This document shows positions 1 to 64,000 of a stretch of 64,000 nt of DNA, in pieces (the first letter of the stretch is position 1; the number at the start of each line of letters is the position of its first letter). A program made the position numbers and the translations under genes. The notes below the pieces were generated by a model. The model did no database searches. It was not told the origin of the DNA and was given only the letters and a program-made list of their open reading frames with translations. The DNA comes from a virus: positions 64,001 to 128,000 of IMG/VR virus record IMGVR_UViG_3300046501_000132. One strand, 5' to 3'.

Positions 1-71
1 TATCCTGTCTAATATGTAAAGTCTAATGATAGATATGAATAATGCCCCAGAGTTTCCCCTGAGGCTTGCTA

Positions 72-335
72 TCAAAAGTTATTTACTTGTCTATCAAATT
101 CATCATGAAATCTATTATAGTCTTCAACGCTTAATGGTAGCCATATTGGTCCTGTTAGATACTTCTCAGGATTGCGTTGGTACATAGATTTCAAATTATT
201 CCCTGAAGGACACCAGTGTAGCTTGCCTCTACTATCCAATATGATATAGACACCCTGACCTTGCCCGCCTACATACTTTGGGTGATTATATGATTGTAGA
301 ATATCCAGACTATCTCTAGGTATGAACTGACTCAT
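72..335 (-). CDS. hypothetical protein
   Basis: 87-aa ORF with AGGAAG upstream and a hairpin (about 44-66) downstream. Confidence 0.5.
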   Translation of the reverse strand: MSQFIPRDSLDILQSYNHPKYVGGQGQGVYIILDSRGKLHWCPSGNNLKSMYQRNPEKYLTGPIWLPLSVEDYNRFHDEFDRQVNNF

Positions 336-686
336 TATTTCTTCCTACTATTCTTAATTCCCTTATTCCTCGGGAAGGTGAAATTCAGGATAAGATGGCC
401 CAAGCCACTAGGGCTCAGATCCATAACGGAATCCTACCTAGCGGTTGAACCATTATCCCAGTGAACTCGTAAACGGAGCCAACACAGGCCGGAGGTTGGA
501 CTGCTCCCCTCCAGTAGTCATATCCTCTTGCGCTGTCTAAACAGTTAAACAGTCGAACCCCCAGGATTACACCGGCCTAAAGCCTAGATTGCGGGGTGTG
601 GCTAGTTCGATACACAGTAACCACGAACGAAATCAGCGTGCTGCCGTCTGCATACCGACCACGCTGATAGTAATACTTAGGTGCCG

Positions 687-715
687 ATTCTAACCTATTC
701 GGCTATGGAAGTCTA
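687..715 (-). promoter_or_regulatory. sigma70-type promoter
   Basis: TAGACT-17nt-TAGAAT on the minus strand, CATAG in spacer. Confidence 0.6.
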
Positions 716-735
716 CCAGTCCTAAGTAACTTTAT

Positions 736-1014
736 ATGAACCCTACTGAGAAAGCTATGAACCGCGAAACCCGCAAGGTCATGAAGGAACTGAAACAACG
801 CCTGACCGATTTCTTCTTCATCTACTATGATCATAAGACTTCGCGTCACATATACAACCATCCTGAGAACGCAGTTCCGATGATTCGTGAAGCTATCTCT
901 ACCGGAATCACCTCAAGGTCGCGTCTAGCCATCTACGGCACTGCTCTACGCGATTCTCTGGAGTACCAGCGCCTACTCCTGGAGGAAAACCAGCGGAAGG
1001 CTCTAGTGAGCTAA
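736..1014 (+). CDS. hypothetical protein
   Basis: 92-aa ORF upstream of uvsW, no recognised motif. Confidence 0.55.
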   Translation: MNPTEKAMNRETRKVMKELKQRLTDFFFIYYDHKTSRHIYNHPENAVPMIREAISTGITSRSRLAIYGTALRDSLEYQRLLLEENQRKALVS

Positions 1015-1052
1015 AAAGCGCATCTGCGCTCAACATATAATAAGGATAAGAA

Positions 1053-2567
1053 ATGACGGACATCGTTATCGAGCGTGCAAATGCTGCATTCATCAGAATC
1101 TACACGGAAGACAACGGCATCCGTCAGGATATTGATGATCACTTTTCTTACATGGAGCCGGGATTCGTTAAAAATCGCTGGACGAAGTGGAACGGTCAGG
1201 TAAGATTATTCAAGAGACGAGGTAACACCCTACCATATGGGTGCTTGTCGATGCTCTTGGAACTTGCGAAAGAACGAGGATGGAAGTTTGAGTTGGATAC
1301 TGCTTTCCGGAACGACATCACTAATGTCACCAGAGAACAGTTGGCCGATTGGGTGAATACTCTAGACCTACATACTGGTGGAATGTCCATTGATCCATAT
1401 CACTACCAGATGGATGCGTTGTATGAGGGAATTAAGTATAGTCGGCGCGTGATTCTTGCAGCTACCTCTGCTGGTAAGTCGTTGATCGCTTATATGCTGA
1501 CTCGGTACTACGAAATGATTAGCAATGAGGACGGAAAGAAGATTCTGATCTTGGTTCCATCACAGATGCTGGTTGATCAGATGTACGCGGACTTCCAGGA
1601 CTATTCAAGCCACAACGGATGGAAGGTTCACGAGAACGTTCACACCATTATGGAAGGTCGTCCGAAGAATGCTAATAAGATGGTCTACATCTCAACTTGG
1701 CAGTCGATCTTTGAAGAGGATGAAGAATACTTCAAGCAGTTCGGACGGATCATCAACGATGAAACCCACCTAGCCAGCGGGAAGTCGATCACCACTATCA
1801 TGAACCACGCCACCAACGCATATCAGCGTGTGGGTATGACTGGTACTCTGAAGGCCGAAAAGATCCACCCAATTTTGGTGATGAGCCTGTTTGGTCCCAT
1901 CAAGAGAGTGGTCACGACGAAACAGTTGATTGATGGCGGGCAGGCCACTGAGGTCGATATTAAGATGTTCCAGTTGGATTATCCGTCTGAGGAACGTCAG
2001 TATGTTGCCAAGTGTAATTACCAGAAGGAAATTGAATTCCTTGTTGCACACGAATATCGTAATCGCATTCTGGCCAATCTGGCTGCATCGGTAAAGGGTA
2101 ACACTCTAGTTATGTTTGATCGACTAGAGCATATTGAACACGTAAGGAGATTACTAGAAAAGATTGATCACGGTAAATCAGTCTACGTGATCACCGGTGA
2201 TGTTAACAAGGATGAGCGCGGAGCCATTAAGGCTATCGCTGAGCGGGAAGATGGTGTAATCGTGCTAGGCACGTCAGGATGCGTTTCGACGGGCCTATCC
2301 ATTAAGAAGCTACGAAACCTGATCTTCGCTCATCCTAGCAAGTCTATCATTAAGATTCTACAGGCTGTTGGTCGTATCCTCCGTCTGCATAACGAAAAGG
2401 GCGATGCTCACGTGTATGATCTTATTGATAACTTGTCATACGATGATAAACCAAACTATGCGCTGAAACACGCGATGGAGCGTTGGGGTATCTATAAGGA
2501 AAGTGAGTTCCCAGTTTCATTCAAGAAGATTGAAATGAAGTCTCACGCCTCGTTATTCAAGGATTAA
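1053..2567 (+). CDS. uvsW: UvsW-like SF2 RNA-DNA/DNA helicase
   Basis: Walker A ATSAGKS, DETH box, GMTGT, LQAVGRILR; T4-like N-terminus (KWNGQVRLF); 504 aa. Confidence 0.93.
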   Translation: MTDIVIERANAAFIRIYTEDNGIRQDIDDHFSYMEPGFVKNRWTKWNGQVRLFKRRGNTLPYGCLSMLLELAKERGWKFELDTAFRNDITNVTREQLADWVNTLDLHTGGMSIDPYHYQMDALYEGIKYSRRVILAATSAGKSLIAYMLTRYYEMISNEDGKKILILVPSQMLVDQMYADFQDYSSHNGWKVHENVHTIMEGRPKNANKMVYISTWQSIFEEDEEYFKQFGRIINDETHLASGKSITTIMNHATNAYQRVGMTGTLKAEKIHPILVMSLFGPIKRVVTTKQLIDGGQATEVDIKMFQLDYPSEERQYVAKCNYQKEIEFLVAHEYRNRILANLAASVKGNTLVMFDRLEHIEHVRRLLEKIDHGKSVYVITGDVNKDERGAIKAIAEREDGVIVLGTSGCVSTGLSIKKLRNLIFAHPSKSIIKILQAVGRILRLHNEKGDAHVYDLIDNLSYDDKPNYALKHAMERWGIYKESEFPVSFKKIEMKSHASLFKD

Positions 2568-2568
2568 G

Positions 2569-2787
2569 ATGATTGAAGTTGAAGTGAAGGTAATAGGTCC
2601 GGGCGGTTGTGTCAACTTTCCGTATGAGCTCATTATGCGAGCACTACAGGCGGTTAATGCAGACGTGGAATATGTCAACGAGTATTACAAACCCAACATC
2701 TTCAGTCCCAACGAAGTGAAGACGGAAGACCTGTTGAAGAACTATAAGATCAAACTTGTAGCAGATCACCGCCCTTGGGGCGGATAA
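2569..2787 (+). CDS. hypothetical protein
   Basis: 72-aa ORF immediately after uvsW and before a terminator. Confidence 0.6.
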   Translation: MIEVEVKVIGPGGCVNFPYELIMRALQAVNADVEYVNEYYKPNIFSPNEVKTEDLLKNYKIKLVADHRPWGG

Positions 2788-2789
2788 GC

Positions 2790-2827
2790 AAAAAGCCCTC
2801 AGGATTTCTCCTGAGGGCTTTTCTTTT
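2790..2827. terminator. bidirectional intrinsic terminator
   Basis: AAAAGCCCTCAGGA-TTTC-TCCTGAGGGCTTTT between convergent genes. Confidence 0.85.
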
Positions 2828-2839
2828 GATAATATAGAA

Positions 2840-3025
2840 TCACATACCACCGAGTTGTTCAATATTACTCTTCTGCTTCTTGAGACGCTCTGCTTGCTCG
2901 TCTAGGTCGCGCTGGATGAAGAGTAGTTTGATGTCTAACTGCCAAGGGGTCATATTCATAATCTCGGCCAGGCTCATCTGGTGGTCGCGAACTAGCACGT
3001 GTTGTACCTCCAGTCGGTCAATCAC
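2840..3025 (-). CDS. gp51-like baseplate hub assembly protein (short form)
   Basis: SLAEIMNMTPWQLDI motif, directly downstream of gp26-like gene. Confidence 0.7.
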   Translation of the reverse strand: MIDRLEVQHVLVRDHQMSLAEIMNMTPWQLDIKLLFIQRDLDEQAERLKKQKSNIEQLGGM

Positions 3026-3039
3026 AGTGCCGCCAATGA

Positions 3040-3771
3040 TTATTGAAAAACCTCTTGAACAGAGTTAAATTCAATCTCGTGTATAGTTCCACACTTGGGA
3101 CAAGTCACGGTCTGTGAGTAGAATAGATGAGGCATACCTGTGAAGAACTTATCATATACGTCCTTCTTTTGCATCAACGTAAGCTGATCCCAGAATTCCT
3201 TCAATTGATCTCTCGTATAATCGTCTGATGAGTAAACATTCTCCGCATCGAAGATGGTGTCAATGCAGCTGATAATCGTTTCGATTTCATTTGTAGTGTC
3301 CGTATCAGCAGCCTCAAATAGCGCGATAGAAGGATAGCGGAACTTAATACCAATAGGATCGGCAATAATGATCGTATTAGTATGTCCTTCCTCTTCAACA
3401 ATCTTAAACTCTCGTAGGTCGATCTGAATAGGGATCGTCTGTCCGCACTTTTTCTCATCTTCATCATTTACGGTTTGACATAGATAAGTCTGGTCAATAA
3501 GTTCGCCAATCGAATTTTGACGCAAGCGTAGGAAAATTTCTTCCACAAGGAACAGCGGGAGGGTTTCCACATCTAGACCAGGAGTTTGATTACAGGCTTG
3601 AACTACCTGCTTAATTGCTTGCATCTTTTCTCGGTCGTCTTCCGCATCCTTAACTTGAATCAAGATGTCTTCCAGACCTACAGTGAACGGCGTGAGCGTG
3701 ATCTTTCCTTTTGGAAGAAATTTGCTTTTTACATCAAATGTCTTCTTAGGGATGATTGGTAGAGCGTTCAT
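3040..3771 (-). CDS. gp26-like baseplate hub assembly protein
   Basis: LPII..PFTV..E, IFLRLRQNSIGE, IGIKFRYPS, C-terminal CPKC..FQ. Confidence 0.85.
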   Translation of the reverse strand: MNALPIIPKKTFDVKSKFLPKGKITLTPFTVGLEDILIQVKDAEDDREKMQAIKQVVQACNQTPGLDVETLPLFLVEEIFLRLRQNSIGELIDQTYLCQTVNDEDEKKCGQTIPIQIDLREFKIVEEEGHTNTIIIADPIGIKFRYPSIALFEAADTDTTNEIETIISCIDTIFDAENVYSSDDYTRDQLKEFWDQLTLMQKKDVYDKFFTGMPHLFYSQTVTCPKCGTIHEIEFNSVQEVFQ

Positions 3772-3815
3772 TAGAGTTTCTCATAGTGTTGTATATGAAT
3801 AATTTAGCCTTTCAG

Positions 3816-3844
3816 TTTACCGATCTCATAGGACGAGCTATACT
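3816..3844 (+). promoter_or_regulatory. sigma70-type promoter for nrdB-nrdA
   Basis: TTTACC-17nt-TATACT; a late-type CTAAATA follows at 3892-3898. Confidence 0.65.
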
Positions 3845-3943
3845 AGAAAACGTTATCGAACACCAGGAAGTGCTTTTGCCTAGTATGGGGTCTAAATACT
3901 AGGCTAACAGCATTTCCAAAAACGTTTCAAGGTATGGTATGAA

Positions 3944-4951
3944 ATGATTATCACGAACACTCCAAAAATTAAAACTCCAACGGAGTCGTACACTAATAAG
4001 GATTACCCAGAGGCATTAGACTTTGCGGAAAAACAGAATAGTGTTTTCTGGCTCCATGGTGAAGTAAAAGTTGAGAAAGACAAGCAGGACTTGCTTGTAA
4101 ATGTGACCCCCTCTGAAAAGCATGGGGTCACAACTGTTTCTAAGTTGTTTACCCGTTACGAACTATTCATTGGTGAAGAGTATTGGGGCGAGATTGTAGC
4201 GAAGCGTTACCCGCGTCCTGAGATTGTCCGGATGGCTAATGCGTTTTCGTTCTTTGAACTTAACGTTCATGCTCCGTTTTACGCCAAGCTGAATGAAGAA
4301 CTCGGTATTGCAACTGACGAATTCTACACATCTTATGCGAATGACCCGGTCCTAGCTGACCGTATGGCCTTTATTGATGAGATGCTAAATAGCGACGACG
4401 AATTGTTGTCTCTTGCTGCATTCTCAATGATTGAAGGTGCTGTTCTTTATTCATCGTTTGCGTTTCTCAAGCATTTCCAGAGCAACGGTAAGAACAAGAT
4501 GATGAACCTGGTTCGCGGGATTAACTTCTCAGTCCGCGACGAAAACCTGCACGCTATGGCTGGAGCCTGGCTCTTCAAGAAGGTACTTGAGGAACTTGGA
4601 CTGACTACTCCACAGAAACATAAGCTATTTGAGAAAATTAAGAAGGTTGCTCAGCGAGTATATGAGCACGAATGTCGTATTGTAGACATGATCTTCGAAA
4701 AGGGCGAGATTCCCGGTATTAATGCGGAGGACTTGAAGGCATTCGTCCGTAGTCGCATTAATATCTGCCTGAGCAACCTAGGTGTGGATACGATCTTCAC
4801 TCTGGCTGAAACTCAAAATACGATTGACGCGTGGTTCTACCGCAGCATCAACAATTTCCAGTTCAATGACTTCTTCAGCGGTATGGGGAATCAATACAAT
4901 CGTAATTGGGAGAAAACTGGTTTTATCTGGCGTGGGAAGGATAAGAAATGA
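3944..4951 (+). CDS. nrdB: ribonucleotide reductase class I beta subunit
   Basis: FW..E, ELNVHAPFY, IEGAVLYSSF, RDENLH dimetal motifs. Confidence 0.93.
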   Translation: MIITNTPKIKTPTESYTNKDYPEALDFAEKQNSVFWLHGEVKVEKDKQDLLVNVTPSEKHGVTTVSKLFTRYELFIGEEYWGEIVAKRYPRPEIVRMANAFSFFELNVHAPFYAKLNEELGIATDEFYTSYANDPVLADRMAFIDEMLNSDDELLSLAAFSMIEGAVLYSSFAFLKHFQSNGKNKMMNLVRGINFSVRDENLHAMAGAWLFKKVLEELGLTTPQKHKLFEKIKKVAQRVYEHECRIVDMIFEKGEIPGINAEDLKAFVRSRINICLSNLGVDTIFTLAETQNTIDAWFYRSINNFQFNDFFSGMGNQYNRNWEKTGFIWRGKDKK

Positions 4952-5106
4952 TTTCTAATAGGGTTGAGGCATCGGCCCTATACTCCGATACCAAATATAT
5001 CAGATGGTATCGGAGTATCTGCGAAAGGTATGATGTTTCAGGACAGAAAGGGTCGCATAGACATCTAGGTCATAGTGATAAATGTAGAGAATTTTATGGC
5101 AAGTAA
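4948..5106 (+). pseudogene. probable internally deleted homing endonuclease remnant (52 aa)
   Basis: MISNRVEASALYSDTKYIRWYRSICERYDVSGQKGSHRHLGHSDKCREFYGK; resembles the N- and C-termini of phage free-standing endonucleases; overlaps nrdB stop and nrdA start. Confidence 0.45.
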
Positions 5107-6796
5107 ACAACTTTCAAAATATGAAGAACTTTCTCAGCTTCGCAAAAAGATGCAAGCTGAAGGTGTTCTACCTGAGTGGTATACAACCGGCGGCCTTCAA
5201 ATGTTTTTGGACCGCTATCAATATGATGCAGCTACGCCTCGTGATCAATATGTGCGTATCGCTCGGACGGCTGCTCAACATACTAATAACCCAGCTCTTT
5301 GGAAAGAACGATTCTTTGAGCTATTGTGGAAAGGCTGGTTGAGTCCTTCGACTCCTGTTCTTGCTAACATGGGTACGAATCGCGGCATGCCGGTTAGTTG
5401 CTCGGGACAAAAGGTAGATGACTCTATCTACGGATTCAAGGCCGCTGAGCTGGAAACATGTGTTCTGACTCAAGAAGGTTTCGGCACATCCGGTTACCTT
5501 GGGGATATTCGTCCTCGCGGTTCAAAAATTTCTCGTGGAGGTAAGGCAAGTGGCATTCTTCCGGTCTATAAAGATTTCGTTCAATCGATGCGTGATGTGG
5601 CACAGGGAACTGCCCGTCGCGGCGCTTGGGCTGGATACCTTGAGCCGACCCATGGAGATTTTTATGAACTCATCGAGTTTATCAAGAATAACCCTGATGA
5701 TGCTAATATCGGCTGGTGTATTACTGATGACTTCATTGAAGGTCTCGATAGACAAGACGCAGACTACATCGACCGATATCAGACAATGATGTTGGTCAAG
5801 ATGATCACCGGGAAGGGATATTTCTTCTTCAATGATAAGGTGAATCGTCTTCGTCCTCCTGCCTACGTAAAGCACGATCTGTACGTCAAGGCAAGTAACC
5901 TGTGTTCTGAGATCGCGCTGTTCAGCGACGCGAATCACACCTTCACATGCGTATTGTCTTCGATGAACGCAGCGAAGTTTGATGAATGGAAGGATACTGA
6001 AGCAGCTTACTGGGCAACTGTGTTCCTGGATTGCGTCTGCTCCGAGTTTCTGGAGAAGGCTCGCACCATCCGTGGTCTGGAAAACGCTGTTCGCTTCACT
6101 GAGAAGGGACGTGCTCTGGGACTAGGCGTTGCCGGGTTCCACACGTATCTGCAATCCCATTCGATGCCGTTCGATAGTTTCGAAGCGATGCAGTTCAACG
6201 ATCAACTGTTCAGCCACATCCGTGGACAAGCAGATCGTGCGACTCGTGACCTAGCGATTGAATATGGTGAACCGGAATGGTGCGTTGGGCTGGGAGTTCG
6301 TAACACCCACCTGATGGCGATTGCTCCGACAAAGTCTACTGCTCTGATCATGGGCGGTATCTCTGAAGGTATCAATCCTGATCCGGCGATGACCTTCACG
6401 CAGATGACTGCTGCCGGTGAGGTTGATCGTGCGAATCCGATTCTTTTGGAGATCATGAAGTCTCGCGGCGTATACGACGACGCTCATATGCAACAACTGA
6501 CCGACTCGCAAGGCTCGGTACAGATGGTTGACTGGCTGACAGATCACGAAAAGGAAGTGTTCCGCAATGCCTTTGAGATCAACCAGAAGGCGATCATTCT
6601 GATGGCATCGGCTCGTCAGATGTATATTGACCAGAGCCAGTCGGTGAATCTGTTCTTCGATGCTAATGAGCTTGAAGCGTATATCTCTGAAATCCATGAG
6701 ATGGCCTTCAACGACCCGTTCATCTGCTCGCTATACTACAATTATTCTAAGGCTGGTATTACCGCTGCTAAAGGGGAATGCGAAAGTTGCATGTGA
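5096..6796 (+). CDS. nrdA: ribonucleotide reductase class I alpha subunit (no ATP cone)
   Basis: SPSTPVLAN, VSC, SNLCSEI, AIAPT, DQSQSVN, C-terminal CESC. Confidence 0.95.
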   Translation: MASKQLSKYEELSQLRKKMQAEGVLPEWYTTGGLQMFLDRYQYDAATPRDQYVRIARTAAQHTNNPALWKERFFELLWKGWLSPSTPVLANMGTNRGMPVSCSGQKVDDSIYGFKAAELETCVLTQEGFGTSGYLGDIRPRGSKISRGGKASGILPVYKDFVQSMRDVAQGTARRGAWAGYLEPTHGDFYELIEFIKNNPDDANIGWCITDDFIEGLDRQDADYIDRYQTMMLVKMITGKGYFFFNDKVNRLRPPAYVKHDLYVKASNLCSEIALFSDANHTFTCVLSSMNAAKFDEWKDTEAAYWATVFLDCVCSEFLEKARTIRGLENAVRFTEKGRALGLGVAGFHTYLQSHSMPFDSFEAMQFNDQLFSHIRGQADRATRDLAIEYGEPEWCVGLGVRNTHLMAIAPTKSTALIMGGISEGINPDPAMTFTQMTAAGEVDRANPILLEIMKSRGVYDDAHMQQLTDSQGSVQMVDWLTDHEKEVFRNAFEINQKAIILMASARQMYIDQSQSVNLFFDANELEAYISEIHEMAFNDPFICSLYYNYSKAGITAAKGECESCM

Positions 6797-6800
6797 GATA

Positions 6801-6824
6801 AATGGGAGGCAATAGCCTCCCATT
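6801..6824 (+). terminator. stem-loop after nrdA
   Basis: AATGGGAGGC-AATA-GCCTCCCATT. Confidence 0.6.
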
Positions 6825-6942
6825 ATCAATCTGATGGTCGATAGTATTTAACGTGACGCCCGTGAGTAACCGCGCCTGCATGTAAACTAAATCATAGTAT
6901 ACGGGGTTAGCAACCGCTAACCCCTAATTAACTGAATAAGTA

Positions 6943-7365
6943 ATGAGTGATATTTCGATTCTGGACGCTAAGGTCCAACAACTGAAGGATGCTTTCCATA
7001 GTATTGACCCGAACCAAGATTTGGTGGTTGATGATAATGGTAATGGCGGCAAGCTGGTATATGGTCCATTTCCTTCGTTCATCGTATTGGTTGAGGAAGT
7101 GGGTCCGCTACGAGCACTGGTTCATGTAAATGCTGATGCTCCAAATATGGTGTTGTGTTTCCAGAAGTTCTTCAAAGAACTTGATATTGAATTTGACGGT
7201 CCCTTCGCTGTTGACAGCGACACCGGTGAATTGATTCAAGGTCAGGAAGCGTATGCGAAAAAGGAAGAAAATATTTTGATGTTTGCGGCTGATATCATCC
7301 AACGTCGTAAGGCATCAGAGCAGCAAGGTATAGTCGTGCCGGATAAAAAGATCATTCTTGCTTAA
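6943..7365 (+). CDS. hypothetical protein
   Basis: 140-aa ORF co-oriented with glutaredoxin. Confidence 0.75.
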   Translation: MSDISILDAKVQQLKDAFHSIDPNQDLVVDDNGNGGKLVYGPFPSFIVLVEEVGPLRALVHVNADAPNMVLCFQKFFKELDIEFDGPFAVDSDTGELIQGQEAYAKKEENILMFAADIIQRRKASEQQGIVVPDKKIILA

Positions 7366-7374
7366 AGGAAACCT

Positions 7375-7620
7375 ATGCTAACCCTATATTCGAAAGATAA
7401 TTGCCCCCAGTGCCTACAACTAGAAAGCCTGCTGAAAGTTAAGGGCAAGACCTTTGAGGTCAAGAAGCTGGACAAAGACTATACCCGCGAAGACCTAGAC
7501 GCTGTTTTTGAACAGGCCGGTCTACCAGTCCCTCGATCATTCCCCATGCTGTTCAATGGATCGACCTTTGTTGGTACTTTGAATGAAGCTAAAATGGCGA
7601 TTGCTACCGGCAAGCTATGA
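7375..7620 (+). CDS. glutaredoxin
   Basis: YSKDNCPQC active site, RSFP cis-Pro motif, near nrdAB. Confidence 0.9.
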   Translation: MLTLYSKDNCPQCLQLESLLKVKGKTFEVKKLDKDYTREDLDAVFEQAGLPVPRSFPMLFNGSTFVGTLNEAKMAIATGKL

Positions 7621-7769
7621 GTCTATTAAAATACAAGATGACCTGCGAGAGCGAAGATTGTGGTAAGTCCGTGATCATTCTCGTGGATCCGGAGGAAGAC
7701 AAAGCCCCGAATATCTGTCCGTTCTGTGGATCGGAGTCGTCAGAGAATCCAACTAAGTCGGAGGAATAA
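7617..7769 (+). CDS. small zinc-ribbon protein (50 aa, not in ORF track)
   Basis: MSLLKYKMTCESEDCG...ICPFCGS; ATGA overlap with glutaredoxin stop. Confidence 0.7.
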   Translation: MSLLKYKMTCESEDCGKSVIILVDPEEDKAPNICPFCGSESSENPTKSEE

Positions 7770-7806
7770 TCAAGCTAAGTTCTCTATATCAACTAGAGAA
7801 CTGAAT

Positions 7807-8364
7807 ATGATTATCGCTGGAATCGACTATAGCTACACAAGCCCTGCCATCTGCGTCTATGATACGAAAAAGGAATTGATTTTTGAGAATCTATATTTCT
7901 TCAATATCAATGATAAGAAGAAACTCGCTGGACGGTATGGAAACATCGACATTGCGACCTTCCCTGAGTATAAGACTCAAGAGGAACGGTTCAGAAATAT
8001 TAGCATTTGGGCTAGTAATATCCTGAATATGTTCAAGGTTGAAGAGGCTTGTATCGAAGGATATAATTTTGGGGCTAGTTCAGGACTCGTTTTTAACATT
8101 GCTGAAAATGCGAGTCTGATTAAGCAGTATATGGACGTGAGTGGAATACCGTTTACAACGCCGACTCCATCTCAAGTCAAGAAGAATCATACAGGCAAAG
8201 GAAACGCTAAGAAAGATGTAATGGTGGATAAATTCCACGAAATCTTCCCGGTGAAGCTGCATGAGATTCTCGGTATTAAAGAAATGGCAAAGCCTATTGA
8301 TGACTTAGTGGACTCCTTCGCAGTCCTCAAGTGTCATGGCTCTTTTAGTGAGGTTAAACAATGA
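7807..8364 (+). CDS. RuvC-like Holliday junction resolvase
   Basis: IIAGIDYS..SPA, IEGY, PSQVKK..TGKGNAKK, DDLVDSF. Confidence 0.85.
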   Translation: MIIAGIDYSYTSPAICVYDTKKELIFENLYFFNINDKKKLAGRYGNIDIATFPEYKTQEERFRNISIWASNILNMFKVEEACIEGYNFGASSGLVFNIAENASLIKQYMDVSGIPFTTPTPSQVKKNHTGKGNAKKDVMVDKFHEIFPVKLHEILGIKEMAKPIDDLVDSFAVLKCHGSFSEVKQ

Positions 8365-8870
8365 GTGGATCGTCTTCAGCATTTCTGAATGGCTATCTGA
8401 GTGATAGAGAGGCAGCTTTGGTTAAGAAGCGTGACTTGGACCTAAGCGAACTGATTGAGCTTTGTGCTCAGCCGGCAAGCATTGATGATCGTGTGGCGGC
8501 AGTTAAGCGTTACAGCGCCATCTACCCTGAACTGAAGTATTTCCTGATTGTGGCGTATTTCTGTAAGGATGCTTTCAGTCAAGTCAACGAGCTGGGTCCG
8601 CTGGATTGGGCACCGTCAAGTGTTCCGAAGGGCGGAAGCGTAGAGACTCTACAGAGTATGTGGACTCAAGTTACGCGAATGTATGATACATTCCCATCTG
8701 GTCCTCGGATTAAGAGAGGTATTGCACATCAATTGCTTCCGACTCTACACGCGGATGATGCAGAACTAATCGCTCAAATTATTGCTGGTAAATACTATAG
8801 GAAGGAATTGAACGAAGTTGTTGTACAACGGGCCTTCCCGAAGGAAACCCCGCAGGACCCAAAAGCATAA
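8361..8870 (+). CDS. hypothetical protein of a type common in T4-like phages
   Basis: 169-aa ORF overlapping the resolvase stop. Confidence 0.7.
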   Translation: MSGSSSAFLNGYLSDREAALVKKRDLDLSELIELCAQPASIDDRVAAVKRYSAIYPELKYFLIVAYFCKDAFSQVNELGPLDWAPSSVPKGGSVETLQSMWTQVTRMYDTFPSGPRIKRGIAHQLLPTLHADDAELIAQIIAGKYYRKELNEVVVQRAFPKETPQDPKA

Positions 8871-8960
8871 AGCCTGCTCTGAGAACTAGACATTTCGAGT
8901 TTTGGAGAAAGGTCAAGTTGCGTCTGTTTAGGGCAGGCCGAAATAAATAATGAATTAATG

Positions 8961-8988
8961 AACAGGGAAACTTCGGTTTCCCTGTTTT
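8961..8988 (+). terminator. intrinsic terminator with UUCG loop
   Basis: AACAGGGAAAC-TTCG-GTTTCCCTGTTTT. Confidence 0.85.
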
Positions 8989-9002
8989 CCATTTTACGGG
9001 TA

Positions 9003-9031
9003 TTTACTTTACATATTAAGTCGGGTATAAT
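9003..9031 (+). promoter_or_regulatory. sigma70-type promoter
   Basis: TTTACT-17nt-TATAAT. Confidence 0.75.
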
Positions 9032-9108
9032 ACCGTAATACTCAGCAACATTATCACCTAGGAAATACACTATAGCACCGCCCATCAATTATTACAAGGA
9101 GAATACAA

Positions 9109-9594
9109 ATGTTGGCTCAATTCAAAGCCCTAATAGTATCCATGTTCATGGCAGTTAATACGGGAATGTCCCAACCAGCCATTAACCTGGGTAGCGTAGA
9201 TGATCTGAAAGAAGTGGCTTGTCTATCTCAAGCTGTACACGGAGAAGCGGGTAATCAATCCATGCAAGGAAAGATCGCCGTGGCTCATGTGATCATCAAC
9301 CGTACAAAATCAGATAAGTTTCCCGCAGACGATGTTTGCGGAGTTGTAAAGCAAAAAGGTCAATTCGACTTCCTAAAGAAAGTTCGATGGATCAAAGAAA
9401 ACAAGCCTGAAGAGCGTAAGCAAATGGAGGAATCCATCACCGCTGCCTTTAAGGCGTTGCATGAGCCCGATCCAACCAACGGCGCTCTATATTTCGTAAA
9501 CCCACACCTCGCGGATATGAGTTGGTTGCGAGGGTTGAAGAAGACAGTGAAGATTGATGACCACGTCTTCTATAAACCGCGTCGAGACATGTGA
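9109..9594 (+). CDS. SleB/Hydrolase_2 cell wall hydrolase
   Basis: CLSQAVHGEA, AVAHVIINR, CGVVKQKGQF, DPTNGALYF, IDDHVFY; hydrophobic N-terminus. Confidence 0.9.
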   Translation: MLAQFKALIVSMFMAVNTGMSQPAINLGSVDDLKEVACLSQAVHGEAGNQSMQGKIAVAHVIINRTKSDKFPADDVCGVVKQKGQFDFLKKVRWIKENKPEERKQMEESITAAFKALHEPDPTNGALYFVNPHLADMSWLRGLKKTVKIDDHVFYKPRRDM

Positions 9595-9599
9595 TTCAG

Positions 9600-9628
9600 T
9601 TTACTTCTTCATCGTATGTAAGTATAAT
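9600..9628 (+). promoter_or_regulatory. sigma70-type promoter
   Basis: TTTACT-17nt-TATAAT. Confidence 0.75.
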
Positions 9629-9666
9629 CTGTAACTGTAGTCGATACTTACTAACGATGGAGAAAG

Positions 9667-10599
9667 ATGTCGGAATACGGTTTTAAGAGCAAGACAATCC
9701 GTAAGGTACTGCGTACTAAGTTGTCGGATTGGATTAGTTCGATTGATGATGTTGTGCTGAAGCGCCTCCTGGCCCGCGATGTTTTGGTCACAGGAGGCTC
9801 AATTACTTCCATGTTGATGGGGGATGATATCAAGGACTTTGATGTCTACTTCAAGACGGAAGAAACTACAAAGGCGGTGGCTGAATACTACTGCAAGAAG
9901 TTCCTGGAACTGAATCCGGATTATCACGTTACCCCAGAAGTGGTTGTTGATGAAGGCCGTGTGACTATCAAGGTTAGAGGCGACGGCGTTGCTGAGGCGT
10001 TTGATGCTAAAACCACTGATGAATTCACCTACGAGAATGATTTGGGTGAAGGTGGCTCAGATAAGGTTGCTGACTATATTCTGAAGCCACAAGCGACGGA
10101 TGAGGTCAAGAAACAGAAATATCGCCCGGTATTTCTGAGCATGAATGCGATTACCCTATCGGACAAAATCCAGCTGGTGATTCGCTTCTACGGTTCTGCT
10201 GAAGAAATCCACAAGAATTACGACTTCGAACACTGCAAGAACGTCTATGAGTTCTGCGGCGATAAGCTCACGCTGAACGCCAAGGCGATGGAAAGCATCC
10301 TGAGCAAGACTCTGCATTATACGGGTTCGCTCTATCCGATTTGCAGTCTATTCCGTGTTCGCAAGTTCATTGCTCGCGGTTGGCGTATTACGGCGGGAGA
10401 AATCCTGAAGATGGCTTGGCAGGTTAATGATCTTGACCTGAATGATATGAAGGTTGTGAAAGAGCAGCTGACCGGTTGTGATCAACTCTATATGCAGATG
10501 TTGATTGCCACAATGAATAATTCTCTGAAGCTTGAGCCGGATCGTAAGATCGACTCTCTTTATATCGTTGAACTTGTTGATAAGGTGTTTAACGAATGA
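9667..10599 (+). CDS. pol-beta-superfamily nucleotidyltransferase-like protein
   Basis: VTGGSITSML...KDFDVYF (GG/GS..DxD), later YDFEHC and RKFIARGW. Confidence 0.65.
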   Translation: MSEYGFKSKTIRKVLRTKLSDWISSIDDVVLKRLLARDVLVTGGSITSMLMGDDIKDFDVYFKTEETTKAVAEYYCKKFLELNPDYHVTPEVVVDEGRVTIKVRGDGVAEAFDAKTTDEFTYENDLGEGGSDKVADYILKPQATDEVKKQKYRPVFLSMNAITLSDKIQLVIRFYGSAEEIHKNYDFEHCKNVYEFCGDKLTLNAKAMESILSKTLHYTGSLYPICSLFRVRKFIARGWRITAGEILKMAWQVNDLDLNDMKVVKEQLTGCDQLYMQMLIATMNNSLKLEPDRKIDSLYIVELVDKVFNE

Positions 10600-10820
10600 A
10601 CCAAGTATGGATCATCGTCTATCCCGGTGGGGATATGACTAAGCTAACTCTTGCGCTGGCTTGGGATTATGAGTTCGACGAATATTGTCGAGCCTCCCGC
10701 AAGGAATGGAGTTACGAACAAGAGGATGAAGCCATCCGCTATGGTCGTGATCTCGCTAAGGAAAATCGTCTGGAGGCTGTGGGGAAACTCTATAGTCAAG
10801 AAGACAAGTTTTTGGATTGA
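10596..10820 (+). CDS. hypothetical protein
   Basis: 74-aa ORF, ATGA overlap. Confidence 0.65.
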   Translation: MNQVWIIVYPGGDMTKLTLALAWDYEFDEYCRASRKEWSYEQEDEAIRYGRDLAKENRLEAVGKLYSQEDKFLD

Positions 10821-10821
10821 T

Positions 10822-11076
10822 ATGCCGCTGTATGGATTTCAATGCGCAAAATGCGATCATTCTTTCAGTGATGTTTTGAAGGTTGATGATCGCAACAAAC
10901 CGCTAGATGAGCCTTGCCCTAACTGCAAGGAATCGGGAGGCGTTACCAAGACTATTGGAGCGCCTCTCATTGTTTCTGGAGTGGGTGATTTCCGGAAGAA
11001 TGTACCTGATGTTTTCAAGGATCGTTTGCGAGAGATCAAGAAGACATCAGGTAGAGGTTGTACCATCGACGTATGA
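10822..11076 (+). CDS. FmdB-family zinc-ribbon protein
   Basis: MPLYGFQCAKCDHSF...PCPNC. Confidence 0.85.
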   Translation: MPLYGFQCAKCDHSFSDVLKVDDRNKPLDEPCPNCKESGGVTKTIGAPLIVSGVGDFRKNVPDVFKDRLREIKKTSGRGCTIDV

Positions 11077-11396
11077 TGGATTGTGAAGTTTACTCGGACC
11101 TGAGACCGATGATTATTGCTCTAGATTACGACGACACTTACACCCGCGATCCTGAATTTTGGGATCAAGTGGTGGCCCTTGCCAAGTCGCGCGGCCATAT
11201 GGTTGTATGCGCAACAATGCGTTCTAAAGCTGAAGGCACACAGGTTGTCCGTGATCTGTATAGTAAGGTGGATCAAATCTACTTTACTGACCGTAAGGCG
11301 AAGTGGGACTATGTCACCAAGAAGTTGGGGGTGACTCCGAGTGTTTGGATTGACGACAATCCATATCTTATTCTGATGGATGCGAGGAAAGACTGA
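11073..11396 (+). CDS. HAD-superfamily phosphatase (minimal)
   Basis: IALDYDDT, ATMR, K, WIDDNP motifs. Confidence 0.8.
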   Translation: MMDCEVYSDLRPMIIALDYDDTYTRDPEFWDQVVALAKSRGHMVVCATMRSKAEGTQVVRDLYSKVDQIYFTDRKAKWDYVTKKLGVTPSVWIDDNPYLILMDARKD

Positions 11397-11397
11397 A

Positions 11398-11655
11398 ATG
11401 GAAGAACAAATTGTAGAAGTGGTTATTCCCACCGCTGAGGAATTCTCGCTTGAAGTGGAGAATCGCGTGTGGTCGGATAAGGATGAGGATTCGTACATCT
11501 TCCATACGTCCGCGTATCTGGAAGAACTTGGGCTTGATGCTCAAGAAGGTAAGAAGCTGATTAGTCCGTCTCTGCTTGATAAGATTAAGGTTGAGGCTAT
11601 GAATATGAAGCTGCTGAAAGAGCGGAATACCACTAGTTCAGTTCTGGGTTTCTAA
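11398..11655 (+). CDS. late transcription coactivator gp33
   Basis: FSLEVE...LISPSLLDKIKVEA..LLK; upstream of gp32. Confidence 0.75.
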   Translation: MEEQIVEVVIPTAEEFSLEVENRVWSDKDEDSYIFHTSAYLEELGLDAQEGKKLISPSLLDKIKVEAMNMKLLKERNTTSSVLGF

Positions 11656-11803
11656 CACTCCGGTATAATTATGGGTCCGATGTAAAATCGGCGCTCTAAA
11701 TAAAGGTATGCAACGGGAGAAGGTCAGAAGCTCACTAGTTGTTTTGATATCAAGAAAGAATGACGGAAACCTAAATGAAAACATATTTTGAAAGAGTAAT
11801 AAA

Positions 11804-12838
11804 ATGGCAATCGACTTTAACGCACTACGCGCTCGTAAGGGTACCAACTTCCAGTCTCTACAAACAAAGCTAGAAAAGACTGGTCAATCAGGCGGATTCA
11901 AGAAGGATGAACGTCTGTGGAAGCCTACGCGCAATGCAAAGGATAACAAGTCTGTAAACATCATCCGTTTCCTACCTATCGCATACGTTGATGAAGTTGG
12001 CGTGGAAGAAGGTAAGTACAAGGGTGAAGACCTGACCCCTATGGCTAAGATTCTCAAGCATGCCTTCCAAGGTCCCAAGGGATGGTATATCGAGAACAGT
12101 CTACAAACCTTCGGTGAAGATTGTCCTGTTCGTGCCTTCGATGGTCCTCTATGGGGAACTGCGAAGAAGAACAACGACGAAATCCTGAAGAACACTCTCA
12201 AGAAGCGTCTACCGAATACGACTTATTACGCCAACGTTCTGATTATCAAGGATGGTACTAATCCTGAGAACAACGGTAAGGTCATGATCTATGAGTTCGG
12301 TGAGACCGTGCGCAAGCTGCTTGAAAAGTGTAACAAGCCTGAATTTGACACCGATCCGATCTTCGACCCGTTTGATATGTTCGAAGGTGCTGATCTCTTG
12401 CTGAACCTTACTTACACCAAGAAGAAGATTGGTGAGAAGGAATTCGACGTTGCGAACTTTGACAGCGTCCGCTGGGCACCTCCTGCCCCGCTCGCCGGTG
12501 GCGATGAGCAAGAAATGGAACGTATTTGGAAGGCGGAACACTCTATCGCTGACTTCTATGACCGTAAGCACTTCAAGTCTTACGATGATCTGAAGGCCAA
12601 GTATGAAAAGGTTATGGGCCTGACCGACGGTGGTTCTAGCGCGCCTGCTGATACGGGTAAGCCGAAGACCGCTGAGCAAATGCTTAACGAAATGACCGGT
12701 GGTGGTAAGTCTACCGCTGAACCTGCAGAAGCAAAATCTGCGCCGGAACCGTCTGCTGGTAATACGGCAGAACCGGCAAAGCTGGCTGGCGATGACGACA
12801 GCATGGCTGAATTTGAAGCGTTGCTGAAGGGTATGTAA
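11804..12838 (+). CDS. single-stranded DNA-binding protein gp32
   Basis: DERLWKP, IIRFLP, HAFQG..GWYIENSL, YYANVLIIKD..NPENNGKV, acidic tail. Confidence 0.95.
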   Translation: MAIDFNALRARKGTNFQSLQTKLEKTGQSGGFKKDERLWKPTRNAKDNKSVNIIRFLPIAYVDEVGVEEGKYKGEDLTPMAKILKHAFQGPKGWYIENSLQTFGEDCPVRAFDGPLWGTAKKNNDEILKNTLKKRLPNTTYYANVLIIKDGTNPENNGKVMIYEFGETVRKLLEKCNKPEFDTDPIFDPFDMFEGADLLLNLTYTKKKIGEKEFDVANFDSVRWAPPAPLAGGDEQEMERIWKAEHSIADFYDRKHFKSYDDLKAKYEKVMGLTDGGSSAPADTGKPKTAEQMLNEMTGGGKSTAEPAEAKSAPEPSAGNTAEPAKLAGDDDSMAEFEALLKGM

Positions 12839-12842
12839 TCAG

Positions 12843-12873
12843 AAAGGGTCGCCTGAAAGGGTGGCCCTTTTTT
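12843..12873 (+). terminator. intrinsic terminator
   Basis: AAAGGGTCGCCT-GAAA-GGGTGGCCCTTTTTT. Confidence 0.8.
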
Positions 12874-12914
12874 ACGTTTCCATAGTATAATAAAGACATC
12901 GTTATGGAGAATAT

Positions 12915-13523
12915 ATGTTTACCCTTGCAGTGGATGTTGATTTGACGGTTGTCGATACGCTGACTCCGTGGATGGAATGGTTTAAGCAATATACAGATGA
13001 GCCTGTGAAGAATGAGGACAAGGCTTATAATCTTGATCCGGAAATGCGTGTGATTCTGGCTCGTGCCGGTCGTTCCGATGTTGATCCAGTTGCATATTGG
13101 AAGAAGCCTGACCTATATGATAATCTGGATCCGATTCCAGGAGCGGTGGAGAATCTCAAGTATATCAGCGATAACTACAACGTAGCTGTAGTATTCGCCA
13201 GTACCTGCTTCCCGGAACATACCGCTTCCAAAGAACGCTTGATCAAGCGTTGCTTTCCTTTCGCAGATGGGTTTATCGCCACCCACGATAAGCATTTTAT
13301 CGGTTACGATGCTCTGATCGACGATAAGTTGCATCATATGCAGATGGGTCGTTTTTTCCGACCGAAAGCTCAGCATATTATCTTCACTGGAGTCCGCGCA
13401 GATGGGACGGACATCGACAGGTTGCCTTTGACCAAGATGAAAGATTGGAACAAGTTGGAACGAATTCTGGATCATACACGTCCCGCCAGCCGCTTTACTC
13501 CTGCCTTCGCATACGCTACTTGA
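12915..13523 (+). CDS. 5'(3')-deoxyribonucleotidase (HAD, NT5C-like)
   Basis: AVDVDLTVVD, LYDNLDPIPGA, LIDD. Confidence 0.8.
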   Translation: MFTLAVDVDLTVVDTLTPWMEWFKQYTDEPVKNEDKAYNLDPEMRVILARAGRSDVDPVAYWKKPDLYDNLDPIPGAVENLKYISDNYNVAVVFASTCFPEHTASKERLIKRCFPFADGFIATHDKHFIGYDALIDDKLHHMQMGRFFRPKAQHIIFTGVRADGTDIDRLPLTKMKDWNKLERILDHTRPASRFTPAFAYAT

Positions 13524-13574
13524 TATGAATGCTGTTAGGCTAAATTTAGTTTTCTAGCCTACAAGGGATTATAA

Positions 13575-14642
13575 ATGAAGAACCGAGCAAAAGACGTATT
13601 GTATTGTGGTGTGGATATGCACCGAATCCTCAACGCGAAGCCGACTCTGAACACTGAAGTCTTGGCGAGTCTGTATGAGTTCGTCAAGGATCGATATGAA
13701 ATTCACAAGAAGAAGGATGTGGAGAAGCTGCCAGCTCCATGGACGACCAATCCTATCTTCCTTCAGGTGAAGTTCACGAACGTCCGCCGCGAGCATGATC
13801 GTGAGTCGCGTAACGTGATTGAGAACATTTGTTCCAAGACTGGGTATAGTCTGAAGGATCGATTCTTCAATATCATCCTGATGCGCTTCTGGAACAAATT
13901 TGAATCATATCGCCTAGCCACTGGCGGTCAGATGCTAAAGTTCCCGTTGAGCGATGAGGACTTCGCTGCTTGTAATAAGCGCATCGAAGACAATCCTGAC
14001 CATACCTGGTGGAGCGGCGCGTACTATACCTGCCCGGTGCGCAGCTGGATGGAACGGATTCATTTCAAGAAGGAAGTCCCGACTGACGAACTGAACTTCA
14101 GCCAGTCGCCAATCTATTTTGCTAAGTATGCGCTTACCGACGAACTGTGGGCGGATATGGAAGCCGCGAAGTCTCCACTAGAGTTGTTCGAGCGTCTGAC
14201 GTCGATTCCTTGGATGGGCAAGTTCCTGGTTTATCAGTGGTTCGTGGACTTCACATACTGCGAGGATTACTGGTTCAGCGAGAATGAGTTCACAATCTCC
14301 GGTCCTGGATGTACGAAGGGTATCAACCTGTTGTTCGAGGATCGGGATGGAATGACGCACGAGGAATGTCTATTCTGGATGCGAAATAACCAGATGGATA
14401 TGTTCGGTCGATTCGGTTACAATCCGAATGAGCTGTTCAACGATCTTCCGGATCACGATCGTTTCATCAATATCATGTCTTTCGAGAACTTGATGTGTGA
14501 ACTTCAGAAGTATATGAAGGGCGTTGAGGCCGTCAAGACTGGAAAGAAGCCGCGCGGAAAAAGCTCTTATGATGGAAGTGGGGCAAAGGTCGCTAAGAAA
14601 GCGAAGAAGGTTGAACCAGTTGTGAACCTGTTTGATATCTAA
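13575..14642 (+). CDS. aGPT-Pplase1-family (amino acid:DNA transferase-like) base-hypermodification enzyme
   Basis: PWTTNPIF..KFTNVRREHDR, FLVYQWFVDFTY..FSENEF..GPG..KG, ENLMCELQKY. Confidence 0.8.
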   Translation: MKNRAKDVLYCGVDMHRILNAKPTLNTEVLASLYEFVKDRYEIHKKKDVEKLPAPWTTNPIFLQVKFTNVRREHDRESRNVIENICSKTGYSLKDRFFNIILMRFWNKFESYRLATGGQMLKFPLSDEDFAACNKRIEDNPDHTWWSGAYYTCPVRSWMERIHFKKEVPTDELNFSQSPIYFAKYALTDELWADMEAAKSPLELFERLTSIPWMGKFLVYQWFVDFTYCEDYWFSENEFTISGPGCTKGINLLFEDRDGMTHEECLFWMRNNQMDMFGRFGYNPNELFNDLPDHDRFINIMSFENLMCELQKYMKGVEAVKTGKKPRGKSSYDGSGAKVAKKAKKVEPVVNLFDI

Positions 14643-14643
14643 T

Positions 14644-14814
14644 ATGAAAAAACTTCTGCTTGCTTTTGTAATGATCGCCGCTATGGGATCAATTAGTGGT
14701 TGCGTTGTAGCCCCGGCTCCTGCGTACCGTCCTGCCTACGTGACACAACCTTATTACTATCCGCACCAACGACCACCGGTGTACTACCATCACCGTCACC
14801 ACTATCGTTGGTAA
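14644..14814 (+). CDS. small Pro/Tyr/His-rich lipoprotein
   Basis: MKK + hydrophobic core + lipobox ISGC. Confidence 0.7.
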   Translation: MKKLLLAFVMIAAMGSISGCVVAPAPAYRPAYVTQPYYYPHQRPPVYYHHRHHYRW

Positions 14815-14836
14815 TCATTAACTAGGAATTGATTAA

Positions 14837-15436
14837 TTGAGTAAATCGCCATTTCAAGATCACTTTGCAGTGATCGATCTAGAAACCCTGGCAGCAGGAA
14901 GTGACGCCCCCATTCTGTCTCTAGGGTTGACAGTTGGTCGTTACGACGACACGGATCAGTCGTTCGACACGCTTATCGCGGGTGGACTATACCTGAAGTT
15001 CAATCTGAAGGAACAACTGGAGAAAGGTCGCAAACCTTCTGAGCGGGTAGTTAACTGGTGGTATCAGCAAGACGCCACGGCAAAGAAAGTTCTGGGTCCG
15101 GACCCGGCTAATGAAGTCTCGCTGTATGACATCAAAAGTCATCTGCTGAACTTCTTCCAATCTAAAGGATTGGATATCAAGCAGATCGATCTATATGACC
15201 GTAACTGCTTCGATATTTCCAAACTTCAGTATCTGGTTGAAGAGGAACTGAAGGAAGATGTGTTTTGGAATTATCATCAAACCTTCGACATCCCCACTGC
15301 TTTCCGATTCCTGGGTTTTGATCGTTACGGGGGTGTGCGTGTCTCGGACATCACTGGCGCGGTATACCACAATGCTCTTCACGACGCAGCCGTTGATCAA
15401 CTGCGTATCTATAAATGTCTACATTCTGAAGTATAA
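14837..15436 (+). CDS. DEDDh 3'-5' exonuclease (DexA-like)
   Basis: IDLETL, FDI, HNALHDA. Confidence 0.85.
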   Translation: MSKSPFQDHFAVIDLETLAAGSDAPILSLGLTVGRYDDTDQSFDTLIAGGLYLKFNLKEQLEKGRKPSERVVNWWYQQDATAKKVLGPDPANEVSLYDIKSHLLNFFQSKGLDIKQIDLYDRNCFDISKLQYLVEEELKEDVFWNYHQTFDIPTAFRFLGFDRYGGVRVSDITGAVYHNALHDAAVDQLRIYKCLHSEV

Positions 15437-15721
15437 ATGAATAGGAAACATCTTGGATCAATCAATCGTCTTGCCAATATGCATCGGGATCGCCTTCCTG
15501 GTAATGGTGCTAGGAGCGTATATCCAACTGCGGATTCTGGAGAAACACAAAGACAAATATTGGAGAGACGTGCAAAAGCATGTATGGGCGATGAAGAATA
15601 TGAGAGGCGGCAAACTGCGGCGAAGGAAGTGAAGCACTGCATCATGCCGCTACCTAAGTCAAATTACATCGTCGTGACAGACGCTAGTATGATTAAGCAG
15701 ATGGGAAAGAAAGTGGTGTGA
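15437..15721 (+). CDS. hypothetical protein
   Basis: 94-aa ORF abutting the exonuclease. Confidence 0.7.
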   Translation: MNRKHLGSINRLANMHRDRLPGNGARSVYPTADSGETQRQILERRAKACMGDEEYERRQTAAKEVKHCIMPLPKSNYIVVTDASMIKQMGKKVV

Positions 15722-15789
15722 CCCGTTCTCCGGTCTAAATTAATATAGGGAGTAAGAAAAGCCCTAGACAATTTAACCGGAGAATTGTA

Positions 15790-16413
15790 ATGAAGTACAC
15801 CAAAGAAGTTAAACCAGCAAGAGCGTCGGTGCCGGTGGTGTTGGCATCCCCAGACGTCAAATCATATTCTCCGATTGGGTATGAATCCCCATCGGTCCCG
15901 CCTGTCGTAATGTATATCTACGATGAGATTGGACCCGAAGTTGATTATGTAGATTTCGTGCACTCCCTGCGTTATGCTCCGGCCGGCCAGGATATCACCA
16001 TCCACATCAACTCCCCAGGCGGTAATCTAAATTCTTGCCTCTCCATTATCAATGCGATCGCAGCCTCTGAGGCTAACATCACAACGGTTGTGGATGGCGA
16101 AGCGGCCAGCGCAGCGGCTATGATTTGGCTAGCAGGTCATGCGAAACTGATCGCCTCTAGACATACGTTGGTTATGCTCCACGGGGCAAGCGTAGGCTAC
16201 AACCCTTCTAAAACTTCGGACATCGTGAATAGCACTAGCGCCACAAACAAGATTGTTGAGGCTTTACTAGATGAACTAACCGTTGATGTCCTGACGGAAC
16301 AAGAACGCGGAGACATCCGCAAGGGCGTGGACATCTACCTCACCGGTGGAGAACTAATCGACCGACTGTCTCTTGGCGAACAAGAGGAATATCCACAAGT
16401 TGACAATACTTAA
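15790..16413 (+). CDS. ClpP-like serine protease
   Basis: IHINSPGG, AASAA (catalytic Ser), MLH. Confidence 0.85.
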   Translation: MKYTKEVKPARASVPVVLASPDVKSYSPIGYESPSVPPVVMYIYDEIGPEVDYVDFVHSLRYAPAGQDITIHINSPGGNLNSCLSIINAIAASEANITTVVDGEAASAAAMIWLAGHAKLIASRHTLVMLHGASVGYNPSKTSDIVNSTSATNKIVEALLDELTVDVLTEQERGDIRKGVDIYLTGGELIDRLSLGEQEEYPQVDNT

Positions 16414-16894
16414 AGCAAAGTTTGCTTTCGCGCACGCGAAAGCAGCACGTAACTACGCAGATGAACTATCATATTGCGTACGCCGAAAGGTAGGCGCTGT
16501 TATTGTAAAAGATGACAGCATCATTTCTTTCGGCTACAACGGTATGCCATCAGGCGAACCGAACGTTTGTGAATTGGCAGACGGTTCAACAAATCCTAGA
16601 GTCAGACATGCAGAGATTAATGCTTTGCGTAAACTGATCCGGTCTAGTGAATCATCAATTGGTTCCATAATGTTTGTTACAGATTCCCCATGTCCCAACT
16701 GTGCTATTGAGATTGCGGAATCCGGAGTTGCGGCAGTTGTTTTTGAGCGCGAATACAGCGATGTTTCAGGTATCATACACCTATTGAACAAAGAAGTCAA
16801 AGTATATCGTGTTGATACGGAAGAACGGATTATTTGTAGGGTGATGGGCCACAACCTCACCGGCTCATATGAAGTCGATAGTATCATGTGTTAA
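16373..16894 (+). CDS. dCMP deaminase
   Basis: SYCVRRKVGAVIV, GYNG, HAEINAL, PCPNC; start codon uncertain. Confidence 0.9.
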   Translation: MANKRNIHKLTILKAKFAFAHAKAARNYADELSYCVRRKVGAVIVKDDSIISFGYNGMPSGEPNVCELADGSTNPRVRHAEINALRKLIRSSESSIGSIMFVTDSPCPNCAIEIAESGVAAVVFEREYSDVSGIIHLLNKEVKVYRVDTEERIICRVMGHNLTGSYEVDSIMC

Positions 16895-16926
16895 TTAAGG
16901 TCGAATTTGACCTCCCATTTTAAGGA

Positions 16927-17721
16927 TTGGATATGGGAAAGAAGACTCGTGCCCCGCGTGCTGCTGCTCGTCGGGGAGGCAGGGAAGAATATGATCCACG
17001 CGGTTTGATCCGGGATAAACGAGGCGCGTTGCTAACGCCTGAAGAAATCCAGGATGCTCACAGACCGCAACCACGCACCCGGAATTTCCATTTGGAACCG
17101 AAGAATGATCGCCAAGATGCTATGATCAATGCGATTAACAACAGCGAAATCGTTGTTGCTGAGGCTCCTGCCGGTTGTGGTAAGACTTATATCTCAGGCG
17201 GTATGGCCGCCAAATTCCTGGCCGAAGGGCTTGTTGATAGAATCATCCTAACGCGTGCAAACGTCCATGTAGGTAAAACTCTTGGTATGTTGCCCGGCTC
17301 CGTCACCGATAAGATGGAACCTCTGCTAGCTCCAATCCTGGCAGTCCTACGTGAACGGATGGGTGATGGCGCATATGCTTACAATCTAGCTAAAGGCAAG
17401 ATTGTGATGCAGCCGCTGGAGTATATTCGGGGTAACTCGTTCAAGGATAGCTTCATTATTATTGATGAAGCCCAGAACTTGACGGTTGATGAAGTACAAG
17501 CATTGATTACACGTTATGAATCAGGGCGTATTCTGTTCCTTGGTGATAATTTCCAGACCGATATCAAGGGACAGAATGGACTTGATTGGCTTGAGAAGTT
17601 TGCTCAACGACATAACTTGAACTATCCGGTTATCAAGTTTGGTCTAGAGCATATCGTGCGTAGTTCGCTTGTGCGTGAATTTCTCGTCGCACTATACAAA
17701 GAAAAGGGCATGACGACCTAA
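16927..17721 (+). CDS. phoH: PhoH-family ATPase
   Basis: APAGCGKT, LGMLPG, YIRG, IIIDEAQN, GD..Q.D, IVRS. Confidence 0.92.
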   Translation: MDMGKKTRAPRAAARRGGREEYDPRGLIRDKRGALLTPEEIQDAHRPQPRTRNFHLEPKNDRQDAMINAINNSEIVVAEAPAGCGKTYISGGMAAKFLAEGLVDRIILTRANVHVGKTLGMLPGSVTDKMEPLLAPILAVLRERMGDGAYAYNLAKGKIVMQPLEYIRGNSFKDSFIIIDEAQNLTVDEVQALITRYESGRILFLGDNFQTDIKGQNGLDWLEKFAQRHNLNYPVIKFGLEHIVRSSLVREFLVALYKEKGMTT

Positions 17722-17724
17722 AAG

Positions 17725-17751
17725 AAAATGCCTCCCAAAGGGAGGCATTTG
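17725..17751. terminator. bidirectional terminator
   Basis: AAATGCCTCCC-AAA-GGGAGGCATTT between convergent genes. Confidence 0.75.
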
Positions 17752-17752
17752 A

Positions 17753-18364
17753 TTATCTAGATTTGCATTTGTCTCCGTGCCACCGATTGAACATACCTGG
17801 TGCGGCAGTCTTACCGCAGTGGGGACATTCAATCCTGACTCTGTTTTTAGCAGCTTCAGACATTTCTTTGCGTCGTTCTTCAGAGAAGGTTTTACCGAAG
17901 TTGGGATTGTTCACTCCCTTTAAACTATCGCTGATCTTCTGTTTGGTGTTTTCGCTTTGGGTAGTTCCTTTGCGATATTCCGACATCTTAGCTTTTGATT
18001 CTTCTGTATGTTTGGGTTTGCGCATTTTCTGTTTAGCTTCCTCTGTATGGCAGTCGATTTTGAAGCGAGCCTTGCCGTGATAACAGCTACGGTTCAAGCA
18101 TAGCGGACTATCGAAATCCTCAGATATTAGTTTTTGTTCAAAATCATATGCGTCATTTCCGGCTTTTGTTCTATCGGGATCAGTAAATTCTGAGATAACA
18201 GCCCAATCGAAATTTTCGAAGCCGAGTTCAATAACGTCTCTAGATGAGGTAAAATATTTGTGACCTAAGTCTTTATGAGCAGGATCAATATTCTTTTTCC
18301 TGAAGCCTATGTAGAATTCTCCGGTATCGCGGTGGATTCCTTTATATACGTATGGGTAGTTCAT
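17753..18364 (-). mobile_element. free-standing homing endonuclease (GIY-YIG-like with NUMOD3 repeats)
   Basis: YVY..FYIG, YFTSS, HTEE.K.KM repeats, NPNFGK, CPHCGK..RWHGDKC; opposite orientation; late-type CTAAATA upstream. Confidence 0.8.
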
Positions 18365-18440
18365 TATTATCTCCTTCTAATATATTTAGAAGTTGACTGA
18401 GCTGTATAACAAGAAGTAAGAAACATCTTAGGGGAACATC

Positions 18441-18530
18441 ATGAGCAGCACACAGGCTTTCTTTTATCTTGGATATTGGGTGGTATTGATTGTTGCAGTA
18501 TGGGCTGGAGTTTACTTGTATGAGAAATAA
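18441..18530 (+). CDS. 29-aa single-pass membrane peptide (not in ORF track)
   Basis: MSSTQAFFYLGYWVVLIVAVWAGVYLYEK with AGGGGA RBS. Confidence 0.45.
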   Translation: MSSTQAFFYLGYWVVLIVAVWAGVYLYEK

Positions 18531-18577
18531 CAAAGACCTTCGACCCTATCATTGATGTGATCTACAAAGTAAAACTG

Positions 18578-18603
18578 AGCCGCCCTTCGGGGCGGCTTTT
18601 TTT
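18578..18603 (+). terminator. intrinsic terminator with UUCG loop
   Basis: AGCCGCCC-TTCG-GGGCGGCT followed by a T run. Confidence 0.85.
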
Positions 18604-18608
18604 GCGTT

Positions 18609-18614
18609 TAAATA
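18609..18614 (+). promoter_or_regulatory. late promoter core TAAATA
   Basis: TAAATA before the gp5 operon; the same hexamer precedes other structural genes. Confidence 0.6.
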
Positions 18615-18645
18615 CTAAGTATATGATTACCACTGTGAGGATATT

Positions 18646-18996
18646 ATGAAAGATTTACGCGACAAGAACCTGGACATCATTATCATGCACCGTGGTACTG
18701 ATGCTACGCACGAATTCCACTATACACTAGACAGCGGCTCAACTTTCGTACCGAGCCTATATACTATTCGGTGTGAAGGTCGTCTAGCCTATGCAAATGA
18801 GACCAAAGACTTTGAGTTTCCTGTGACAGAAGTCCTTGATGAAGATGACGTTAGTACGTTAGTGATTACTTTCCCAGCGTCGATTGTAACATCTAACATT
18901 CGAGAACAAAAGATTTACTACAAGGTATTCGCTACCCGTAACGTTGAAGGCGGTGAAACTATTGTTGTGAACTACGGCGAAGTGTGGCTTAAATAA
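18646..18996 (+). CDS. hypothetical protein, probably virion/baseplate
   Basis: first ORF of the late operon containing gp5 and gp25. Confidence 0.7.
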   Translation: MKDLRDKNLDIIIMHRGTDATHEFHYTLDSGSTFVPSLYTIRCEGRLAYANETKDFEFPVTEVLDEDDVSTLVITFPASIVTSNIREQKIYYKVFATRNVEGGETIVVNYGEVWLK

Positions 18997-19955
18997 TGAT
19001 TCCAATGAACAGCGTATTCCTCTACGGTATTGTAGAGGACGTTATGGACCCTGTACAGCTAGGGCGTTTGAGAGTGCGCTGGCTAGGGGTACACACGGAC
19101 GATAAAACAAAGTTACCCACAGATAAGCTACCGTGGAGTAACGTGCTTGGTACAATCTATTCCGCCTTTATTTCCGGCGTGGGTTCGTCTCCGGTTGGAG
19201 TTGTTCCAGGCACTATGGTGTTCGGGATTCCGGCTGATGACGGAAAGCAAGAGTTCATCGTCTTCGGAACGATGGGTGGTAATCGTTCCGTTTACGGCAA
19301 TGGTACTCAAGGTTTCAATGACCCAAGCGGCCTATATCCTCGTGCTGATGTAGCAGGCGATATTAACAAGAAAGCGGGTGGTAATGGGGACACTGGATCA
19401 TCATACAACGTAACGGCTGATGTGATTCAATCTAGTATTCCCGGCGCTAAGGATCCAACTGTGCCCGATAAGGTTGAAGACCCGAAAGCCTATGGTGATG
19501 CTCCTTGGATGCCGGTAGCACAATCTCAGATCGGCATCAACGAGAAAGATAATCCTGATGTTGTGAAGACCTATCATCAGATCGGCGGCGGTCTAATGCG
19601 CGAGCCTACGGTTGCCTGGTGTGCTGCTTTCGTAGGTTGGTGTCTGGATAAGGTAGGAATCAAGGGCACTCGCAGCGCCTCAGCCCGGTCATATTTGAGC
19701 TATGGTAAGTCGGTCGGTAAGACCAACGTGCCATTTGGCGCTATCGCAGTATTTGGCGTGCCTAATTCCGGGTCTGGTCACGTTGCGTTTGTGGCTGAGG
19801 ATAAGGGCGATAAGCTCATTTGCATTGGGGGCAATCAATCTGATAAGTCGCTCCGCTCGGGTGGTATTGTGTCTAGAACAACCATTCCCAAGAACGGATC
19901 TAGCTTAGTCCTGTTGGACTGCGTATTCCCGACTAATTTGTCGGCTAAGGGGTAA
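18996..19955 (+). CDS. gp5 N-terminal OB-fold fused to NlpC/P60-CHAP-like (TIGR02594-type) hydrolase
   Basis: GIVEDVMDP..LGRLRVR..GVH..LPW; C-terminal AWCAAFVGWCL..SARSY..GHVAFV..GGNQ. Confidence 0.85.
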   Translation: MIPMNSVFLYGIVEDVMDPVQLGRLRVRWLGVHTDDKTKLPTDKLPWSNVLGTIYSAFISGVGSSPVGVVPGTMVFGIPADDGKQEFIVFGTMGGNRSVYGNGTQGFNDPSGLYPRADVAGDINKKAGGNGDTGSSYNVTADVIQSSIPGAKDPTVPDKVEDPKAYGDAPWMPVAQSQIGINEKDNPDVVKTYHQIGGGLMREPTVAWCAAFVGWCLDKVGIKGTRSASARSYLSYGKSVGKTNVPFGAIAVFGVPNSGSGHVAFVAEDKGDKLICIGGNQSDKSLRSGGIVSRTTIPKNGSSLVLLDCVFPTNLSAKG

Positions 19956-19959
19956 GTAA

Positions 19960-20349
19960 GTGGCTACTAACTACACATATAGAGATTTTGATCTCAGCTT
20001 CAGCACCCACCCTGTGACGGGTGATCTGGTAATGAAGACTGATATTTCCGCAATCATTCAGTCGGTAAAGAATTTGGTGGTGACCTCGGCGGGAGAAATC
20101 ATCTGGGAACCGACGATGGGTGGTGGGGTTGGACGTCTATTATTCGAACCCAACGACGCGATGATGCGGATGCAGTTGTATGATAAGATCGAAACAACTA
20201 TCAAACGATTTGAACCCAGGGTGGAACTTGTAGCTCTGGATATTCAGCGATTTGAAAATGGGTATGGTATCTATATCAATATTCAATTCTACGCTTTAAA
20301 TTATCCAGACGTTATTTCTGAAACAATTCCTGTAAAGAGGATTCGATAA
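19960..20349 (+). CDS. baseplate wedge protein gp25
   Basis: YRDFDLSF..HPVTGDL, IIQSVKNLV..GE..P..G, LLFEP, IKRFEPRV. Confidence 0.9.
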   Translation: MATNYTYRDFDLSFSTHPVTGDLVMKTDISAIIQSVKNLVVTSAGEIIWEPTMGGGVGRLLFEPNDAMMRMQLYDKIETTIKRFEPRVELVALDIQRFENGYGIYINIQFYALNYPDVISETIPVKRIR

Positions 20350-23069
20350 TGCAATTCAAACAAGGCCATTTGGTCAAAATCCTAGGTTGCTCTTCAGCAA
20401 CTGAAGCGAAGTGGCTAGACGCGATCAACGCGGCTTGCGCGAAGTACCAGATCAACACAAAGTTGCGCCTAGCAGCTTTTATTGCTCAAGTAGGACATGA
20501 GTCTGGTCGTCTAGCGGCTGTGACCGAAAACTTGAACTACTCTGCTGCGGGACTACAGGCCACGTGGCCTAACCGATTCGATGCTGCTAAGGCAGCGGCT
20601 TGCGCACGTAACCCAGAGAAGATTGCTAACGTAGTTTATAGCAACCGTATGGGCAACGGGTCTGAGGCTTCTGGCGAAGGCTGGAAGTATCGCGGTCGTG
20701 GATTGATCCAGTGCACTGGTAAGTCTAACTATCAAGCATTCTCTCAGTCGGCTGGCGTAGATGCAGTTAGCAATCCTGACGCTCTAGCCCAGCCCGCACT
20801 AGCGGCTTTGAGTGCTGGTTGGTTCTGGGATTCTAAAGGCTTGAACAGTTACGCAGATCGCAGCGACTTCCTGACTATCACCAAGCGTATTAACGGTGGT
20901 ACGAACGGTCAAGATGACCGTGAGATGCTTTACAAGAAGGCTATCATTGTTCTATCGGATGAACCAACGCCCACTGACGAGGAAGCAGCAAAAAAAGCTG
21001 ATCCGACACCGGACACGACAGCACCGGTGTCGGAGGAAAAGACCCCCGCTGCACAAAACACCTCTATTGTTGAACCTAAAGCCGCTTCTGGAGATACCGC
21101 AAAATATCCCTGGAACTTCGTTACTGAGTCGCGTTCTGGCCATTATACAGAAGTTGACGACACGCCGGGTAGCGAACGGTTGAATATGACCCACCGTACC
21201 GGGTCATACTGGGAAATCGGCCCAACTGGAACATTCACTTATAAAGCGGTTCTGGACGCATATAAGTTGACCAAGGGCGATTCCTACGATTACACCGGCG
21301 GAAACTATACACAACAAGTACAAGGACAGTCCTACCGTCAGTCTTCTGGGGATATGATCTTCAAGACCGGTGGTAACTATTTCGTCAATGCCTCTAAGGT
21401 TCAAATGAATACGGGTATGTTGTCGGTGTCGGGAGAAATCAACTCCCCATCGATCAACTCTCCCATGTTTGGAGGAATGTCTGGTGGAGCGTCTTTTGGT
21501 AATCTAGTGGCCAGGGAATCTTTGGTTGCCTATGATCTGGTGGATGGCGGCGCACCGATGGTTGGGGGTGCAATCGGCTTCACAGGCGGATCAGATGGAA
21601 GTGGTAGTGCGGATAACCTACTATCCAACAAACTATCTAAGCAGTCTCCGAACGGAACCCCGTGGGTAACTAATGGCGTTGCTCCAGGGTCTAGCAGCTC
21701 ATCTAACGGTGGATCTGGTAATGGTAGTGGTTCGGGTAGCTCTGGGTCAGGATCAGGCTCTAGCAGCTCATCTACGCTGGGAGGCAACGGCAACGATTAT
21801 GATGTTCCTCCGGAAGCCGGAAGTTCATTCAAGGTATCTGATCTGGTGAAGGTTGGGGTGGGTGCTGCTGCGGCTGCCGGTGCGGTTATGGGGATCATTC
21901 AGGCAACTGACCCTGATCCTGTGGTTGCTAACTCTATGGCATCAGCCGTAGGAAATTTGAACAGCAACACTTCAGCGAAAGATAGTCAGACACCTGTGTT
22001 CTTGAAGCATGTATCGTTCGATAAGCCTACGTTGTTCAGCCAGTCTACGGTTATTGATACTCCTGATCCTGCGTTGTATATGAATAACTATCACACCATC
22101 GTTGATAATGACGGTATTGGTCGTTTGTATATCAGTAATGGGCAAGAATGGGTTCTAGCGGCTGAAAATAAGGAACTCAAAGACTATATTGATGAGAAGA
22201 CCGATGGTCTTGCTGAGGATATCATCAACAACGCTGCGGCTCAAACCCAAGCGATTCTTGATGAAGCTGAGGCTAGACAACAAGCCATTGAGGCTGGTCT
22301 ATTGGCTGAAGCGACTGCACGTGGTGCGGCTGTAACGGCGGAAGCCACTGCCCGTCAAAACGAAGATGAATCATTGTCTAATCGTATTTTGACTCTGACA
22401 GCTTCTGTGGATGATAATGCTGCGGCGATTCAAGAGGAACAATCGGCAAGGGCAGATGCCATTACGGCGGAAGCGAATGCTAGATTGACTCTAGCAGCTA
22501 AAGTTGATGACAACACAGCGTCCATCATCACGGAGCAGACAACAAGAGCGAATGCTGATGAGGCGATCTCAACTCTATTGACTGAAGTCACGTCAACAAC
22601 CAATGGTAACACAGCGGCTATCTCGTCTGAAATTACCGCTCGTACAACGGCTGACTCTGCGTTGTCGAGTCGGATTGATGCGGTTGTTGCTACGGCTGGG
22701 GATAATACAGCGGCGATCATCACTGAACAAAATGCTCGGATTACAGATACCAATAATATCAAGGCCCAATGGGCCATCAAGACGAATGTTAATGGTCACG
22801 TATCTGGTATTGCTTTGGTGAACGATCTGATCAACGGCAATCCAACATCTTCGTTCACGGTATCAGCGGATGTGTTTAAGTTGGTTAAACCAGGCGCCCC
22901 AACTACGGTGGCGACTCCGTTTAGTGTTGATTCTAGTGGTAATGCAGTTTTTGGTGGGATGCTTACAGTCAAGTCTGCCGCGTCTGGACAGAGAACTGAG
23001 ATCGACAATAGTAGCATTCGAGTCTATGACTCTGCTGGTACTTTGCGAGTTAGATTGGGAGTTTGGTGA
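20349..23069 (+). CDS. GH19 lysozyme + gp5 C-terminal beta-helix + coiled coil + J-like tip domain
   Basis: AFIAQVGHES, ENLNYS, YRGRGLIQ.TG, ITKRINGG; YPWNFVTESRSGH.TEVDDTPGSERL..HRTGSY.E; ends LRVRLGVW. Confidence 0.85.
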   Translation: MQFKQGHLVKILGCSSATEAKWLDAINAACAKYQINTKLRLAAFIAQVGHESGRLAAVTENLNYSAAGLQATWPNRFDAAKAAACARNPEKIANVVYSNRMGNGSEASGEGWKYRGRGLIQCTGKSNYQAFSQSAGVDAVSNPDALAQPALAALSAGWFWDSKGLNSYADRSDFLTITKRINGGTNGQDDREMLYKKAIIVLSDEPTPTDEEAAKKADPTPDTTAPVSEEKTPAAQNTSIVEPKAASGDTAKYPWNFVTESRSGHYTEVDDTPGSERLNMTHRTGSYWEIGPTGTFTYKAVLDAYKLTKGDSYDYTGGNYTQQVQGQSYRQSSGDMIFKTGGNYFVNASKVQMNTGMLSVSGEINSPSINSPMFGGMSGGASFGNLVARESLVAYDLVDGGAPMVGGAIGFTGGSDGSGSADNLLSNKLSKQSPNGTPWVTNGVAPGSSSSSNGGSGNGSGSGSSGSGSGSSSSSTLGGNGNDYDVPPEAGSSFKVSDLVKVGVGAAAAAGAVMGIIQATDPDPVVANSMASAVGNLNSNTSAKDSQTPVFLKHVSFDKPTLFSQSTVIDTPDPALYMNNYHTIVDNDGIGRLYISNGQEWVLAAENKELKDYIDEKTDGLAEDIINNAAAQTQAILDEAEARQQAIEAGLLAEATARGAAVTAEATARQNEDESLSNRILTLTASVDDNAAAIQEEQSARADAITAEANARLTLAAKVDDNTASIITEQTTRANADEAISTLLTEVTSTTNGNTAAISSEITARTTADSALSSRIDAVVATAGDNTAAIITEQNARITDTNNIKAQWAIKTNVNGHVSGIALVNDLINGNPTSSFTVSADVFKLVKPGAPTTVATPFSVDSSGNAVFGGMLTVKSAASGQRTEIDNSSIRVYDSAGTLRVRLGVW

Positions 23070-23377
23070 TGGGAATTGGTTTGGAGGTATATAACGCCAG
23101 CGGTCAAAGAACTTTGGCTACTGGCGACTACCTTCCTCGTTTTTTGGGGAAGTTCTTTATTAACAGTACGCCAGGGTCAGTTGTTGATGGTAACTTATCT
23201 ACCCCCGGCACGGTTCCATTTTTTATGTTCTTCCCTGGTAACTCAGCAGGATTCAAAACCAATGCAATCAATTGTCCATATATTACCATATCTGGAAATA
23301 CGATTAGTTGGAATTGGGCTGATGATGGCAATACTGCTTATCATATGGGTGGGATCGTGATTTATGGATTACGGTAA
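23063..23377 (+). CDS. small tail-tip accessory protein
   Basis: GLEVYNASG.. beta-rich protein of the type found after J-like fibre genes. Confidence 0.6.
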   Translation: MVMGIGLEVYNASGQRTLATGDYLPRFLGKFFINSTPGSVVDGNLSTPGTVPFFMFFPGNSAGFKTNAINCPYITISGNTISWNWADDGNTAYHMGGIVIYGLR

Positions 23378-24130
23378 GTAGACATTGGTTACATCAACTG
23401 CAAATAGATTGCCGCCGACTGGCTGTTGTCGATTAATAGAAGTTGATGTGGCGGCCCAAGTGGGATCATACGCACCGGTTGCCACTCCGGGAACCGAAGC
23501 GGCGTTGTTAATGTAGATAGTTTGCATCCACTGTCTACCATCAACACCTGTGTATGGGTCAGCGGTGACGTATGATTTAGGATTATCAAATGCCGCGGCT
23601 AATTTCTGTCCAGCAAATGTTCCGTCGATATTATATGTACCAACTCCATATCCATCAACTGGAGTACCATACGGAATACTAGCAAAACCGATGATTCTCA
23701 TCGGTTCGTAGTCCGAACTGAATGTGACCCGCCCTGTAGCATCGTAAGTGACCAACCCATATGCCGGAGCAATATTTGGTTGGACGTCATACACGTAATA
23801 GGATACGGCAGCGCCCCACCCAGCTGGCGTTTGAGAAGAAACCCAGAACTCATGAAGATAACGACCTGGATTTTCAATATCATCACCTTCGCTTCTTGAG
23901 ATAACTGAACACGCCCCATTTTGGTATCCGTAATAACCATTCGAATACGCAACTACCATGATTGGAGCAGTCCAGCCAGTATTGGTGAATGTGACTTTGC
24001 GGATATTCACCGGAGGTGTTGCTGAAGCTGGGAAGTTAATATATCCACGAGAGACTAGAACGTAATTTGTAAATTGTGAGTCGATCTGGATCGTTCCATT
24101 ACTGTTATAAACCTGTAGTGCTGCTGGCAT
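23369..24130 (-). CDS. tail-tip/receptor-binding accessory protein
   Basis: MPAALQVYNSNGTIQID and internal YGLVTYDATGRVTFSS repeat; convergent with previous gene. Confidence 0.6.
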   Translation of the reverse strand: MPAALQVYNSNGTIQIDSQFTNYVLVSRGYINFPASATPPVNIRKVTFTNTGWTAPIMVVAYSNGYYGYQNGACSVISRSEGDDIENPGRYLHEFWVSSQTPAGWGAAVSYYVYDVQPNIAPAYGLVTYDATGRVTFSSDYEPMRIIGFASIPYGTPVDGYGVGTYNIDGTFAGQKLAAAFDNPKSYVTADPYTGVDGRQWMQTIYINNAASVPGVATGAYDPTWAATSTSINRQQPVGGNLFAVDVTNVYLP

Positions 24131-24143
24131 TCAAATGCTCCGA

Positions 24144-24173
24144 TAAATAATAGTGTTACCAATGAAGTATTTA
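24144..24173. promoter_or_regulatory. pair of opposed late promoters
   Basis: TAAATA (+) 24144-24149 and TAAATA (-) 24168-24173. Confidence 0.55.
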
Positions 24174-24201
24174 ATATCTATAACACGAGGTTGGAGGCGA
24201 T

Positions 24202-24648
24202 ATGGTTACGGTTGCTTTTTATAAAGGGCGTGGCTCAGCCTGGGATAACTTTTGGGCTGATTTGATCAGATGGTGGACCGGTGGTCCATATTCCCACGTT
24301 GAGGTAATTACAAAGACTAATGCGGAAGGTCAATCATTCTGCTACTCGTCTGTCTTCAAAGAGAAGGGCATTCGAGGTAAGTGGAGAGATTTGGCTGTTG
24401 GTGATTGGGACTTCGTTGATGTGGATGTAGATCCACTGCAGGTAGAAGCCTGGTTCGTTGCACACGCTGGGGCTAAATACGATTTGCTTGGTCTTCTTGG
24501 CTTTGTCTTCCGACGCGAAGAATATGACCACAATAAATACTTTTGTTCCGAGGCAGTAGCAGATGCTATTGGACTTGGGGAGGGTTGGAGATACGATCCT
24601 AATGCCCTCAAACCTATTGTTGATTTTCTTTCAAAATACAAGGATTAA
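24202..24648 (+). CDS. permuted papain-like (NlpC/P60) protein
   Basis: YSHVE His before YFCSE Cys, G.KYD. Confidence 0.7.
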   Translation: MVTVAFYKGRGSAWDNFWADLIRWWTGGPYSHVEVITKTNAEGQSFCYSSVFKEKGIRGKWRDLAVGDWDFVDVDVDPLQVEAWFVAHAGAKYDLLGLLGFVFRREEYDHNKYFCSEAVADAIGLGEGWRYDPNALKPIVDFLSKYKD

Positions 24649-24650
24649 AA

Positions 24651-25022
24651 ATGGCACGTTTTGAACCCACTGACCTAGCCCATAAAGAGGCACTAAAGGC
24701 TCGCGCAGAAAAGCTGAAACCCAATGCTTTCAATCTAGTGGCTACGGCACGCGGCTGGGAACAGTCTCGCCCCAATGGCACTCTAGAACTATTGGTTTGT
24801 TTCGCAGGTCTAGATGAACTGCTAGGCGATAATGCCCCGGCTGAAGTTGTGGGTGAGCCTGTTGAGGTTGTAGTTCCTACTGTGGTTGAGGAAACCGCTA
24901 AAGAGACGGTAGTTGACGCCACCCCTCCGGTAGAAACCAAGCCTGCTGAAGTAGTGAAGGCTCCGGCTAAGAAGACTGGCGGGCGTCCAAAGAAGGTTGT
25001 TGAAGATAAGGCGGCTGAATAA
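24651..25022 (+). CDS. hypothetical protein with Ala/Glu/Pro/Lys-rich tail
   Basis: 123-aa ORF; VATARGW motif; low-complexity C-terminus. Confidence 0.7.
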   Translation: MARFEPTDLAHKEALKARAEKLKPNAFNLVATARGWEQSRPNGTLELLVCFAGLDELLGDNAPAEVVGEPVEVVVPTVVEETAKETVVDATPPVETKPAEVVKAPAKKTGGRPKKVVEDKAAE

Positions 25023-25300
25023 TGAAGACCGTATCTGACTACATCAAGCTTGTTGAAAGTGAAGGCGCTGTAAACACGGTTAGTTCTGGCGCTATTGCAG
25101 GTAAGGACGTACCTTTGGGTAAGGTTCAAAAGCGCAAGGTTCAGGAATCGGATGCTTATGAGGGTGAGAATCCTTTGGCTGACGCAGCAGGTGATATTCC
25201 GTTGCTGACGGTGTATGCCCCTGAGTCTCCTACTACTCAATGTGATCCACATCGCTTCCATCAGAAGCAACAATACAATAACGACTCCATGTCGTCTTGA
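25022..25300 (+). CDS. candidate internal head protein
   Basis: N-terminus MKTVSDYIKLVE resembles a capsid-targeting sequence; in late operon. Confidence 0.5.
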   Translation: MKTVSDYIKLVESEGAVNTVSSGAIAGKDVPLGKVQKRKVQESDAYEGENPLADAAGDIPLLTVYAPESPTTQCDPHRFHQKQQYNNDSMSS

Positions 25301-25302
25301 TC

Positions 25303-25333
25303 AAAATCCCTCAGAGAAATCTGGGGGATTTTT
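25303..25333 (+). terminator. intrinsic terminator
   Basis: AAAATCCCTCAGA-GAAA-TCTGGGGGATTTTT. Confidence 0.8.
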
Positions 25334-25345
25334 CATTTACCATGG

Positions 25346-25374
25346 TTTACTTTCCATACTAAACATACTATAAT
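25346..25374 (+). promoter_or_regulatory. sigma70-type promoter for DNA polymerase
   Basis: TTTACT-17nt-TATAAT. Confidence 0.75.
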
Positions 25375-25421
25375 TATCCCCTTAGATAATGGTTGGACCG
25401 GACAATATTTGGAGTTAGCGG

Positions 25422-28163
25422 ATGAGTGATAGCTGGTACACGAACGTAGATGTTCGTGGTAATAAGGTTTTTCTGCGGTACGTTGAAGGCGACCAACACA
25501 AGATGGAAGTCGTTGAATTCGGCCCTGAGCTGTATATTCGTACAAACGATGCTTCTAAAGCCGACGCAATGTCGATGCATGATGAACCCCTAGAAGCCGT
25601 ACAATTCCAAGATCACCGTGAGATGCGGAAGTTCATTGAGTCATATAAGGACGTTGATGGATTCTCTGTTTATGGTACTGAGAGTATCATGAACCAATTC
25701 GTGTCTAGGGCTTATGCAGGTGAAATCAAATATGACGGTCAAAAGATTCGCGGCGCGATTCTGGATATTGAAACTTTCTCGGGTGATATCGAAGTTGATG
25801 AATATGGGACGGTAAATCCTGTTGATGGTCCCTTCCCCGATCCGTATGAGGCGAGTCATCCGATCAACTTGATCACCGTTTATTCTACTGTTGAGAAGAA
25901 GTTCTATTCTTGGGGTCTGGAGTATTTCAAGGATCAATTCATAGGAACCTACGTACATAATCCTGAGCATGACCGCGTGGGTAAACTGAATGTGACCTAC
26001 AAGGGCTTCAAGGATGAGTACGCGATGTTGAATGACTTCGTGGCTTGGTGGCAAGTACAAGGATTCAACTATTGGTCCGGCTGGCACATTGAGGGCTTCG
26101 ATAATCCGTATCTAACGAATCGTATTGAGAAGGTTTGTGGAGAAGCAGCAAAGAAGAAACTTAGTGTCTGGAACATGATCAGCAAGCATACCTTCACCAA
26201 CGACTTCGGTGAAGAAATGACTGTGTTTGAATGGTTTGGTACTCAGATGCTGGACTATAAGCAATTGTTCGAGAAACACGGGTTTATGAACCCTGAGGAC
26301 AAGAAGCTAGACACGGTGGCGAGGCTGATCCTGGGTGAAGGTAAGGTTGACTATAAGGCTGAAGGTAATCTCAACACTTTGTATATCCGCAACTATCAAA
26401 AGTCTGTGGAATATAACATCGTTGACGTTGATCTGATCGTCCGGATGAACAACAAGAAACGCTTCTTTGAACTCACATTCATTCTAGCGTATCTATGTAA
26501 GGCCAACTATGTTGATACGCTTGGAACGGTAAAGCCCTGGTCGGCTCTGACGTATTCGATGCTTTGTGAGAAGGGACAGCGTCCTAAGATCAAGTCTGTG
26601 TATGAAGGTGACGTTCAGTTCGGCGGTGGCTTTGTTCGTGAAATGAAGGGCGGTCGGTTTCGTTGGGTTGTATCTTGTGACTTGAACTCTCTTTATCCTC
26701 ACTTGATCCAACAATACAACCTCGGTGCTGAGACGATTATCGAGCCTGAGGATTTGCCTGCTGAGGTTAGAGCACTTCCTGCCTTCACGATGGATGATCT
26801 TGTTAACCAACGAGTCGATCTATCTGTGTTGAAGAAGTATAACATTTGTATGACTGCAAACCGAGCATTCTTCAAGCGCGGTAAGAAGTCTATCTTCAAC
26901 GAAAAGACGCGGGAGATTTACGACACGCGGAAGAAGGTGAAGAAGCAGATGTTGGTCTTTGAACAGCAAGAGGTCGATCTTCAGGCTAAGATTGGGGACC
27001 GTGAACCGACTGCCGAAGAACAAGCGACACTGGATGACTTGGCAATCAAGATTTCGACATACGATGTCCATCAGCACTCGCTGAAGATTCTGATGAACTC
27101 GCTGTTTGGTGCAATCGGAAACAAGTGGTTCAAGGAATGTTTTGATGTTCGAGTCGCTGAAGGGATTACACTATCTGGTAAGCTGTCGATTCTGTGGATT
27201 GCTCGTAAGCTAGATGAGTATCTGAACAAGATTCTCGGTACTGGTGAGACGAAACACAAGATTCATCACGTATCGAAACCTGCATCGACGAAGCTAGAAG
27301 TATTGGGCGGTAAGAACTACGCGATTTATCAGGACACTGACTCGTGTTATCTGGATATGTCTGGTCTTGTGGACAAGATGTTCACCGCAGAGCAGCAGAA
27401 GGAAGACCCTGAGAAGATTGTTAATTTCTTGGATAAGCTGTTCAACGATAAGATCGAACCGTTCATCAACAAGTGCTATGAGGAACTGGCCGACTACGTG
27501 AACGCTGATGACCAGCGTATGTTCATGAAGCGAGAAGTTATTGCTACGGATGCAATCTGGGCAGCCAAGAAGCGTTACACGATGCTTGTTGCTGACTCGG
27601 AAGGCGTGCGGTATTGGCCGAAGATGTATCACAAGACGGTGGGTCTGGATGCGGTGAAAACCGAAGCCCCGAAACTGTGTCGTGAGTGGATGCTAGATTG
27701 TTACAAGATTGCTCTGAGTGGGACCGAACAGGAACTACAAGACTATTGCGCTGAGCGTAAGAAAGAGTATTTCGCTTTGCCTATTGAAAAGATGGCTAAG
27801 GTGTCCGGCGTGAACGGGATTGAAAAATATTCAGACCCTAACACGATGTACATCAAGGGTACGCCAAAGCACGTGAAGGCGGCGATCTGGCATAATCACT
27901 TGGTCGATAAGTTGGGTATCAAGGGTCTGTCTAAGGTTCAATCCGGAGACAAGATTATGTATGTTGACTTGAAGATGCCCAATCCTTATATGTGCGAGAC
28001 CATCGCCTTCCAAGGTAAGATTCCGCCCGATTTTAAGTTGGATAAGTATGTAAACTACGAAGCGAACTATGAGAAGTTGTTCATTGGTTATCTGAACAAC
28101 CTTATCAACGTAGTCAACTGGTCTGCGGTTCGTCGCGCATCGGTCATGGACTGGTTCGCGTAA
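25422..28163 (+). CDS. family B DNA polymerase gp43
   Basis: LDIET, GFDNPYL, DLNSLYP, KILMNSLFG, YQDTDS, KKRY; 913 aa, no intein. Confidence 0.97.
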   Translation: MSDSWYTNVDVRGNKVFLRYVEGDQHKMEVVEFGPELYIRTNDASKADAMSMHDEPLEAVQFQDHREMRKFIESYKDVDGFSVYGTESIMNQFVSRAYAGEIKYDGQKIRGAILDIETFSGDIEVDEYGTVNPVDGPFPDPYEASHPINLITVYSTVEKKFYSWGLEYFKDQFIGTYVHNPEHDRVGKLNVTYKGFKDEYAMLNDFVAWWQVQGFNYWSGWHIEGFDNPYLTNRIEKVCGEAAKKKLSVWNMISKHTFTNDFGEEMTVFEWFGTQMLDYKQLFEKHGFMNPEDKKLDTVARLILGEGKVDYKAEGNLNTLYIRNYQKSVEYNIVDVDLIVRMNNKKRFFELTFILAYLCKANYVDTLGTVKPWSALTYSMLCEKGQRPKIKSVYEGDVQFGGGFVREMKGGRFRWVVSCDLNSLYPHLIQQYNLGAETIIEPEDLPAEVRALPAFTMDDLVNQRVDLSVLKKYNICMTANRAFFKRGKKSIFNEKTREIYDTRKKVKKQMLVFEQQEVDLQAKIGDREPTAEEQATLDDLAIKISTYDVHQHSLKILMNSLFGAIGNKWFKECFDVRVAEGITLSGKLSILWIARKLDEYLNKILGTGETKHKIHHVSKPASTKLEVLGGKNYAIYQDTDSCYLDMSGLVDKMFTAEQQKEDPEKIVNFLDKLFNDKIEPFINKCYEELADYVNADDQRMFMKREVIATDAIWAAKKRYTMLVADSEGVRYWPKMYHKTVGLDAVKTEAPKLCREWMLDCYKIALSGTEQELQDYCAERKKEYFALPIEKMAKVSGVNGIEKYSDPNTMYIKGTPKHVKAAIWHNHLVDKLGIKGLSKVQSGDKIMYVDLKMPNPYMCETIAFQGKIPPDFKLDKYVNYEANYEKLFIGYLNNLINVVNWSAVRRASVMDWFA

Positions 28164-28171
28164 ATCATAGA

Positions 28172-28228
28172 GAAGCCCGGAGATTCATAGTCTCCGGGCT
28201 TTACCGTTTACATTTACATAGGTATAAT
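28172..28228 (+). promoter_or_regulatory. terminator overlapping a sigma70-type promoter
   Basis: AAGCCCGGAGA..TCTCCGGGCTTT then TTTACC-17nt-TATAAT (28200-28228). Confidence 0.75.
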
Positions 28229-28270
28229 GTAGCCTTACCCGATAACCTTAAAAGAGTAAAGGTGTAGAGA

Positions 28271-28867
28271 ATGGAAGACGTGTTGGTTTTGGAAGATACT
28301 GAAGTAAATGCTCGTGAGCGTCTGCTGAGCCTGTTCGATTTGTCTGACGAAGTCAAGGAAAATATTCTGCGAGTGAATGACGAATATGGTCCTTTCGGTG
28401 ATTGGTATCTTCGCGGCGCGTCCTTCCGCGAGATCAATACGCTTGAAGAGTTCAAGCGTCAGTTCGAAGCCGGTGAGGTGGAAAATTTCGTGTACTTCCG
28501 CCCCGGCGATCTGGTCTTCAATTCTCTGCACTACGGCAACCACCAAACTTTCATGGGTGGACTGTATATTCTGTATCGCCTGAGCACCGGTTGGATTCCT
28601 ACCGAAGCCGATATGAAGTGCACTGATGGTGCGATGAAGTATATGGAGAACTGGGGTTTGTGTTCCAGCGGCGAGCAAGACTGGAATAACTACGGGAATC
28701 AGGATGACTACCTGAAATCGGCTCTGGGTATCTATCAATCTGGTTGTGGTCGGACGTTTTATCGTCACAAGAACTTCGAAATGAACGCTCGGGAATATAA
28801 CACGTTCCAGAGCCTGGCGAAAGTTGGCGGCACGCACAGCAATGGTTGGGATATTGCTACCCACTGA
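28271..28867 (+). CDS. hypothetical protein
   Basis: 198-aa ORF behind promoter. Confidence 0.75.
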   Translation: MEDVLVLEDTEVNARERLLSLFDLSDEVKENILRVNDEYGPFGDWYLRGASFREINTLEEFKRQFEAGEVENFVYFRPGDLVFNSLHYGNHQTFMGGLYILYRLSTGWIPTEADMKCTDGAMKYMENWGLCSSGEQDWNNYGNQDDYLKSALGIYQSGCGRTFYRHKNFEMNAREYNTFQSLAKVGGTHSNGWDIATH

Positions 28868-28881
28868 ATAAGAAGGAAAGA

Positions 28882-30732
28882 ATGAGCAGTACGGATTTGA
28901 GTAAATACGTCCTCCTGGACGAACTTGATATGATTCTGCTCCGCCCCGACACTTTCGTCGGGGCGTTGGAAAGCAAGACTATCAATTCATATATCTTCGA
29001 GGACAACGGCGCGGTGCCGGAGTATCGGGATATCACCTACAACCCAGCGCTTCTGAAGATTTTCGATGAGGTGCTTCAAAACTGTTACGATCATTCGAAG
29101 CGGCCTGAAGGTAAGGCGCTGACGCGGATTGACGTAACTGCAGACCCGATTACTGGGACAATCTCCGTAGCAGACAATGCAGGCATTCCGGTGGCAAAGC
29201 ACCCGGAGCTTGGTATTTATATTCCTTGTCTGATTTTCGGAATGTTGCGATCCAGTAGCAACTACAACGACGACGATCAACGCGAAGGCGGCGGGCGTAA
29301 TGGTCTTGGTTCTAAGCTGACGAATATCTTTTCTACCTATTTCAAGGTTGAGACGTGCGACGGTAAGAACAAGTATGAGAAGACCTACGAGAACAACCGT
29401 CGCACCGAGTCGGAACCGAAGGTCAGCCCTGGTAAGACGAAGGGCACTCGCATTACGTTTGTTCCCGATTATGATCGCCTGGGTTGCTCTCTGAACGAGG
29501 ACAATTATGGTATGATCGTGACTCGGGTTTACGAGATTGCGGCTTGCGCTCCTGGGATTGATGTATATCTGAACGGTAAGAAAGTTGACGTAAAGGGGTT
29601 CAAGCCTTTCGTCAATAAGTTCGGTGATGGTCTATACATCGAGAATAATCACTGGCGTATCGGTCTGCATCAAAGTGCTGTGGGATTCCGACACATTAGC
29701 TTCTGTAACGCGACGCATACCTGGCTCGGTGGAACTCACGTAGACTACCTAGCTGATCAACTGGTTGTCGGCGTCCGCGACTATATCAAGAAGAAGACGA
29801 AGCAGGACATAAAGCCTGCTGATATCAAGAATCATTTCTTCCTGATGGTGGACTGTACGGTCTATAATCCCAAGTTCTCGTCTCAGACGAAGGAACATAT
29901 GAACTTGGCAGTTAAGGACTACGGTACATCATTCCGGTTCGATGATGCGTTCTTTAAGAAGTTGGTGAAGTCTCCGATCATCCAAGAGATCATCGAGTGG
30001 GCCATCAACCGTAAGAAGTTGCAGGACATGGCCGATGAGCGTAGGCTCGGTAAGGCTGCGGCTAGGGCTTCGGTCAAGACCATCGAGAAGTATGAGCCTG
30101 CGTCGCAACGAACGAATCGTGAAGAGTGTATCCTGTTCATCTGCGAAGGGGACTCTGCCGCGAATCCGCTGATTAGCGCGCGTGATCCGAAGAAGCACGG
30201 CGTATTTGCTCTGAAGGGTAAGCCTCTGAATCTGGGGAATGCTAAGATTGAGCAGGTCAAGAAGAATGTCGAGATTCAGAATCTGATGGCTGCATTGGGT
30301 CTGGAGTTCGGCAAGCCAGCTGAGAATCTGCGTTATGGTAAGATCGTTCTGGCTACCGACGCGGATATGGATGGTATGCACATCCGGGCGCTGATCCTGA
30401 ACAACTTCTATCACAAGTGGCCGAATATGCTGAGCGAGGGTAAGGTATATTTCCTGAACTCGCCTATCGTTCGTGCAACTAAGGGGAAGGATAAATTTGA
30501 ATTCTTCAATGAAGAGGAATTCGAGGAATGGATTGCGAAGCCTGGTAACTCCAAGGCTTCGGTGAAGTACCTGAAGGGTCTGGGTGGTAACTCTACAGCG
30601 GACTTCAAGAAATTCATGTTTGACGAACAATTCATGGTCCCGCTTACGTGGGAAGATGACCGAGACATCGAATTGCTGAATCTGGCGTTCGGTAACGCGG
30701 ATGATAAAAAGGTGTGGTTGGATCTTGAATAA
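28882..30732 (+). CDS. type II topoisomerase large subunit (gp39+gp60 fused)
   Basis: RPDTFVG, KIFDEVLQN, GGRNGLGSKL, EGDSA, LKGK.LN, DADMDG, KGLG. Confidence 0.95.
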   Translation: MSSTDLSKYVLLDELDMILLRPDTFVGALESKTINSYIFEDNGAVPEYRDITYNPALLKIFDEVLQNCYDHSKRPEGKALTRIDVTADPITGTISVADNAGIPVAKHPELGIYIPCLIFGMLRSSSNYNDDDQREGGGRNGLGSKLTNIFSTYFKVETCDGKNKYEKTYENNRRTESEPKVSPGKTKGTRITFVPDYDRLGCSLNEDNYGMIVTRVYEIAACAPGIDVYLNGKKVDVKGFKPFVNKFGDGLYIENNHWRIGLHQSAVGFRHISFCNATHTWLGGTHVDYLADQLVVGVRDYIKKKTKQDIKPADIKNHFFLMVDCTVYNPKFSSQTKEHMNLAVKDYGTSFRFDDAFFKKLVKSPIIQEIIEWAINRKKLQDMADERRLGKAAARASVKTIEKYEPASQRTNREECILFICEGDSAANPLISARDPKKHGVFALKGKPLNLGNAKIEQVKKNVEIQNLMAALGLEFGKPAENLRYGKIVLATDADMDGMHIRALILNNFYHKWPNMLSEGKVYFLNSPIVRATKGKDKFEFFNEEEFEEWIAKPGNSKASVKYLKGLGGNSTADFKKFMFDEQFMVPLTWEDDRDIELLNLAFGNADDKKVWLDLE

Positions 30733-30946
30733 TCAACTCGCAGCAATTAGAGCCATTCGTAAGCAGATCATGGTCCTCAACGGAATGATCACTAAGATTC
30801 AAGACGAATGTAAGCACGAGAACGTTACCAAGGTCGCGGGTTCCGATACCGGAAACTGGGACAGGGGAACCGATTCATATTGGGATGACTGCAAGTGTGA
30901 AGATTGCGGTAAGACCTGGCGCGATTGGAAAGAGGTTAGCTGGTAA
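30725..30946 (+). CDS. small zinc-binding hypothetical protein
   Basis: C.H..C..C pattern, between topoisomerase subunits; start uncertain. Confidence 0.6.
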   Translation: MNNQLAAIRAIRKQIMVLNGMITKIQDECKHENVTKVAGSDTGNWDRGTDSYWDDCKCEDCGKTWRDWKEVSW

Positions 30947-32292
30947 TGAAGATCGGTGACTTTATCAATATGGGTTTCCGTGAGTATGCCAACTACGACA
31001 ACAAGCGTAGTATCCCGCATCTCATGGACGGTCTGAAGATCACTGAGCGTAAGGTGTTGTTTGCGTTTGTGGATAATATCGGCTATCAATCCATTGTGGT
31101 GGATAAGGCTGGTATGCGTGCTGCGGATTTGAGCTACTATCAGCACGGCGCAACTTCGATGATCGGGGTTCTGACCAATATGAACCAGGACTTCCCTGGC
31201 ACGAACAATATGCCATTGTTCGAGAAGGATGGTCAGTTCGGGACACGCCTAAATCATAAGGCTTCGTCGGAGCGTTATATTTCCACGAAGCTGGGTGATA
31301 CGTACAAGAAGCTGTTCGATCCGGCCGACAACGACATTCTGGTGGATTTATACTTCCGGGGCGATAAGATCGAACCGTTGTACTATCTGCCCAAACTTCC
31401 GATGCTTCTGATCAACGGGAGTCTCGGAACGGGCAACGGTTACGCATCACACGTCTTGCAATATGATCCTGTCGAAGTCCAACAGGCCGTCCAGGAAGTT
31501 CTGAAGACAGGTTTGGTTCAGACTAAGCTGACTCCGTTTATGAACAACTACTACGGAGCGATAAGCAAAAATCACGAAACGGGTCAGGTAACGTTCGAAG
31601 GCGAGATTGAGCGGAAAGGTGCTAATACGCTCATTATCACCGAGTTAACGCCAGATCGCCAGCTAGACGACTATAAAGAAATTCTCAACGCTCTAATGAG
31701 TGATAAGACTGGTCCTAATAAGGATGCGCCCCCACTCATTAAGGATTACGACAACGAGTCTACCGAAGAAGGCTGGCGATTCGTATTAGATGTCCCGCGT
31801 AGTACGATGCAGCTGGATGATGCGGAGTTGCGAGTTAAGCTGAAGCTGATCCAGCGGGAAACTGAAAATCTGACGGTGTGGTTGCCGAATGGTAAATTGA
31901 AGCGTTTCAAGACGGTAGAAGCGCTGATTGAGGAATGGGTAAGGCTACGGCTGGATTACTACGAGATTCGCCGCCTAGACCAGATTGAGCAGATCGCCGC
32001 TCAGTTGGAATGGCTGGTTGTAAAGATCAACTTCATCCGCTGGTGGAACCAACAGTCTCAGGCTCTGGTTAAGATGTCTAAAGATCGTTTGATCTCCGAG
32101 ATCAAGTTGGCTGTGACTCAGAATGATGAATATATCAGTCGTTTGCTCGCAATTCGGATTAGCAACCTTGGAATCGAGGAAGTCACCGAACTGGAGAAGG
32201 AAATTCAGACGATTGAAAAGCAAAAGACTGATCTGGAAAATACGACGAACAAGAAGATGATGTCGTCAGAAGTTAAAGCGCTGAAACTCTGA
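30946..32292 (+). CDS. type II topoisomerase medium subunit gp52
   Basis: RSIPHLMDGLK, YQHG, GQFGTR, SERY (catalytic Tyr), LPMLLING. Confidence 0.95.
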   Translation: MKIGDFINMGFREYANYDNKRSIPHLMDGLKITERKVLFAFVDNIGYQSIVVDKAGMRAADLSYYQHGATSMIGVLTNMNQDFPGTNNMPLFEKDGQFGTRLNHKASSERYISTKLGDTYKKLFDPADNDILVDLYFRGDKIEPLYYLPKLPMLLINGSLGTGNGYASHVLQYDPVEVQQAVQEVLKTGLVQTKLTPFMNNYYGAISKNHETGQVTFEGEIERKGANTLIITELTPDRQLDDYKEILNALMSDKTGPNKDAPPLIKDYDNESTEEGWRFVLDVPRSTMQLDDAELRVKLKLIQRETENLTVWLPNGKLKRFKTVEALIEEWVRLRLDYYEIRRLDQIEQIAAQLEWLVVKINFIRWWNQQSQALVKMSKDRLISEIKLAVTQNDEYISRLLAIRISNLGIEEVTELEKEIQTIEKQKTDLENTTNKKMMSSEVKALKL

Positions 32293-32299
32293 CTCTCAT

Positions 32300-32328
32300 T
32301 TTACCTAACGCATAGTAGGCGATATAAT
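32300..32328 (+). promoter_or_regulatory. sigma70-type promoter
   Basis: TTTACC-17nt-TATAAT. Confidence 0.75.
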
Positions 32329-32354
32329 ATCCCTACTATGTAAAGGAAACGAAG

Positions 32355-32564
32355 ATGCCTCATTTCGCAGTTGAATTCCCGTCGAAGCCCAACACTAAGT
32401 TGGTTTCTGTATCGCAGAACGAGGAAGGCGATCTTGTGATTCGCCGGTATCAAGGTAGTAAGAATATGGGGGAAGCAGTTGTTGCACTTGGCTCTGACCC
32501 CGAAGTAGACCTGGATGGTAATGCTGTCCGGGAGTTGATTGAGAATTATCGAACCCTTCAATAA
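32355..32564 (+). CDS. hypothetical protein
   Basis: 69-aa ORF with AAGGA RBS. Confidence 0.65.
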   Translation: MPHFAVEFPSKPNTKLVSVSQNEEGDLVIRRYQGSKNMGEAVVALGSDPEVDLDGNAVRELIENYRTLQ

Positions 32565-32570
32565 GGAAAC

Positions 32571-33257
32571 ATGAGCAGCAAGGTAGTAAAACTGTCGCAG
32601 GATACCCTGCAAGTGCTGAAGATTGCACATACCATTAATAAGTCCCTAGTCTTTAAGGCGGGCAACGAAATCAAGACCGTATCGGCTACCGGCGCAATCG
32701 TTATGGAAGCGACTGTTGCTGAAACTTTCCCGGCTGATTTTGCGATTTACGAGTTGAATAAGCTGCTTGGTGTTCTAGCCCTGCCAGCGTTCAAGGATGC
32801 GGAACTGGTCTTCGAAGATGGCGTTGATACGCATATGACGATCAAGGCCGGTGACTCCAAGATCAAATACTTCTACACCTCCGAAGACTTTGCTCAGCAC
32901 CCCGGCCGCACCATCGTGCTCCCGAAGGTGGATGTGGAAGCGAATGTGAACCGCGATACGCTGGAAGGCTTCGAAAAGGCCGCTGCGGCTCTTGGTCACA
33001 AGGTGATGAAGTTCCAGGTGAAGGACAAGGTTCTATCTCTGATCGCTACGACTCCGGAAATCGACACCTCCAACGATTATGTCGTTGAACTGGGTGAATC
33101 GGATAGCGACGATTACGAGGCGCTGATCAAGCTGGAAAACCTGAAGTTGGTTCCAGGCGATTTCAAGGTCACGCTTCTGAAGATGAACGGTCGCGGTATC
33201 TCCCGTTGGGAACACCAGCAACGCAAGATTAATACTTTCATTGGGCTGGAACTGTAA
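32571..33257 (+). CDS. sliding clamp gp45
   Basis: KLSQDTLQVLK..IN, FAIYELNKLLGVL, ENLKLVPGDF; 228 aa, precedes clamp loader. Confidence 0.92.
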   Translation: MSSKVVKLSQDTLQVLKIAHTINKSLVFKAGNEIKTVSATGAIVMEATVAETFPADFAIYELNKLLGVLALPAFKDAELVFEDGVDTHMTIKAGDSKIKYFYTSEDFAQHPGRTIVLPKVDVEANVNRDTLEGFEKAAAALGHKVMKFQVKDKVLSLIATTPEIDTSNDYVVELGESDSDDYEALIKLENLKLVPGDFKVTLLKMNGRGISRWEHQQRKINTFIGLEL

Positions 33258-33291
33258 GTAACTCCGGGGCTTCGCGGCCCCGCTCTATATC

Positions 33292-33465
33292 ATGAACCTG
33301 AAGTACGCAGTTTTGAACGTTACCCGTAACACTTTTGTTCCGCTGGACAACATCGACTACTTGCATACTTCAGACTTCGAAACCGCCAACGCGGTTTTCG
33401 AGGATTTGGTAGTAAGACGCAAGTCCGAAGAATTCCGCTTGGTTAAGGTAGAAACCCTGCATTAA
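33292..33465 (+). CDS. hypothetical protein (57 aa, not in ORF track)
   Basis: MNLKYAVLNV...VKVETLH fills the gp45-gp44 gap. Confidence 0.5.
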   Translation: MNLKYAVLNVTRNTFVPLDNIDYLHTSDFETANAVFEDLVVRRKSEEFRLVKVETLH

Positions 33466-33480
33466 CCGGAACCCTATATA

Positions 33481-34437
33481 ATGAGTCAAGCATACATCTG
33501 GGCTGAAGTCTTCCGCCCCTCCAATCTGGATGAAGTCATCATCCCGGATTCGGTCAAAACTCAATTCCTAAAATTCATTGAAGATGGCCAACTGCCGAAT
33601 CTTCTTCTGACGTCTGCGTCTCCTGGTACGGGTAAGACGACTACTGCCCGTGCCCTGTGTAACGCAATCGGCGTCAAGCCCCTGTTTATCAACGCCTCAC
33701 TCAATAATAGTATTGACGACATCCGGATGATCGTGATGCAATACGCAACGACTTCTGCGGTGTCGATGTTCGGTGATGAGAAGGCAAACCACAAGGTTGT
33801 GATTTTCGATGAGGCTGACCGCCTCTCCGCTAACGCGATGGATGCGCTGAAGGGGATTATCGAAGAAACGCACAAGAACTGCCGCTTCATTCTGACGGCG
33901 AACAACAAGAACAAAATCATTGCACCGCTGCAGTCGCGGTTGACTAATATCGAGTTCCGGTTCACCAAGTCTGATTCGGATAAGATGATGGCGAAGATGC
34001 TGAAGCGCGTCTTTGACATTCTGGAACAGACGCAGACGAAATATAATAAGGCCGCCGTGGCCGGTATCGTCAAGACGTTCTTCCCGGACAACCGTGGTCT
34101 TCTGACGTTCCTTCAGATGGAAGCCCAACTGGGTGAGATCAACGAGGGTTCGCTGGCTAAGGCGGCATCCGCCAGCCCGGAGACTCTGATTGAGTCGATG
34201 AAGGCTAAGAAGTACAAGGAAGTCCAAGCTTGGGTGCTTGGTAACGCCGACCGTCTGGGTGAAGACTTCTATGAGAAGTTGTTCAAGGTTCTTGAACCGC
34301 AGATCACCGATCAATCTCTACCTCAGTTGGTTCTGATTCTCGGAGAAGCCCAGAAGTATGATAGCGTGGTTGCAAGTCGCTTTCTGCACTTCTTCGCGGT
34401 GGCGACTGAGGTGATGATGCAGGTGCAGTTCAAATGA
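33481..34437 (+). CDS. clamp loader ATPase subunit gp44
   Basis: W.E.FRP, SPGTGKTT, FDEAD, CRFILTAN, PLQSR. Confidence 0.95.
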   Translation: MSQAYIWAEVFRPSNLDEVIIPDSVKTQFLKFIEDGQLPNLLLTSASPGTGKTTTARALCNAIGVKPLFINASLNNSIDDIRMIVMQYATTSAVSMFGDEKANHKVVIFDEADRLSANAMDALKGIIEETHKNCRFILTANNKNKIIAPLQSRLTNIEFRFTKSDSDKMMAKMLKRVFDILEQTQTKYNKAAVAGIVKTFFPDNRGLLTFLQMEAQLGEINEGSLAKAASASPETLIESMKAKKYKEVQAWVLGNADRLGEDFYEKLFKVLEPQITDQSLPQLVLILGEAQKYDSVVASRFLHFFAVATEVMMQVQFK

Positions 34438-34453
34438 TCTGGGATATTCTGAA

Positions 34454-34879
34454 GTGGTATTGGAGGAAATAATGCCGGGATTATTTGAGTGGTTGGACGG
34501 TATTAATACCAAGACAAATCTAGAGCTTGATGAAGACGATCCTTACAAGGATTATGTTCCTTTCCAGATTAACAATGGTATGGCGCAATTCCTGGATACG
34601 GTTCTACTAGCGAACGAAATGAATAAGCGTCCTTGGTTGACTAAGGAAATGCAGTTCAAGTTCTATCATGGAGCCGTGACCAAGAAGAAACGAATGGGGA
34701 AGTGGGCGAAGGTTGAGGAGGTAAACAAGGATGACGTTGAAGTTGTTGCTACCCACTACGGAATCAATCATCAGACAGCCTCTGTATACCTGAAATTGAT
34801 GAAGCCTGAGGAATTCACCGCGCTGAAGAAAGCCGGTGATACCGGAGGGGCGGAAGCGAAGCGAGGAAGGAAGAAATAA
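34454..34879 (+). CDS. clamp loader small subunit gp62
   Basis: LFEWLDGIN, YVPFQIN, DTVLLANEMN, KKRMGKWAK. Confidence 0.9.
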   Translation: MVLEEIMPGLFEWLDGINTKTNLELDEDDPYKDYVPFQINNGMAQFLDTVLLANEMNKRPWLTKEMQFKFYHGAVTKKKRMGKWAKVEEVNKDDVEVVATHYGINHQTASVYLKLMKPEEFTALKKAGDTGGAEAKRGRKK

Positions 34880-34900
34880 TGGGTATGAGCAGGAAGTAAG

Positions 34901-35353
34901 ATGTCGGCAGTAGCAATAGTAGGCTCGAATGCAAAAGGGGATCAAGTGATCCCCTTTTTGGTTGAGGTAGAGTTAGTAAGTGCTAACTTCTTAGCGGTGA
35001 AGGAATCGCTTGAGAGGATTGGCCTGCCTGGGAAGCCGAATGATATTGACGGATTCCCGACTCTACATCAAACCTGTCATATTCTATACAAGCGAGGTCG
35101 ATACTATATCTGCCACTATAAGCATCTATTCGCCCTAGATGGAAAGGATACGACGCTGAGTAGGGCGGATATTGCTAGACAGAATACAATCATTGCCCTA
35201 CTAGAAGAATGGGGATTGATTCGTGTGGTAAGTCCGATGATGATTCAGAAACCGACTTGTTCATTGAGGACTTTGAAGGTAGTTAAACACAAGGAAAGGC
35301 ATGAATGGAAATTTGTTAGCCGATATGATCTTGGATCCCAGCGAAACGTATAA
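34901..35353 (+). CDS. regA: translational repressor RegA
   Basis: FLAVKESLERIG, L.QTCHIL.KRGRYYI.H.K.LFALDG, LLEEWGLI; follows gp62. Confidence 0.9.
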   Translation: MSAVAIVGSNAKGDQVIPFLVEVELVSANFLAVKESLERIGLPGKPNDIDGFPTLHQTCHILYKRGRYYICHYKHLFALDGKDTTLSRADIARQNTIIALLEEWGLIRVVSPMMIQKPTCSLRTLKVVKHKERHEWKFVSRYDLGSQRNV

Positions 35354-35657
35354 CAAGATCAAGAGGTATGATGGAGATTTGTCGGATGGCGAAATTCGAG
35401 CGGAAGGTTATAAGTGGTCTGTTTGTCCAAATACGTTTGAATTCGACCAAGGCGACTTTGTGGACTTCTGTCGTGCACTAATTATGAAGCACGAACAGAA
35501 GCGCGGTGAGGTTGTAATCACTTCGACTCGCAGTGGTGAGCCGCTGGTTGTGACTCGCCAGAATGAGGAAGGGCAGATTGTGAAGGTTATTTGGGAGAAG
35601 AACCACCCGCAACCTTCACTGTTGGATAGAGTAAGGAGCAACTATGACTACGAGTAA
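35301..35657 (+). CDS. hypothetical protein
   Basis: ORF in tightly packed operon; start uncertain. Confidence 0.65.
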   Translation: MNGNLLADMILDPSETYNKIKRYDGDLSDGEIRAEGYKWSVCPNTFEFDQGDFVDFCRALIMKHEQKRGEVVITSTRSGEPLVVTRQNEEGQIVKVIWEKNHPQPSLLDRVRSNYDYE

Positions 35658-35961
35658 TAAGCTAACCGCCGCTCAAGAAGAACGGCTGACGTTGCTGATT
35701 GAGGAATGTTCTGAAGTGATTAAATGCGCAACGAAGGTGCTGCGCTTTGGTTATGATTCGATCAATCCTTATGCGCCACAGGATGGGACAAATCTGAATC
35801 AGCTACAGCTTGAACTGGGCGATCTATTCGCTATCAAGCGTCTGATGGCCAATAATGAAGATATTGATGTAAAGGCAATTGCTGGACGAGCAGTTTCCAA
35901 ATATAATAAACTACATACGTATCTACGTCAACAACACAACTTTGAAGGAAGCGATAAGTAA
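35644..35961 (+). CDS. MazG-like NTP pyrophosphohydrolase
   Basis: EECSEV..ELGDL. Confidence 0.7.
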   Translation: MTTSNKLTAAQEERLTLLIEECSEVIKCATKVLRFGYDSINPYAPQDGTNLNQLQLELGDLFAIKRLMANNEDIDVKAIAGRAVSKYNKLHTYLRQQHNFEGSDK

Positions 35962-36512
35962 TGATCAGTATGTTTCAAGCAGTAAGCGATTTGAATGTAG
36001 CCTATGGTAATTCTAAGGGCGATCCGACTAATCCGGATTGGGCGCGACTGGAGAGTCAAGCCAAGAATATTCTGGACGAATACAACGAACTGATGGATGA
36101 TGGTATCTCGGTCAAGAATATCACTGAGGTCCGTGATGCCATCTGCGACATTCTCGTATTCACTCTTGGTCTAGCGCATATGGCTGGTCTTCCGGTTGAA
36201 GAAGATATGGAAGCGGTGGATGCTTCGAATCGTACCAAGTTCTGCCGGAATAATGATGAGCTGGGTCAGACCGCTGCGAAGTATCGTGATCTGGGAGTTG
36301 AGGTCTACGTAGAAGGTTCGTTCCCTTCGATGCGGGTCAAATCTCTGAAAGATCAAGTTGGTTTAGATGGTAAGAACTATCCCGCTAACAAGATGCTGAA
36401 GTCTGTGGCATTTGTTGAGCCGATGCTCAAGCCTCTGGTTTCGTCGTTTGATCTCAACAAAGTCCTGGATGAAGTAGAAGCCGGGGCTGAGTTGCATCCT
36501 CTGGTGGTATGA
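35961..36512 (+). CDS. MazG-like/PRA-PH nucleotide pyrophosphohydrolase
   Basis: DEYNEL..DAICDILV, V.ASN.TK. Confidence 0.75.
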   Translation: MISMFQAVSDLNVAYGNSKGDPTNPDWARLESQAKNILDEYNELMDDGISVKNITEVRDAICDILVFTLGLAHMAGLPVEEDMEAVDASNRTKFCRNNDELGQTAAKYRDLGVEVYVEGSFPSMRVKSLKDQVGLDGKNYPANKMLKSVAFVEPMLKPLVSSFDLNKVLDEVEAGAELHPLVV

Positions 36513-36625
36513 CGCGAATCGACCTTGATAAGAACAACCGAATGCTCCGCATCGGCTTCGGTAAGAATGAAGGTCGATGGTTCTTTCGCGTTGACCTTTG
36601 GTTCGTAGGTTTCCGACTGAGTTGA
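36509..36625 (+). CDS. hypothetical peptide (38 aa, not in ORF track)
   Basis: MTRIDLDKNNRMLRIGFGKNEGRWFFRVDLWFVGFRLS; overlaps flanking stop and start codons. Confidence 0.6.
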   Translation: MTRIDLDKNNRMLRIGFGKNEGRWFFRVDLWFVGFRLS

Positions 36626-36894
36626 TGGCACCAGATAAAGGACTATCATCAAGTTTCCGTAGGAACGTTCCAGAAGACCGGAACAAGTCCTACGGCTGGA
36701 AGACTCCAGCAGAGCAGTGGCCTGGATTAGATTTCTCCTGGTATCGTCAGCAACAGGTGGGGGTGCCGCTGTTCTGGATGCCTGTGATGACAATTATTCC
36801 GACTTCAGTGGCCAGCGAGTTTATAGGCGTTCAACCTTTGGCGGAACCAATGGGTTTAATATTCTCAATGAGGATGAATTATGAAGACAAGTAA
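36625..36894 (+). CDS. small protein carrying a gp23 major-capsid (Gol-region) segment
   Basis: IPTSVASEFIGVQPLAEPMGLIFSMRMNY matches the gp23 pattern IP..[IV]A.[DE]..GVQP[ML]..P.G..F..R..Y. Confidence 0.65.
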   Translation: MAPDKGLSSSFRRNVPEDRNKSYGWKTPAEQWPGLDFSWYRQQQVGVPLFWMPVMTIIPTSVASEFIGVQPLAEPMGLIFSMRMNYEDK

Positions 36895-37405
36895 GCAGTG
36901 GTGGCAAGAAACGAAGACTGATTCAGCAAAGTTGAATGCTTGGCTCCTGAAGCAATATACCGGTGAAGTGACAGCAGCGCAGCGTATCCTGGATTTGCGG
37001 GATAAATTCAAAGCGATAGGTAGTGATCACAAGATTCTGACCTTTATTGCAAACCAGGAACAGAAACACGCCATGTGGATTCTGGAACTGCTTCAGAATC
37101 GCGGTATTGAACCTGAGATCGGTGATCCTAATAAGAGATACTGGAAGGAAACTCTACAAGGCATCGAAGACCTGGAAACTGGTGCTGCGGTTGGCGCTCA
37201 CGCCGAAGCGATGCGGTTGGATCGGATTCGTGAGATTGCTTATGATGTAACAGCCCCTCATGATATTGTGACCAAGTTCAGCAAAATCCTAATTGATGAG
37301 ATTGGGCACGAGAAGATGTTTCGCAAGCTATCGTCGCCAGAAGCCTTGGAGGCGACGCGAGCGAATCATGAATCAGGAGCCGCTGCTTTGGGTCTGGTAT
37401 CCTAA
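36881..37405 (+). CDS. ferritin-like di-iron protein
   Basis: E..., EQKH, E..., DEIGH four-helix ligand pattern. Confidence 0.75.
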   Translation: MKTSKQWWQETKTDSAKLNAWLLKQYTGEVTAAQRILDLRDKFKAIGSDHKILTFIANQEQKHAMWILELLQNRGIEPEIGDPNKRYWKETLQGIEDLETGAAVGAHAEAMRLDRIREIAYDVTAPHDIVTKFSKILIDEIGHEKMFRKLSSPEALEATRANHESGAAALGLVS

Positions 37406-37439
37406 ATAGTCCTATTAGACACTTATATAATAGGGCACC

Positions 37440-37892
37440 ATGAAACTCCCAGTACATCACTTTATTGATATTCAGAAGTATCAGAAAAACAACTTGATCC
37501 TTGCTCCCACCGGGCACTTGGGAGTTTCTCGGTCGGAAATGCCGCAGATTGATGGGAAGTATCGGGAGGATTTCATCAATTGGATTCGGAGTCAAGGGAT
37601 CAAAGTCCGTGATGTTCGAATTCCCGCCAAGTCGGTTAAGCTAGTGCAGGGCGAGTACAACCGGGATAAGGTCGGCGCAATTATCGACTCCGGGAATACG
37701 GAAGGATCACCGATCTTTGTTAGCAAGGACGGCTACGTGATTGATGGAAATCATCGGCTAATTGCTCATCTTAACCTACCCGGCGCGAGTCGGTATATTA
37801 GGGTGACGGAGCTAGGGCAGGACGCCAAGACGCTGCTGGATACGATTGCTGAATATCCTAATGTAAGGTATCGAAACTTAAACAATATCTGA
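37440..37892 (+). CDS. ParB/Srx-like domain protein
   Basis: PIFVS.DGYVIDGNHR; late-type CTAAATA at 37402-37408. Confidence 0.75.
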   Translation: MKLPVHHFIDIQKYQKNNLILAPTGHLGVSRSEMPQIDGKYREDFINWIRSQGIKVRDVRIPAKSVKLVQGEYNRDKVGAIIDSGNTEGSPIFVSKDGYVIDGNHRLIAHLNLPGASRYIRVTELGQDAKTLLDTIAEYPNVRYRNLNNI

Positions 37893-37938
37893 TCATAAAA
37901 TATTCATAAGAAATTTCTTAGAAATTTCTAATAAACGC

Positions 37939-37967
37939 TTTACTTTCCTGAAACCTATATATATACT
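37939..37967 (+). promoter_or_regulatory. sigma70-type promoter with AT-rich upstream element
   Basis: TTTACT-17nt-TATACT. Confidence 0.7.
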
Positions 37968-38090
37968 TCGTTCATAGGCGTTACGAAAGATAACGCTGAA
38001 GAGTACACGGGGAGTTGTTGATACGGGGAGTTCTCTGGCCGCAGCAAGGCCATTCTTGTAAACATAAGAAAACTGACAGAGGAAAGCACC

Positions 38091-38693
38091 ATGCAAGCAC
38101 AAGCTCAAACCATCAAGATGATCGCGTCGTTCAACCGTGGGATCTACGTCCCTCTGATCGGGCGGAACGAGCAGCCGGCCAACGTTCACAACTTCCTGAA
38201 GGAAAAGGGAGCGCGGCTGAGCCTGGACCACATCAAGGCGATGATGGAAGGCCGCGAGCAGACGTTCAAGGACTTCGAACTGCTCGAAGTCTCGGGACAT
38301 CACGGTGGTGTCCAACAAGTCGAACCCGAAGCGCCCCGGCGCGGGGTTCCGGGTCGTTTGGCCCAGGCTCAAAACACTCCGCAAAAGGCGGACCTGAGGT
38401 CTACCGCCCCTGCGGTGGCTCGTGGCCGTGGTCGGGAGTACCCGCCGAGCGGTGATGATATCAAGCCGCTGAAGCGCGGAACGGTCTATGCGAACCTCAT
38501 GGAAATGCTCTTGAAGGGCGCGACCATGAAGGAAATGCTGGAATCGACCACCAACGCGACGGCTGGCGGAGTCAATGATGTTCTGTCGTGGCAGGTCAAG
38601 CATCGGGGCTATGGTCTCCGCTTCGACCAAGAAACCGGCAAGTATCACCTCGTGCTGCCGAAGGGCCACAAGGGGCTGACGTACCAGGGCTAA
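38091..38693 (+). CDS. early hypothetical protein, possible C-terminal winged helix
   Basis: GAGGA RBS, GC-rich codons, own promoter and downstream hairpin/T-tract (38706-38733). Confidence 0.75.
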   Translation: MQAQAQTIKMIASFNRGIYVPLIGRNEQPANVHNFLKEKGARLSLDHIKAMMEGREQTFKDFELLEVSGHHGGVQQVEPEAPRRGVPGRLAQAQNTPQKADLRSTAPAVARGRGREYPPSGDDIKPLKRGTVYANLMEMLLKGATMKEMLESTTNATAGGVNDVLSWQVKHRGYGLRFDQETGKYHLVLPKGHKGLTYQG

Positions 38694-38747
38694 CCAGCCA
38701 AATGAAAGGGCGACGCTTAGGCGTCGCTTTTTCTTTAGAGGCTGATC

Positions 38748-39074
38748 ATGAATCAACCCAGAAGTATTGAACAATACCTGTTATCAAAAGGGTGGGGAGA
38801 GTTTTTGCCCCACACGCGGGCGTTGTTCCTTGACGACGATATAGAGCGGGTAGGAGTATTTCTGGTCAGACGCACGGTCGTCTGGTTAGCAACAATAAAT
38901 AAGTTGATAAAGTTCTACGTGTGCTATAAAACGTACACCAAAGAACATCTGACTCTTGTTGACGGGCTAACGGGTGCTGAGATCGTGACGTTTCACTACA
39001 CGGTCGATACGCGGGAGATCAAGAATGTTATACTTGATTTCCTCTCCGACAACTGTCATGGAGTAGGGACGTGA
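38748..39074 (+). CDS. hypothetical protein
   Basis: 108-aa ORF with GAGG RBS. Confidence 0.65.
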   Translation: MNQPRSIEQYLLSKGWGEFLPHTRALFLDDDIERVGVFLVRRTVVWLATINKLIKFYVCYKTYTKEHLTLVDGLTGAEIVTFHYTVDTREIKNVILDFLSDNCHGVGT

Positions 39075-39271
39075 TTGTATATCATATAAATACACAATCT
39101 GTTCTTGAATTGGCGGAAATAATCGCCCGTATCAAGAAGCAGATCAACCCGCACAGTTGGTGTGTGACCAGAGACTGGGATAGTGACCAAAGCGATTCCG
39201 GTGTGCTCGCGTTCTTTGATCGCGAGGGACTGCGTATTGCTGAAATCCGAGAAGGAGAACGAAAACGCTAG
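39071..39271 (+). CDS. hypothetical protein
   Basis: 66-aa ORF, GTGA overlap. Confidence 0.6.
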   Translation: MIVYHINTQSVLELAEIIARIKKQINPHSWCVTRDWDSDQSDSGVLAFFDREGLRIAEIREGERKR

Positions 39272-39348
39272 TCAGGACTCACGCGCCACCAGTATTTGTT
39301 CTTAATGGGCGCGGGAAGGTTTCGCGCCCCTGATGAGTGGAGAAGTTC

Positions 39349-39936
39349 ATGAGTTCCTGGGTGGAAAATCAGCGTAAGGAGACGTTTCTGTTGTACCAGC
39401 GGTATCTAGGGTTAGTCCTGCATTTTCAGGACGGTTCTAGCTACGATTACACGCTATATAACGGAGGCACACGCGCTACCCTAGCGGCTTTCCTAAAGAA
39501 GCCAAAGACCGAGATAGCGAAGTTCATGCAGTTAAAGAACAAGCTGTCAGGAATCACGGCGGAAGAATTTCTGTTCGCCAATGCCCGATACGATAACCTT
39601 GAGATCAACAAGCTGTTACTACCGGACGCAATGCATAAGTATAGGGTGTGGAAACTACAGTATGGTGAGCCCGAATACTTCAAAGAAAGTGTCACCTTGC
39701 AGTTACAACACATGGTCAATACCCTCGGACCTAACACCGAGATAGCCGCCGTAGCAACTCGAATTCTTGATATGGGGAATGATCGCGGTTTGGAGCTGCT
39801 GGCTTGGCTCCTTCAAGAGAACCCGATCATCATCACCGACCTACGCCGCGAGGCGGAACAGAACGTCTTGAGAAAGATGTTACTGACGAAGGTCATCAAG
39901 GCCCAGAAGTTCTACAGTTACCTTTGTTTGATCTAA
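39349..39936 (+). CDS. gp59-like helicase loader
   Basis: Y..YL.L..HF...YDY..YNG..R....F.K N-terminal pattern, FLFAN. Confidence 0.6.
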   Translation: MSSWVENQRKETFLLYQRYLGLVLHFQDGSSYDYTLYNGGTRATLAAFLKKPKTEIAKFMQLKNKLSGITAEEFLFANARYDNLEINKLLLPDAMHKYRVWKLQYGEPEYFKESVTLQLQHMVNTLGPNTEIAAVATRILDMGNDRGLELLAWLLQENPIIITDLRREAEQNVLRKMLLTKVIKAQKFYSYLCLI

Positions 39937-39940
39937 AAGC

Positions 39941-39968
39941 AAAAGCCACCCCAACTGGGGTGGCTTTT
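39941..39968. terminator. bidirectional terminator
   Basis: AAAAGCCACCCC-AACT-GGGGTGGCTTTT. Confidence 0.85.
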
Positions 39969-39974
39969 CGCGTC

Positions 39975-40496
39975 TTACGCTTTCGGAATAATCGAGACTG
40001 GCGGAGCCCAGTTAGAATCTCGATTTGTGATATCCACAAAGTCAAATCCTGTGTAGGCAAACGTCGCCGTGCAGCTTACGTCGGTGTCGCGTCCGTCCGT
40101 ATCTAGTTCTAGGCTAGACAGAGAAATCGGGAAAGCGTCATAAAATTCCACCTCAATCCCTTGGAATCGTTTATCGTTCCCCACAAAGTGGACGAAAACT
40201 GAAGTAGAATCCTCTATCCCTCGCTGGGTATTTGAGCGCATCCACTTGAACATCTTGACGTAATTCAGCAAATTCTCATCAATTAGAAATTCAACTTCCA
40301 GATTATCGAACTGTAGGTGGTCCCCTGAGGTCTGCATGACAAACTCTCTACGGTTTCCGATTGCGGTAACTCCTGCGTTCACTTCCGGTAGTTGGAACTT
40401 GGTCAGCTTGATCACCAGTTCCTCTTGACCTGGGATGAAGGCGATCCAGTTTGCACCGCCCATATTGTTTAGAGTAGGGGTGTTAATGTTAGCCAT
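39975..40496 (-). CDS. tail tube terminator/completion protein gp3
   Basis: FQLPEV..G, GDHLQFDNLEVEFLIDENLLNY..MFKWM, FYDAFPISLS. Confidence 0.85.
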   Translation of the reverse strand: MANINTPTLNNMGGANWIAFIPGQEELVIKLTKFQLPEVNAGVTAIGNRREFVMQTSGDHLQFDNLEVEFLIDENLLNYVKMFKWMRSNTQRGIEDSTSVFVHFVGNDKRFQGIEVEFYDAFPISLSSLELDTDGRDTDVSCTATFAYTGFDFVDITNRDSNWAPPVSIIPKA

Positions 40497-40535
40497 TTAT
40501 TGTTCCTATTACATACGGTTCTCATATGAACCATA

Positions 40536-40564
40536 TTTACTTTTTACATAGACGCATATATAAT
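40536..40564 (+). promoter_or_regulatory. sigma70-type promoter overlapping a minus-strand late TAAATA
   Basis: TTTACT-17nt-TATAAT; TATTTA at 40534-40539. Confidence 0.7.
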
Positions 40565-40636
40565 ATTTAGACGGTCGGATAAGAAAATGTAATAACCTTC
40601 GACTGGTGTAATTTTCTGTGAGTTAAACAATTTCTA

Positions 40637-41335
40637 ATGTCGTCGCTACGTGAAGCCCTGAAGTCTGTCAAGAGTAATATCCATGTTTTGCCTTCCGCTC
40701 CCAGGAAACCTGCTACGCGGCAACCGAAGAAGGCGGAAGTTGTACCTATTAGGCCAAAGCAGTACGTCTGCGGGCAAGAAGTTCAGTGGGCTTCGTATGA
40801 GGGTCAACGCCAAAAGGTTCCCTTTGTGAAGAAGGATGGTGATTGTGGGTTCTATGTAACCTATCCCACCAAGAACGAAGATATCAAGCTGCCTGAAGGA
40901 ACGGTAAGGGCTAGCTACAACTTCGAGAAGAAACGAGTTGAGTTCTTTAAGGCGGGATCGAAAGAACCGATCCGCTATGTGAACAATGCTCGTCATGAAC
41001 CGCTCCCGGTCCCTGCGTATATGTCAGACCTGGAGAAAATTGAGGAAGTCTTTGACATCGACCTGGAAACGGGCGAGATCACTGATGAACTCCGGATTGA
41101 TGTACTACCGGAAGGGGTCCACTGGAAGCTACGATTGCAAGAGTTTGAAGCTCAGCAGATCAAGGCCGGTGTGGAACAAAAGGCAATCACTTTCCGTCTT
41201 CAACGGTATCTCAAGAACCTGGAAGCCCTGCGAGGCGTGACGGTTGAGATGCTGGCCGCGCCGATTCCCGATGGTGTCAAGGATGCAATCGAGTATTCGG
41301 AAAAGAAACGACACGCTATTGCTGTGGGAAAGTAA
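40637..41335 (+). CDS. hypothetical protein
   Basis: 232-aa ORF. Confidence 0.75.
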   Translation: MSSLREALKSVKSNIHVLPSAPRKPATRQPKKAEVVPIRPKQYVCGQEVQWASYEGQRQKVPFVKKDGDCGFYVTYPTKNEDIKLPEGTVRASYNFEKKRVEFFKAGSKEPIRYVNNARHEPLPVPAYMSDLEKIEEVFDIDLETGEITDELRIDVLPEGVHWKLRLQEFEAQQIKAGVEQKAITFRLQRYLKNLEALRGVTVEMLAAPIPDGVKDAIEYSEKKRHAIAVGK

Positions 41336-41755
41336 ATGGAAATCAAAGAGACTCCGCTGGATCTGAACGCTCTGCCGAAGAAGTTCTACATCTTCGTGCC
41401 GGATATGTCGGCTTTTGGTACGGCTCAACAAGTACTCAACGGCCTGATCGGCGCGCGTTGGAGGGGCCTGGAGCCCAAATGGTTGGAGAAACCGTTTGAG
41501 ACTCAATATCTGTATCAGACGGATGCGCATTATTTGTTCTGTGAATATAATGATGTATACAAGACGTGGGTGTTGACTTGGAGTCATGAGCTTGGATATT
41601 GTAATTCCGATCTGCCTGAAGTTGTGATTGGTCACAAGTATTTCTTGTCGGAAAAGACGGAACTCATTGATGTTGGCGGGACGATGTATCCGCTACGTGA
41701 CGTTAAGTCGGCGCTGGAATTCCTTCAGGTGAGTCCTGCGAAAGATGTTCAATAA
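41336..41755 (+). CDS. hypothetical protein (paralogue of 42324-42725)
   Basis: shares PL...LPKKF.I.V, A.Q..L and V..AL..[LM].V.P. Confidence 0.75.
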   Translation: MEIKETPLDLNALPKKFYIFVPDMSAFGTAQQVLNGLIGARWRGLEPKWLEKPFETQYLYQTDAHYLFCEYNDVYKTWVLTWSHELGYCNSDLPEVVIGHKYFLSEKTELIDVGGTMYPLRDVKSALEFLQVSPAKDVQ

Positions 41756-41939
41756 GGAATGGGCGTTTGCCGTATCCGAGACTTTGAGGAATGACCCACA
41801 AGGGCGGGTCGCCTCTGAAGTAATCTTTGAGGCCAAGGGTTATAAGCCTCGTATGCCCGATGACGTCTATTTGCCCATTGACTGGGCAGAACCAAAGGAA
41901 GAAGATTTAACCGATGACTATCCAAAAGATGAATCCTGA
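41745..41939 (+). CDS. hypothetical protein
   Basis: 64-aa ORF in packed operon. Confidence 0.55.
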   Translation: MFNKEWAFAVSETLRNDPQGRVASEVIFEAKGYKPRMPDDVYLPIDWAEPKEEDLTDDYPKDES

Positions 41940-42324
41940 AGTCAAGTCCCTATGGCTGGCTGCGTTGCGTAGTGGTCAGTTCGAGCAGGGCCGTGACAAT
42001 CTGTGTAATAATGGGCAATATTGTTGTCTTGGTGTATTGGCCCAGTTGCACCACAATGCTAACCCGGAAGCTGTGATTCTGTCGAAAAGAGGTGTGATCA
42101 TTGAACGGATTTATTTCAATGATGAAGATGCCATTCTACCGAAGGCAACCAAGGCATGGGCAGGCTTGAATGGGTCGAATCCTGATATCATGTACAATGG
42201 TGGTCGTACTCAGATCACGGTATTGAACGATGGTGGTCACGCCACCAACGGATTGGGCGTGCCTGAGGCGATCATGCCGCTGTCGTTCAAAGAAATCGCT
42301 GACCTTATTGAGGTGCAATTCTGA
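41914..42324 (+). CDS. phage hypothetical protein
   Basis: W..ALRSG.F.QG...L....YCCLGVL..LND..SFKEIADLIE. Confidence 0.75.
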   Translation: MTIQKMNPEVKSLWLAALRSGQFEQGRDNLCNNGQYCCLGVLAQLHHNANPEAVILSKRGVIIERIYFNDEDAILPKATKAWAGLNGSNPDIMYNGGRTQITVLNDGGHATNGLGVPEAIMPLSFKEIADLIEVQF

Positions 42325-42725
42325 TGAGCGCAGTAGAATTGAAGAAGATTCCGCTGACCGACGATAATTTGCCTAAGAAGTTTGCAATTGTTGTTGGGGA
42401 TCGTGAGACTTCGAAGGCAGTCCAGCATATCCTGTTTGATATGGGAGTCAGTTGGAACTCTGGTTACGCCAGGCCAAATTATCTGGATGCTGAGGTTCTC
42501 TTTGTGACAGAGCGTGTCCACCACGGCTACCAATTTTCCTATGGTGATCTTTCCTATTACAAGCGTGAGTGGGAAGGCAAGTATCCCACCATCCAAGTTG
42601 AGAAGGAAGTTATCACCAACTATTCGTTGATGTTGGAATCGCGCCAAGTCGTCATTGACGGCAAGGCGTATGATGAGGGCAAGGTACTGGAAGCCCTGCG
42701 TGATATGGGAGTAGAGCCGCTGTGA
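42324..42725 (+). CDS. hypothetical protein (paralogue of 41336-41755)
   Basis: see paralogue. Confidence 0.75.
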   Translation: MSAVELKKIPLTDDNLPKKFAIVVGDRETSKAVQHILFDMGVSWNSGYARPNYLDAEVLFVTERVHHGYQFSYGDLSYYKREWEGKYPTIQVEKEVITNYSLMLESRQVVIDGKAYDEGKVLEALRDMGVEPL

Positions 42726-43153
42726 GCAAATTTGAACATACCCGCAAGGCGTTTGAGGATCGTACATTCAACCGAAGATTCCTCTGCGGCATCACGAAGG
42801 TTAGTGATAGTCAGTTCGCATTTGCAGTGAACTGCCCTCCGCAGCACGAGTTTGTGCAACGCGGTGATGATGGCGAATATCTGGATGAAACGCTCCGGAT
42901 TATGTGGTGGGCCTGGAATGAGGCAATGGAAGAATCCACCAAGCTGAAACCGTTCTTCGCCAACTTCGAAGGTCGTTATCTAGGCGCCACTGCGTTTGTG
43001 GTCGCTAAGAACAAAGAAGATGCGTTGTCGATTATTAATGATCATCGCGTATTGAACGGCATTTCGGATAAGACCGCCCCCTCGCCTGACGAGGTTGAAG
43101 AAGTTGTCCTGACCGTCGAGGGATGTCCATATTTTGATAATGGAGATTATTGA
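42722..43153 (+). CDS. hypothetical protein
   Basis: 143-aa ORF, overlapping starts/stops. Confidence 0.7.
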   Translation: MSKFEHTRKAFEDRTFNRRFLCGITKVSDSQFAFAVNCPPQHEFVQRGDDGEYLDETLRIMWWAWNEAMEESTKLKPFFANFEGRYLGATAFVVAKNKEDALSIINDHRVLNGISDKTAPSPDEVEEVVLTVEGCPYFDNGDY

Positions 43154-43380
43154 TGCGGTTGAATACAACTTTTGAGGGAGAACCTGAAGAACGTGGTTAT
43201 CTAACCCGGAAGATCACAGTGGATCCATTCAAGGTGACTTCTGTTGAAACGAATGAATGTGGTAAGAATATCATCAGGCTGGACAATGGTGATGGATTCA
43301 TTGTGAATTCCAAAGTTCCTGTGACCGAGATTCTTCAAAAGATCGAAGATGGTCGCAACGCTATCGTCCGTAGGCTGTAA
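43150..43380 (+). CDS. hypothetical protein
   Basis: 76-aa ORF ending at terminator. Confidence 0.65.
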   Translation: MMRLNTTFEGEPEERGYLTRKITVDPFKVTSVETNECGKNIIRLDNGDGFIVNSKVPVTEILQKIEDGRNAIVRRL

Positions 43381-43384
43381 AGCA

Positions 43385-43414
43385 AAAATGACCGGGAGAA
43401 ATCCCGGTCATTTT
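43385..43414. terminator. bidirectional terminator
   Basis: AAAATGACCGGGA-GAAA-TCCCGGTCATTTT. Confidence 0.85.
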
Positions 43415-43416
43415 GT

Positions 43417-44187
43417 TTAGATCATAGCAAGAACCCTGCCTGTGACAACCAGGTTGGGTAGCGTCGTTGTTACGACTAGATTGACGTTGTTTCCGCTAAT
43501 CGAAGATGAAAGGCTGTAGAGGTTGGAGACATTCCCAACTTCATTGTATACGGAAATGTATGTGTCCGATCCGATCACAGTAACAATCGCTTCCTGGATC
43601 TGACGTTGAGAGCCAACTGAGTTCGAAACCGATACCAGAACCTTCATCGTATTGTAACGATCCTTGCGGAATGAGAATAAGTTGTTTGGTCCAGCAGAGA
43701 CAATCGTTGTCGGAGTCGTTCCACCAGTATTATACAACCTGATCTTCGCCCAAGATGATGTTGTCGTGTCCCAACGCGAGAATTCTGATAGTCCATCCCC
43801 AGATCCATCGTCTTGGATAAACGTTACCTCATTTCCGGTATAGCCTGTATATTCAGAAGACAACGCCGCAGTACGTTCAGCTGCGTTCGTGAACACACCT
43901 CTAAATGAAGTGGAGCGAGTTAGATAATTGATCTTGCTATACTCAGCATCGGTTAGGACGTGGGTATTTGCATTCGAAAGCAACTGAGTCTTAATGTTGG
44001 CTGGAAGGTTATTGGCGTCAACCATTCCCTTCAGAATCTTAGCCAACTCAGCGGATGCAACCTTCTGAGTTCCGCCTGAGAAGTCGTTCACGATAAGCGA
44101 AGCACTCAACGCTCCGCGCATTTCGGCAATCGCCTGGTCAATTTCTTGTCCAGTGAATACTGAGATATACTTTTGTGGTGTAGCCAT
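43417..44187 (-). CDS. probable virion structural protein
   Basis: Ser/Thr/Asn-rich, beta-rich C-terminus; late-type CTAAATA upstream (44251-44257, minus). Confidence 0.6.
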   Translation of the reverse strand: MATPQKYISVFTGQEIDQAIAEMRGALSASLIVNDFSGGTQKVASAELAKILKGMVDANNLPANIKTQLLSNANTHVLTDAEYSKINYLTRSTSFRGVFTNAAERTAALSSEYTGYTGNEVTFIQDDGSGDGLSEFSRWDTTTSSWAKIRLYNTGGTTPTTIVSAGPNNLFSFRKDRYNTMKVLVSVSNSVGSQRQIQEAIVTVIGSDTYISVYNEVGNVSNLYSLSSSISGNNVNLVVTTTLPNLVVTGRVLAMI

Positions 44188-44265
44188 TATTGGTCCTTAA
44201 AGGTCTGACCCTTCATTTCCAGGCCATAAATTCATAGTGAGTGATATTAATATTTAGTTTTTAGC

Positions 44266-44294
44266 TTTACTATGCTATGTAAACGTAGTAGACT
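44266..44294 (+). promoter_or_regulatory. sigma70-type promoter of the glycosyltransferase operon
   Basis: TTTACT-17nt-TAGACT. Confidence 0.6.
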
Positions 44295-44322
44295 AGAGTT
44301 TAAGATATGGAGAATATGTAAT

Positions 44323-45549
44323 ATGAAAATTGCGGCTATCTATTGGCCCACTTCCTCGGTTGGAGGAATTAACTCGGTGCTCGTCGCTCTCCGGAAGGAA
44401 GCAGAGGCCAACGGAGACACTTTTGATGTGATCCGTTGTGGGAATCTGAAGACGATCAACCCGACCAAATTCGATGAACCGCAGCTGATTCGCGGCGGCG
44501 ACACGTTCATCACCGTCCATGGCGAGTGCTCTCACCACCCGGACAAAGTTCAAGGCACGGTCAAGTTCTTGGAAGAGAACTATGACGCGCTATACTTCGC
44601 ATACATCTGTCCTCATGCCAATAAGGCTTATGGGGATGATCCGGTATTCTTGCCGATCTATACTGACACCAAACTCCCGAAGGTCGCATTCATCACGGAT
44701 GCTTACTGGGACACATACAAAGACTGGGGCCTGATGTGCCTCCCTCACGTCAAGAAGACGTTGGTGACTCAACCCGCCTACGCGGAGCCGCTTCTGAAGT
44801 ATGGACTGCCGGTTCAAGCAATTGATGCGCCGATCTTTCCTCAAGACGTAAGTCACATCAAGCGTTCGGAAGAACCGCTGGTGGTCTGGACTTCCCAATG
44901 GAAGAACATCAAGGGAATTACCAAGCTGATGCCGGTAATTCCCGAGATCACCAAGGTCGCCAAGATGGATATGTTCTCCAATGGTATCCTGTATTACCAG
45001 ATGCGAGAAACCGATGAGTGGAAGGCGGCAATCGGTCGAGATCACTTCAAGGGATTCGATGGTCAAGGTGAAGCAGATTTCTTTGGCTATGTTCCCCTGG
45101 AGCAAATTCCTGAGATTCTGAAGCACTCGTGGTTCATGATTGACCTTCAGGGAATCGGCAATCCGAAATTCAAGGCATATACGCAAGGTGCGTATAATAT
45201 CACGACAATCGAAGCGCTGTTGTATGGCTCGTGCCCGATCCTAGCCGATCAAGCCAAGCGTTCGATCATCCCTAATGAATTCTTCCTGACCGTTGAAGAC
45301 GCGCGTCAGATTCCGGACCTGATCAAGAATAATCTGAAGTTCGCTCGCGATCAAGATCGTATCGCCGCTGCGCGGGAATGGGTTCTGGAACGCCATTCGT
45401 CCAGCAATATGTATAAGCAAGTGATCGATGCTCTGAACGGGCCGGACCCAGAACCGTTCGATCCAAGCAAGATCGTAGAAGCCGCGCCTGAACCGGAAAA
45501 GAAGCCGGAACCTGCCGCTGCTATGGATATGTTCAATATGTTTGTGTGA
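44323..45549 (+). CDS. GT-B fold glycosyltransferase
   Basis: MKIA..GGI N-terminus, KNIKGI, FFGYVP..IPEIL, TTIEALLYGSCPI. Confidence 0.75.
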   Translation: MKIAAIYWPTSSVGGINSVLVALRKEAEANGDTFDVIRCGNLKTINPTKFDEPQLIRGGDTFITVHGECSHHPDKVQGTVKFLEENYDALYFAYICPHANKAYGDDPVFLPIYTDTKLPKVAFITDAYWDTYKDWGLMCLPHVKKTLVTQPAYAEPLLKYGLPVQAIDAPIFPQDVSHIKRSEEPLVVWTSQWKNIKGITKLMPVIPEITKVAKMDMFSNGILYYQMRETDEWKAAIGRDHFKGFDGQGEADFFGYVPLEQIPEILKHSWFMIDLQGIGNPKFKAYTQGAYNITTIEALLYGSCPILADQAKRSIIPNEFFLTVEDARQIPDLIKNNLKFARDQDRIAAAREWVLERHSSSNMYKQVIDALNGPDPEPFDPSKIVEAAPEPEKKPEPAAAMDMFNMFV

Positions 45550-45552
45550 TCT

Positions 45553-46116
45553 ATGACGACATTTTACGTGCTGGAAGCCCACATTGACGATTCGTTCTTG
45601 TCGATGCACCGTCATATGACGGATTGGATCAAACAGGGCCATACCGTGATCATCGGTTCAGTCTACACCGGAGGTCGGAAACGCGACACGGAAATCAAGG
45701 CTTACGCTGAGCTCATAGGAGCCTCTACGCACTGCTATTTCCATGACCCTGAGCTAGACCCAGACCTGGGTGAGTTCACGCTCCCTAGCTCATTTATGCT
45801 GGGCCGTGAAGCACTCACAATCGTATGTCCTATCGCTATCCAGAACCACCAGCACGTGAAGCTGAGGGAATGGGTGGAGAAGTCGGTCAAGCCCGATCTG
45901 TATTACTTGGACATTCCGTACTACACCAAGGCCAAGAACGAAGACGAGGTCAACGAGAAGCTGAAAGGCTTCAAGATTGTGAGTGTGAAGAAGCCAACTC
46001 ACATGAAGGGCAAGGACAAGTACTGGAAGTGCTTCAAAGGACAATCCAAGTATTTCTTCTATAACCCGCCTGAGAGTTGGGTTCAGATTCCGGAAATCCT
46101 ATTGGAGAAAGAATGA
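45553..46116 (+). CDS. PIG-L/LmbE-like N-deacetylase
   Basis: VLEAHIDDSFLS (HxDD), R..E, P...NHQH, YLDIPYY, F.GQ. Confidence 0.65.
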   Translation: MTTFYVLEAHIDDSFLSMHRHMTDWIKQGHTVIIGSVYTGGRKRDTEIKAYAELIGASTHCYFHDPELDPDLGEFTLPSSFMLGREALTIVCPIAIQNHQHVKLREWVEKSVKPDLYYLDIPYYTKAKNEDEVNEKLKGFKIVSVKKPTHMKGKDKYWKCFKGQSKYFFYNPPESWVQIPEILLEKE

Positions 46117-47348
46117 AGATCATTATCTATGATAACTTCGTTTGCTCTCCGATGGAAGGTCGTGGTGCGGCGGGTGGTCTGGAGAAGGTGGCGAAGGATG
46201 ATGCTTTCAATCTGACTCGCGCTGGTCATGATGTGATCTTCTTGTATGCGGGACATCAATGCAAGTATGACTTCCCGTTCCGGACGATGCAAGTTCACGA
46301 GAAGTCGAAAGAAGACGTCATCGAGCAAGACGGTAGCATCGTCGCTTGGCAGAATCGGGTCGTGGCGAATGTGATCAACATTATCAAGCGTGAAGAGCCT
46401 GATATCATGTTGTATCATAGTCATACGACTTCCCCGGCCAAGAAGATCATCAAGGAAACTGGAATCCCGACGCTGATGACGATTCACGGGTTCCTGACGG
46501 GCAATCTGTTTATCGACACCGGGCGGATCACCGCCTATCGTGAACTTTGTGAAATGGGCGCGTATCTGGTCACCAATACAGAAGCCACCGGAAAGCGCAT
46601 CTTCAAGCAGGCAAAGTTGGTTCGTGATCGCTACGTCAAGAACGAGCAGGATTATTGGAACTTCGTCCGAATCATTGATGATCAGCTTCCGTTCTATCAT
46701 GACTTCCACCGGACATTCATGTTCGTGGAAGAAGAATTTGAGATCAAGGAATCGAGCGGGCGGGCGATCACCGCATCCCGCGCCGATCCTCTGAAGCTGA
46801 CCCACAAGTTCAAGGACATCAAGCACCCGCTGGACATCTTCTGGAAGTCGTTCCCATCGACAAGTAAGACTTATCCCAAGTGGCTTGAAACCAACCGTGG
46901 ATACTTCGGGGATAATCCTGATATCAAGTTCTATTGGAATTGGAAGTATAGCGGTATCATGGATACGTTCTCTCAAGCCAAGGCGTGTCTGATTACCTGG
47001 CCGGATGAGACTTTCGGATTGACTGCATTCGAAGCCGCACAAAAGGGCGTGCCGTCGATCTGTATGCATAAGGGTGAACTCAGTTGTACGGCTGAGTTCC
47101 TGTCGCGTGTTAGCAAGCCAGTTCTCATCGACTATCGGGACAAGAACTTCGTCGATCAAGTTGTAGATGCGCTCAATAATATCGATGATAGTCTTCATAC
47201 TCGTCAGGCTTTCGCAGAGGACTTCCGTACATACTTCAGCTATACTAGCTGGGTGAATGAGAAAGAGGAATTTATGCGCAGAGCGATCAATATGATGAAA
47301 GAGGTTGGTCGGCCTGAACCGAGTTCCCTGTTTAACGATTGGAGCTGA
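46113..47348 (+). CDS. GT-B (GT4-like) glycosyltransferase
   Basis: MKII..GGLEK, L.RAGHDV, PDIMLYHS, TIHG, ETFGLTAFEAAQKGVP. Confidence 0.85.
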   Translation: MKIIIYDNFVCSPMEGRGAAGGLEKVAKDDAFNLTRAGHDVIFLYAGHQCKYDFPFRTMQVHEKSKEDVIEQDGSIVAWQNRVVANVINIIKREEPDIMLYHSHTTSPAKKIIKETGIPTLMTIHGFLTGNLFIDTGRITAYRELCEMGAYLVTNTEATGKRIFKQAKLVRDRYVKNEQDYWNFVRIIDDQLPFYHDFHRTFMFVEEEFEIKESSGRAITASRADPLKLTHKFKDIKHPLDIFWKSFPSTSKTYPKWLETNRGYFGDNPDIKFYWNWKYSGIMDTFSQAKACLITWPDETFGLTAFEAAQKGVPSICMHKGELSCTAEFLSRVSKPVLIDYRDKNFVDQVVDALNNIDDSLHTRQAFAEDFRTYFSYTSWVNEKEEFMRRAINMMKEVGRPEPSSLFNDWS

Positions 47349-47349
47349 T

Positions 47350-47793
47350 GTGAGTGTTCTGAATGCAGTGAAGCGCGCCTATGGGGTCATGGAACAACGT
47401 GGGTGGGATACGGTCTATTGGGCTGTCGATCTCCACGGTGTATGTCTGGAATCCAACTACAAGCAGGGTGGTTACCAGTGGATCAACCAGACCGCGAAAG
47501 AGACGCTTCAGTTGATTTCGATGCTCCCCGAGAGCAAGATCATCCTCTGGTCGTCGGTACACGCCAATGAACAATACGATATTATCAAGTTCTTTCGGGA
47601 TGCAGATATTGCAGTTTTCGATTTCAATCAAAACCGATTCGAGAAAAGCAATCACTGTTCCAACTTCGATGAGAAGTTCTACTTCAGCGTTTTGCTGGAT
47701 GATAAGGCTGGATTTGATCCGAAAACAGATTGGGCTGAGATTAACACGTATTTGACGTTGCAAGCGTATGGAAGAGGGTTGTTCAATGAATGA
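47350..47793 (+). CDS. HAD-like protein
   Basis: AVDLHG, ILWSS, KFYF..LLDDKAGF. Confidence 0.7.
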   Translation: MSVLNAVKRAYGVMEQRGWDTVYWAVDLHGVCLESNYKQGGYQWINQTAKETLQLISMLPESKIILWSSVHANEQYDIIKFFRDADIAVFDFNQNRFEKSNHCSNFDEKFYFSVLLDDKAGFDPKTDWAEINTYLTLQAYGRGLFNE

Positions 47794-47962
47794 ACATGAA
47801 GAAGAACTGAAGAAGCAACGCGAGTCGGTGGGTGAGATCATTGCCGACATCGTAGAAGGTGCGGTTGAAGTAGCAGGCGACGTGATCGGTGGTTTCATCG
47901 AAGGCGTTGGTAATGTATGCGGCGCCATTTCTGAAGCCGCAAGTGAATGTACTTTGGACTAA
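47786..47962 (+). CDS. hypothetical protein
   Basis: 58-aa acidic/amphipathic ORF. Confidence 0.55.
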   Translation: MNEHEEELKKQRESVGEIIADIVEGAVEVAGDVIGGFIEGVGNVCGAISEAASECTLD

Positions 47963-47973
47963 GGAGTCAATCA

Positions 47974-48234
47974 ATGAGTATGAGTCAGTACGCGACAAAG
48001 GAAGAATACCAAGCGTCGCAAAACAATAAGCCGGTGGTGCATTTTCTCAATGAGGCCACTTTCGAAGACAACTGGATGGGAACCGGCTGTAAGGTTGCCC
48101 ATTGTGTGGTGATCGATCACCCGCGTCTTGGTCAGAGTGATGTACGCACGAGTGCAGTCATCAAGATCAATGAGGATGGTTCGTTCGAAACTCGCAATAG
48201 CATCTACCAACCGATTCAACAACTGAACGGTTAA
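47974..48234 (+). CDS. phage hypothetical protein
   Basis: DHPRLG..VRTS.V..ETRNSIY; AAGGAG RBS. Confidence 0.7.
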   Translation: MSMSQYATKEEYQASQNNKPVVHFLNEATFEDNWMGTGCKVAHCVVIDHPRLGQSDVRTSAVIKINEDGSFETRNSIYQPIQQLNG

Positions 48235-48734
48235 TGGCTGGGCGGGTAGTTAAACCGCCAGTCAGACGAGAAAACGCTTACACAGAGGTGAGCGTTTTTC
48301 TTGCTGGCAGCATCGAAATGGGCAAGGCGGTCGATTGGCAGTACGCACTAGGCGAATCTCTGACCTACTTCCACGAAGTGGGTAATATATACAATCCAAG
48401 GCGTGACGACTGGGACTCCAGTTGGGAACAGCGCAAGGATAATCCTCAGTTCAACGAACAAGTCACTTGGGAGTTGGATCATATTGAGGATGCAGACATC
48501 GTATTCTTCAACTTTATCCCCGATACGCAATCCCCCATCACTCTCCTAGAGCTGGGATTTGCGCTGGGTCAGATGAAGGAAGTCATCGTTTGTTGTCCTC
48601 CAGGCTTCTGGCGTAAGGGAAATATCGACATCCTTTGTGATCGTGAGTCGGTGACAGTTTATGATGACTACACGCAGGCAATCGCTGCACTATATAAGAG
48701 GATACACGGAATCTATGAGGAAATGAAACAATGA
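48234..48734 (+). CDS. nucleoside 2-deoxyribosyltransferase-like protein
   Basis: VFLAGSI, DWQ, YNPRR, QVTWE, SPITLLELG, FWRKGN. Confidence 0.85.
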   Translation: MAGRVVKPPVRRENAYTEVSVFLAGSIEMGKAVDWQYALGESLTYFHEVGNIYNPRRDDWDSSWEQRKDNPQFNEQVTWELDHIEDADIVFFNFIPDTQSPITLLELGFALGQMKEVIVCCPPGFWRKGNIDILCDRESVTVYDDYTQAIAALYKRIHGIYEEMKQ

Positions 48735-48973
48735 ATATTGAAGTGCAAATCGCATTGCTAGAAAAACGCAAGCGTGAAATCGAACTTGATTATGAGGCTG
48801 ATGATAATCGCCTCCAAGGACTTCTGGCTGAAGGTCGGAAGATTGCCAAGATTGTAGACGCCAAGAAAGAAAAAGCCCAACATCTGGAATTCGCCATCAC
48901 CAATCTTCGCGCTCTGCATGACATTGAGGTTGAGGAAGCGGTCCCTGAGGAAGACCCTTGGGGTGATGATTGA
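48731..48973 (+). CDS. hypothetical coiled-coil protein
   Basis: 80-aa ORF, ATGA overlap. Confidence 0.65.
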   Translation: MNIEVQIALLEKRKREIELDYEADDNRLQGLLAEGRKIAKIVDAKKEKAQHLEFAITNLRALHDIEVEEAVPEEDPWGDD

Positions 48974-49337
48974 CATCACCAAGTTTCATAATCGGGCCAA
49001 ACTGATATTCGACCGAGAGAATCTAGGCAACTACAAGCAGCGCGTAGTTGCTTTTGTCTTAGATTCCAAAGGTCGGATACTCACAGAAGGATGGAATTCT
49101 TATACCAAGACGCATCCAGTCCAACAACAAGCTGCCTTGGCTCATGACGAGAAGAAGTGTTTTCTCCACGCTGAGATCCACGCTCTCACTCGACTGCGGT
49201 ATAAGCAGTTGTCTAAGCAAGAAACAATTGTGGTGCTTCGGATGGACGTTAGTAAACGCTTACTTCCGGGCGCGCCCTGTAGCATTTGTCAAGATGTTAT
49301 CTCTCAGTTCGGGATCACGAACATCGTGCATTCCTAA
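48966..49337 (+). CDS. cytidine/deoxycytidylate deaminase-like protein
   Basis: G.N..KTHP, HAEIHAL, PCSIC. Confidence 0.8.
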   Translation: MIDITKFHNRAKLIFDRENLGNYKQRVVAFVLDSKGRILTEGWNSYTKTHPVQQQAALAHDEKKCFLHAEIHALTRLRYKQLSKQETIVVLRMDVSKRLLPGAPCSICQDVISQFGITNIVHS

Positions 49338-49361
49338 ATACAAGATATACTGGGAGAATCT

Positions 49362-49610
49362 ATGAAGACCGTCCAAGAATACCTAGAACTACTTGAAGTC
49401 AACCGGATCATTCAAGGTCTATCCAAGCGCAGTGGGAAGCCCGCCGACCATATCAATTCGATTTGGAAGGATACCGAGAAGGAAGTGCTGACTAAGCACA
49501 AATTCGGAGTTACGGATAAGTACAAAGAGATCGGTAAGCTAGTCCGTTCCAAGCTGGGCGTTGAGCCAAGCGATAAGGAAAAGGAAGACGAGGCAGATAC
49601 AAAGAAGTAA
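49362..49610 (+). CDS. candidate internal head protein
   Basis: late-type CTAAATA at 49334-49340; N-terminus MKTVQEYLELLE. Confidence 0.6.
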   Translation: MKTVQEYLELLEVNRIIQGLSKRSGKPADHINSIWKDTEKEVLTKHKFGVTDKYKEIGKLVRSKLGVEPSDKEKEDEADTKK

Positions 49611-49725
49611 TCATAAAGAGTCCATATTTCTATGGACTCTTTTTCTTTACTTCTGCTATGTAAAGCGTATAATAGTCCCTATCGAAACGTTTTACATAGT
49701 ACGAACTTCCTACCGGAGATATATC

Positions 49726-49950
49726 ATGAAGAACCTGCTCGCAACCCTGTGGTCGATGTTCACGCCGGAAGTCAAGACGACTCACGTCAACAGCGTCTAT
49801 GACTTGGGCTTCAAGGAAGAATCTGCCGAGTTGGCCGCCAAGCGCGCCGCTGCTCAAAAGAATCTGGAAACCTGGGGTCGGAAACCGTTACTGAAGGGCG
49901 GTGCGTTCTCCCGTAATAATTCGGTTCTCCGCACTCAAGACCAATCGTAA
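49726..49950 (+). CDS. early hypothetical protein
   Basis: GGAG RBS; promoter TTTACT-16nt-TATAAT at 49646-49673. Confidence 0.65.
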   Translation: MKNLLATLWSMFTPEVKTTHVNSVYDLGFKEESAELAAKRAAAQKNLETWGRKPLLKGGAFSRNNSVLRTQDQS

Positions 49951-50227
49951 GCGAATCTGTACTCACGTTAGGGTAAACCCTGATCAGAAGTGACGTCATA
50001 AAATACGTCGCTTTTTTACTACGTTACGTTTAGTTACGCTTTTCTTTCGGAACTATAGGACGTATAATAGACCCTGTCGAATCGAGAAAACGAGCACTTA
50101 CTTAATAGCGCGGTTTTCGCGGCGACGAAGCACTAAGTTTTAATCTGTATAGCTGGGGTCAAGGGTATAAGGCAATACCGCCGGTGTACCTATCTCATCA
50201 ACCTTTTCAGGTAAAGGTATTAACAAC

Positions 50228-50611
50228 ATGTTCGCCGTTGAAGCCCAAGAAGTTGTGAATTCGGACGTTCAATCCCAAGCTGTAACCGAAGTTTTTCTGT
50301 CGCACGGGTTCGGGGTATCGTTTCTGGATGACAATTCCGTTGCCCAGAACGGAGCGGTTCTTGAAGCGCTGGAGCGTATCGGCGCGGTAGAGCCGGGTGA
50401 TATTGTGAAGGATAACGGCCTCACGTCCTTCACGGTCAATGCAGTTGAGCTGGCACAATTCCTCCACCTGGTGTATTGCAGCACCCCGGAAGGAAAGAAA
50501 CTGGTTGTGGAATTTGACGGACTTTTCCCGTTCCAATCCTACGATACCAGCGGCGTGTCGCGCAACTTCAATGCCCAGCTGATCACCATCAGCGAGCAGA
50601 CGGTACAATAA
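50228..50611 (+). CDS. early hypothetical protein
   Basis: 127-aa ORF; TATAAT at 50063-50068 and tandem terminators after. Confidence 0.7.
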   Translation: MFAVEAQEVVNSDVQSQAVTEVFLSHGFGVSFLDDNSVAQNGAVLEALERIGAVEPGDIVKDNGLTSFTVNAVELAQFLHLVYCSTPEGKKLVVEFDGLFPFQSYDTSGVSRNFNAQLITISEQTVQ

Positions 50612-50640
50612 AGCCGTCCTCAAAAAGAGAGACAACATAC

Positions 50641-50702
50641 AAAAAGCCGCCCCTTTTGGGGCGGCTATTAAAAATGCCCGGTCGGTAAAACCGGGCATTT
50701 TG
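50641..50702. terminator. two tandem terminator hairpins
   Basis: AGCCGCCCC-TTTT-GGGGCGGCT and AAAATGCCCGGT..ACCGGGCATTTT. Confidence 0.8.
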
Positions 50703-50704
50703 TA

Positions 50705-52798
50705 TTACCACAACTTCGGCTTATCGTCGTTGCGTGTGGTTAGCGGCTGACTGACGATGGTTGTAGAGTTCTGACGGACGCTGTTATCCGACACAACTTG
50801 CACATTCGACTTTCCGGCCTTAGACGCTTCAACATCATCCTTCAAGTTGTTCACTGCGGCGGTCTTATCGACCACAGCCGCCGCTTGACTTGCCTGATTC
50901 GGCTGAATTGATCCGGTCGGCGCGCTCGCGTATTCCTTCATGGACTTCGCTACACCGCCCATCCCCGGAATATACTTCAATAGATCAGCGATTCCGCCCA
51001 CCACACCTTTGAAGCAGTCGATGATCTTGTCGAACAGAGCCACCGCTTTCTGTTTGAATCCCCCAGCAAGATCAGTATCAAATCCCAACCATCCCGCTAC
51101 CGTATCAAACAATCCCAGGATCGAACTCACCACATTAGTGAAGCCTGCGTAGACTCTTTTAGTGTAGTTGTCGTCTTCAACCTTCTCACCAAAGATGCTA
51201 GATGCGTCGTTGAATCCTTCCAAGAAGCTGAAGATACCGCCGATCACAGCAGATACTCCCGCGATCACCGGTAGGAATCGACCAACTCCCATCACCAACG
51301 AACCTACCTTCCCGAAAGCCCCGACGATTCCGGAGAATAGCGAGCCGATCCCGGAGATAATACCTGAGACTCCAGGGATCATCCCCAGTAGCCCGCCGAA
51401 CATGCCCCCTCCGGAGCTATTAGCAGCAGCAGGCGCGTTCGAAGCCCCGTTAGCTGGGGGAGGGGCTACCTTTCCGCTCGGAGCCGCCTTAGCGGTGCTA
51501 TTCGAGTGCTGTAGCGTGTTGCGTTGCTTCTTGGCTTTATTCTGAGCAAGAAGTCCCTTAACACCCTTGAAGACTTCCACCCCAGCCGCTGCTACGGGAT
51601 TCGCTTCGAAGAACCCGGACTTCAACGTGTCCTTGAACTTATCGGCGTCTCTATTTGACTTGGCTTCCTTCTTTGATTGATCTGCCAGTTGCTTTCTTAA
51701 CGCCGCCTTACGGATGATTCCTTCGCCCTTGGCATCGTCTTCGATTTTCTTCAAACGAGCCTTATGTTCGATTCCGAGTTCACGAATCTTTTGGATCCGA
51801 TCCTTGTTCCGTTGTAGTTGATCTGCCTTCTGTTGAGCAATATCAGACTTGTGCTTAGTCACCTTCAACTGGTAATCATTACGCAAATCGGACTTCAGCT
51901 GCTTGATCTTCCCTGCAGCAACTGCTCGATCAGTCCTCAGTTGATCCTGATCTTGTTGAACCTTAACCTTATGATCAACCTTGTCTTGATCCAACTTCTT
52001 CCTACGAATATCCGCTTGATCCTTTAATTGGGTCTTCAAATTATCGTAGTGTTGGGCCATTGCAACCGACTGGTCCTTAAGGTCTTGTTTTTTCTTCTCA
52101 AGCGTTACCTTATGATCGGCTTTATCTTGTTGAAGCTTCAGCTTAGCACGCTCAATCGTTTCCTTCTGGGCTTGCACTAGATTCTCAAGACGTTGCTTCT
52201 GCTCCATCTTGAGTTCTTTCAGCTTGCTAGACTTTTCCTCAAACAGCGCCTTGGATTTCAGCTTCGATTCATCCGTAATTTGGCGTGCCTTGGCTGTGGC
52301 CTCGGCAACCAAATTCTTATGAAAGGCGTCCGACTTTTCCTTAGTCATCTTGGCTTCGTTCTTAGCCGAATCCTTGATGAGCTGTGCTTGGTTCCGAGCG
52401 ATACTGATCATCATCACAGCGGCATTCTTGGTATCCAAGTTGACACTATCAATCTGTCTCAGTAGTGAGGCACGGCGCGATTCCGTTACCTTCTGCGTTT
52501 GCTCAACGAAGTTACGGAATTCAACCAACGCCTTAGTCGCTTCCCGCTTAAAGGCGGCAGAATCCGACTTCTGGGATTTGGCGACCATTCTGATCGTGTC
52601 CTTGGCGAAGGCAGTAATGTCCTTGGAAGTCTCAGGCGAGTTCTTGGCGTTCAGGGCTTGAGCCAGCGCACGTAAATCCTTCGCTTCTTGAGTTGCTGCC
52701 GCGTTAGTCTTCGGGGTCGCGGGTTCGCTGCGTGATGATTTCTTAGGCGATTCCTTCTTTGTATTAGACTTGGCGACTTGATTAGGTTCACGTGCCAT
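50705..52798 (-). CDS. gp29-like baseplate hub / tail length protein
   Basis: long coiled coil then Gly-rich hydrophobic segments; downstream of gp48-gp53 genes. Confidence 0.65.
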   Translation of the reverse strand: MAREPNQVAKSNTKKESPKKSSRSEPATPKTNAAATQEAKDLRALAQALNAKNSPETSKDITAFAKDTIRMVAKSQKSDSAAFKREATKALVEFRNFVEQTQKVTESRRASLLRQIDSVNLDTKNAAVMMISIARNQAQLIKDSAKNEAKMTKEKSDAFHKNLVAEATAKARQITDESKLKSKALFEEKSSKLKELKMEQKQRLENLVQAQKETIERAKLKLQQDKADHKVTLEKKKQDLKDQSVAMAQHYDNLKTQLKDQADIRRKKLDQDKVDHKVKVQQDQDQLRTDRAVAAGKIKQLKSDLRNDYQLKVTKHKSDIAQQKADQLQRNKDRIQKIRELGIEHKARLKKIEDDAKGEGIIRKAALRKQLADQSKKEAKSNRDADKFKDTLKSGFFEANPVAAAGVEVFKGVKGLLAQNKAKKQRNTLQHSNSTAKAAPSGKVAPPPANGASNAPAAANSSGGGMFGGLLGMIPGVSGIISGIGSLFSGIVGAFGKVGSLVMGVGRFLPVIAGVSAVIGGIFSFLEGFNDASSIFGEKVEDDNYTKRVYAGFTNVVSSILGLFDTVAGWLGFDTDLAGGFKQKAVALFDKIIDCFKGVVGGIADLLKYIPGMGGVAKSMKEYASAPTGSIQPNQASQAAAVVDKTAAVNNLKDDVEASKAGKSNVQVVSDNSVRQNSTTIVSQPLTTRNDDKPKLW

Positions 52799-52799
52799 A

Positions 52800-54014
52800 T
52801 TATGCTCCCATTGTATTCACATCTACGTCGAACGAATCCTTGGTCAATTCGCACACCATAGAGTATGTTGTCTTTGTAATTAGATGCTTGATAGACCGAA
52901 CCAACCACTTTCCTGAAGAGAATTTCTCAGAGTCAACGCCTAGACCCGAGCGGGAAGGAATCTCCATCCAAACGATCTTACCGCTAGTCAAATTGCTATC
53001 ACCGGGCAGACTCACTAGGACTCTGAGGTTATCCATCAAAGTCATAGAAGACAAGCGATTAAAGGCAGATAGATGAGACTGATCAGTGCGGTAAGGAATA
53101 TACCCATCAATATTACGGATGCTTTTTGCTTCGTCATTCAGCGCATACTTATTCAACTTAATATCTGCTCTACTGAACAAATCATCATATGAATTCGTTG
53201 TCTTAGTGATCCGCTTGTTAGTCAGGTCCATCGAGAAGAAACCCCCGCCAAAGGCTTCCGCCTCATATTGCGTTAGGCGGTCGTTCCCTTCCTTATATTC
53301 AAAATCATATGCGGTATTGAATAGTCGGTCGCCTGAGTCACCACCTACCATATTGCGACTACCTATGTAGATGTACTTGTCATATGCAGTCCGGTAGATT
53401 TCCTTCAGACTCTTGAAATGATAGCCATCCGTACTTTCCCAAAAGAACATTGGAGATAGTGTCTTGCTATTTGCACGAGAAGCGCAAAACTTAATGGCCT
53501 GGAATAGACCGCAAGACGGAGTAACATAGTTGACGATTCCAACTGATTCCTCTGCTGATACTTTCTTCTTGGATTTACTCTCAGCCAGCAACTTCTGAAT
53601 GATGTCGCTGTAGGTGCCGGTGTAAGCCGCACTCATATCATTGTTCGCCGCCCACCAGACTTCCGGGGTGCAGAGAGACAACTCATTGATTTGAATGTTT
53701 TCGGTGCTATTGCTTAGACCGCGATCACCTATCTTGTATACAACAAAGTCCAGAGTGCGCGTGTCGGCGTAGATCGGTGTTTTGAATGTAATGCTCACTT
53801 GTTCACCGCCCGTGATCGGAAACGTACCAACCAAGTTAATCTGATCCCGAATCAGTAACTTGGCGGACAACGCACCTTGGAACATATCCTCATAGATGAT
53901 GAATTGTTCCATGATCGGGAAGATATCAAGAATTGTGTTCTTTGAAGGTTTCTTGATTGTGAGCATCTGAACTTCAATCGGTTGATTGATGTCGTAGTTA
54001 TCGGATGCGCTCAT
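52800..54014 (-). CDS. baseplate hub protein (gp27-like)
   Basis: IYEDMF..LSAKL.I.D, FFWES..GYHFKSL, PGD..L..G, SGKWLV..IKH; position after gp53. Confidence 0.65.
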   Translation of the reverse strand: MSASDNYDINQPIEVQMLTIKKPSKNTILDIFPIMEQFIIYEDMFQGALSAKLLIRDQINLVGTFPITGGEQVSITFKTPIYADTRTLDFVVYKIGDRGLSNSTENIQINELSLCTPEVWWAANNDMSAAYTGTYSDIIQKLLAESKSKKKVSAEESVGIVNYVTPSCGLFQAIKFCASRANSKTLSPMFFWESTDGYHFKSLKEIYRTAYDKYIYIGSRNMVGGDSGDRLFNTAYDFEYKEGNDRLTQYEAEAFGGGFFSMDLTNKRITKTTNSYDDLFSRADIKLNKYALNDEAKSIRNIDGYIPYRTDQSHLSAFNRLSSMTLMDNLRVLVSLPGDSNLTSGKIVWMEIPSRSGLGVDSEKFSSGKWLVRSIKHLITKTTYSMVCELTKDSFDVDVNTMGA

Positions 54015-54562
54015 TATGTCTCCGGGTTCATGGCGGTCTCAAACTGAGTCTGGACCGAAGCGATATAGTCAGGATCAATAAGAATGATCTTACGTTTCGA
54101 TTCGTTTAATCCAATCTCAAATTCCTCAATTGAAACGGTTTCCAGTTCAGCTTGATCAATTACATCATCGTCAACGGTCAGGTCAAGTTCGATTCTCAGA
54201 GAAAGAAGATCAGCGATTAGACCGTTAGGATTGATATAGTGATGAACATCGGTTAGATTCTTGCCTGGATACTTCCGTTCAATATAGTCATTTAGTTGTG
54301 ATGGGTTGCGAGGCCACTGATTGTCGAAGTCGTAGATGTTGTTCATCATCAAGATCGTCCACCAGTAGTCTACCGTCCCATACAAACGGTAGGAGATCAT
54401 ATGTGGAAGCTCACCATCACGGATTTCATAAGGAATCTGGACACGAGCATCCTTCTTCCATTCATCCGTGATATTTGCGTAAGCTGTAATATCATTGATC
54501 AGAGTAGTAGAGCCATCAGGAAACGTATACCAGACGTTTCCCAAGTGTGTGAAGAATGCCAT
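54014..54562 (-). CDS. baseplate wedge protein gp53
   Basis: YEIRDGE.P..ISYRLYG..DYWWTIL..NNI, VHHY, NESKRKI. Confidence 0.9.
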   Translation of the reverse strand: MAFFTHLGNVWYTFPDGSTTLINDITAYANITDEWKKDARVQIPYEIRDGELPHMISYRLYGTVDYWWTILMMNNIYDFDNQWPRNPSQLNDYIERKYPGKNLTDVHHYINPNGLIADLLSLRIELDLTVDDDVIDQAELETVSIEEFEIGLNESKRKIILIDPDYIASVQTQFETAMNPET

Positions 54563-54571
54563 TTGTTATCC

Positions 54572-55546
54572 TTAGAATGTAGTTCCAGTATTGTTGGAGT
54601 CAGAACCAACCAAATCTTTGTGTAGAATACTCAATTCGCGGAACGTCAAGCTCAGCTGATATGATTGAGGAGATCCACTAACAGTCTTGATATAGCTTCC
54701 GCCTGGAGTGTAATTTGTCGACATGTTCGTCAGCGCACAAGTGCTAATACGAGGAATGTAGCGATTTGGAGACCCATCCTGCCAGAATACGATATCAAAG
54801 CTAGACGGATACAACAAGTAAGCATTCCCGTTTCCGATGTCGCTGCGGAATTCCGGCAGCATGTGGAAACGTAGCAAACGAAGCATATTATCCAAAGTCT
54901 CAGCTTCCTTCGCATTACGCGGGGTAAGAGTCCAAGACCAGTTGAATGTACGATTATCCACACTCTTGAATAGCGTCTCAGCATACTGATTTTCAACCGT
55001 AGCCGTAGCCAATGATGCAAGTTCCTTAGCTTTCAATGCCCCGCCGGCCAGCTTAGAAGCCATAGAGCCAACTGTGCTCAAGGCTAAGTATCCAGCCAAC
55101 TTAGCACCAGAGGCGGCGTTCATCTTACTCAAATCGGAGCCTTGGTCAATGGCCATACCAACTTGACCGAAGTCGGTCTGAGTCCATTGAGCCGCTTGAC
55201 TGAAAGATAGACCTGCAGGCAGCGGCAGGGTGATCGACTGATTAGAGCGTTCAAACGTATTAGAGAAAACCTTGACTCCACCGTTGTCCTTCTGAAGTCC
55301 GGTAGAGACTTGATGTACTACAGGCATTTCCCCGTATGCAGAGGTCAATGCGTTCTTAGGAGTAGACAACCCGCCGTTGAAAGTGATCTGAGCTTTGCTG
55401 TTCTTAATCGTGTTGATAAAGAAGGTCATGCAAGATAGGTCTTGACCAGGGTTCAGCAGGTCGGCTGGGAACATCAAGTTGCTTGACTTAGAATCAAATT
55501 CTTGTCCCTTTAGTTTGTCCACCTTAGATTGTGTAGAAGTAGCCAT
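54572..55546 (-). CDS. baseplate tail tube cap gp48
   Basis: ITLPLP, LFKSVDNRTFNWSW.LTPRN..EA, CALTN..NYTP, L.F.EL. Confidence 0.88.
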   Translation of the reverse strand: MATSTQSKVDKLKGQEFDSKSSNLMFPADLLNPGQDLSCMTFFINTIKNSKAQITFNGGLSTPKNALTSAYGEMPVVHQVSTGLQKDNGGVKVFSNTFERSNQSITLPLPAGLSFSQAAQWTQTDFGQVGMAIDQGSDLSKMNAASGAKLAGYLALSTVGSMASKLAGGALKAKELASLATATVENQYAETLFKSVDNRTFNWSWTLTPRNAKEAETLDNMLRLLRFHMLPEFRSDIGNGNAYLLYPSSFDIVFWQDGSPNRYIPRISTCALTNMSTNYTPGGSYIKTVSGSPQSYQLSLTFRELSILHKDLVGSDSNNTGTTF

Positions 55547-55567
55547 ATATGACCCCTGTTAAATTAG

Positions 55568-55589
55568 TAAATAGACATACAATTATTTA
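55568..55589. promoter_or_regulatory. pair of opposed late promoters (gp4 / gp48)
   Basis: TAAATA (+) 55568-55573 and TAAATA (-) 55584-55589. Confidence 0.6.
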
Positions 55590-55605
55590 GTAAAGGACAA
55601 GCAAA

Positions 55606-56094
55606 ATGAGTAATAATCGTTGGCTCAAGGGGCGCTATCGTCCCCAGAACCCTAACAAGTATAAGGGTGATATTGATAAGATTGTTTATCGCTCCAGCTG
55701 GGAGAGAACGTTCATGGTTTGGGCAGATACCGATGAAGACATCTTAGCCTGGTCGTCTGAGGAAACTAAGATTCAATACTTCGATCCGGTAAAGAAATGC
55801 GGTCGCATATATGTTGTAGATTTCAAGATTCTAACCCGCAAGCCGGATGGCGGATACCAAGTCATCCTCATCGAGATCAAGCCTGAGAAGCAGACGAAGA
55901 AGCCGCGCGATAGTCGCAATAAGGCTGAGAAGACGCTGCTGCTGGAACAAGCCACTTATCAGACGAATGTGGCTAAGTGGAGGGCCGCAATTAAATTCTG
56001 TGATGATCGGGGATGGAAATTCAAGATTCTGACTGAAGTGGACCTGTTTGGAGGGATCGACCGAGGCTATAAGCCGCAGAAGCCTGCTAGATGA
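55606..56094 (+). CDS. head completion nuclease gp4
   Basis: P.NP.KYKGD, YRSSWE, WSSE, Y.VDF, IEIKP, N.AKW.AA. Confidence 0.92.
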   Translation: MSNNRWLKGRYRPQNPNKYKGDIDKIVYRSSWERTFMVWADTDEDILAWSSEETKIQYFDPVKKCGRIYVVDFKILTRKPDGGYQVILIEIKPEKQTKKPRDSRNKAEKTLLLEQATYQTNVAKWRAAIKFCDDRGWKFKILTEVDLFGGIDRGYKPQKPAR

Positions 56095-56177
56095 GCGTAG
56101 GAACGAAAGAAAAGGGCAGGAGCTATACGCCCCTGCCCTTTCGCTAAACATCGCTTATATCACATTTAAACTGGTGA

Positions 56178-56711
56178 TCAGTCATTCACTTCTTTCTGAA
56201 GGTTCATGTAGAACTCTTGTAGTCCGTCAAGACGGCGGGCGCACTCGTAGTAGGATTGGTAATTACGGGTGATGACGCCGATGGCTTGACCCGCAGTAAC
56301 TCCAGATTCACCGGCTTCACCATCAGGTCCGCTGGCGCGTCCGGCAATCGTATCCTGATCGTTGGCTCTGGCTGCAGCGTCGTGCAGGCGGATAAACTCA
56401 GGATCAAGAAACTCACTAGCAACAGGAGTCGTTTCATATTTGATGACCTCTTTCGTGATGGTGTTGTACTTCGTTATGATTCTGTCCTTGTAGATGACTT
56501 GTTGTTCATCTTGTTTATCGGACACTTCTTGTAGTTTATCGTTCTTCTCAACAACCTTTTCATTGGCCTTCAGTTGAGCTTCGATATAGATTTGCTTCTG
56601 ATGATCAACACCTTTGTTGTAGGCGTAGAATCCCACACCAACCAGCGCCGCGCCTGAAATGATAGCGACCAAAAGCCACTTTTGAATAAATGCTATAATA
56701 CTTGCGATCAT
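56178..56711 (-). CDS. inner-membrane spanin (Rz-like)
   Basis: N-terminal transmembrane helix, coiled coil, contains a nested lipoprotein ORF. Confidence 0.8.
   Translation of the reverse strand: MIASIIAFIQKWLLVAIISGAALVGVGFYAYNKGVDHQKQIYIEAQLKANEKVVEKNDKLQEVSDKQDEQQVIYKDRIITKYNTITKEVIKYETTPVASEFLDPEFIRLHDAAARANDQDTIAGRASGPDGEAGESGVTAGQAIGVITRNYQSYYECARRLDGLQEFYMNLQKEVND
56204..56437 (-). CDS. outer-membrane spanin lipoprotein (Rz1-like), fully embedded
   Basis: MKRLLLLVSFLILSLSAC lipobox, Pro-rich mature part, different frame inside the Rz-like gene. Confidence 0.8.
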   Translation of the reverse strand: MKRLLLLVSFLILSLSACTTLQPEPTIRIRLPDAPADLMVKPVNLELLRVKPSASSPVITNPTTSAPAVLTDYKSST

Positions 56712-56713
56712 GA

Positions 56714-57736
56714 TTATCTCTGTGGGTAATTCTTGAAGTTGTTTATCTCGCCTTTTAGGCTTCCTAGTTGTGACTTAGTATCATTGACGACTGCAACAAC
56801 TTCCTTCTTGACATCATTGGGGATGTTCTTGATGGCCTTAACATCCTTCACTACTCCCTGAAGAACCTTGACGCCGTCTAGGGCTTGCATCTTCGCATCA
56901 CGGACTTGTTCCCGAACGTCACGAGCGACGGCCAGAACTCCATCCAGTTGACCCTTGAATTCCTTAACAGTATTTACTGTCTCTTTTACAGCGTCACTAA
57001 ACGAATCTAGCCCTGGAATCGGCAATAGACGATTCTTACCAGAACCAACTCCAGGAATCGCAACAGGCGGAATGCCGTTACCAGCGAGTTTGCCTAGGGA
57101 ACCCGAATCTGGTTCAGCGCCATAGGTGACTTTGTGAAAGGCCCAGTTGACGTCAATAACCATTTGTTGATTCTGAGCGGTGCGATCTAGACGAATTGCT
57201 CCAACAGCAGACGGCCAAGCTTCAGTCAAGGTGAACTGATATACTGTCTTGTCTTGACTATCAAGACATTCTACAATGATACTGGAAATGTAATCATCAT
57301 AGAAGTTGACCGCATGTTGGGATTCATCAACGATGAGGTTGTGCCATTGATCAAATAACGTCTTTTCTGCATAGTTGCCTGTAACTAGAAACGTTGTATT
57401 AACGTCACTATATTGACGACCGTTGGCAATCTTACGTGTATAGTTGCCGTATGAGATTTCAGTATTCGTTTCTTGAACCGCAGGAATATCGACCATCAGA
57501 CACGTTAAGGAAATCGTCTTAGAGACATCAGTGGTGCTGTTGATCGCAGAGGCGATGTCTTCCGCAGACGCAAACTGCGATGAGATAGCATTGGTCTGAT
57601 CGGTATTGTTCGCCCGATTTGAAGCCTTTGCTCCTAATCCAGCAGGTAGGTTGAATGTAATCTTGAATCGGTTAACGCGGGCAATGTTCTGCTTCTTAAC
57701 AAGAGCCAGAAAATCCCCAAGAGCAGTCTTAGCCAT
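56714..57736 (-). CDS. baseplate tail tube initiator gp54
   Basis: AR.NRF, C..VDIP, TF..EK..FDQW, FYDDY, EAWP; extra C-terminal repeats. Confidence 0.8.
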   Translation of the reverse strand: MAKTALGDFLALVKKQNIARVNRFKITFNLPAGLGAKASNRANNTDQTNAISSQFASAEDIASAINSTTDVSKTISLTCLMVDIPAVQETNTEISYGNYTRKIANGRQYSDVNTTFLVTGNYAEKTLFDQWHNLIVDESQHAVNFYDDYISSIIVECLDSQDKTVYQFTLTEAWPSAVGAIRLDRTAQNQQMVIDVNWAFHKVTYGAEPDSGSLGKLAGNGIPPVAIPGVGSGKNRLLPIPGLDSFSDAVKETVNTVKEFKGQLDGVLAVARDVREQVRDAKMQALDGVKVLQGVVKDVKAIKNIPNDVKKEVVAVVNDTKSQLGSLKGEINNFKNYPQR

Positions 57737-57749
57737 GTTCTCTCCGAGT

Positions 57750-57778
57750 TAAATAGTTGTGAGTGTACTTAATATTTA
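57750..57778. promoter_or_regulatory. pair of opposed late promoters (gp2 / gp54)
   Basis: TAAATA (+) 57750-57755 and TAAATA (-) 57773-57778. Confidence 0.6.
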
Positions 57779-57789
57779 GGGATCAGACT

Positions 57790-58488
57790 ATGGCAGCTAT
57801 TGACGTCGATGAAGACGACTTCATGAGACCGGAGATCATCCAGTCCTATATCGACAAGTTTCAGAAGGCGACTAGCAGCGGCGCGACTATGGAACGGCAC
57901 AGCCGTGAGAGCCTAGACTGGTTTCGCAAGCGGGTGGGTAAGGACTTGAAGTACAACCGTAGGCGTCTGATCAAGGACAACGGTGACTACAAGATTCGGA
58001 AAGGTCGTGAGAACAAGACCCTAGTGGGAAGACTATATTACTTTGAATATGATGCTAAGGAAGCGGGGGACCGTGAACTAGGCGTCTATGACCGATTCCC
58101 AATGGTATTTGTGTTTAACACTTCGATCTCCAATGATGGAGCGAAGCTGATCCACGCTATCAATATGCACTATCTGGTTCCGCGCGAACGGATGCTTGTA
58201 TATCTGAAGCTAATGAAGCTACGAAACAAGAAGGGTTGGACTCATGCAACGAAACTCAGGGCCAGCTGGGCCCTGTTGAAGTCGGTCGCAGAACACAATC
58301 TATTGAAGCGTGCAGTTCATACTTACCGCGTTGATCGTGTGGTCGGTTCCAGAATGGTAGAGATTCACGCAGCAGATTGGGAAATCGCTACATTCCTACG
58401 ATTGGAAGACTGGCGCAAGCCCGACTCTACGGCAGCTAACCAAAAGAGCGTTCGTAGGTCACATCTGGCTAAGTCGAAAGGTAAATAA
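57790..58488 (+). CDS. DNA end protector gp2
   Basis: S..WF, GRLYYFEYDAK, YDRFP.V, INMHYL.P..R. Confidence 0.88.
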   Translation: MAAIDVDEDDFMRPEIIQSYIDKFQKATSSGATMERHSRESLDWFRKRVGKDLKYNRRRLIKDNGDYKIRKGRENKTLVGRLYYFEYDAKEAGDRELGVYDRFPMVFVFNTSISNDGAKLIHAINMHYLVPRERMLVYLKLMKLRNKKGWTHATKLRASWALLKSVAEHNLLKRAVHTYRVDRVVGSRMVEIHAADWEIATFLRLEDWRKPDSTAANQKSVRRSHLAKSKGK

Positions 58489-58490
58489 AC

Positions 58491-58523
58491 AAAAGCCCCT
58501 CAGAGAAATCTGAGGGGCTTTTT
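58491..58523. terminator. bidirectional terminator
   Basis: AAAAGCCCCTCAGA-GAAA-TCTGAGGGGCTTTT. Confidence 0.85.
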
Positions 58524-58663
58524 CATTGGTACATCGGCTCAACGTGGATCATCCGGACTTCCACATCTTTGTGTCTCAACATAATGGCCCGGAAGTACAC
58601 AGTATAATCCACGGTTTTCCAGTCGTGAGTCGGACCCCACTTTACTTGATATATCACGTGCAT
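58523..58663 (-). CDS. hypothetical peptide (46 aa, not in ORF track)
   Basis: MHVIYQVKWG.. with GAGGA RBS, ends at terminator. Confidence 0.5.
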   Translation of the reverse strand: MHVIYQVKWGPTHDWKTVDYTVYFRAIMLRHKDVEVRMIHVEPMYQ

Positions 58664-58964
58664 GTTTCCTCACACAGCAATCGGATAGGGACATACTTCT
58701 TGCAGTTCTTCAACCCAGCGCAAATAGTCGGCTTGTTGCATATCACATCCTCAAATGTTCGATGGGTCGGGAACCGTAGGACTGCGCCAGGAGAACCAGC
58801 TTGTACGCTAGCAATGCTTCTTGTACATCCCCAACATACATCCCACTCTCTTGAGCCGTATACAGCAACTCGTTGAGATGTGTAGGTTCGGCTACTTCAA
58901 TCTTTTTCAGTTCCTCACGGAGACGATCACCGGGTTGTATATCATCTTCGCGCGCCCAGATACT

Positions 58965-59567
58965 TCACTTTTTGTTCTTGATCCAATTTTCCATCCTTTC
59001 AAAAACCTTAGCAGGAGCACCCATCGCCTCCAGAATATCCTCAGCCGACATATTAGCTATTGGCTTGAGACCTTCAGCCAACAGTGCATTGTAGGCACGC
59101 GGGCGAATCCGTTGGAGCAGGTCCGGATTGGTCACAAACAGACGGAAGATTTCAGCAAACCATTCCATCGTGTTCGGAGCATAGGACGTGATCGGCTTCT
59201 CACCAGAGATCGCCCGGATACGGTCTGAGAAGAAGGAACCAGCGCGGGTTCGGTAGACGTTCACGCCAGACTTGACTTCATCGACGTGGTGACCGAGTTC
59301 ATGTTGGATGACGCCAAGCGGCGTCCGATCAGATATGAACGTTGGCCAGCTATACGAAGGATTGGGATGAGCGCAGAGCGGGACCGCAACCGTGATCTTG
59401 TTCGAGCGGTAATAGCCACAGGTACCAATGCGCTGGATGAGAGCGCACTCTTTATCGGTCTTATCGTAGATGATATTGAGGACCGGCTGGGGAATCTCGT
59501 TGACATCGCAAAACTTCTGGCAGATCAAGATTCCCAGCTTGGTCTGCCCGATTCGTTCCTGGTTCAT
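58965..59567 (-). CDS. zincin metallopeptidase-like protein
   Basis: HELGHHVD (HExxH), SYA...EWFAE. Confidence 0.75.
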   Translation of the reverse strand: MNQERIGQTKLGILICQKFCDVNEIPQPVLNIIYDKTDKECALIQRIGTCGYYRSNKITVAVPLCAHPNPSYSWPTFISDRTPLGVIQHELGHHVDEVKSGVNVYRTRAGSFFSDRIRAISGEKPITSYAPNTMEWFAEIFRLFVTNPDLLQRIRPRAYNALLAEGLKPIANMSAEDILEAMGAPAKVFERMENWIKNKK

Positions 59568-59594
59568 TTCCGGCTCCGTTTAATCCATAACTCT

Positions 59595-59623
59595 ATTATA
59601 CCTGAGCTATGTGATGAAGTCTA
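59595..59623 (-). promoter_or_regulatory. sigma70-type promoter
   Basis: TAGACT-17nt-TATAAT. Confidence 0.75.
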
Positions 59624-59810
59624 GAACTTTCTTTCGATGGAACCTATGGACAGATAGAAGTCAAACGCCTCATGGATCATAGTCTGAGTACCGAGCATGA
59701 TGAATTTGGTGCCCAAGATATTATAGGAAAAAGCCGGGGCTGAGCACCCGGCTCTCAGAACGGTTTGAGGAATATCCTTAACAACTCGATACTCCGCAAT
59801 CTCGTAAGCG

Positions 59811-60104
59811 TTACACAACCACTTCAACATTGGGTTCAAACTCCATAACGGGGAACATCAGAGCAGCAGTCGCATTCGCTTGTTCGGAGGTACGGGAGGT
59901 TTCAACCGTTTCCTGACCGTATAGGTATCGCTTGCGCTTTACCACTTGTAGAGTCACACCATTGGTCGTCTCACGCACCGCACGACCGATGGTGACATAA
60001 ATCCAACCGGACTTCGACACCGAGTAGCCATACAGCTTGCCTTCGATGATCGGATTGCCTATGGCATCCAGCTTCTCAAACTTATTCACGGAAGACGTAT
60101 CCAT
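59811..60104 (-). CDS. hypothetical protein
   Basis: DAIGNPI..G..Y pattern; start uncertain. Confidence 0.65.
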   Translation of the reverse strand: MDTSSVNKFEKLDAIGNPIIEGKLYGYSVSKSGWIYVTIGRAVRETTNGVTLQVVKRKRYLYGQETVETSRTSEQANATAALMFPVMEFEPNVEVVV

Positions 60105-60360
60105 ATTGATACTTCGTTGCGTTTTCTTCAAGCCAAATCTGAGCAGTGTTCAGCTTCTGGATCAGTTCAGGCAACCAGTAGGTCGATATGCCACCGCCTG
60201 CTTTATCAAACCAACCCCCGTCATCTTCAACGAGGATATGGAAGCAGACGTGTTGATCATCCGTTAGACCCATCCCGCCACGAGGACGCAGGCCGACTCC
60301 CAAACACTTCCCCAGGAACACAACCTTGAAGTCTTTATTTACATCCACAAGCTTGCTCAT
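60082..60360 (-). CDS. hypothetical protein
   Basis: 92-aa ORF in packed minus-strand array. Confidence 0.65.
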   Translation of the reverse strand: MSKLVDVNKDFKVVFLGKCLGVGLRPRGGMGLTDDQHVCFHILVEDDGGWFDKAGGGISTYWLPELIQKLNTAQIWLEENATKYQYGYVFRE

Positions 60361-60472
60361 CCAAACCTCTTCACTACGTTACCCGACACCAGGTATGTCT
60401 TTCCAAAGAAATTCACAACCGTCTTGCCGGTGATCACACTTTGTAGAATGATCAGGTGGTACTTAATCGTGT

Positions 60473-60658
60473 TCACGGCACTACTACCCTCAAATTTGAA
60501 CCGGCTTCCTTGATCATGTCGTAGGCGCGGGCAGTAGCACAACTGAAGGCCACCGGGTGTTCTTTACCTTGGTGATGACAACGTTCGCTCATCCCACACT
60601 CTACGAGAAAGGGACATTCCGTTTGTGCCGGAATTTTGCCCGCGACTAGTTGGCTCAT
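60473..60658 (-). CDS. small Cys/His-rich protein
   Basis: CPF..C....CHH....FSC. Confidence 0.55.
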   Translation of the reverse strand: MSQLVAGKIPAQTECPFLVECGMSERCHHQGKEHPVAFSCATARAYDMIKEAGSNLRVVVP

Positions 60659-60659
60659 G

Positions 60660-60887
60660 TCAGTCCCAGCTTCCGCCGCAGCTACCAGAGTCCGAAGAAC
60701 TGGACGAATCACACGACGATGAATAACCACTATCACCGCCGCCACTGAACGAATCGTTCAGAATTGCAAAGGCGCTGACTGGATCGGTATCGCTGCTATG
60801 CGAACTACCGTTGGTGCCTGAAAACCGCGAAGCCGGACGACCTTGGATCTTTTGCCCCGGCTTTTTCTTGTTTGCGTTATAACTCAT
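60660..60887 (-). CDS. small protein with Ser/Gly/Asp-rich tail
   Basis: GGAG RBS before MSYNANK. Confidence 0.6.
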   Translation of the reverse strand: MSYNANKKKPGQKIQGRPASRFSGTNGSSHSSDTDPVSAFAILNDSFSGGGDSGYSSSCDSSSSSDSGSCGGSWD

Positions 60888-60937
60888 ATCAATCACTCCA
60901 TTTGATGAGGAAAGTAGATCTGAAATTACCGACAACT

Positions 60938-61240
60938 TCAGTCGCCCCACTTTCCATAAAATAGAACCCCTTCGGGTTCATCTTGAGTCAGTACAGTCAA
61001 TCGGTTGATATACTCACGACCGGAGAGAACTGTAATGGCTTCCGATCCCAATTGCTCCGGCTTGGTGCCAATCCAGCTAACGTCTTCAGCACCTTCCGAG
61101 ATTTCCTTGATTGCCGCCTCTCGGGTTGTGTAACCTTCAAAGCTGCCAGCAAGAAACCCACTATCACCGAACCCGTAGAACATCGCCTCGTAAATCTTGG
61201 CTCCGGTGGGTTCATCGTGAAAAGGCCAGTTTCCTTCCAT
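60938..61240 (-). CDS. hypothetical protein
   Basis: 100-aa ORF. Confidence 0.65.
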   Translation of the reverse strand: MEGNWPFHDEPTGAKIYEAMFYGFGDSGFLAGSFEGYTTREAAIKEISEGAEDVSWIGTKPEQLGSEAITVLSGREYINRLTVLTQDEPEGVLFYGKWGD

Positions 61241-61243
61241 CGA

Positions 61244-61372
61244 TCACCAGAATTTTGCGATGAAATGAACAGCTACATAAATAGCACTGCCGATCAGACT
61301 CAGAAGGAACAGGAACCAAAACGTCAGCAAAAGTTCAATCAGGGTAAACCCGCCTTGTTGTTTGCTTTTCAT
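61244..61372 (-). CDS. 42-aa prepilin-like peptide (not in ORF track)
   Basis: MKSKQQGG|FTLIELLLTFWFLFLLSLIGSAIYVAVHFIAKFW; ATGA overlap with upstream stop. Confidence 0.75.
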   Translation of the reverse strand: MKSKQQGGFTLIELLLTFWFLFLLSLIGSAIYVAVHFIAKFW

Positions 61373-61554
61373 ACCTTCACCTTGGCTTGTTCTTCCTCCC
61401 AGGCGACGTATTCTTCATACGACTGGAAAGAGGGATACTGCTTTTGTTGCTTTTCGAAGTTTGTATTGGCCAACATTGCCACGTTCTTGCTCATCGTGAC
61501 TCGTCCAACCGGAGTTTGACGAATCCAACCACCACTTACACGACTGATAACCAT
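61369..61554 (-). CDS. hypothetical protein
   Basis: 61-aa ORF with GAGG RBS. Confidence 0.6.
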   Translation of the reverse strand: MVISRVSGGWIRQTPVGRVTMSKNVAMLANTNFEKQQKQYPSFQSYEEYVAWEEEQAKVKV

Positions 61555-61606
61555 TTGGGCCTCGAATTGAACTACAAAGAAAGCGCCTCGAAGGGCGCCC
61601 TATTAC

Positions 61607-62185
61607 TTACACAGCCGAAGCAGCGGCAATAGCTTGCTTCGCGGCGGTACGAGCTTTGAATGCATTGCTCTTCACAGCCAGATTTGCGTTGTCCAATGCG
61701 ACCTGACACGATTTCGCATACAAGCGGAAGTCTTCAACGTCGGCTTCCGGACGATATTCCACACGATTGTCACCGAACATCAGACGAGTACGCACTTGTT
61801 CTTCGTACCAGTTGGAACCCATGACTTCCGTCAGGTCTTGATCATAGGTCAGTTCGCAGAACTTTTCGGTCAGTTCGGCGCGAGCGAACGGCGTCAGCGT
61901 CGGGAAGTTCATCACCACGATGCCGGCCGAGGCAGCGACATTCCGCAGGTTCTGCTTCGGAATGTAGAAATATGCCGGCTTGTTTTCCAGATTTTCCAGG
62001 GCTTGGTCACGACCATACGACTTGACGAAGCGTTCATCTTCGCGGCAGCGAGCAGCTTGGCCCACGACGATGTTGCCTTCGTCGTCCACCTTCCAAGCGA
62101 TGGTGACGCCACCCAGGTGATTGAACTGGCCGGTCACCGGGTCTTGTTCACGAGCGTGGATGTAGTAGACTTTGTTCTTGATCAT
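61607..62185 (-). CDS. early hypothetical protein
   Basis: GGVTIAW..A.C...RF.KS.GR..A; promoter upstream. Confidence 0.75.
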   Translation of the reverse strand: MIKNKVYYIHAREQDPVTGQFNHLGGVTIAWKVDDEGNIVVGQAARCREDERFVKSYGRDQALENLENKPAYFYIPKQNLRNVAASAGIVVMNFPTLTPFARAELTEKFCELTYDQDLTEVMGSNWYEEQVRTRLMFGDNRVEYRPEADVEDFRLYAKSCQVALDNANLAVKSNAFKARTAAKQAIAAASAV

Positions 62186-62239
62186 TTGAAAACTTTCCAG
62201 TTAGTTAAGAAACATTCGATTTCCTATCGAATAGAGGAT

Positions 62240-62268
62240 ATTTTACCTATGTAAATGTGTTTCGTCTA
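62240..62268 (-). promoter_or_regulatory. sigma70-type promoter
   Basis: TAGACG-17nt-TAAAAT. Confidence 0.6.
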
Positions 62269-62285
62269 GCTATGGAGTATGACTT

Positions 62286-62786
62286 TCAGTCCGAACCGAT
62301 GAGTGCGCGGGCCTTCAAATACGCAGCCCAATTAACGCCATCATAGACATCACACTTCACAAAATAATCTTCGAAGGGAGCAATATCCGAGTCATCATCC
62401 AAGATAATGAACATGCGGGTCCATAGATCATACTTCCGCAGCCATTCCTTAATCTCTGACCCGCGCCGGTTCTTTTCGTCGGGATAAACATCCAAGCTGG
62501 GTGTTCTCCAACCAATATCATCATAGAAGATGTAATTACCAAGGTTGGGGCATGCGGCGTTCAGAACCATCTTGAAAGACTCAAGCGTCATTCCGTAACG
62601 CCAAGTGGACGATATCACCAATTGGCAATCAAAGTCTTCACAGAGATTCCTGACCAACATACAAGAAATGGGGTCAAGGTAACTTGCGCCACCTTCATTC
62701 CCCATTGCGATACAGGCACGGGGTGTACAAAGCACCCCGTCCATATCCAAGAAGATGATATTAGATTTTCTCAACGTTTCAGCCAA
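62286..62786 (-). CDS. HAD-domain protein (Swiss-army-knife RNA-repair type)
   Basis: IFLDMDGVL, VISSTWR, RG.EI..WL, IILDDD. Confidence 0.8.
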   Translation of the reverse strand: MAETLRKSNIIFLDMDGVLCTPRACIAMGNEGGASYLDPISCMLVRNLCEDFDCQLVISSTWRYGMTLESFKMVLNAACPNLGNYIFYDDIGWRTPSLDVYPDEKNRRGSEIKEWLRKYDLWTRMFIILDDDSDIAPFEDYFVKCDVYDGVNWAAYLKARALIGSD

Positions 62787-62998
62787 TCCTTCATCTGCTC
62801 ATCCGTCAGCGAGTTCATATGATTGAGAATGTTCTCAATGGGCAACCCAGGCATGACTCCAAGGTCTTTCGTCTTGCCGGTTTCCTTATCCTCAATCGTA
62901 ACCCACTCCCGATACACGGAATGCGATTCTTCGGACGGCGGACAGTGATATCGGAACAAATATCGATCAGAATGCAACCGCATAGTTGTCTTCCTCAT
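62771..62998 (-). CDS. hypothetical protein
   Basis: 75-aa ORF. Confidence 0.55.
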   Translation of the reverse strand: MRKTTMRLHSDRYLFRYHCPPSEESHSVYREWVTIEDKETGKTKDLGVMPGLPIENILNHMNSLTDEQMKDWLKR

Positions 62999-63200
62999 AA
63001 TCCCCTGTGGGATCGTTGTCTTCCACTTGGAAGGTTACGTGACGATAGTTACTCTTGGTCTGATGTGATTTCAGGTGGGTCAACAATCCCAACTGAATCC
63101 GATCAATACCAAAATACACGATAGTCAGAAAAGCGAGCTCACCACTATTTTCCGGGTAATGCGCCGGCTTGATACCATACTGCTTAATTGCTTCAATCAT
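62967..63200 (-). CDS. hypothetical protein
   Basis: 77-aa ORF, ATGA overlap. Confidence 0.6.
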   Translation of the reverse strand: MIEAIKQYGIKPAHYPENSGELAFLTIVYFGIDRIQLGLLTHLKSHQTKSNYRHVTFQVEDNDPTGDYEEDNYAVAF

Positions 63201-63475
63201 GGCTTAAAGAACCAAAAGAAAACGTCACTAATCGTGGTGTTGTTGACACGGTCGTAATAGGCGAAGTAATAAAGCAAATCACCTATTCCGATAAGAATGA
63301 AGAAGTATATGATGAGCACCAGATACATCGGTGCTTCGATGTCCACCAATAACCTCTTTGATACTGCACACTTATATACCCATAGTCCCAGAATCGCAAT
63401 TGCTGCGGATAGCTGTAGCCAAAGCGGCGTTTTAATTGCTATAATTACGCAGATGATTATGTGAATGATGGGCAT
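63197..63475 (-). CDS. small membrane protein
   Basis: 2-3 hydrophobic segments. Confidence 0.6.
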   Translation of the reverse strand: MPIIHIIICVIIAIKTPLWLQLSAAIAILGLWVYKCAVSKRLLVDIEAPMYLVLIIYFFILIGIGDLLYYFAYYDRVNNTTISDVFFWFFKP

Positions 63476-63852
63476 TGATAATTATGAACCTCAAATTTAT
63501 AAATACGATCCTTAGCACGTAGATTATTCACATTAGGAACCGTCACGCCGTTCTTCATCGCATCTTTCCAATCTTCATTGTAAAGAACATCTGTCCAGAA
63601 TAAAGCCAGTGCTCCATCCCAAAACTCGATGATAAAGGATCGGCCAATCAGACTCTTACGGCTGATCTGCTTGTATGAACTATAGCTGGTCGAACCGCCT
63701 GTGCCCAATAAACCACAACTCATAGTCTTATACTTCCACAGAGTCGCATCCGCCTCGTTCAAAACAAATTCAAGCGCGGCGGATGGACTTTGGAGAAATA
63801 GATCATAAATCCGAATTCTTGGCCTTACTACCAAATCGCTGGGAAGGGTCAA
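63457..63852 (-). CDS. hypothetical protein
   Basis: TTG start overlapping the stop of a 44-aa ORF at 63849-63983. Confidence 0.55.
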   Translation of the reverse strand: MTLPSDLVVRPRIRIYDLFLQSPSAALEFVLNEADATLWKYKTMSCGLLGTGGSTSYSSYKQISRKSLIGRSFIIEFWDGALALFWTDVLYNEDWKDAMKNGVTVPNVNNLRAKDRIYKFEVHNYQCPSFT

Positions 63853-64000
63853 GGTAGTCCCTCCACTCGTATCTTCCCAATCGAGAATTCCCAACCCCAA
63901 GAGTTGCGAATATCCTCAAGTCTGATGGATTCATGATAGACAGCATATACATTACTACCCGCTGTTACGACCCAGACATGCATTACTTGCTCCAGCTCAA

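Follow-up and report, generated by a model that had tools for sequence, protein, structure and literature searches.

An uncultured T4-like phage carries four tightly coupled genes for cytoplasmic proteins, namely two glycosyltransferases (GT1 and GT2), a PIG-L/LmbE deacetylase encoded between them and a small, weakly HAD-like protein, which we posit, with somewhat better than even confidence, to supply the half of a thymidine hypermodification pathway that follows replication and whose predicted product is a cationic amino-sugar glycan on 5-hydroxymethyluracil in DNA. We favor a DNA-hypermodification role on four independent grounds, the linkage of these genes in other phages, the structural match of GT1 to the T4 DNA alpha-glucosyltransferase (AGT), the virus restriction of the GT1 family and the C-terminal tails of both glycosyltransferases. 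The amino-sugar DNA hypermodification proposed in the earlier note on this DNA thus finds support from comparative genomics and structure (gene clustering, the AGT match and clamp-like tails); we infer the acceptor, the sugar and the order of the steps. Coordinates below are positions in the window, the 64,000-nucleotide stretch that was analyzed; only a thymidylate synthase (TS) homolog is given in genome coordinates. The operon and its surroundings are as follows:

44188-44322, no strand: divergent intergenic region 5' of GT1, presumed promoter region (sequence read, 132 bp)
44323-45549, plus strand: GT1, GT-B glycosyltransferase of 408 aa, from a small virus-restricted family
45553-46116, plus strand: PIG-L/LmbE-fold de-N-acetylase of 187 aa (EAHIDD and QNHQH motifs, fold model)
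46113-47348, plus strand: GT2, GT4-family glycosyltransferase of 411 aa (PF13439)
47350-47793, plus strand: N-terminal domain of a two-domain protein, 147 aa (alignment to fused relatives)
47768-47962, plus strand: acidic ORF of 64 aa between the halves of the split protein (no family match)
47947-48234, plus strand: C-terminal domain of the same two-domain protein, 95 aa, as a separate ORF (alignment to relatives)
48234-48734, plus strand: nucleoside 2-deoxyribosyltransferase-like protein (Nuc_deoxyri_tr2, PF15891 at 3e-33)
48918-49337, plus strand: dCMP/cytidine deaminase (PF00383 at 1e-9)
49615-49642, plus strand: terminator-like hairpin with a 12-bp stem and then a T run (consensus match only)

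The four genes span 44323-47793, with the start of GT2 overlapping the stop of the PIG-L gene in an ATGA and the fourth gene most likely beginning 2 nt beyond GT2. These coordinates agree with the tight coupling described earlier, and lengths, motifs and folds or Pfam matches likewise agree with the reading of the first three products as a 408-aa GT-B enzyme, a PIG-L-like protein with HIDD and NHQH motifs and a 411-aa GT4-like enzyme. In line with the reported absence of transmembrane segments, none is predicted: no 19-residue window reaches a Kyte-Doolittle value of 1.6 in any of the four proteins. A GGAG lies 5' of the GT1 ATG at 44323. The single promoter that had been placed ahead of the operon found no backing, a consensus scan of 44188-44322 having matched no sigma-70-like promoter. 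At the other end, the hairpin at 49615-49642 probably closes the transcription unit, which would then take in the Nuc_deoxyri_tr2 and dCMP deaminase genes. The PF15891 gene has an equivalent position in the related loci L006 and L026, and its product probably functions in deoxynucleotide-pool metabolism from the same unit as the GT1 operon. The operon also adjoins a minus-strand gene of the structural-looking family phrog_25346, which has a weak tail-fiber-connector match.

GT1 shows no significant sequence match in Pfam or the PDB. Its model (pLDDT 90.7) adopts a GT-B fold, and its top five structural matches are all AGT (Z 26.7-27.4, 333-342 residues aligned), followed by the UDP-GlcNAc enzyme BshA at Z 25.7, with MshA, PglA and TarM also among the matches. 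Two features weigh against a DNA substrate: AGT leads BshA by only about 1-1.7 Z units in a class of enzymes that all look alike, and GT1 is net acidic (43 K+R versus 54 D+E), whereas enzymes that bind DNA usually are not. The family is rare and nearly confined to viruses, with 232 cluster representatives in a set of 1.84 billion proteins and a lone cellular occurrence, on a 2-kb MAG contig, among 185,579 species genomes; tblastn against the cultured phages in an August 2025 collection detected no homolog of GT1 or of the PIG-L protein. GT1 finishes, from about residue 375 to 408, in a disordered Pro/Glu/Lys linker whose last residues, AMDMFNMFV, make a clamp-binding-like tail. In about 27 GT1 homologs of T4-like phages the linker varies and the terminus is conserved as [FVLM]-D-[ML]-F-x-[MFL]-[FW]; GT1 homologs outside the T4-like phages have no such tail. 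A clamp-binding-like C-terminus, SSLFNDWS, is also seen in GT2, whose homologs occur in T4-like phages only and end in SLFDLF, SLFDF or YDMFSF. Both are similar to the C-terminus through which T4 DNA polymerase binds the clamp (gp43, ASLDFLFG; the phage's own polymerase ends in ASVMDWFA), and from this short motif we predict that both enzymes dock on the sliding clamp. The T4 glucosyltransferases are not known to have a tail of this kind.

The PIG-L protein is modeled with a pLDDT of 90.4, and its top 30 Foldseek matches are all LmbE/PIG-L enzymes, including teicoplanin Orf2*, Dbv21, BC1534, BshB and MshB. Its homologs at 40-44% identity carry PF02585. Zinc binding is predicted for His10, Asp13 and His101, and the role of catalytic base for Asp12; this triad and Asp12 are invariant in the homolog alignment. 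To our knowledge, every characterized member of the family (the GlcNAc-PI enzyme, MshB, BshB, teicoplanin Orf2* and BtrD) deacetylates GlcNAc that has already been transferred to an acceptor. GT2, which matches Glyco_transf_4 (PF13439; 33.8 bits, cut-off 28.5, 4e-8) and, below the cut-off, the GT4-conflict family (PF20706, 5e-5), is the predicted second-sugar transferase. Its homologs at 38-41% identity stand alone beside topoisomerase II and clamp genes. Some T4-like relatives have PglD/PglE/PglF-like genes, for a bacillosamine-type sugar, in place of GT2.

The fourth gene had been called HAD-like. A gene does follow GT2, but it encodes just the N-terminal domain of a split protein and its HAD assignment is weak. 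In relatives this two-domain protein, conserved 3' of GT1 and PIG-L among T4-like phages, is fused and about 210 aa long (209-217 aa in L002, L006 and L026); in the window phage it is divided between 47350-47793 and 47947-48234, with the 64-aa ORF in between. The C-terminal half (VIDHPRLG ... FETRNSIYQPIQQLNG) aligns with the C-terminal parts of the L002, L006 and L026 proteins and with a separate ORF in L003. The most likely start of the N-terminal half is the GTG at 47350, 2 nt past the GT2 stop and preceded by GGAG; the frame ending at 47793 is also open from a TTG at 47305. Motifs (DLHGV ... LLDDKAG) hint weakly at a HAD-like domain; this half has no Pfam match, matches phrog_1238 at 4e-4 and leads in the ESM Atlas to a viral HAD-like cluster (score 0.89). 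The intervening ORF at 47768-47962, for which no family match was found, is possibly not a gene.

Further candidate components of the pathway lie elsewhere in the genome:

12915-13523, plus strand: NT5C-type deoxypyrimidine 5'-nucleotidase, directly 5' of the PF18723 gene (PF06941 at 3e-10)
13575-14642, plus strand: clade-1 aGPT-Pplase homolog of 355 aa (PF18723 'HMUDK_hel' at 1e-63)
32571-33257, plus strand: gp45-type sliding clamp, on which the tails of GT1 and GT2 are predicted to dock (PF09116 and PF02916)
genome 141755-142840, minus strand: thymidylate synthase homolog, beyond the window

As the PF18723 and TS genes of the window phage are about 30 kb from the operon, their linkage to it rests on other phages. 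GT1 and the deacetylase occur together in 43 distinct metagenomic loci. Among the 17 distinct full loci, defined by 4 kb or more to either side of GT1 and drawn from phages with differing replication and packaging modules, a PIG-L homolog adjoins GT1 in every one (17/17), and within 6 kb of GT1 there is a PF18723 gene in 10/17, a TS homolog in 11/17 and a YfbR-type HD nucleotidase in 7/17. Phages of unrelated architecture have GT1 and PIG-L within about 5 kb of PF18723, the HD nucleotidase and a TS homolog that keeps the uracil-specifying Asn. Of 11 IMG/VR records with GT1, 10 encode PF18723 and nine a TS homolog. Seven GT1 loci also encode a protein of the TET-associated glycosyltransferase family (TAGT, PF20691), between PF18723 and GT1. 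Even a distant GT1 family member (E 8e-29) still lies beside PF18723, TS, HD, PolA and dCTP deaminase genes.

In the TS homologs the catalytic Cys is retained, as are Asp169 and Asn177 (E. coli numbering), whereas dCMP/CMP hydroxymethylases have Asp at 177 and 5-hydroxy-dCMP synthases a D169N change (PMC13326640). The retained Asp169 and Asn177 point to dUMP-directed enzymes, and the base is therefore predicted to be uracil-derived; sequence alone does not separate a 5-hmdUMP from a dTMP product. The earlier note had tentatively linked an aGPT transferase at 13575 to the operon: the link is supported, in that PF18723 partners GT1 and PIG-L in other phages, but the protein is a clade-1 aGPT-Pplase and not the characterized clade-2 transferase. 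PhiW-14 gp72, designated aG/PT-PPlase1 (PMC5889632), matches PF18723 too. The homolog alignment shows an invariant Cys308-Glu309 ... Lys312-Tyr313; Cys-Glu is the catalytic pair of the clade-2 enzymes, and clade-1 enzymes were dispensable in published reconstitutions (PMC8989533). No clade-2 amino-acid:DNA transferase (PF18724) was found in the window phage genome or in 11 related-module records, in a search that recovered the PhiW-14 positive control. An insensitive search gave no convincing candidate for a 5-hmdU DNA kinase, and the window phage genome encodes no TAGT.

Under the scheme we favor, the TS homolog would make 5-hydroxymethyl-dUMP from dUMP supplied by the dCMP deaminase, which would shape the nucleotide pool together with the pyrimidine nucleotidases, the NT5C-type enzyme being a candidate remover of dTMP. 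The phage polymerase would incorporate 5-hmdU into DNA, where GT1, its tail docked on the sliding clamp, would add an N-acetylhexosamine, most simply from UDP-GlcNAc, to the hydroxymethyl group, probably in alpha linkage, since GT1 resembles retaining enzymes. The PIG-L enzyme would then strip the N-acetyl group, leaving in the major groove a protonatable amine, a charge of the same kind as that of putrescinyl-, aminoethyl- and aminoethoxymethyl-thymine, and GT2, with its own clamp-binding-like tail, would attach a second sugar. The clade-1 aGPT-Pplase would act in the same pathway and may recognize or flip 5-hmdU. We infer that the purpose is evasion of restriction and other DNA-targeting defenses. 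The actual chemistry may depart from this scheme because, with GT1 acting on the free hydroxymethyl group, the Cys-Glu enzyme of the PF18723 family is left with no obvious job.

PF18723 would gain a role if GT1 and PIG-L instead built a soluble amino-sugar conjugate, in the manner of BshA/BshB or MshA/MshB, which it then attached to the C5-methylene of activated 5-hmdU through a free amine or hydroxyl, as clade-2 transferases do with glycine, serine and putrescine. The deacetylase would generate exactly the nucleophile needed, BshA and MshA are structurally close to GT1, and the invariant dyad resembles the clade-2 catalytic pair. Nevertheless, we regard this as unlikely: clamp-binding-like tails make little sense on small-molecule enzymes, the top match of GT1 is AGT rather than BshA, the co-occurrence with TAGT suggests direct glycosylation of DNA, the base-activating kinase did not emerge convincingly from the insensitive search, and clade-1 enzymes proved dispensable in reconstitutions. 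There is a similarly small chance that GT1 glycosylates DNA as a second-step enzyme, its acceptor being a group installed by PF18723 or another enzyme, or the first sugar of another transferase, so that the base chemistry differs from O-glycosylated hmU. The TAGT-type protein adjoining GT1 in seven loci, from a predicted DNA-base glycosylating family, could add such a first sugar, PF18723 is nearly always present, and the thymidines of SP-15, YerA41 and Carin-5 bear linkers, phosphate and oligosaccharides (PMC12686479); however, with neither TAGT nor a clade-2 transferase in the window phage genome, GT1 is its sole first-transfer candidate unless PF18723 serves, and the closest structural match of GT1 acts directly on a hydroxymethylpyrimidine. 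Least probable, and only slightly credible to us, is an action away from DNA, on virion proteins (as on mycobacteriophage capsids and tails), host envelope precursors or a small metabolite, for while the adjacent phrog_25346 gene looks structural, PglA and TarM are among the GT1 matches and the Pgl-like genes that replace GT2 in relatives recall bacillosamine, best known from protein glycosylation, GT1 and PIG-L cluster in unrelated phages with TS, PF18723, HD nucleotidase and TAGT and not with structural genes, both glycosyltransferases have polymerase-like tails, membrane segments and lipid-carrier enzymes are lacking, nucleotide-metabolism genes flank the operon within the same unit and the GT1 family is virtually missing from cellular genomes.

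The favored thymidine pathway shares its general logic with that of the T-even phages (T4 gp42 dCMP hydroxymethylase and alpha- and beta-glucosyltransferases): a TS homolog yields a hydroxymethylpyrimidine nucleotide, which is incorporated and then glycosylated on DNA by soluble GT-B enzymes, possibly with a second sugar to follow (as with the T2/T6 second-sugar transferase); in structure, GT1 matches AGT best. It differs in its predicted base, a derivative of uracil (Asn177 kept), in its predicted sugar, an N-acetylhexosamine that would later be de-N-acetylated, in the lack of detectable similarity between the GT1 and AGT sequences, in the PF18723 protein of the module and in the clamp-binding-like tails of the transferases. 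With the phages that use a 5-hmdU kinase and an amino-acid:DNA transferase (PhiW-14, ViI, M6, PaMx11 and SP10; PMC5889632, PMC8989533) it would share a start from TS-made 5-hmdU, the clade-1 aGPT-Pplase family and an end product expected to bear a primary amine, and the polymerase (36% identity) places the window phage in the same broad group as PhiW-14. Unlike those phages, it lacks PF18724 and, within an insensitive search, a clear kinase, and glycosyltransferases and a deacetylase stand in for their PLP, radical-SAM and flavin enzymes.

The proposed pairing of a retaining GT-B enzyme that adds GlcNAc with a zinc-dependent PIG-L/LmbE enzyme that deacetylates it recurs in bacillithiol and mycothiol synthesis (BshA/BshB, MshA/MshB) and in teicoplanin (GtfA/Orf2*), and BshA, MshA, BshB, MshB and Orf2* are among the top structural matches of the phage proteins. 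The acceptor in those systems is a small molecule or antibiotic aglycone, whereas the phage genes are virus-restricted, linked to DNA-precursor genes and furnished with clamp-binding-like tails, and no cysteine ligase (BshC or MshC) appears among the Pfam families of the neighboring genes. The DNA glycosyltransferases associated with TET/JBP and ThyS (PMC8256090; bioRxiv 10.1101/2023.12.21.572611) also decorate hydroxymethylpyrimidines post-replicatively with diverse glycans, and TAGT homologs occur in the seven GT1 clusters; there, the base is mainly 5hmC made by a methyltransferase and TET. Bulk associations of GT-B enzymes with ThyS are already in print, in about 28% of mined contigs (bioRxiv 10.1101/2023.12.21.572611), in a text that does not mention deacetylase, PIG-L or LmbE and hence describes no such step. 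The earlier note knew of no characterized phage DNA modification with a deacetylation step, and a literature search found no characterized precedent either. The closest known system is that of the oligosaccharide-thymidines of SP-15, YerA41 and Carin-5. It differs in its PolA-UDG polymerase and its pentyl linker with phosphate (PMC12686479), as well as in a deacetylase annotated as polysaccharide-deacetylase type. Nonetheless, sugars, possibly GlcNAc, have been measured there on thymidine derivatives, and the published, uncharacterized analog in Carin-5 is likewise a block of glycosyltransferases and a putative GlcNAc deacetylase, beside the polymerase gene (PMC12686479).

The linkage of genes across phages, the structural match of the first transferase to a DNA glucosyltransferase and the C-terminal tails of both transferases support the earlier note's reading of a glycosyltransferase-deacetylase-glycosyltransferase operon as a predicted pathway for amino-sugar DNA hypermodification. 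The operon lies in a virus record of 170,684 bp, complete by its CheckV rating, of which the window covers bases 64001-128000, with a T4-type replication module in the window (UvsW-like helicase, ribonucleotide reductase, gp32, family-B polymerase, topoisomerase II, gp45-type clamp and clamp loader). Among cultured phages, the polymerase comes closest to those of Ralstonia RSP15, Pseudomonas pf16 and Delftia PhiW-14 (the alpha-putrescinylthymine phage), with no more than 36-40% identity. The genes of the operon are as follows:

44323-45549, plus strand: GT1, the first glycosyltransferase (408 aa), with a GT-B fold in its model
45553-46116, plus strand: the PIG-L deacetylase (187 aa), with an LmbE fold in its model and the zinc/base motif
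46113-47348, plus strand: GT2, the second glycosyltransferase (411 aa), Pfam Glyco_transf_4, its start overlapping the deacetylase stop as ATGA
47350-47793, plus strand: the fourth gene, weakly HAD-like, its most likely start a GTG preceded by GGAG

All four genes are thus present and closely coupled as first described, and none of their products has a hydrophobic stretch of membrane-spanning strength, in keeping with the absence of membrane segments first noted. The single promoter that had been proposed is presumptive, as a sigma-70 consensus scan upstream of GT1 found none. Since a consensus scan places a terminator-like hairpin at 49615-49642, the transcription unit is suggested to include the Nuc_deoxyri_tr2 and dCMP deaminase genes as well. 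PADLOC returned no match for any of the four proteins, and PHROGs none for GT1, PIG-L or GT2. Megablast and tblastn searches of 50,697 phage records, in which the queries were the operon, GT1 and PIG-L as well as three distant homologues, gave no match, and the operon has no DNA- or protein-level match among cultured phages; GT2 gave only weak matches (24% identity).

The product of the fourth gene corresponds to the N-terminal domain of a longer protein, which three loci from other sequences (L002, L006 and L026) have in fused form (209-217 aa). In the window, this two-domain protein (47350-48234) takes the form of two intact ORFs that flank an acidic one of 64 aa (47768-47962); in the locus L003 it has been split independently into the same two-ORF arrangement. 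The split in the window looks like gene fission and not decay, and a frameshifted pseudogene was rejected because L003 has the same arrangement and both ORFs are intact. The assignment of the gene to the HAD superfamily is weak: motif I reads DLHGV, with His in place of the second Asp of the HAD DxDx[TV], there is no Pfam match, and the two HAD leads are phrog_1238 at 4e-4 and an Atlas match of 0.89.

The assignments proposed for the three enzymes were upheld. GT1 has a confident model (pLDDT 90.7) with the two Rossmann-like domains of a GT-B topology, and more than 900 GT-B chains in the PDB align with it at Z of at least 8 (best Z 27.4), marking it as a GT-B enzyme. It falls below the family threshold for CAZy GT4 and for Pfam Glyco_transf_4 and Glycos_transf_1, its best Pfam match being PF13524 (E 0.091; 13.2 bits against a cut-off of 25), and no sequence in the PDB, that of T4 DNA alpha-glucosyltransferase (AGT) included, was retrieved at E of 10 or below by a profile of 26 homologues. 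Therefore, GT1 constitutes a separate family, GT4-like in fold only, and by the same profile comparison with the PDB it shows no sequence homology to AGT (GT72). The GT1 family is small and nearly virus-only: among 1.84 billion proteins it has 232 cluster representatives, next to 93 relatives by word index, and the 185,579 species genomes yield one MAG contig of 2 kb. GT2 is a GT4 enzyme, matching PF13439 (Glyco_transf_4) at 33.8 bits against a cut-off of 28.5, and its homologues also carry PF00534. The middle protein, whose PIG-L fold had been named beforehand as a point on which the proposal hangs, is PIG-L/LmbE-like: the top 30 Foldseek matches of its model (pLDDT 90.4) are all LmbE/PIG-L enzymes (E 5e-7 to 7e-4), and the His-x-Asp-Asp ... 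His metal/base set (H10, D12, D13 and H101) is invariant across 21 homologues. The first His of the canonical HxDH is Asn in the window lineage (QNHQH) and His in distant homologues. The window protein scores 15.7 bits with PF02585 (threshold 28.2), its homologue in the locus L010 scores 32.2 bits, and the domain is present in homologues at 40-44% identity.

Structural comparison of the GT1 model with VIA-align ranks T4 AGT first, with five entries at Z 26.7-27.4 and 333-342 aligned residues; the structural alignment has 11-12% identity, and several of the five structures contain DNA with HMU. The next matches are the UDP-GlcNAc enzymes BshA (Z 25.7), TarM, PglA and MshA. The ranking of AGT ahead of these agrees with the genomic context, with the qualification that the margin is small and a shared fold is no proof of function. 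The AGT match, the linkage to genes for a thymidylate-synthase homologue (TS) and a PF18723 protein and the polymerase-like tail together lend indirect support to a predicted sugar transfer by GT1 to a hydroxymethylpyrimidine in duplex DNA. A complex prediction for GT1 residues 1-385 with the PF18723 protein scored 0.00 and is uninformative in either direction.

All ~27 GT1 homologues from T4-like phages possess a variable Pro/Glu/Lys-rich linker followed by a terminal [FVLM]-D-[ML]-F-x-[MFL]-[FW] motif; both are missing from the ~370-residue homologues of non-T4-like phages. In the window phage the tail reads AMDMFNMFV, and the linker is disordered in the model (pLDDT <50, residues 394-409). 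Homologues of GT2 end in SLFDLF, SLFDF or YDMFSF, and GT2 itself ends in SSLFNDWS. The T4 polymerase gp43 ends in ASLDFLFG, as read from the T4 genome, this being its gp45-clamp-binding tail, and the phage's own polymerase ends in ASVMDWFA. Thus, both transferases have what defines T4-type gp45 clients by sequence, namely an extreme C-terminal hydrophobic/acidic peptide behind a flexible linker; the PIG-L deacetylase has no clamp-type tail at its C-terminus. As a scan for the motif within the phage's own genome is not significant alone (6 ORFs against ~3 expected), the argument rests on conservation across the homologues. A text search of the literature for the tail peptide of the RB69 polymerase turned up nothing. 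In the simplest reading, both transferases would dock on the sliding clamp (32571-33257) and act on freshly replicated DNA, and the clamp-binding-like tails suggest that the modification may be physically coupled to replication.

Two further observations concern such tails. First, GT2 homologues of 38-41% identity (L060:542-1777 and L061:772-2007) lie beside topoisomerase II, clamp and clamp-loader genes of T4-like phages with neither GT1 nor PIG-L in view, and their C-termini read QSLFDF or YDMFSF; glycosyltransferases with clamp-type tails may thus be common in the T4-like phage group. Second, outside the window, a 256-aa ORF of the record's own genome (G000:C1:33957-34727) ends in NPVDFFMG, a motif of the same kind as in the polymerase, GT1 and GT2, and may be a further clamp client.

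We gathered 55 loci (43 distinct), searched their ORFs with family HMMs and restricted linkage counts to the 17 distinct ones in which the flanks extend at least 4 kb to each side. This neighborhood comparison, the main result and a check that the earlier note had suggested, favored the proposal: a PIG-L homologue adjoins GT1 in all 17, and within 6 kb of GT1 there is a PF18723 gene in 10, a TS gene in 11 and a YfbR-type HD nucleotidase gene in seven. The clustered phages have different backbones, with a SNF2 helicase and an Enc34 ssDNA-binding protein, a Mu-type portal and PolA, or a lambda-type terminase. Over whole viral records with GT1, PF18723 is present in 10/11 and TS in 9/11. The link that had been drawn between the operon and the gene at 13575 is thereby strengthened, this gene (13575-14642) matching PF18723 at 215.8 bits. 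A DUF3310 protein is a consistent member of the neighborhood, following the TS and HD genes in eight loci with the module (among them L012:12647-13051, L013:16892-17473, L015:14814-15446, L017:14602-14952 and L048:9323-9742).

The module also varies between phages. Seven loci have a TET-associated glycosyltransferase (TAGT, PF20691) gene between PF18723 and GT1 (L012:7379-8191, L015:11107-11964, L016:9159-9977, L037:4624-5436 and three more), which implies a two-transferase glycan on one base in those phages. One distant member of the GT1 family (E 8e-29 to the profile) adjoins PF18723, TS, HD, PolA and dCTP deaminase genes without PIG-L, and two others (L070:374-2106 and one on a contig of GCA_015689235.1) are paired with a Methyltransf_21 in its stead, suggesting a variant with a methylated rather than a deacetylated sugar. 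Therefore, GT1, PF18723 and TS look like an old core, whereas the genes for the deacetylase, TAGT, methyltransferase and GT2 and the PglD/E/F-like sugar genes seem to be tailoring parts that can be exchanged for one another. The last of these are found in T4-like relatives (L003:10600-13495 and L006:10594-13500), where GT2 is replaced by genes for a PglD-like acetyltransferase, a DegT aminotransferase and a 4,6-dehydratase, a bacillosamine-type sugar pathway placed between the PIG-L gene and that for the two-domain protein.

With respect to the base, the phage's own TS gene lies outside the window (genome positions 141755-142840, minus strand). In an alignment including E. coli ThyA, this TS and ten homologues from the modules (n=11) keep the catalytic Cys, Asp169 and Asn177 (E. 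coli numbering); at the Asn177 position, the CMP hydroxymethylase MilA has Asp, and 5-hydroxy-dCMP synthases carry D169N (PMC13326640). As they keep both residues, unlike these enzymes, the TS homologues are uracil-directed, fitting the synthesis of 5-hydroxymethyl-deoxyuridine (5-hmdU) monophosphate, with plain dTMP as a product also compatible with their sequence. A remodelling of the nucleotide pool would fit the presence of a dCMP deaminase, of a deoxyribosyltransferase-like protein and of an NT5C nucleotidase, whose gene immediately precedes the PF18723 gene.

PF18723 is named 'HMUDK_hel' in Pfam, and we dropped its reading as a 5-hmdU kinase: PhiW-14 gp72, listed as aG/PT-PPlase1 (PMC5889632), matches it, and the proven kinase PhiW-14 gp37 matches no Pfam family. 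On these grounds, PF18723 is the clade-1 aGPT-Pplase. Its label, '5-hmdU DNA kinase helical domain', covers free-standing clade-1 aGPT-Pplases without a kinase domain, and annotations taken from the names of PF18723 and PF18748 can mislead. The clade-1 protein was dispensable in published reconstitutions (PMC8989533). A Cys-Glu dyad, invariant in 20 PF18723 homologues, recalls by analogy the catalytic pair of the clade-2 amino-acid:DNA transferases (PF18724). A profile search of the phage's own genome and 11 module-bearing viral records did not find PF18724, and recovered PhiW-14 gp109 as positive control. The PF18748 kinase model has no match, but it also misses gp37 and is too insensitive. 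An HMM built from eight kinases weakly matches (E 9e-4) an AAA_33 P-loop kinase-like protein (159 aa) encoded shortly before the window begins (G000:C1:61618-62097, minus strand; L068:1119-1598), which could be the missing 5-hmdU kinase or else belong with the tRNA-repair genes nearby as a polynucleotide-kinase-type enzyme.

In the best-supported scheme, GT1 would O-glycosylate 5-hmdU in DNA with N-acetylhexosamine (HexNAc), the PIG-L enzyme would remove the acetyl group to leave a cationic amino sugar, and GT2 would extend the glycan, with the PF18723 protein as an undefined partner. We place transfer before deacetylation because, to our knowledge, characterized PIG-L enzymes act after glycosyl transfer; this order would yield a primary amine, as is common to known thymidine hypermodifications. 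Two rivals depart from this scheme but are still DNA modifications: the PF18723 protein, with its transferase-like dyad, might install a pre-made amino-sugar conjugate on DNA, or GT1 might act on a group or sugar that a different enzyme had attached before it. That the enzymes glycosylate virion proteins or host-envelope precursors instead looks unlikely, given the linkage to DNA-modification genes, the polymerase-like tails of the transferases, the absence of membrane parts and a distribution confined to viruses. More tentatively, at somewhat short of an even chance, we hold a joint reading that would give the first DNA base with a free amino sugar. In it, GT1 and GT2 would be tethered to the clamp, GT1 would place HexNAc on 5-hmdU behind the replication fork, and PIG-L would unmask a cationic amine on the DNA-linked glycan. 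Relatives would differ in their glycan through a bacillosamine-type sugar pathway, a TAGT or a methyltransferase, and the clade-1 aGPT-Pplase would belong to the glycosylation route and not to the kinase route.

Phage DNA hypermodifications determine escape from restriction, CRISPR and glycosylase defences, and such phages have provided widely used enzymes, for example the T4 glucosyltransferases employed in 5hmC mapping. A pathway that puts an amino sugar on thymine would bring to DNA a class of chemistry new to it, that of a cationic glycan, and with it two enzyme activities new for polymeric DNA, HexNAc transfer and de-N-acetylation; in the joint reading, PIG-L would be the first de-N-acetylase known to act on a DNA-linked glycan. 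Such a pathway would also give the clade-1 aGPT-Pplase family its first functional context. The alternation of GT2, PglDEF-like genes, TAGT or methyltransferase in dozens of uncultured phages points to an arms-race-driven diversity of DNA glycans.

The feature is, then, real, and is a predicted variant of phage DNA sugar hypermodification. In line with the claim that no characterized phage DNA modification has a deacetylation step, we found no paper describing a GT-B plus PIG-L step; a preprint that surveyed GT-B enzymes encoded close to ThyS on a large scale says nothing of a deacetylase. Near ParB and DUF3310, the Stenotrophomonas phages DLP3 and DLP5 have genes for PIG-L, WcaG, WecE, a methyltransferase and a BshA-like transferase (PMC7326821), and, being cultured, may offer a tractable analogue; a 2026 paper on DLP3 DNA modification has 'deacetylase' once only, in its reference list. 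With the kinase and amino-acid:DNA transferase system of Lee et al., the window phage has the clade-1 aGPT-Pplase in common but lacks its PF18724 transferase. The closest system in the literature is that of Carin-5, YerA41 and SP-15, in which oligosaccharide-thymidines have been measured with their pathway unsolved, and where the Carin-5 gene block combines glycosyltransferases with a putative GlcNAc deacetylase (PMC12686479).
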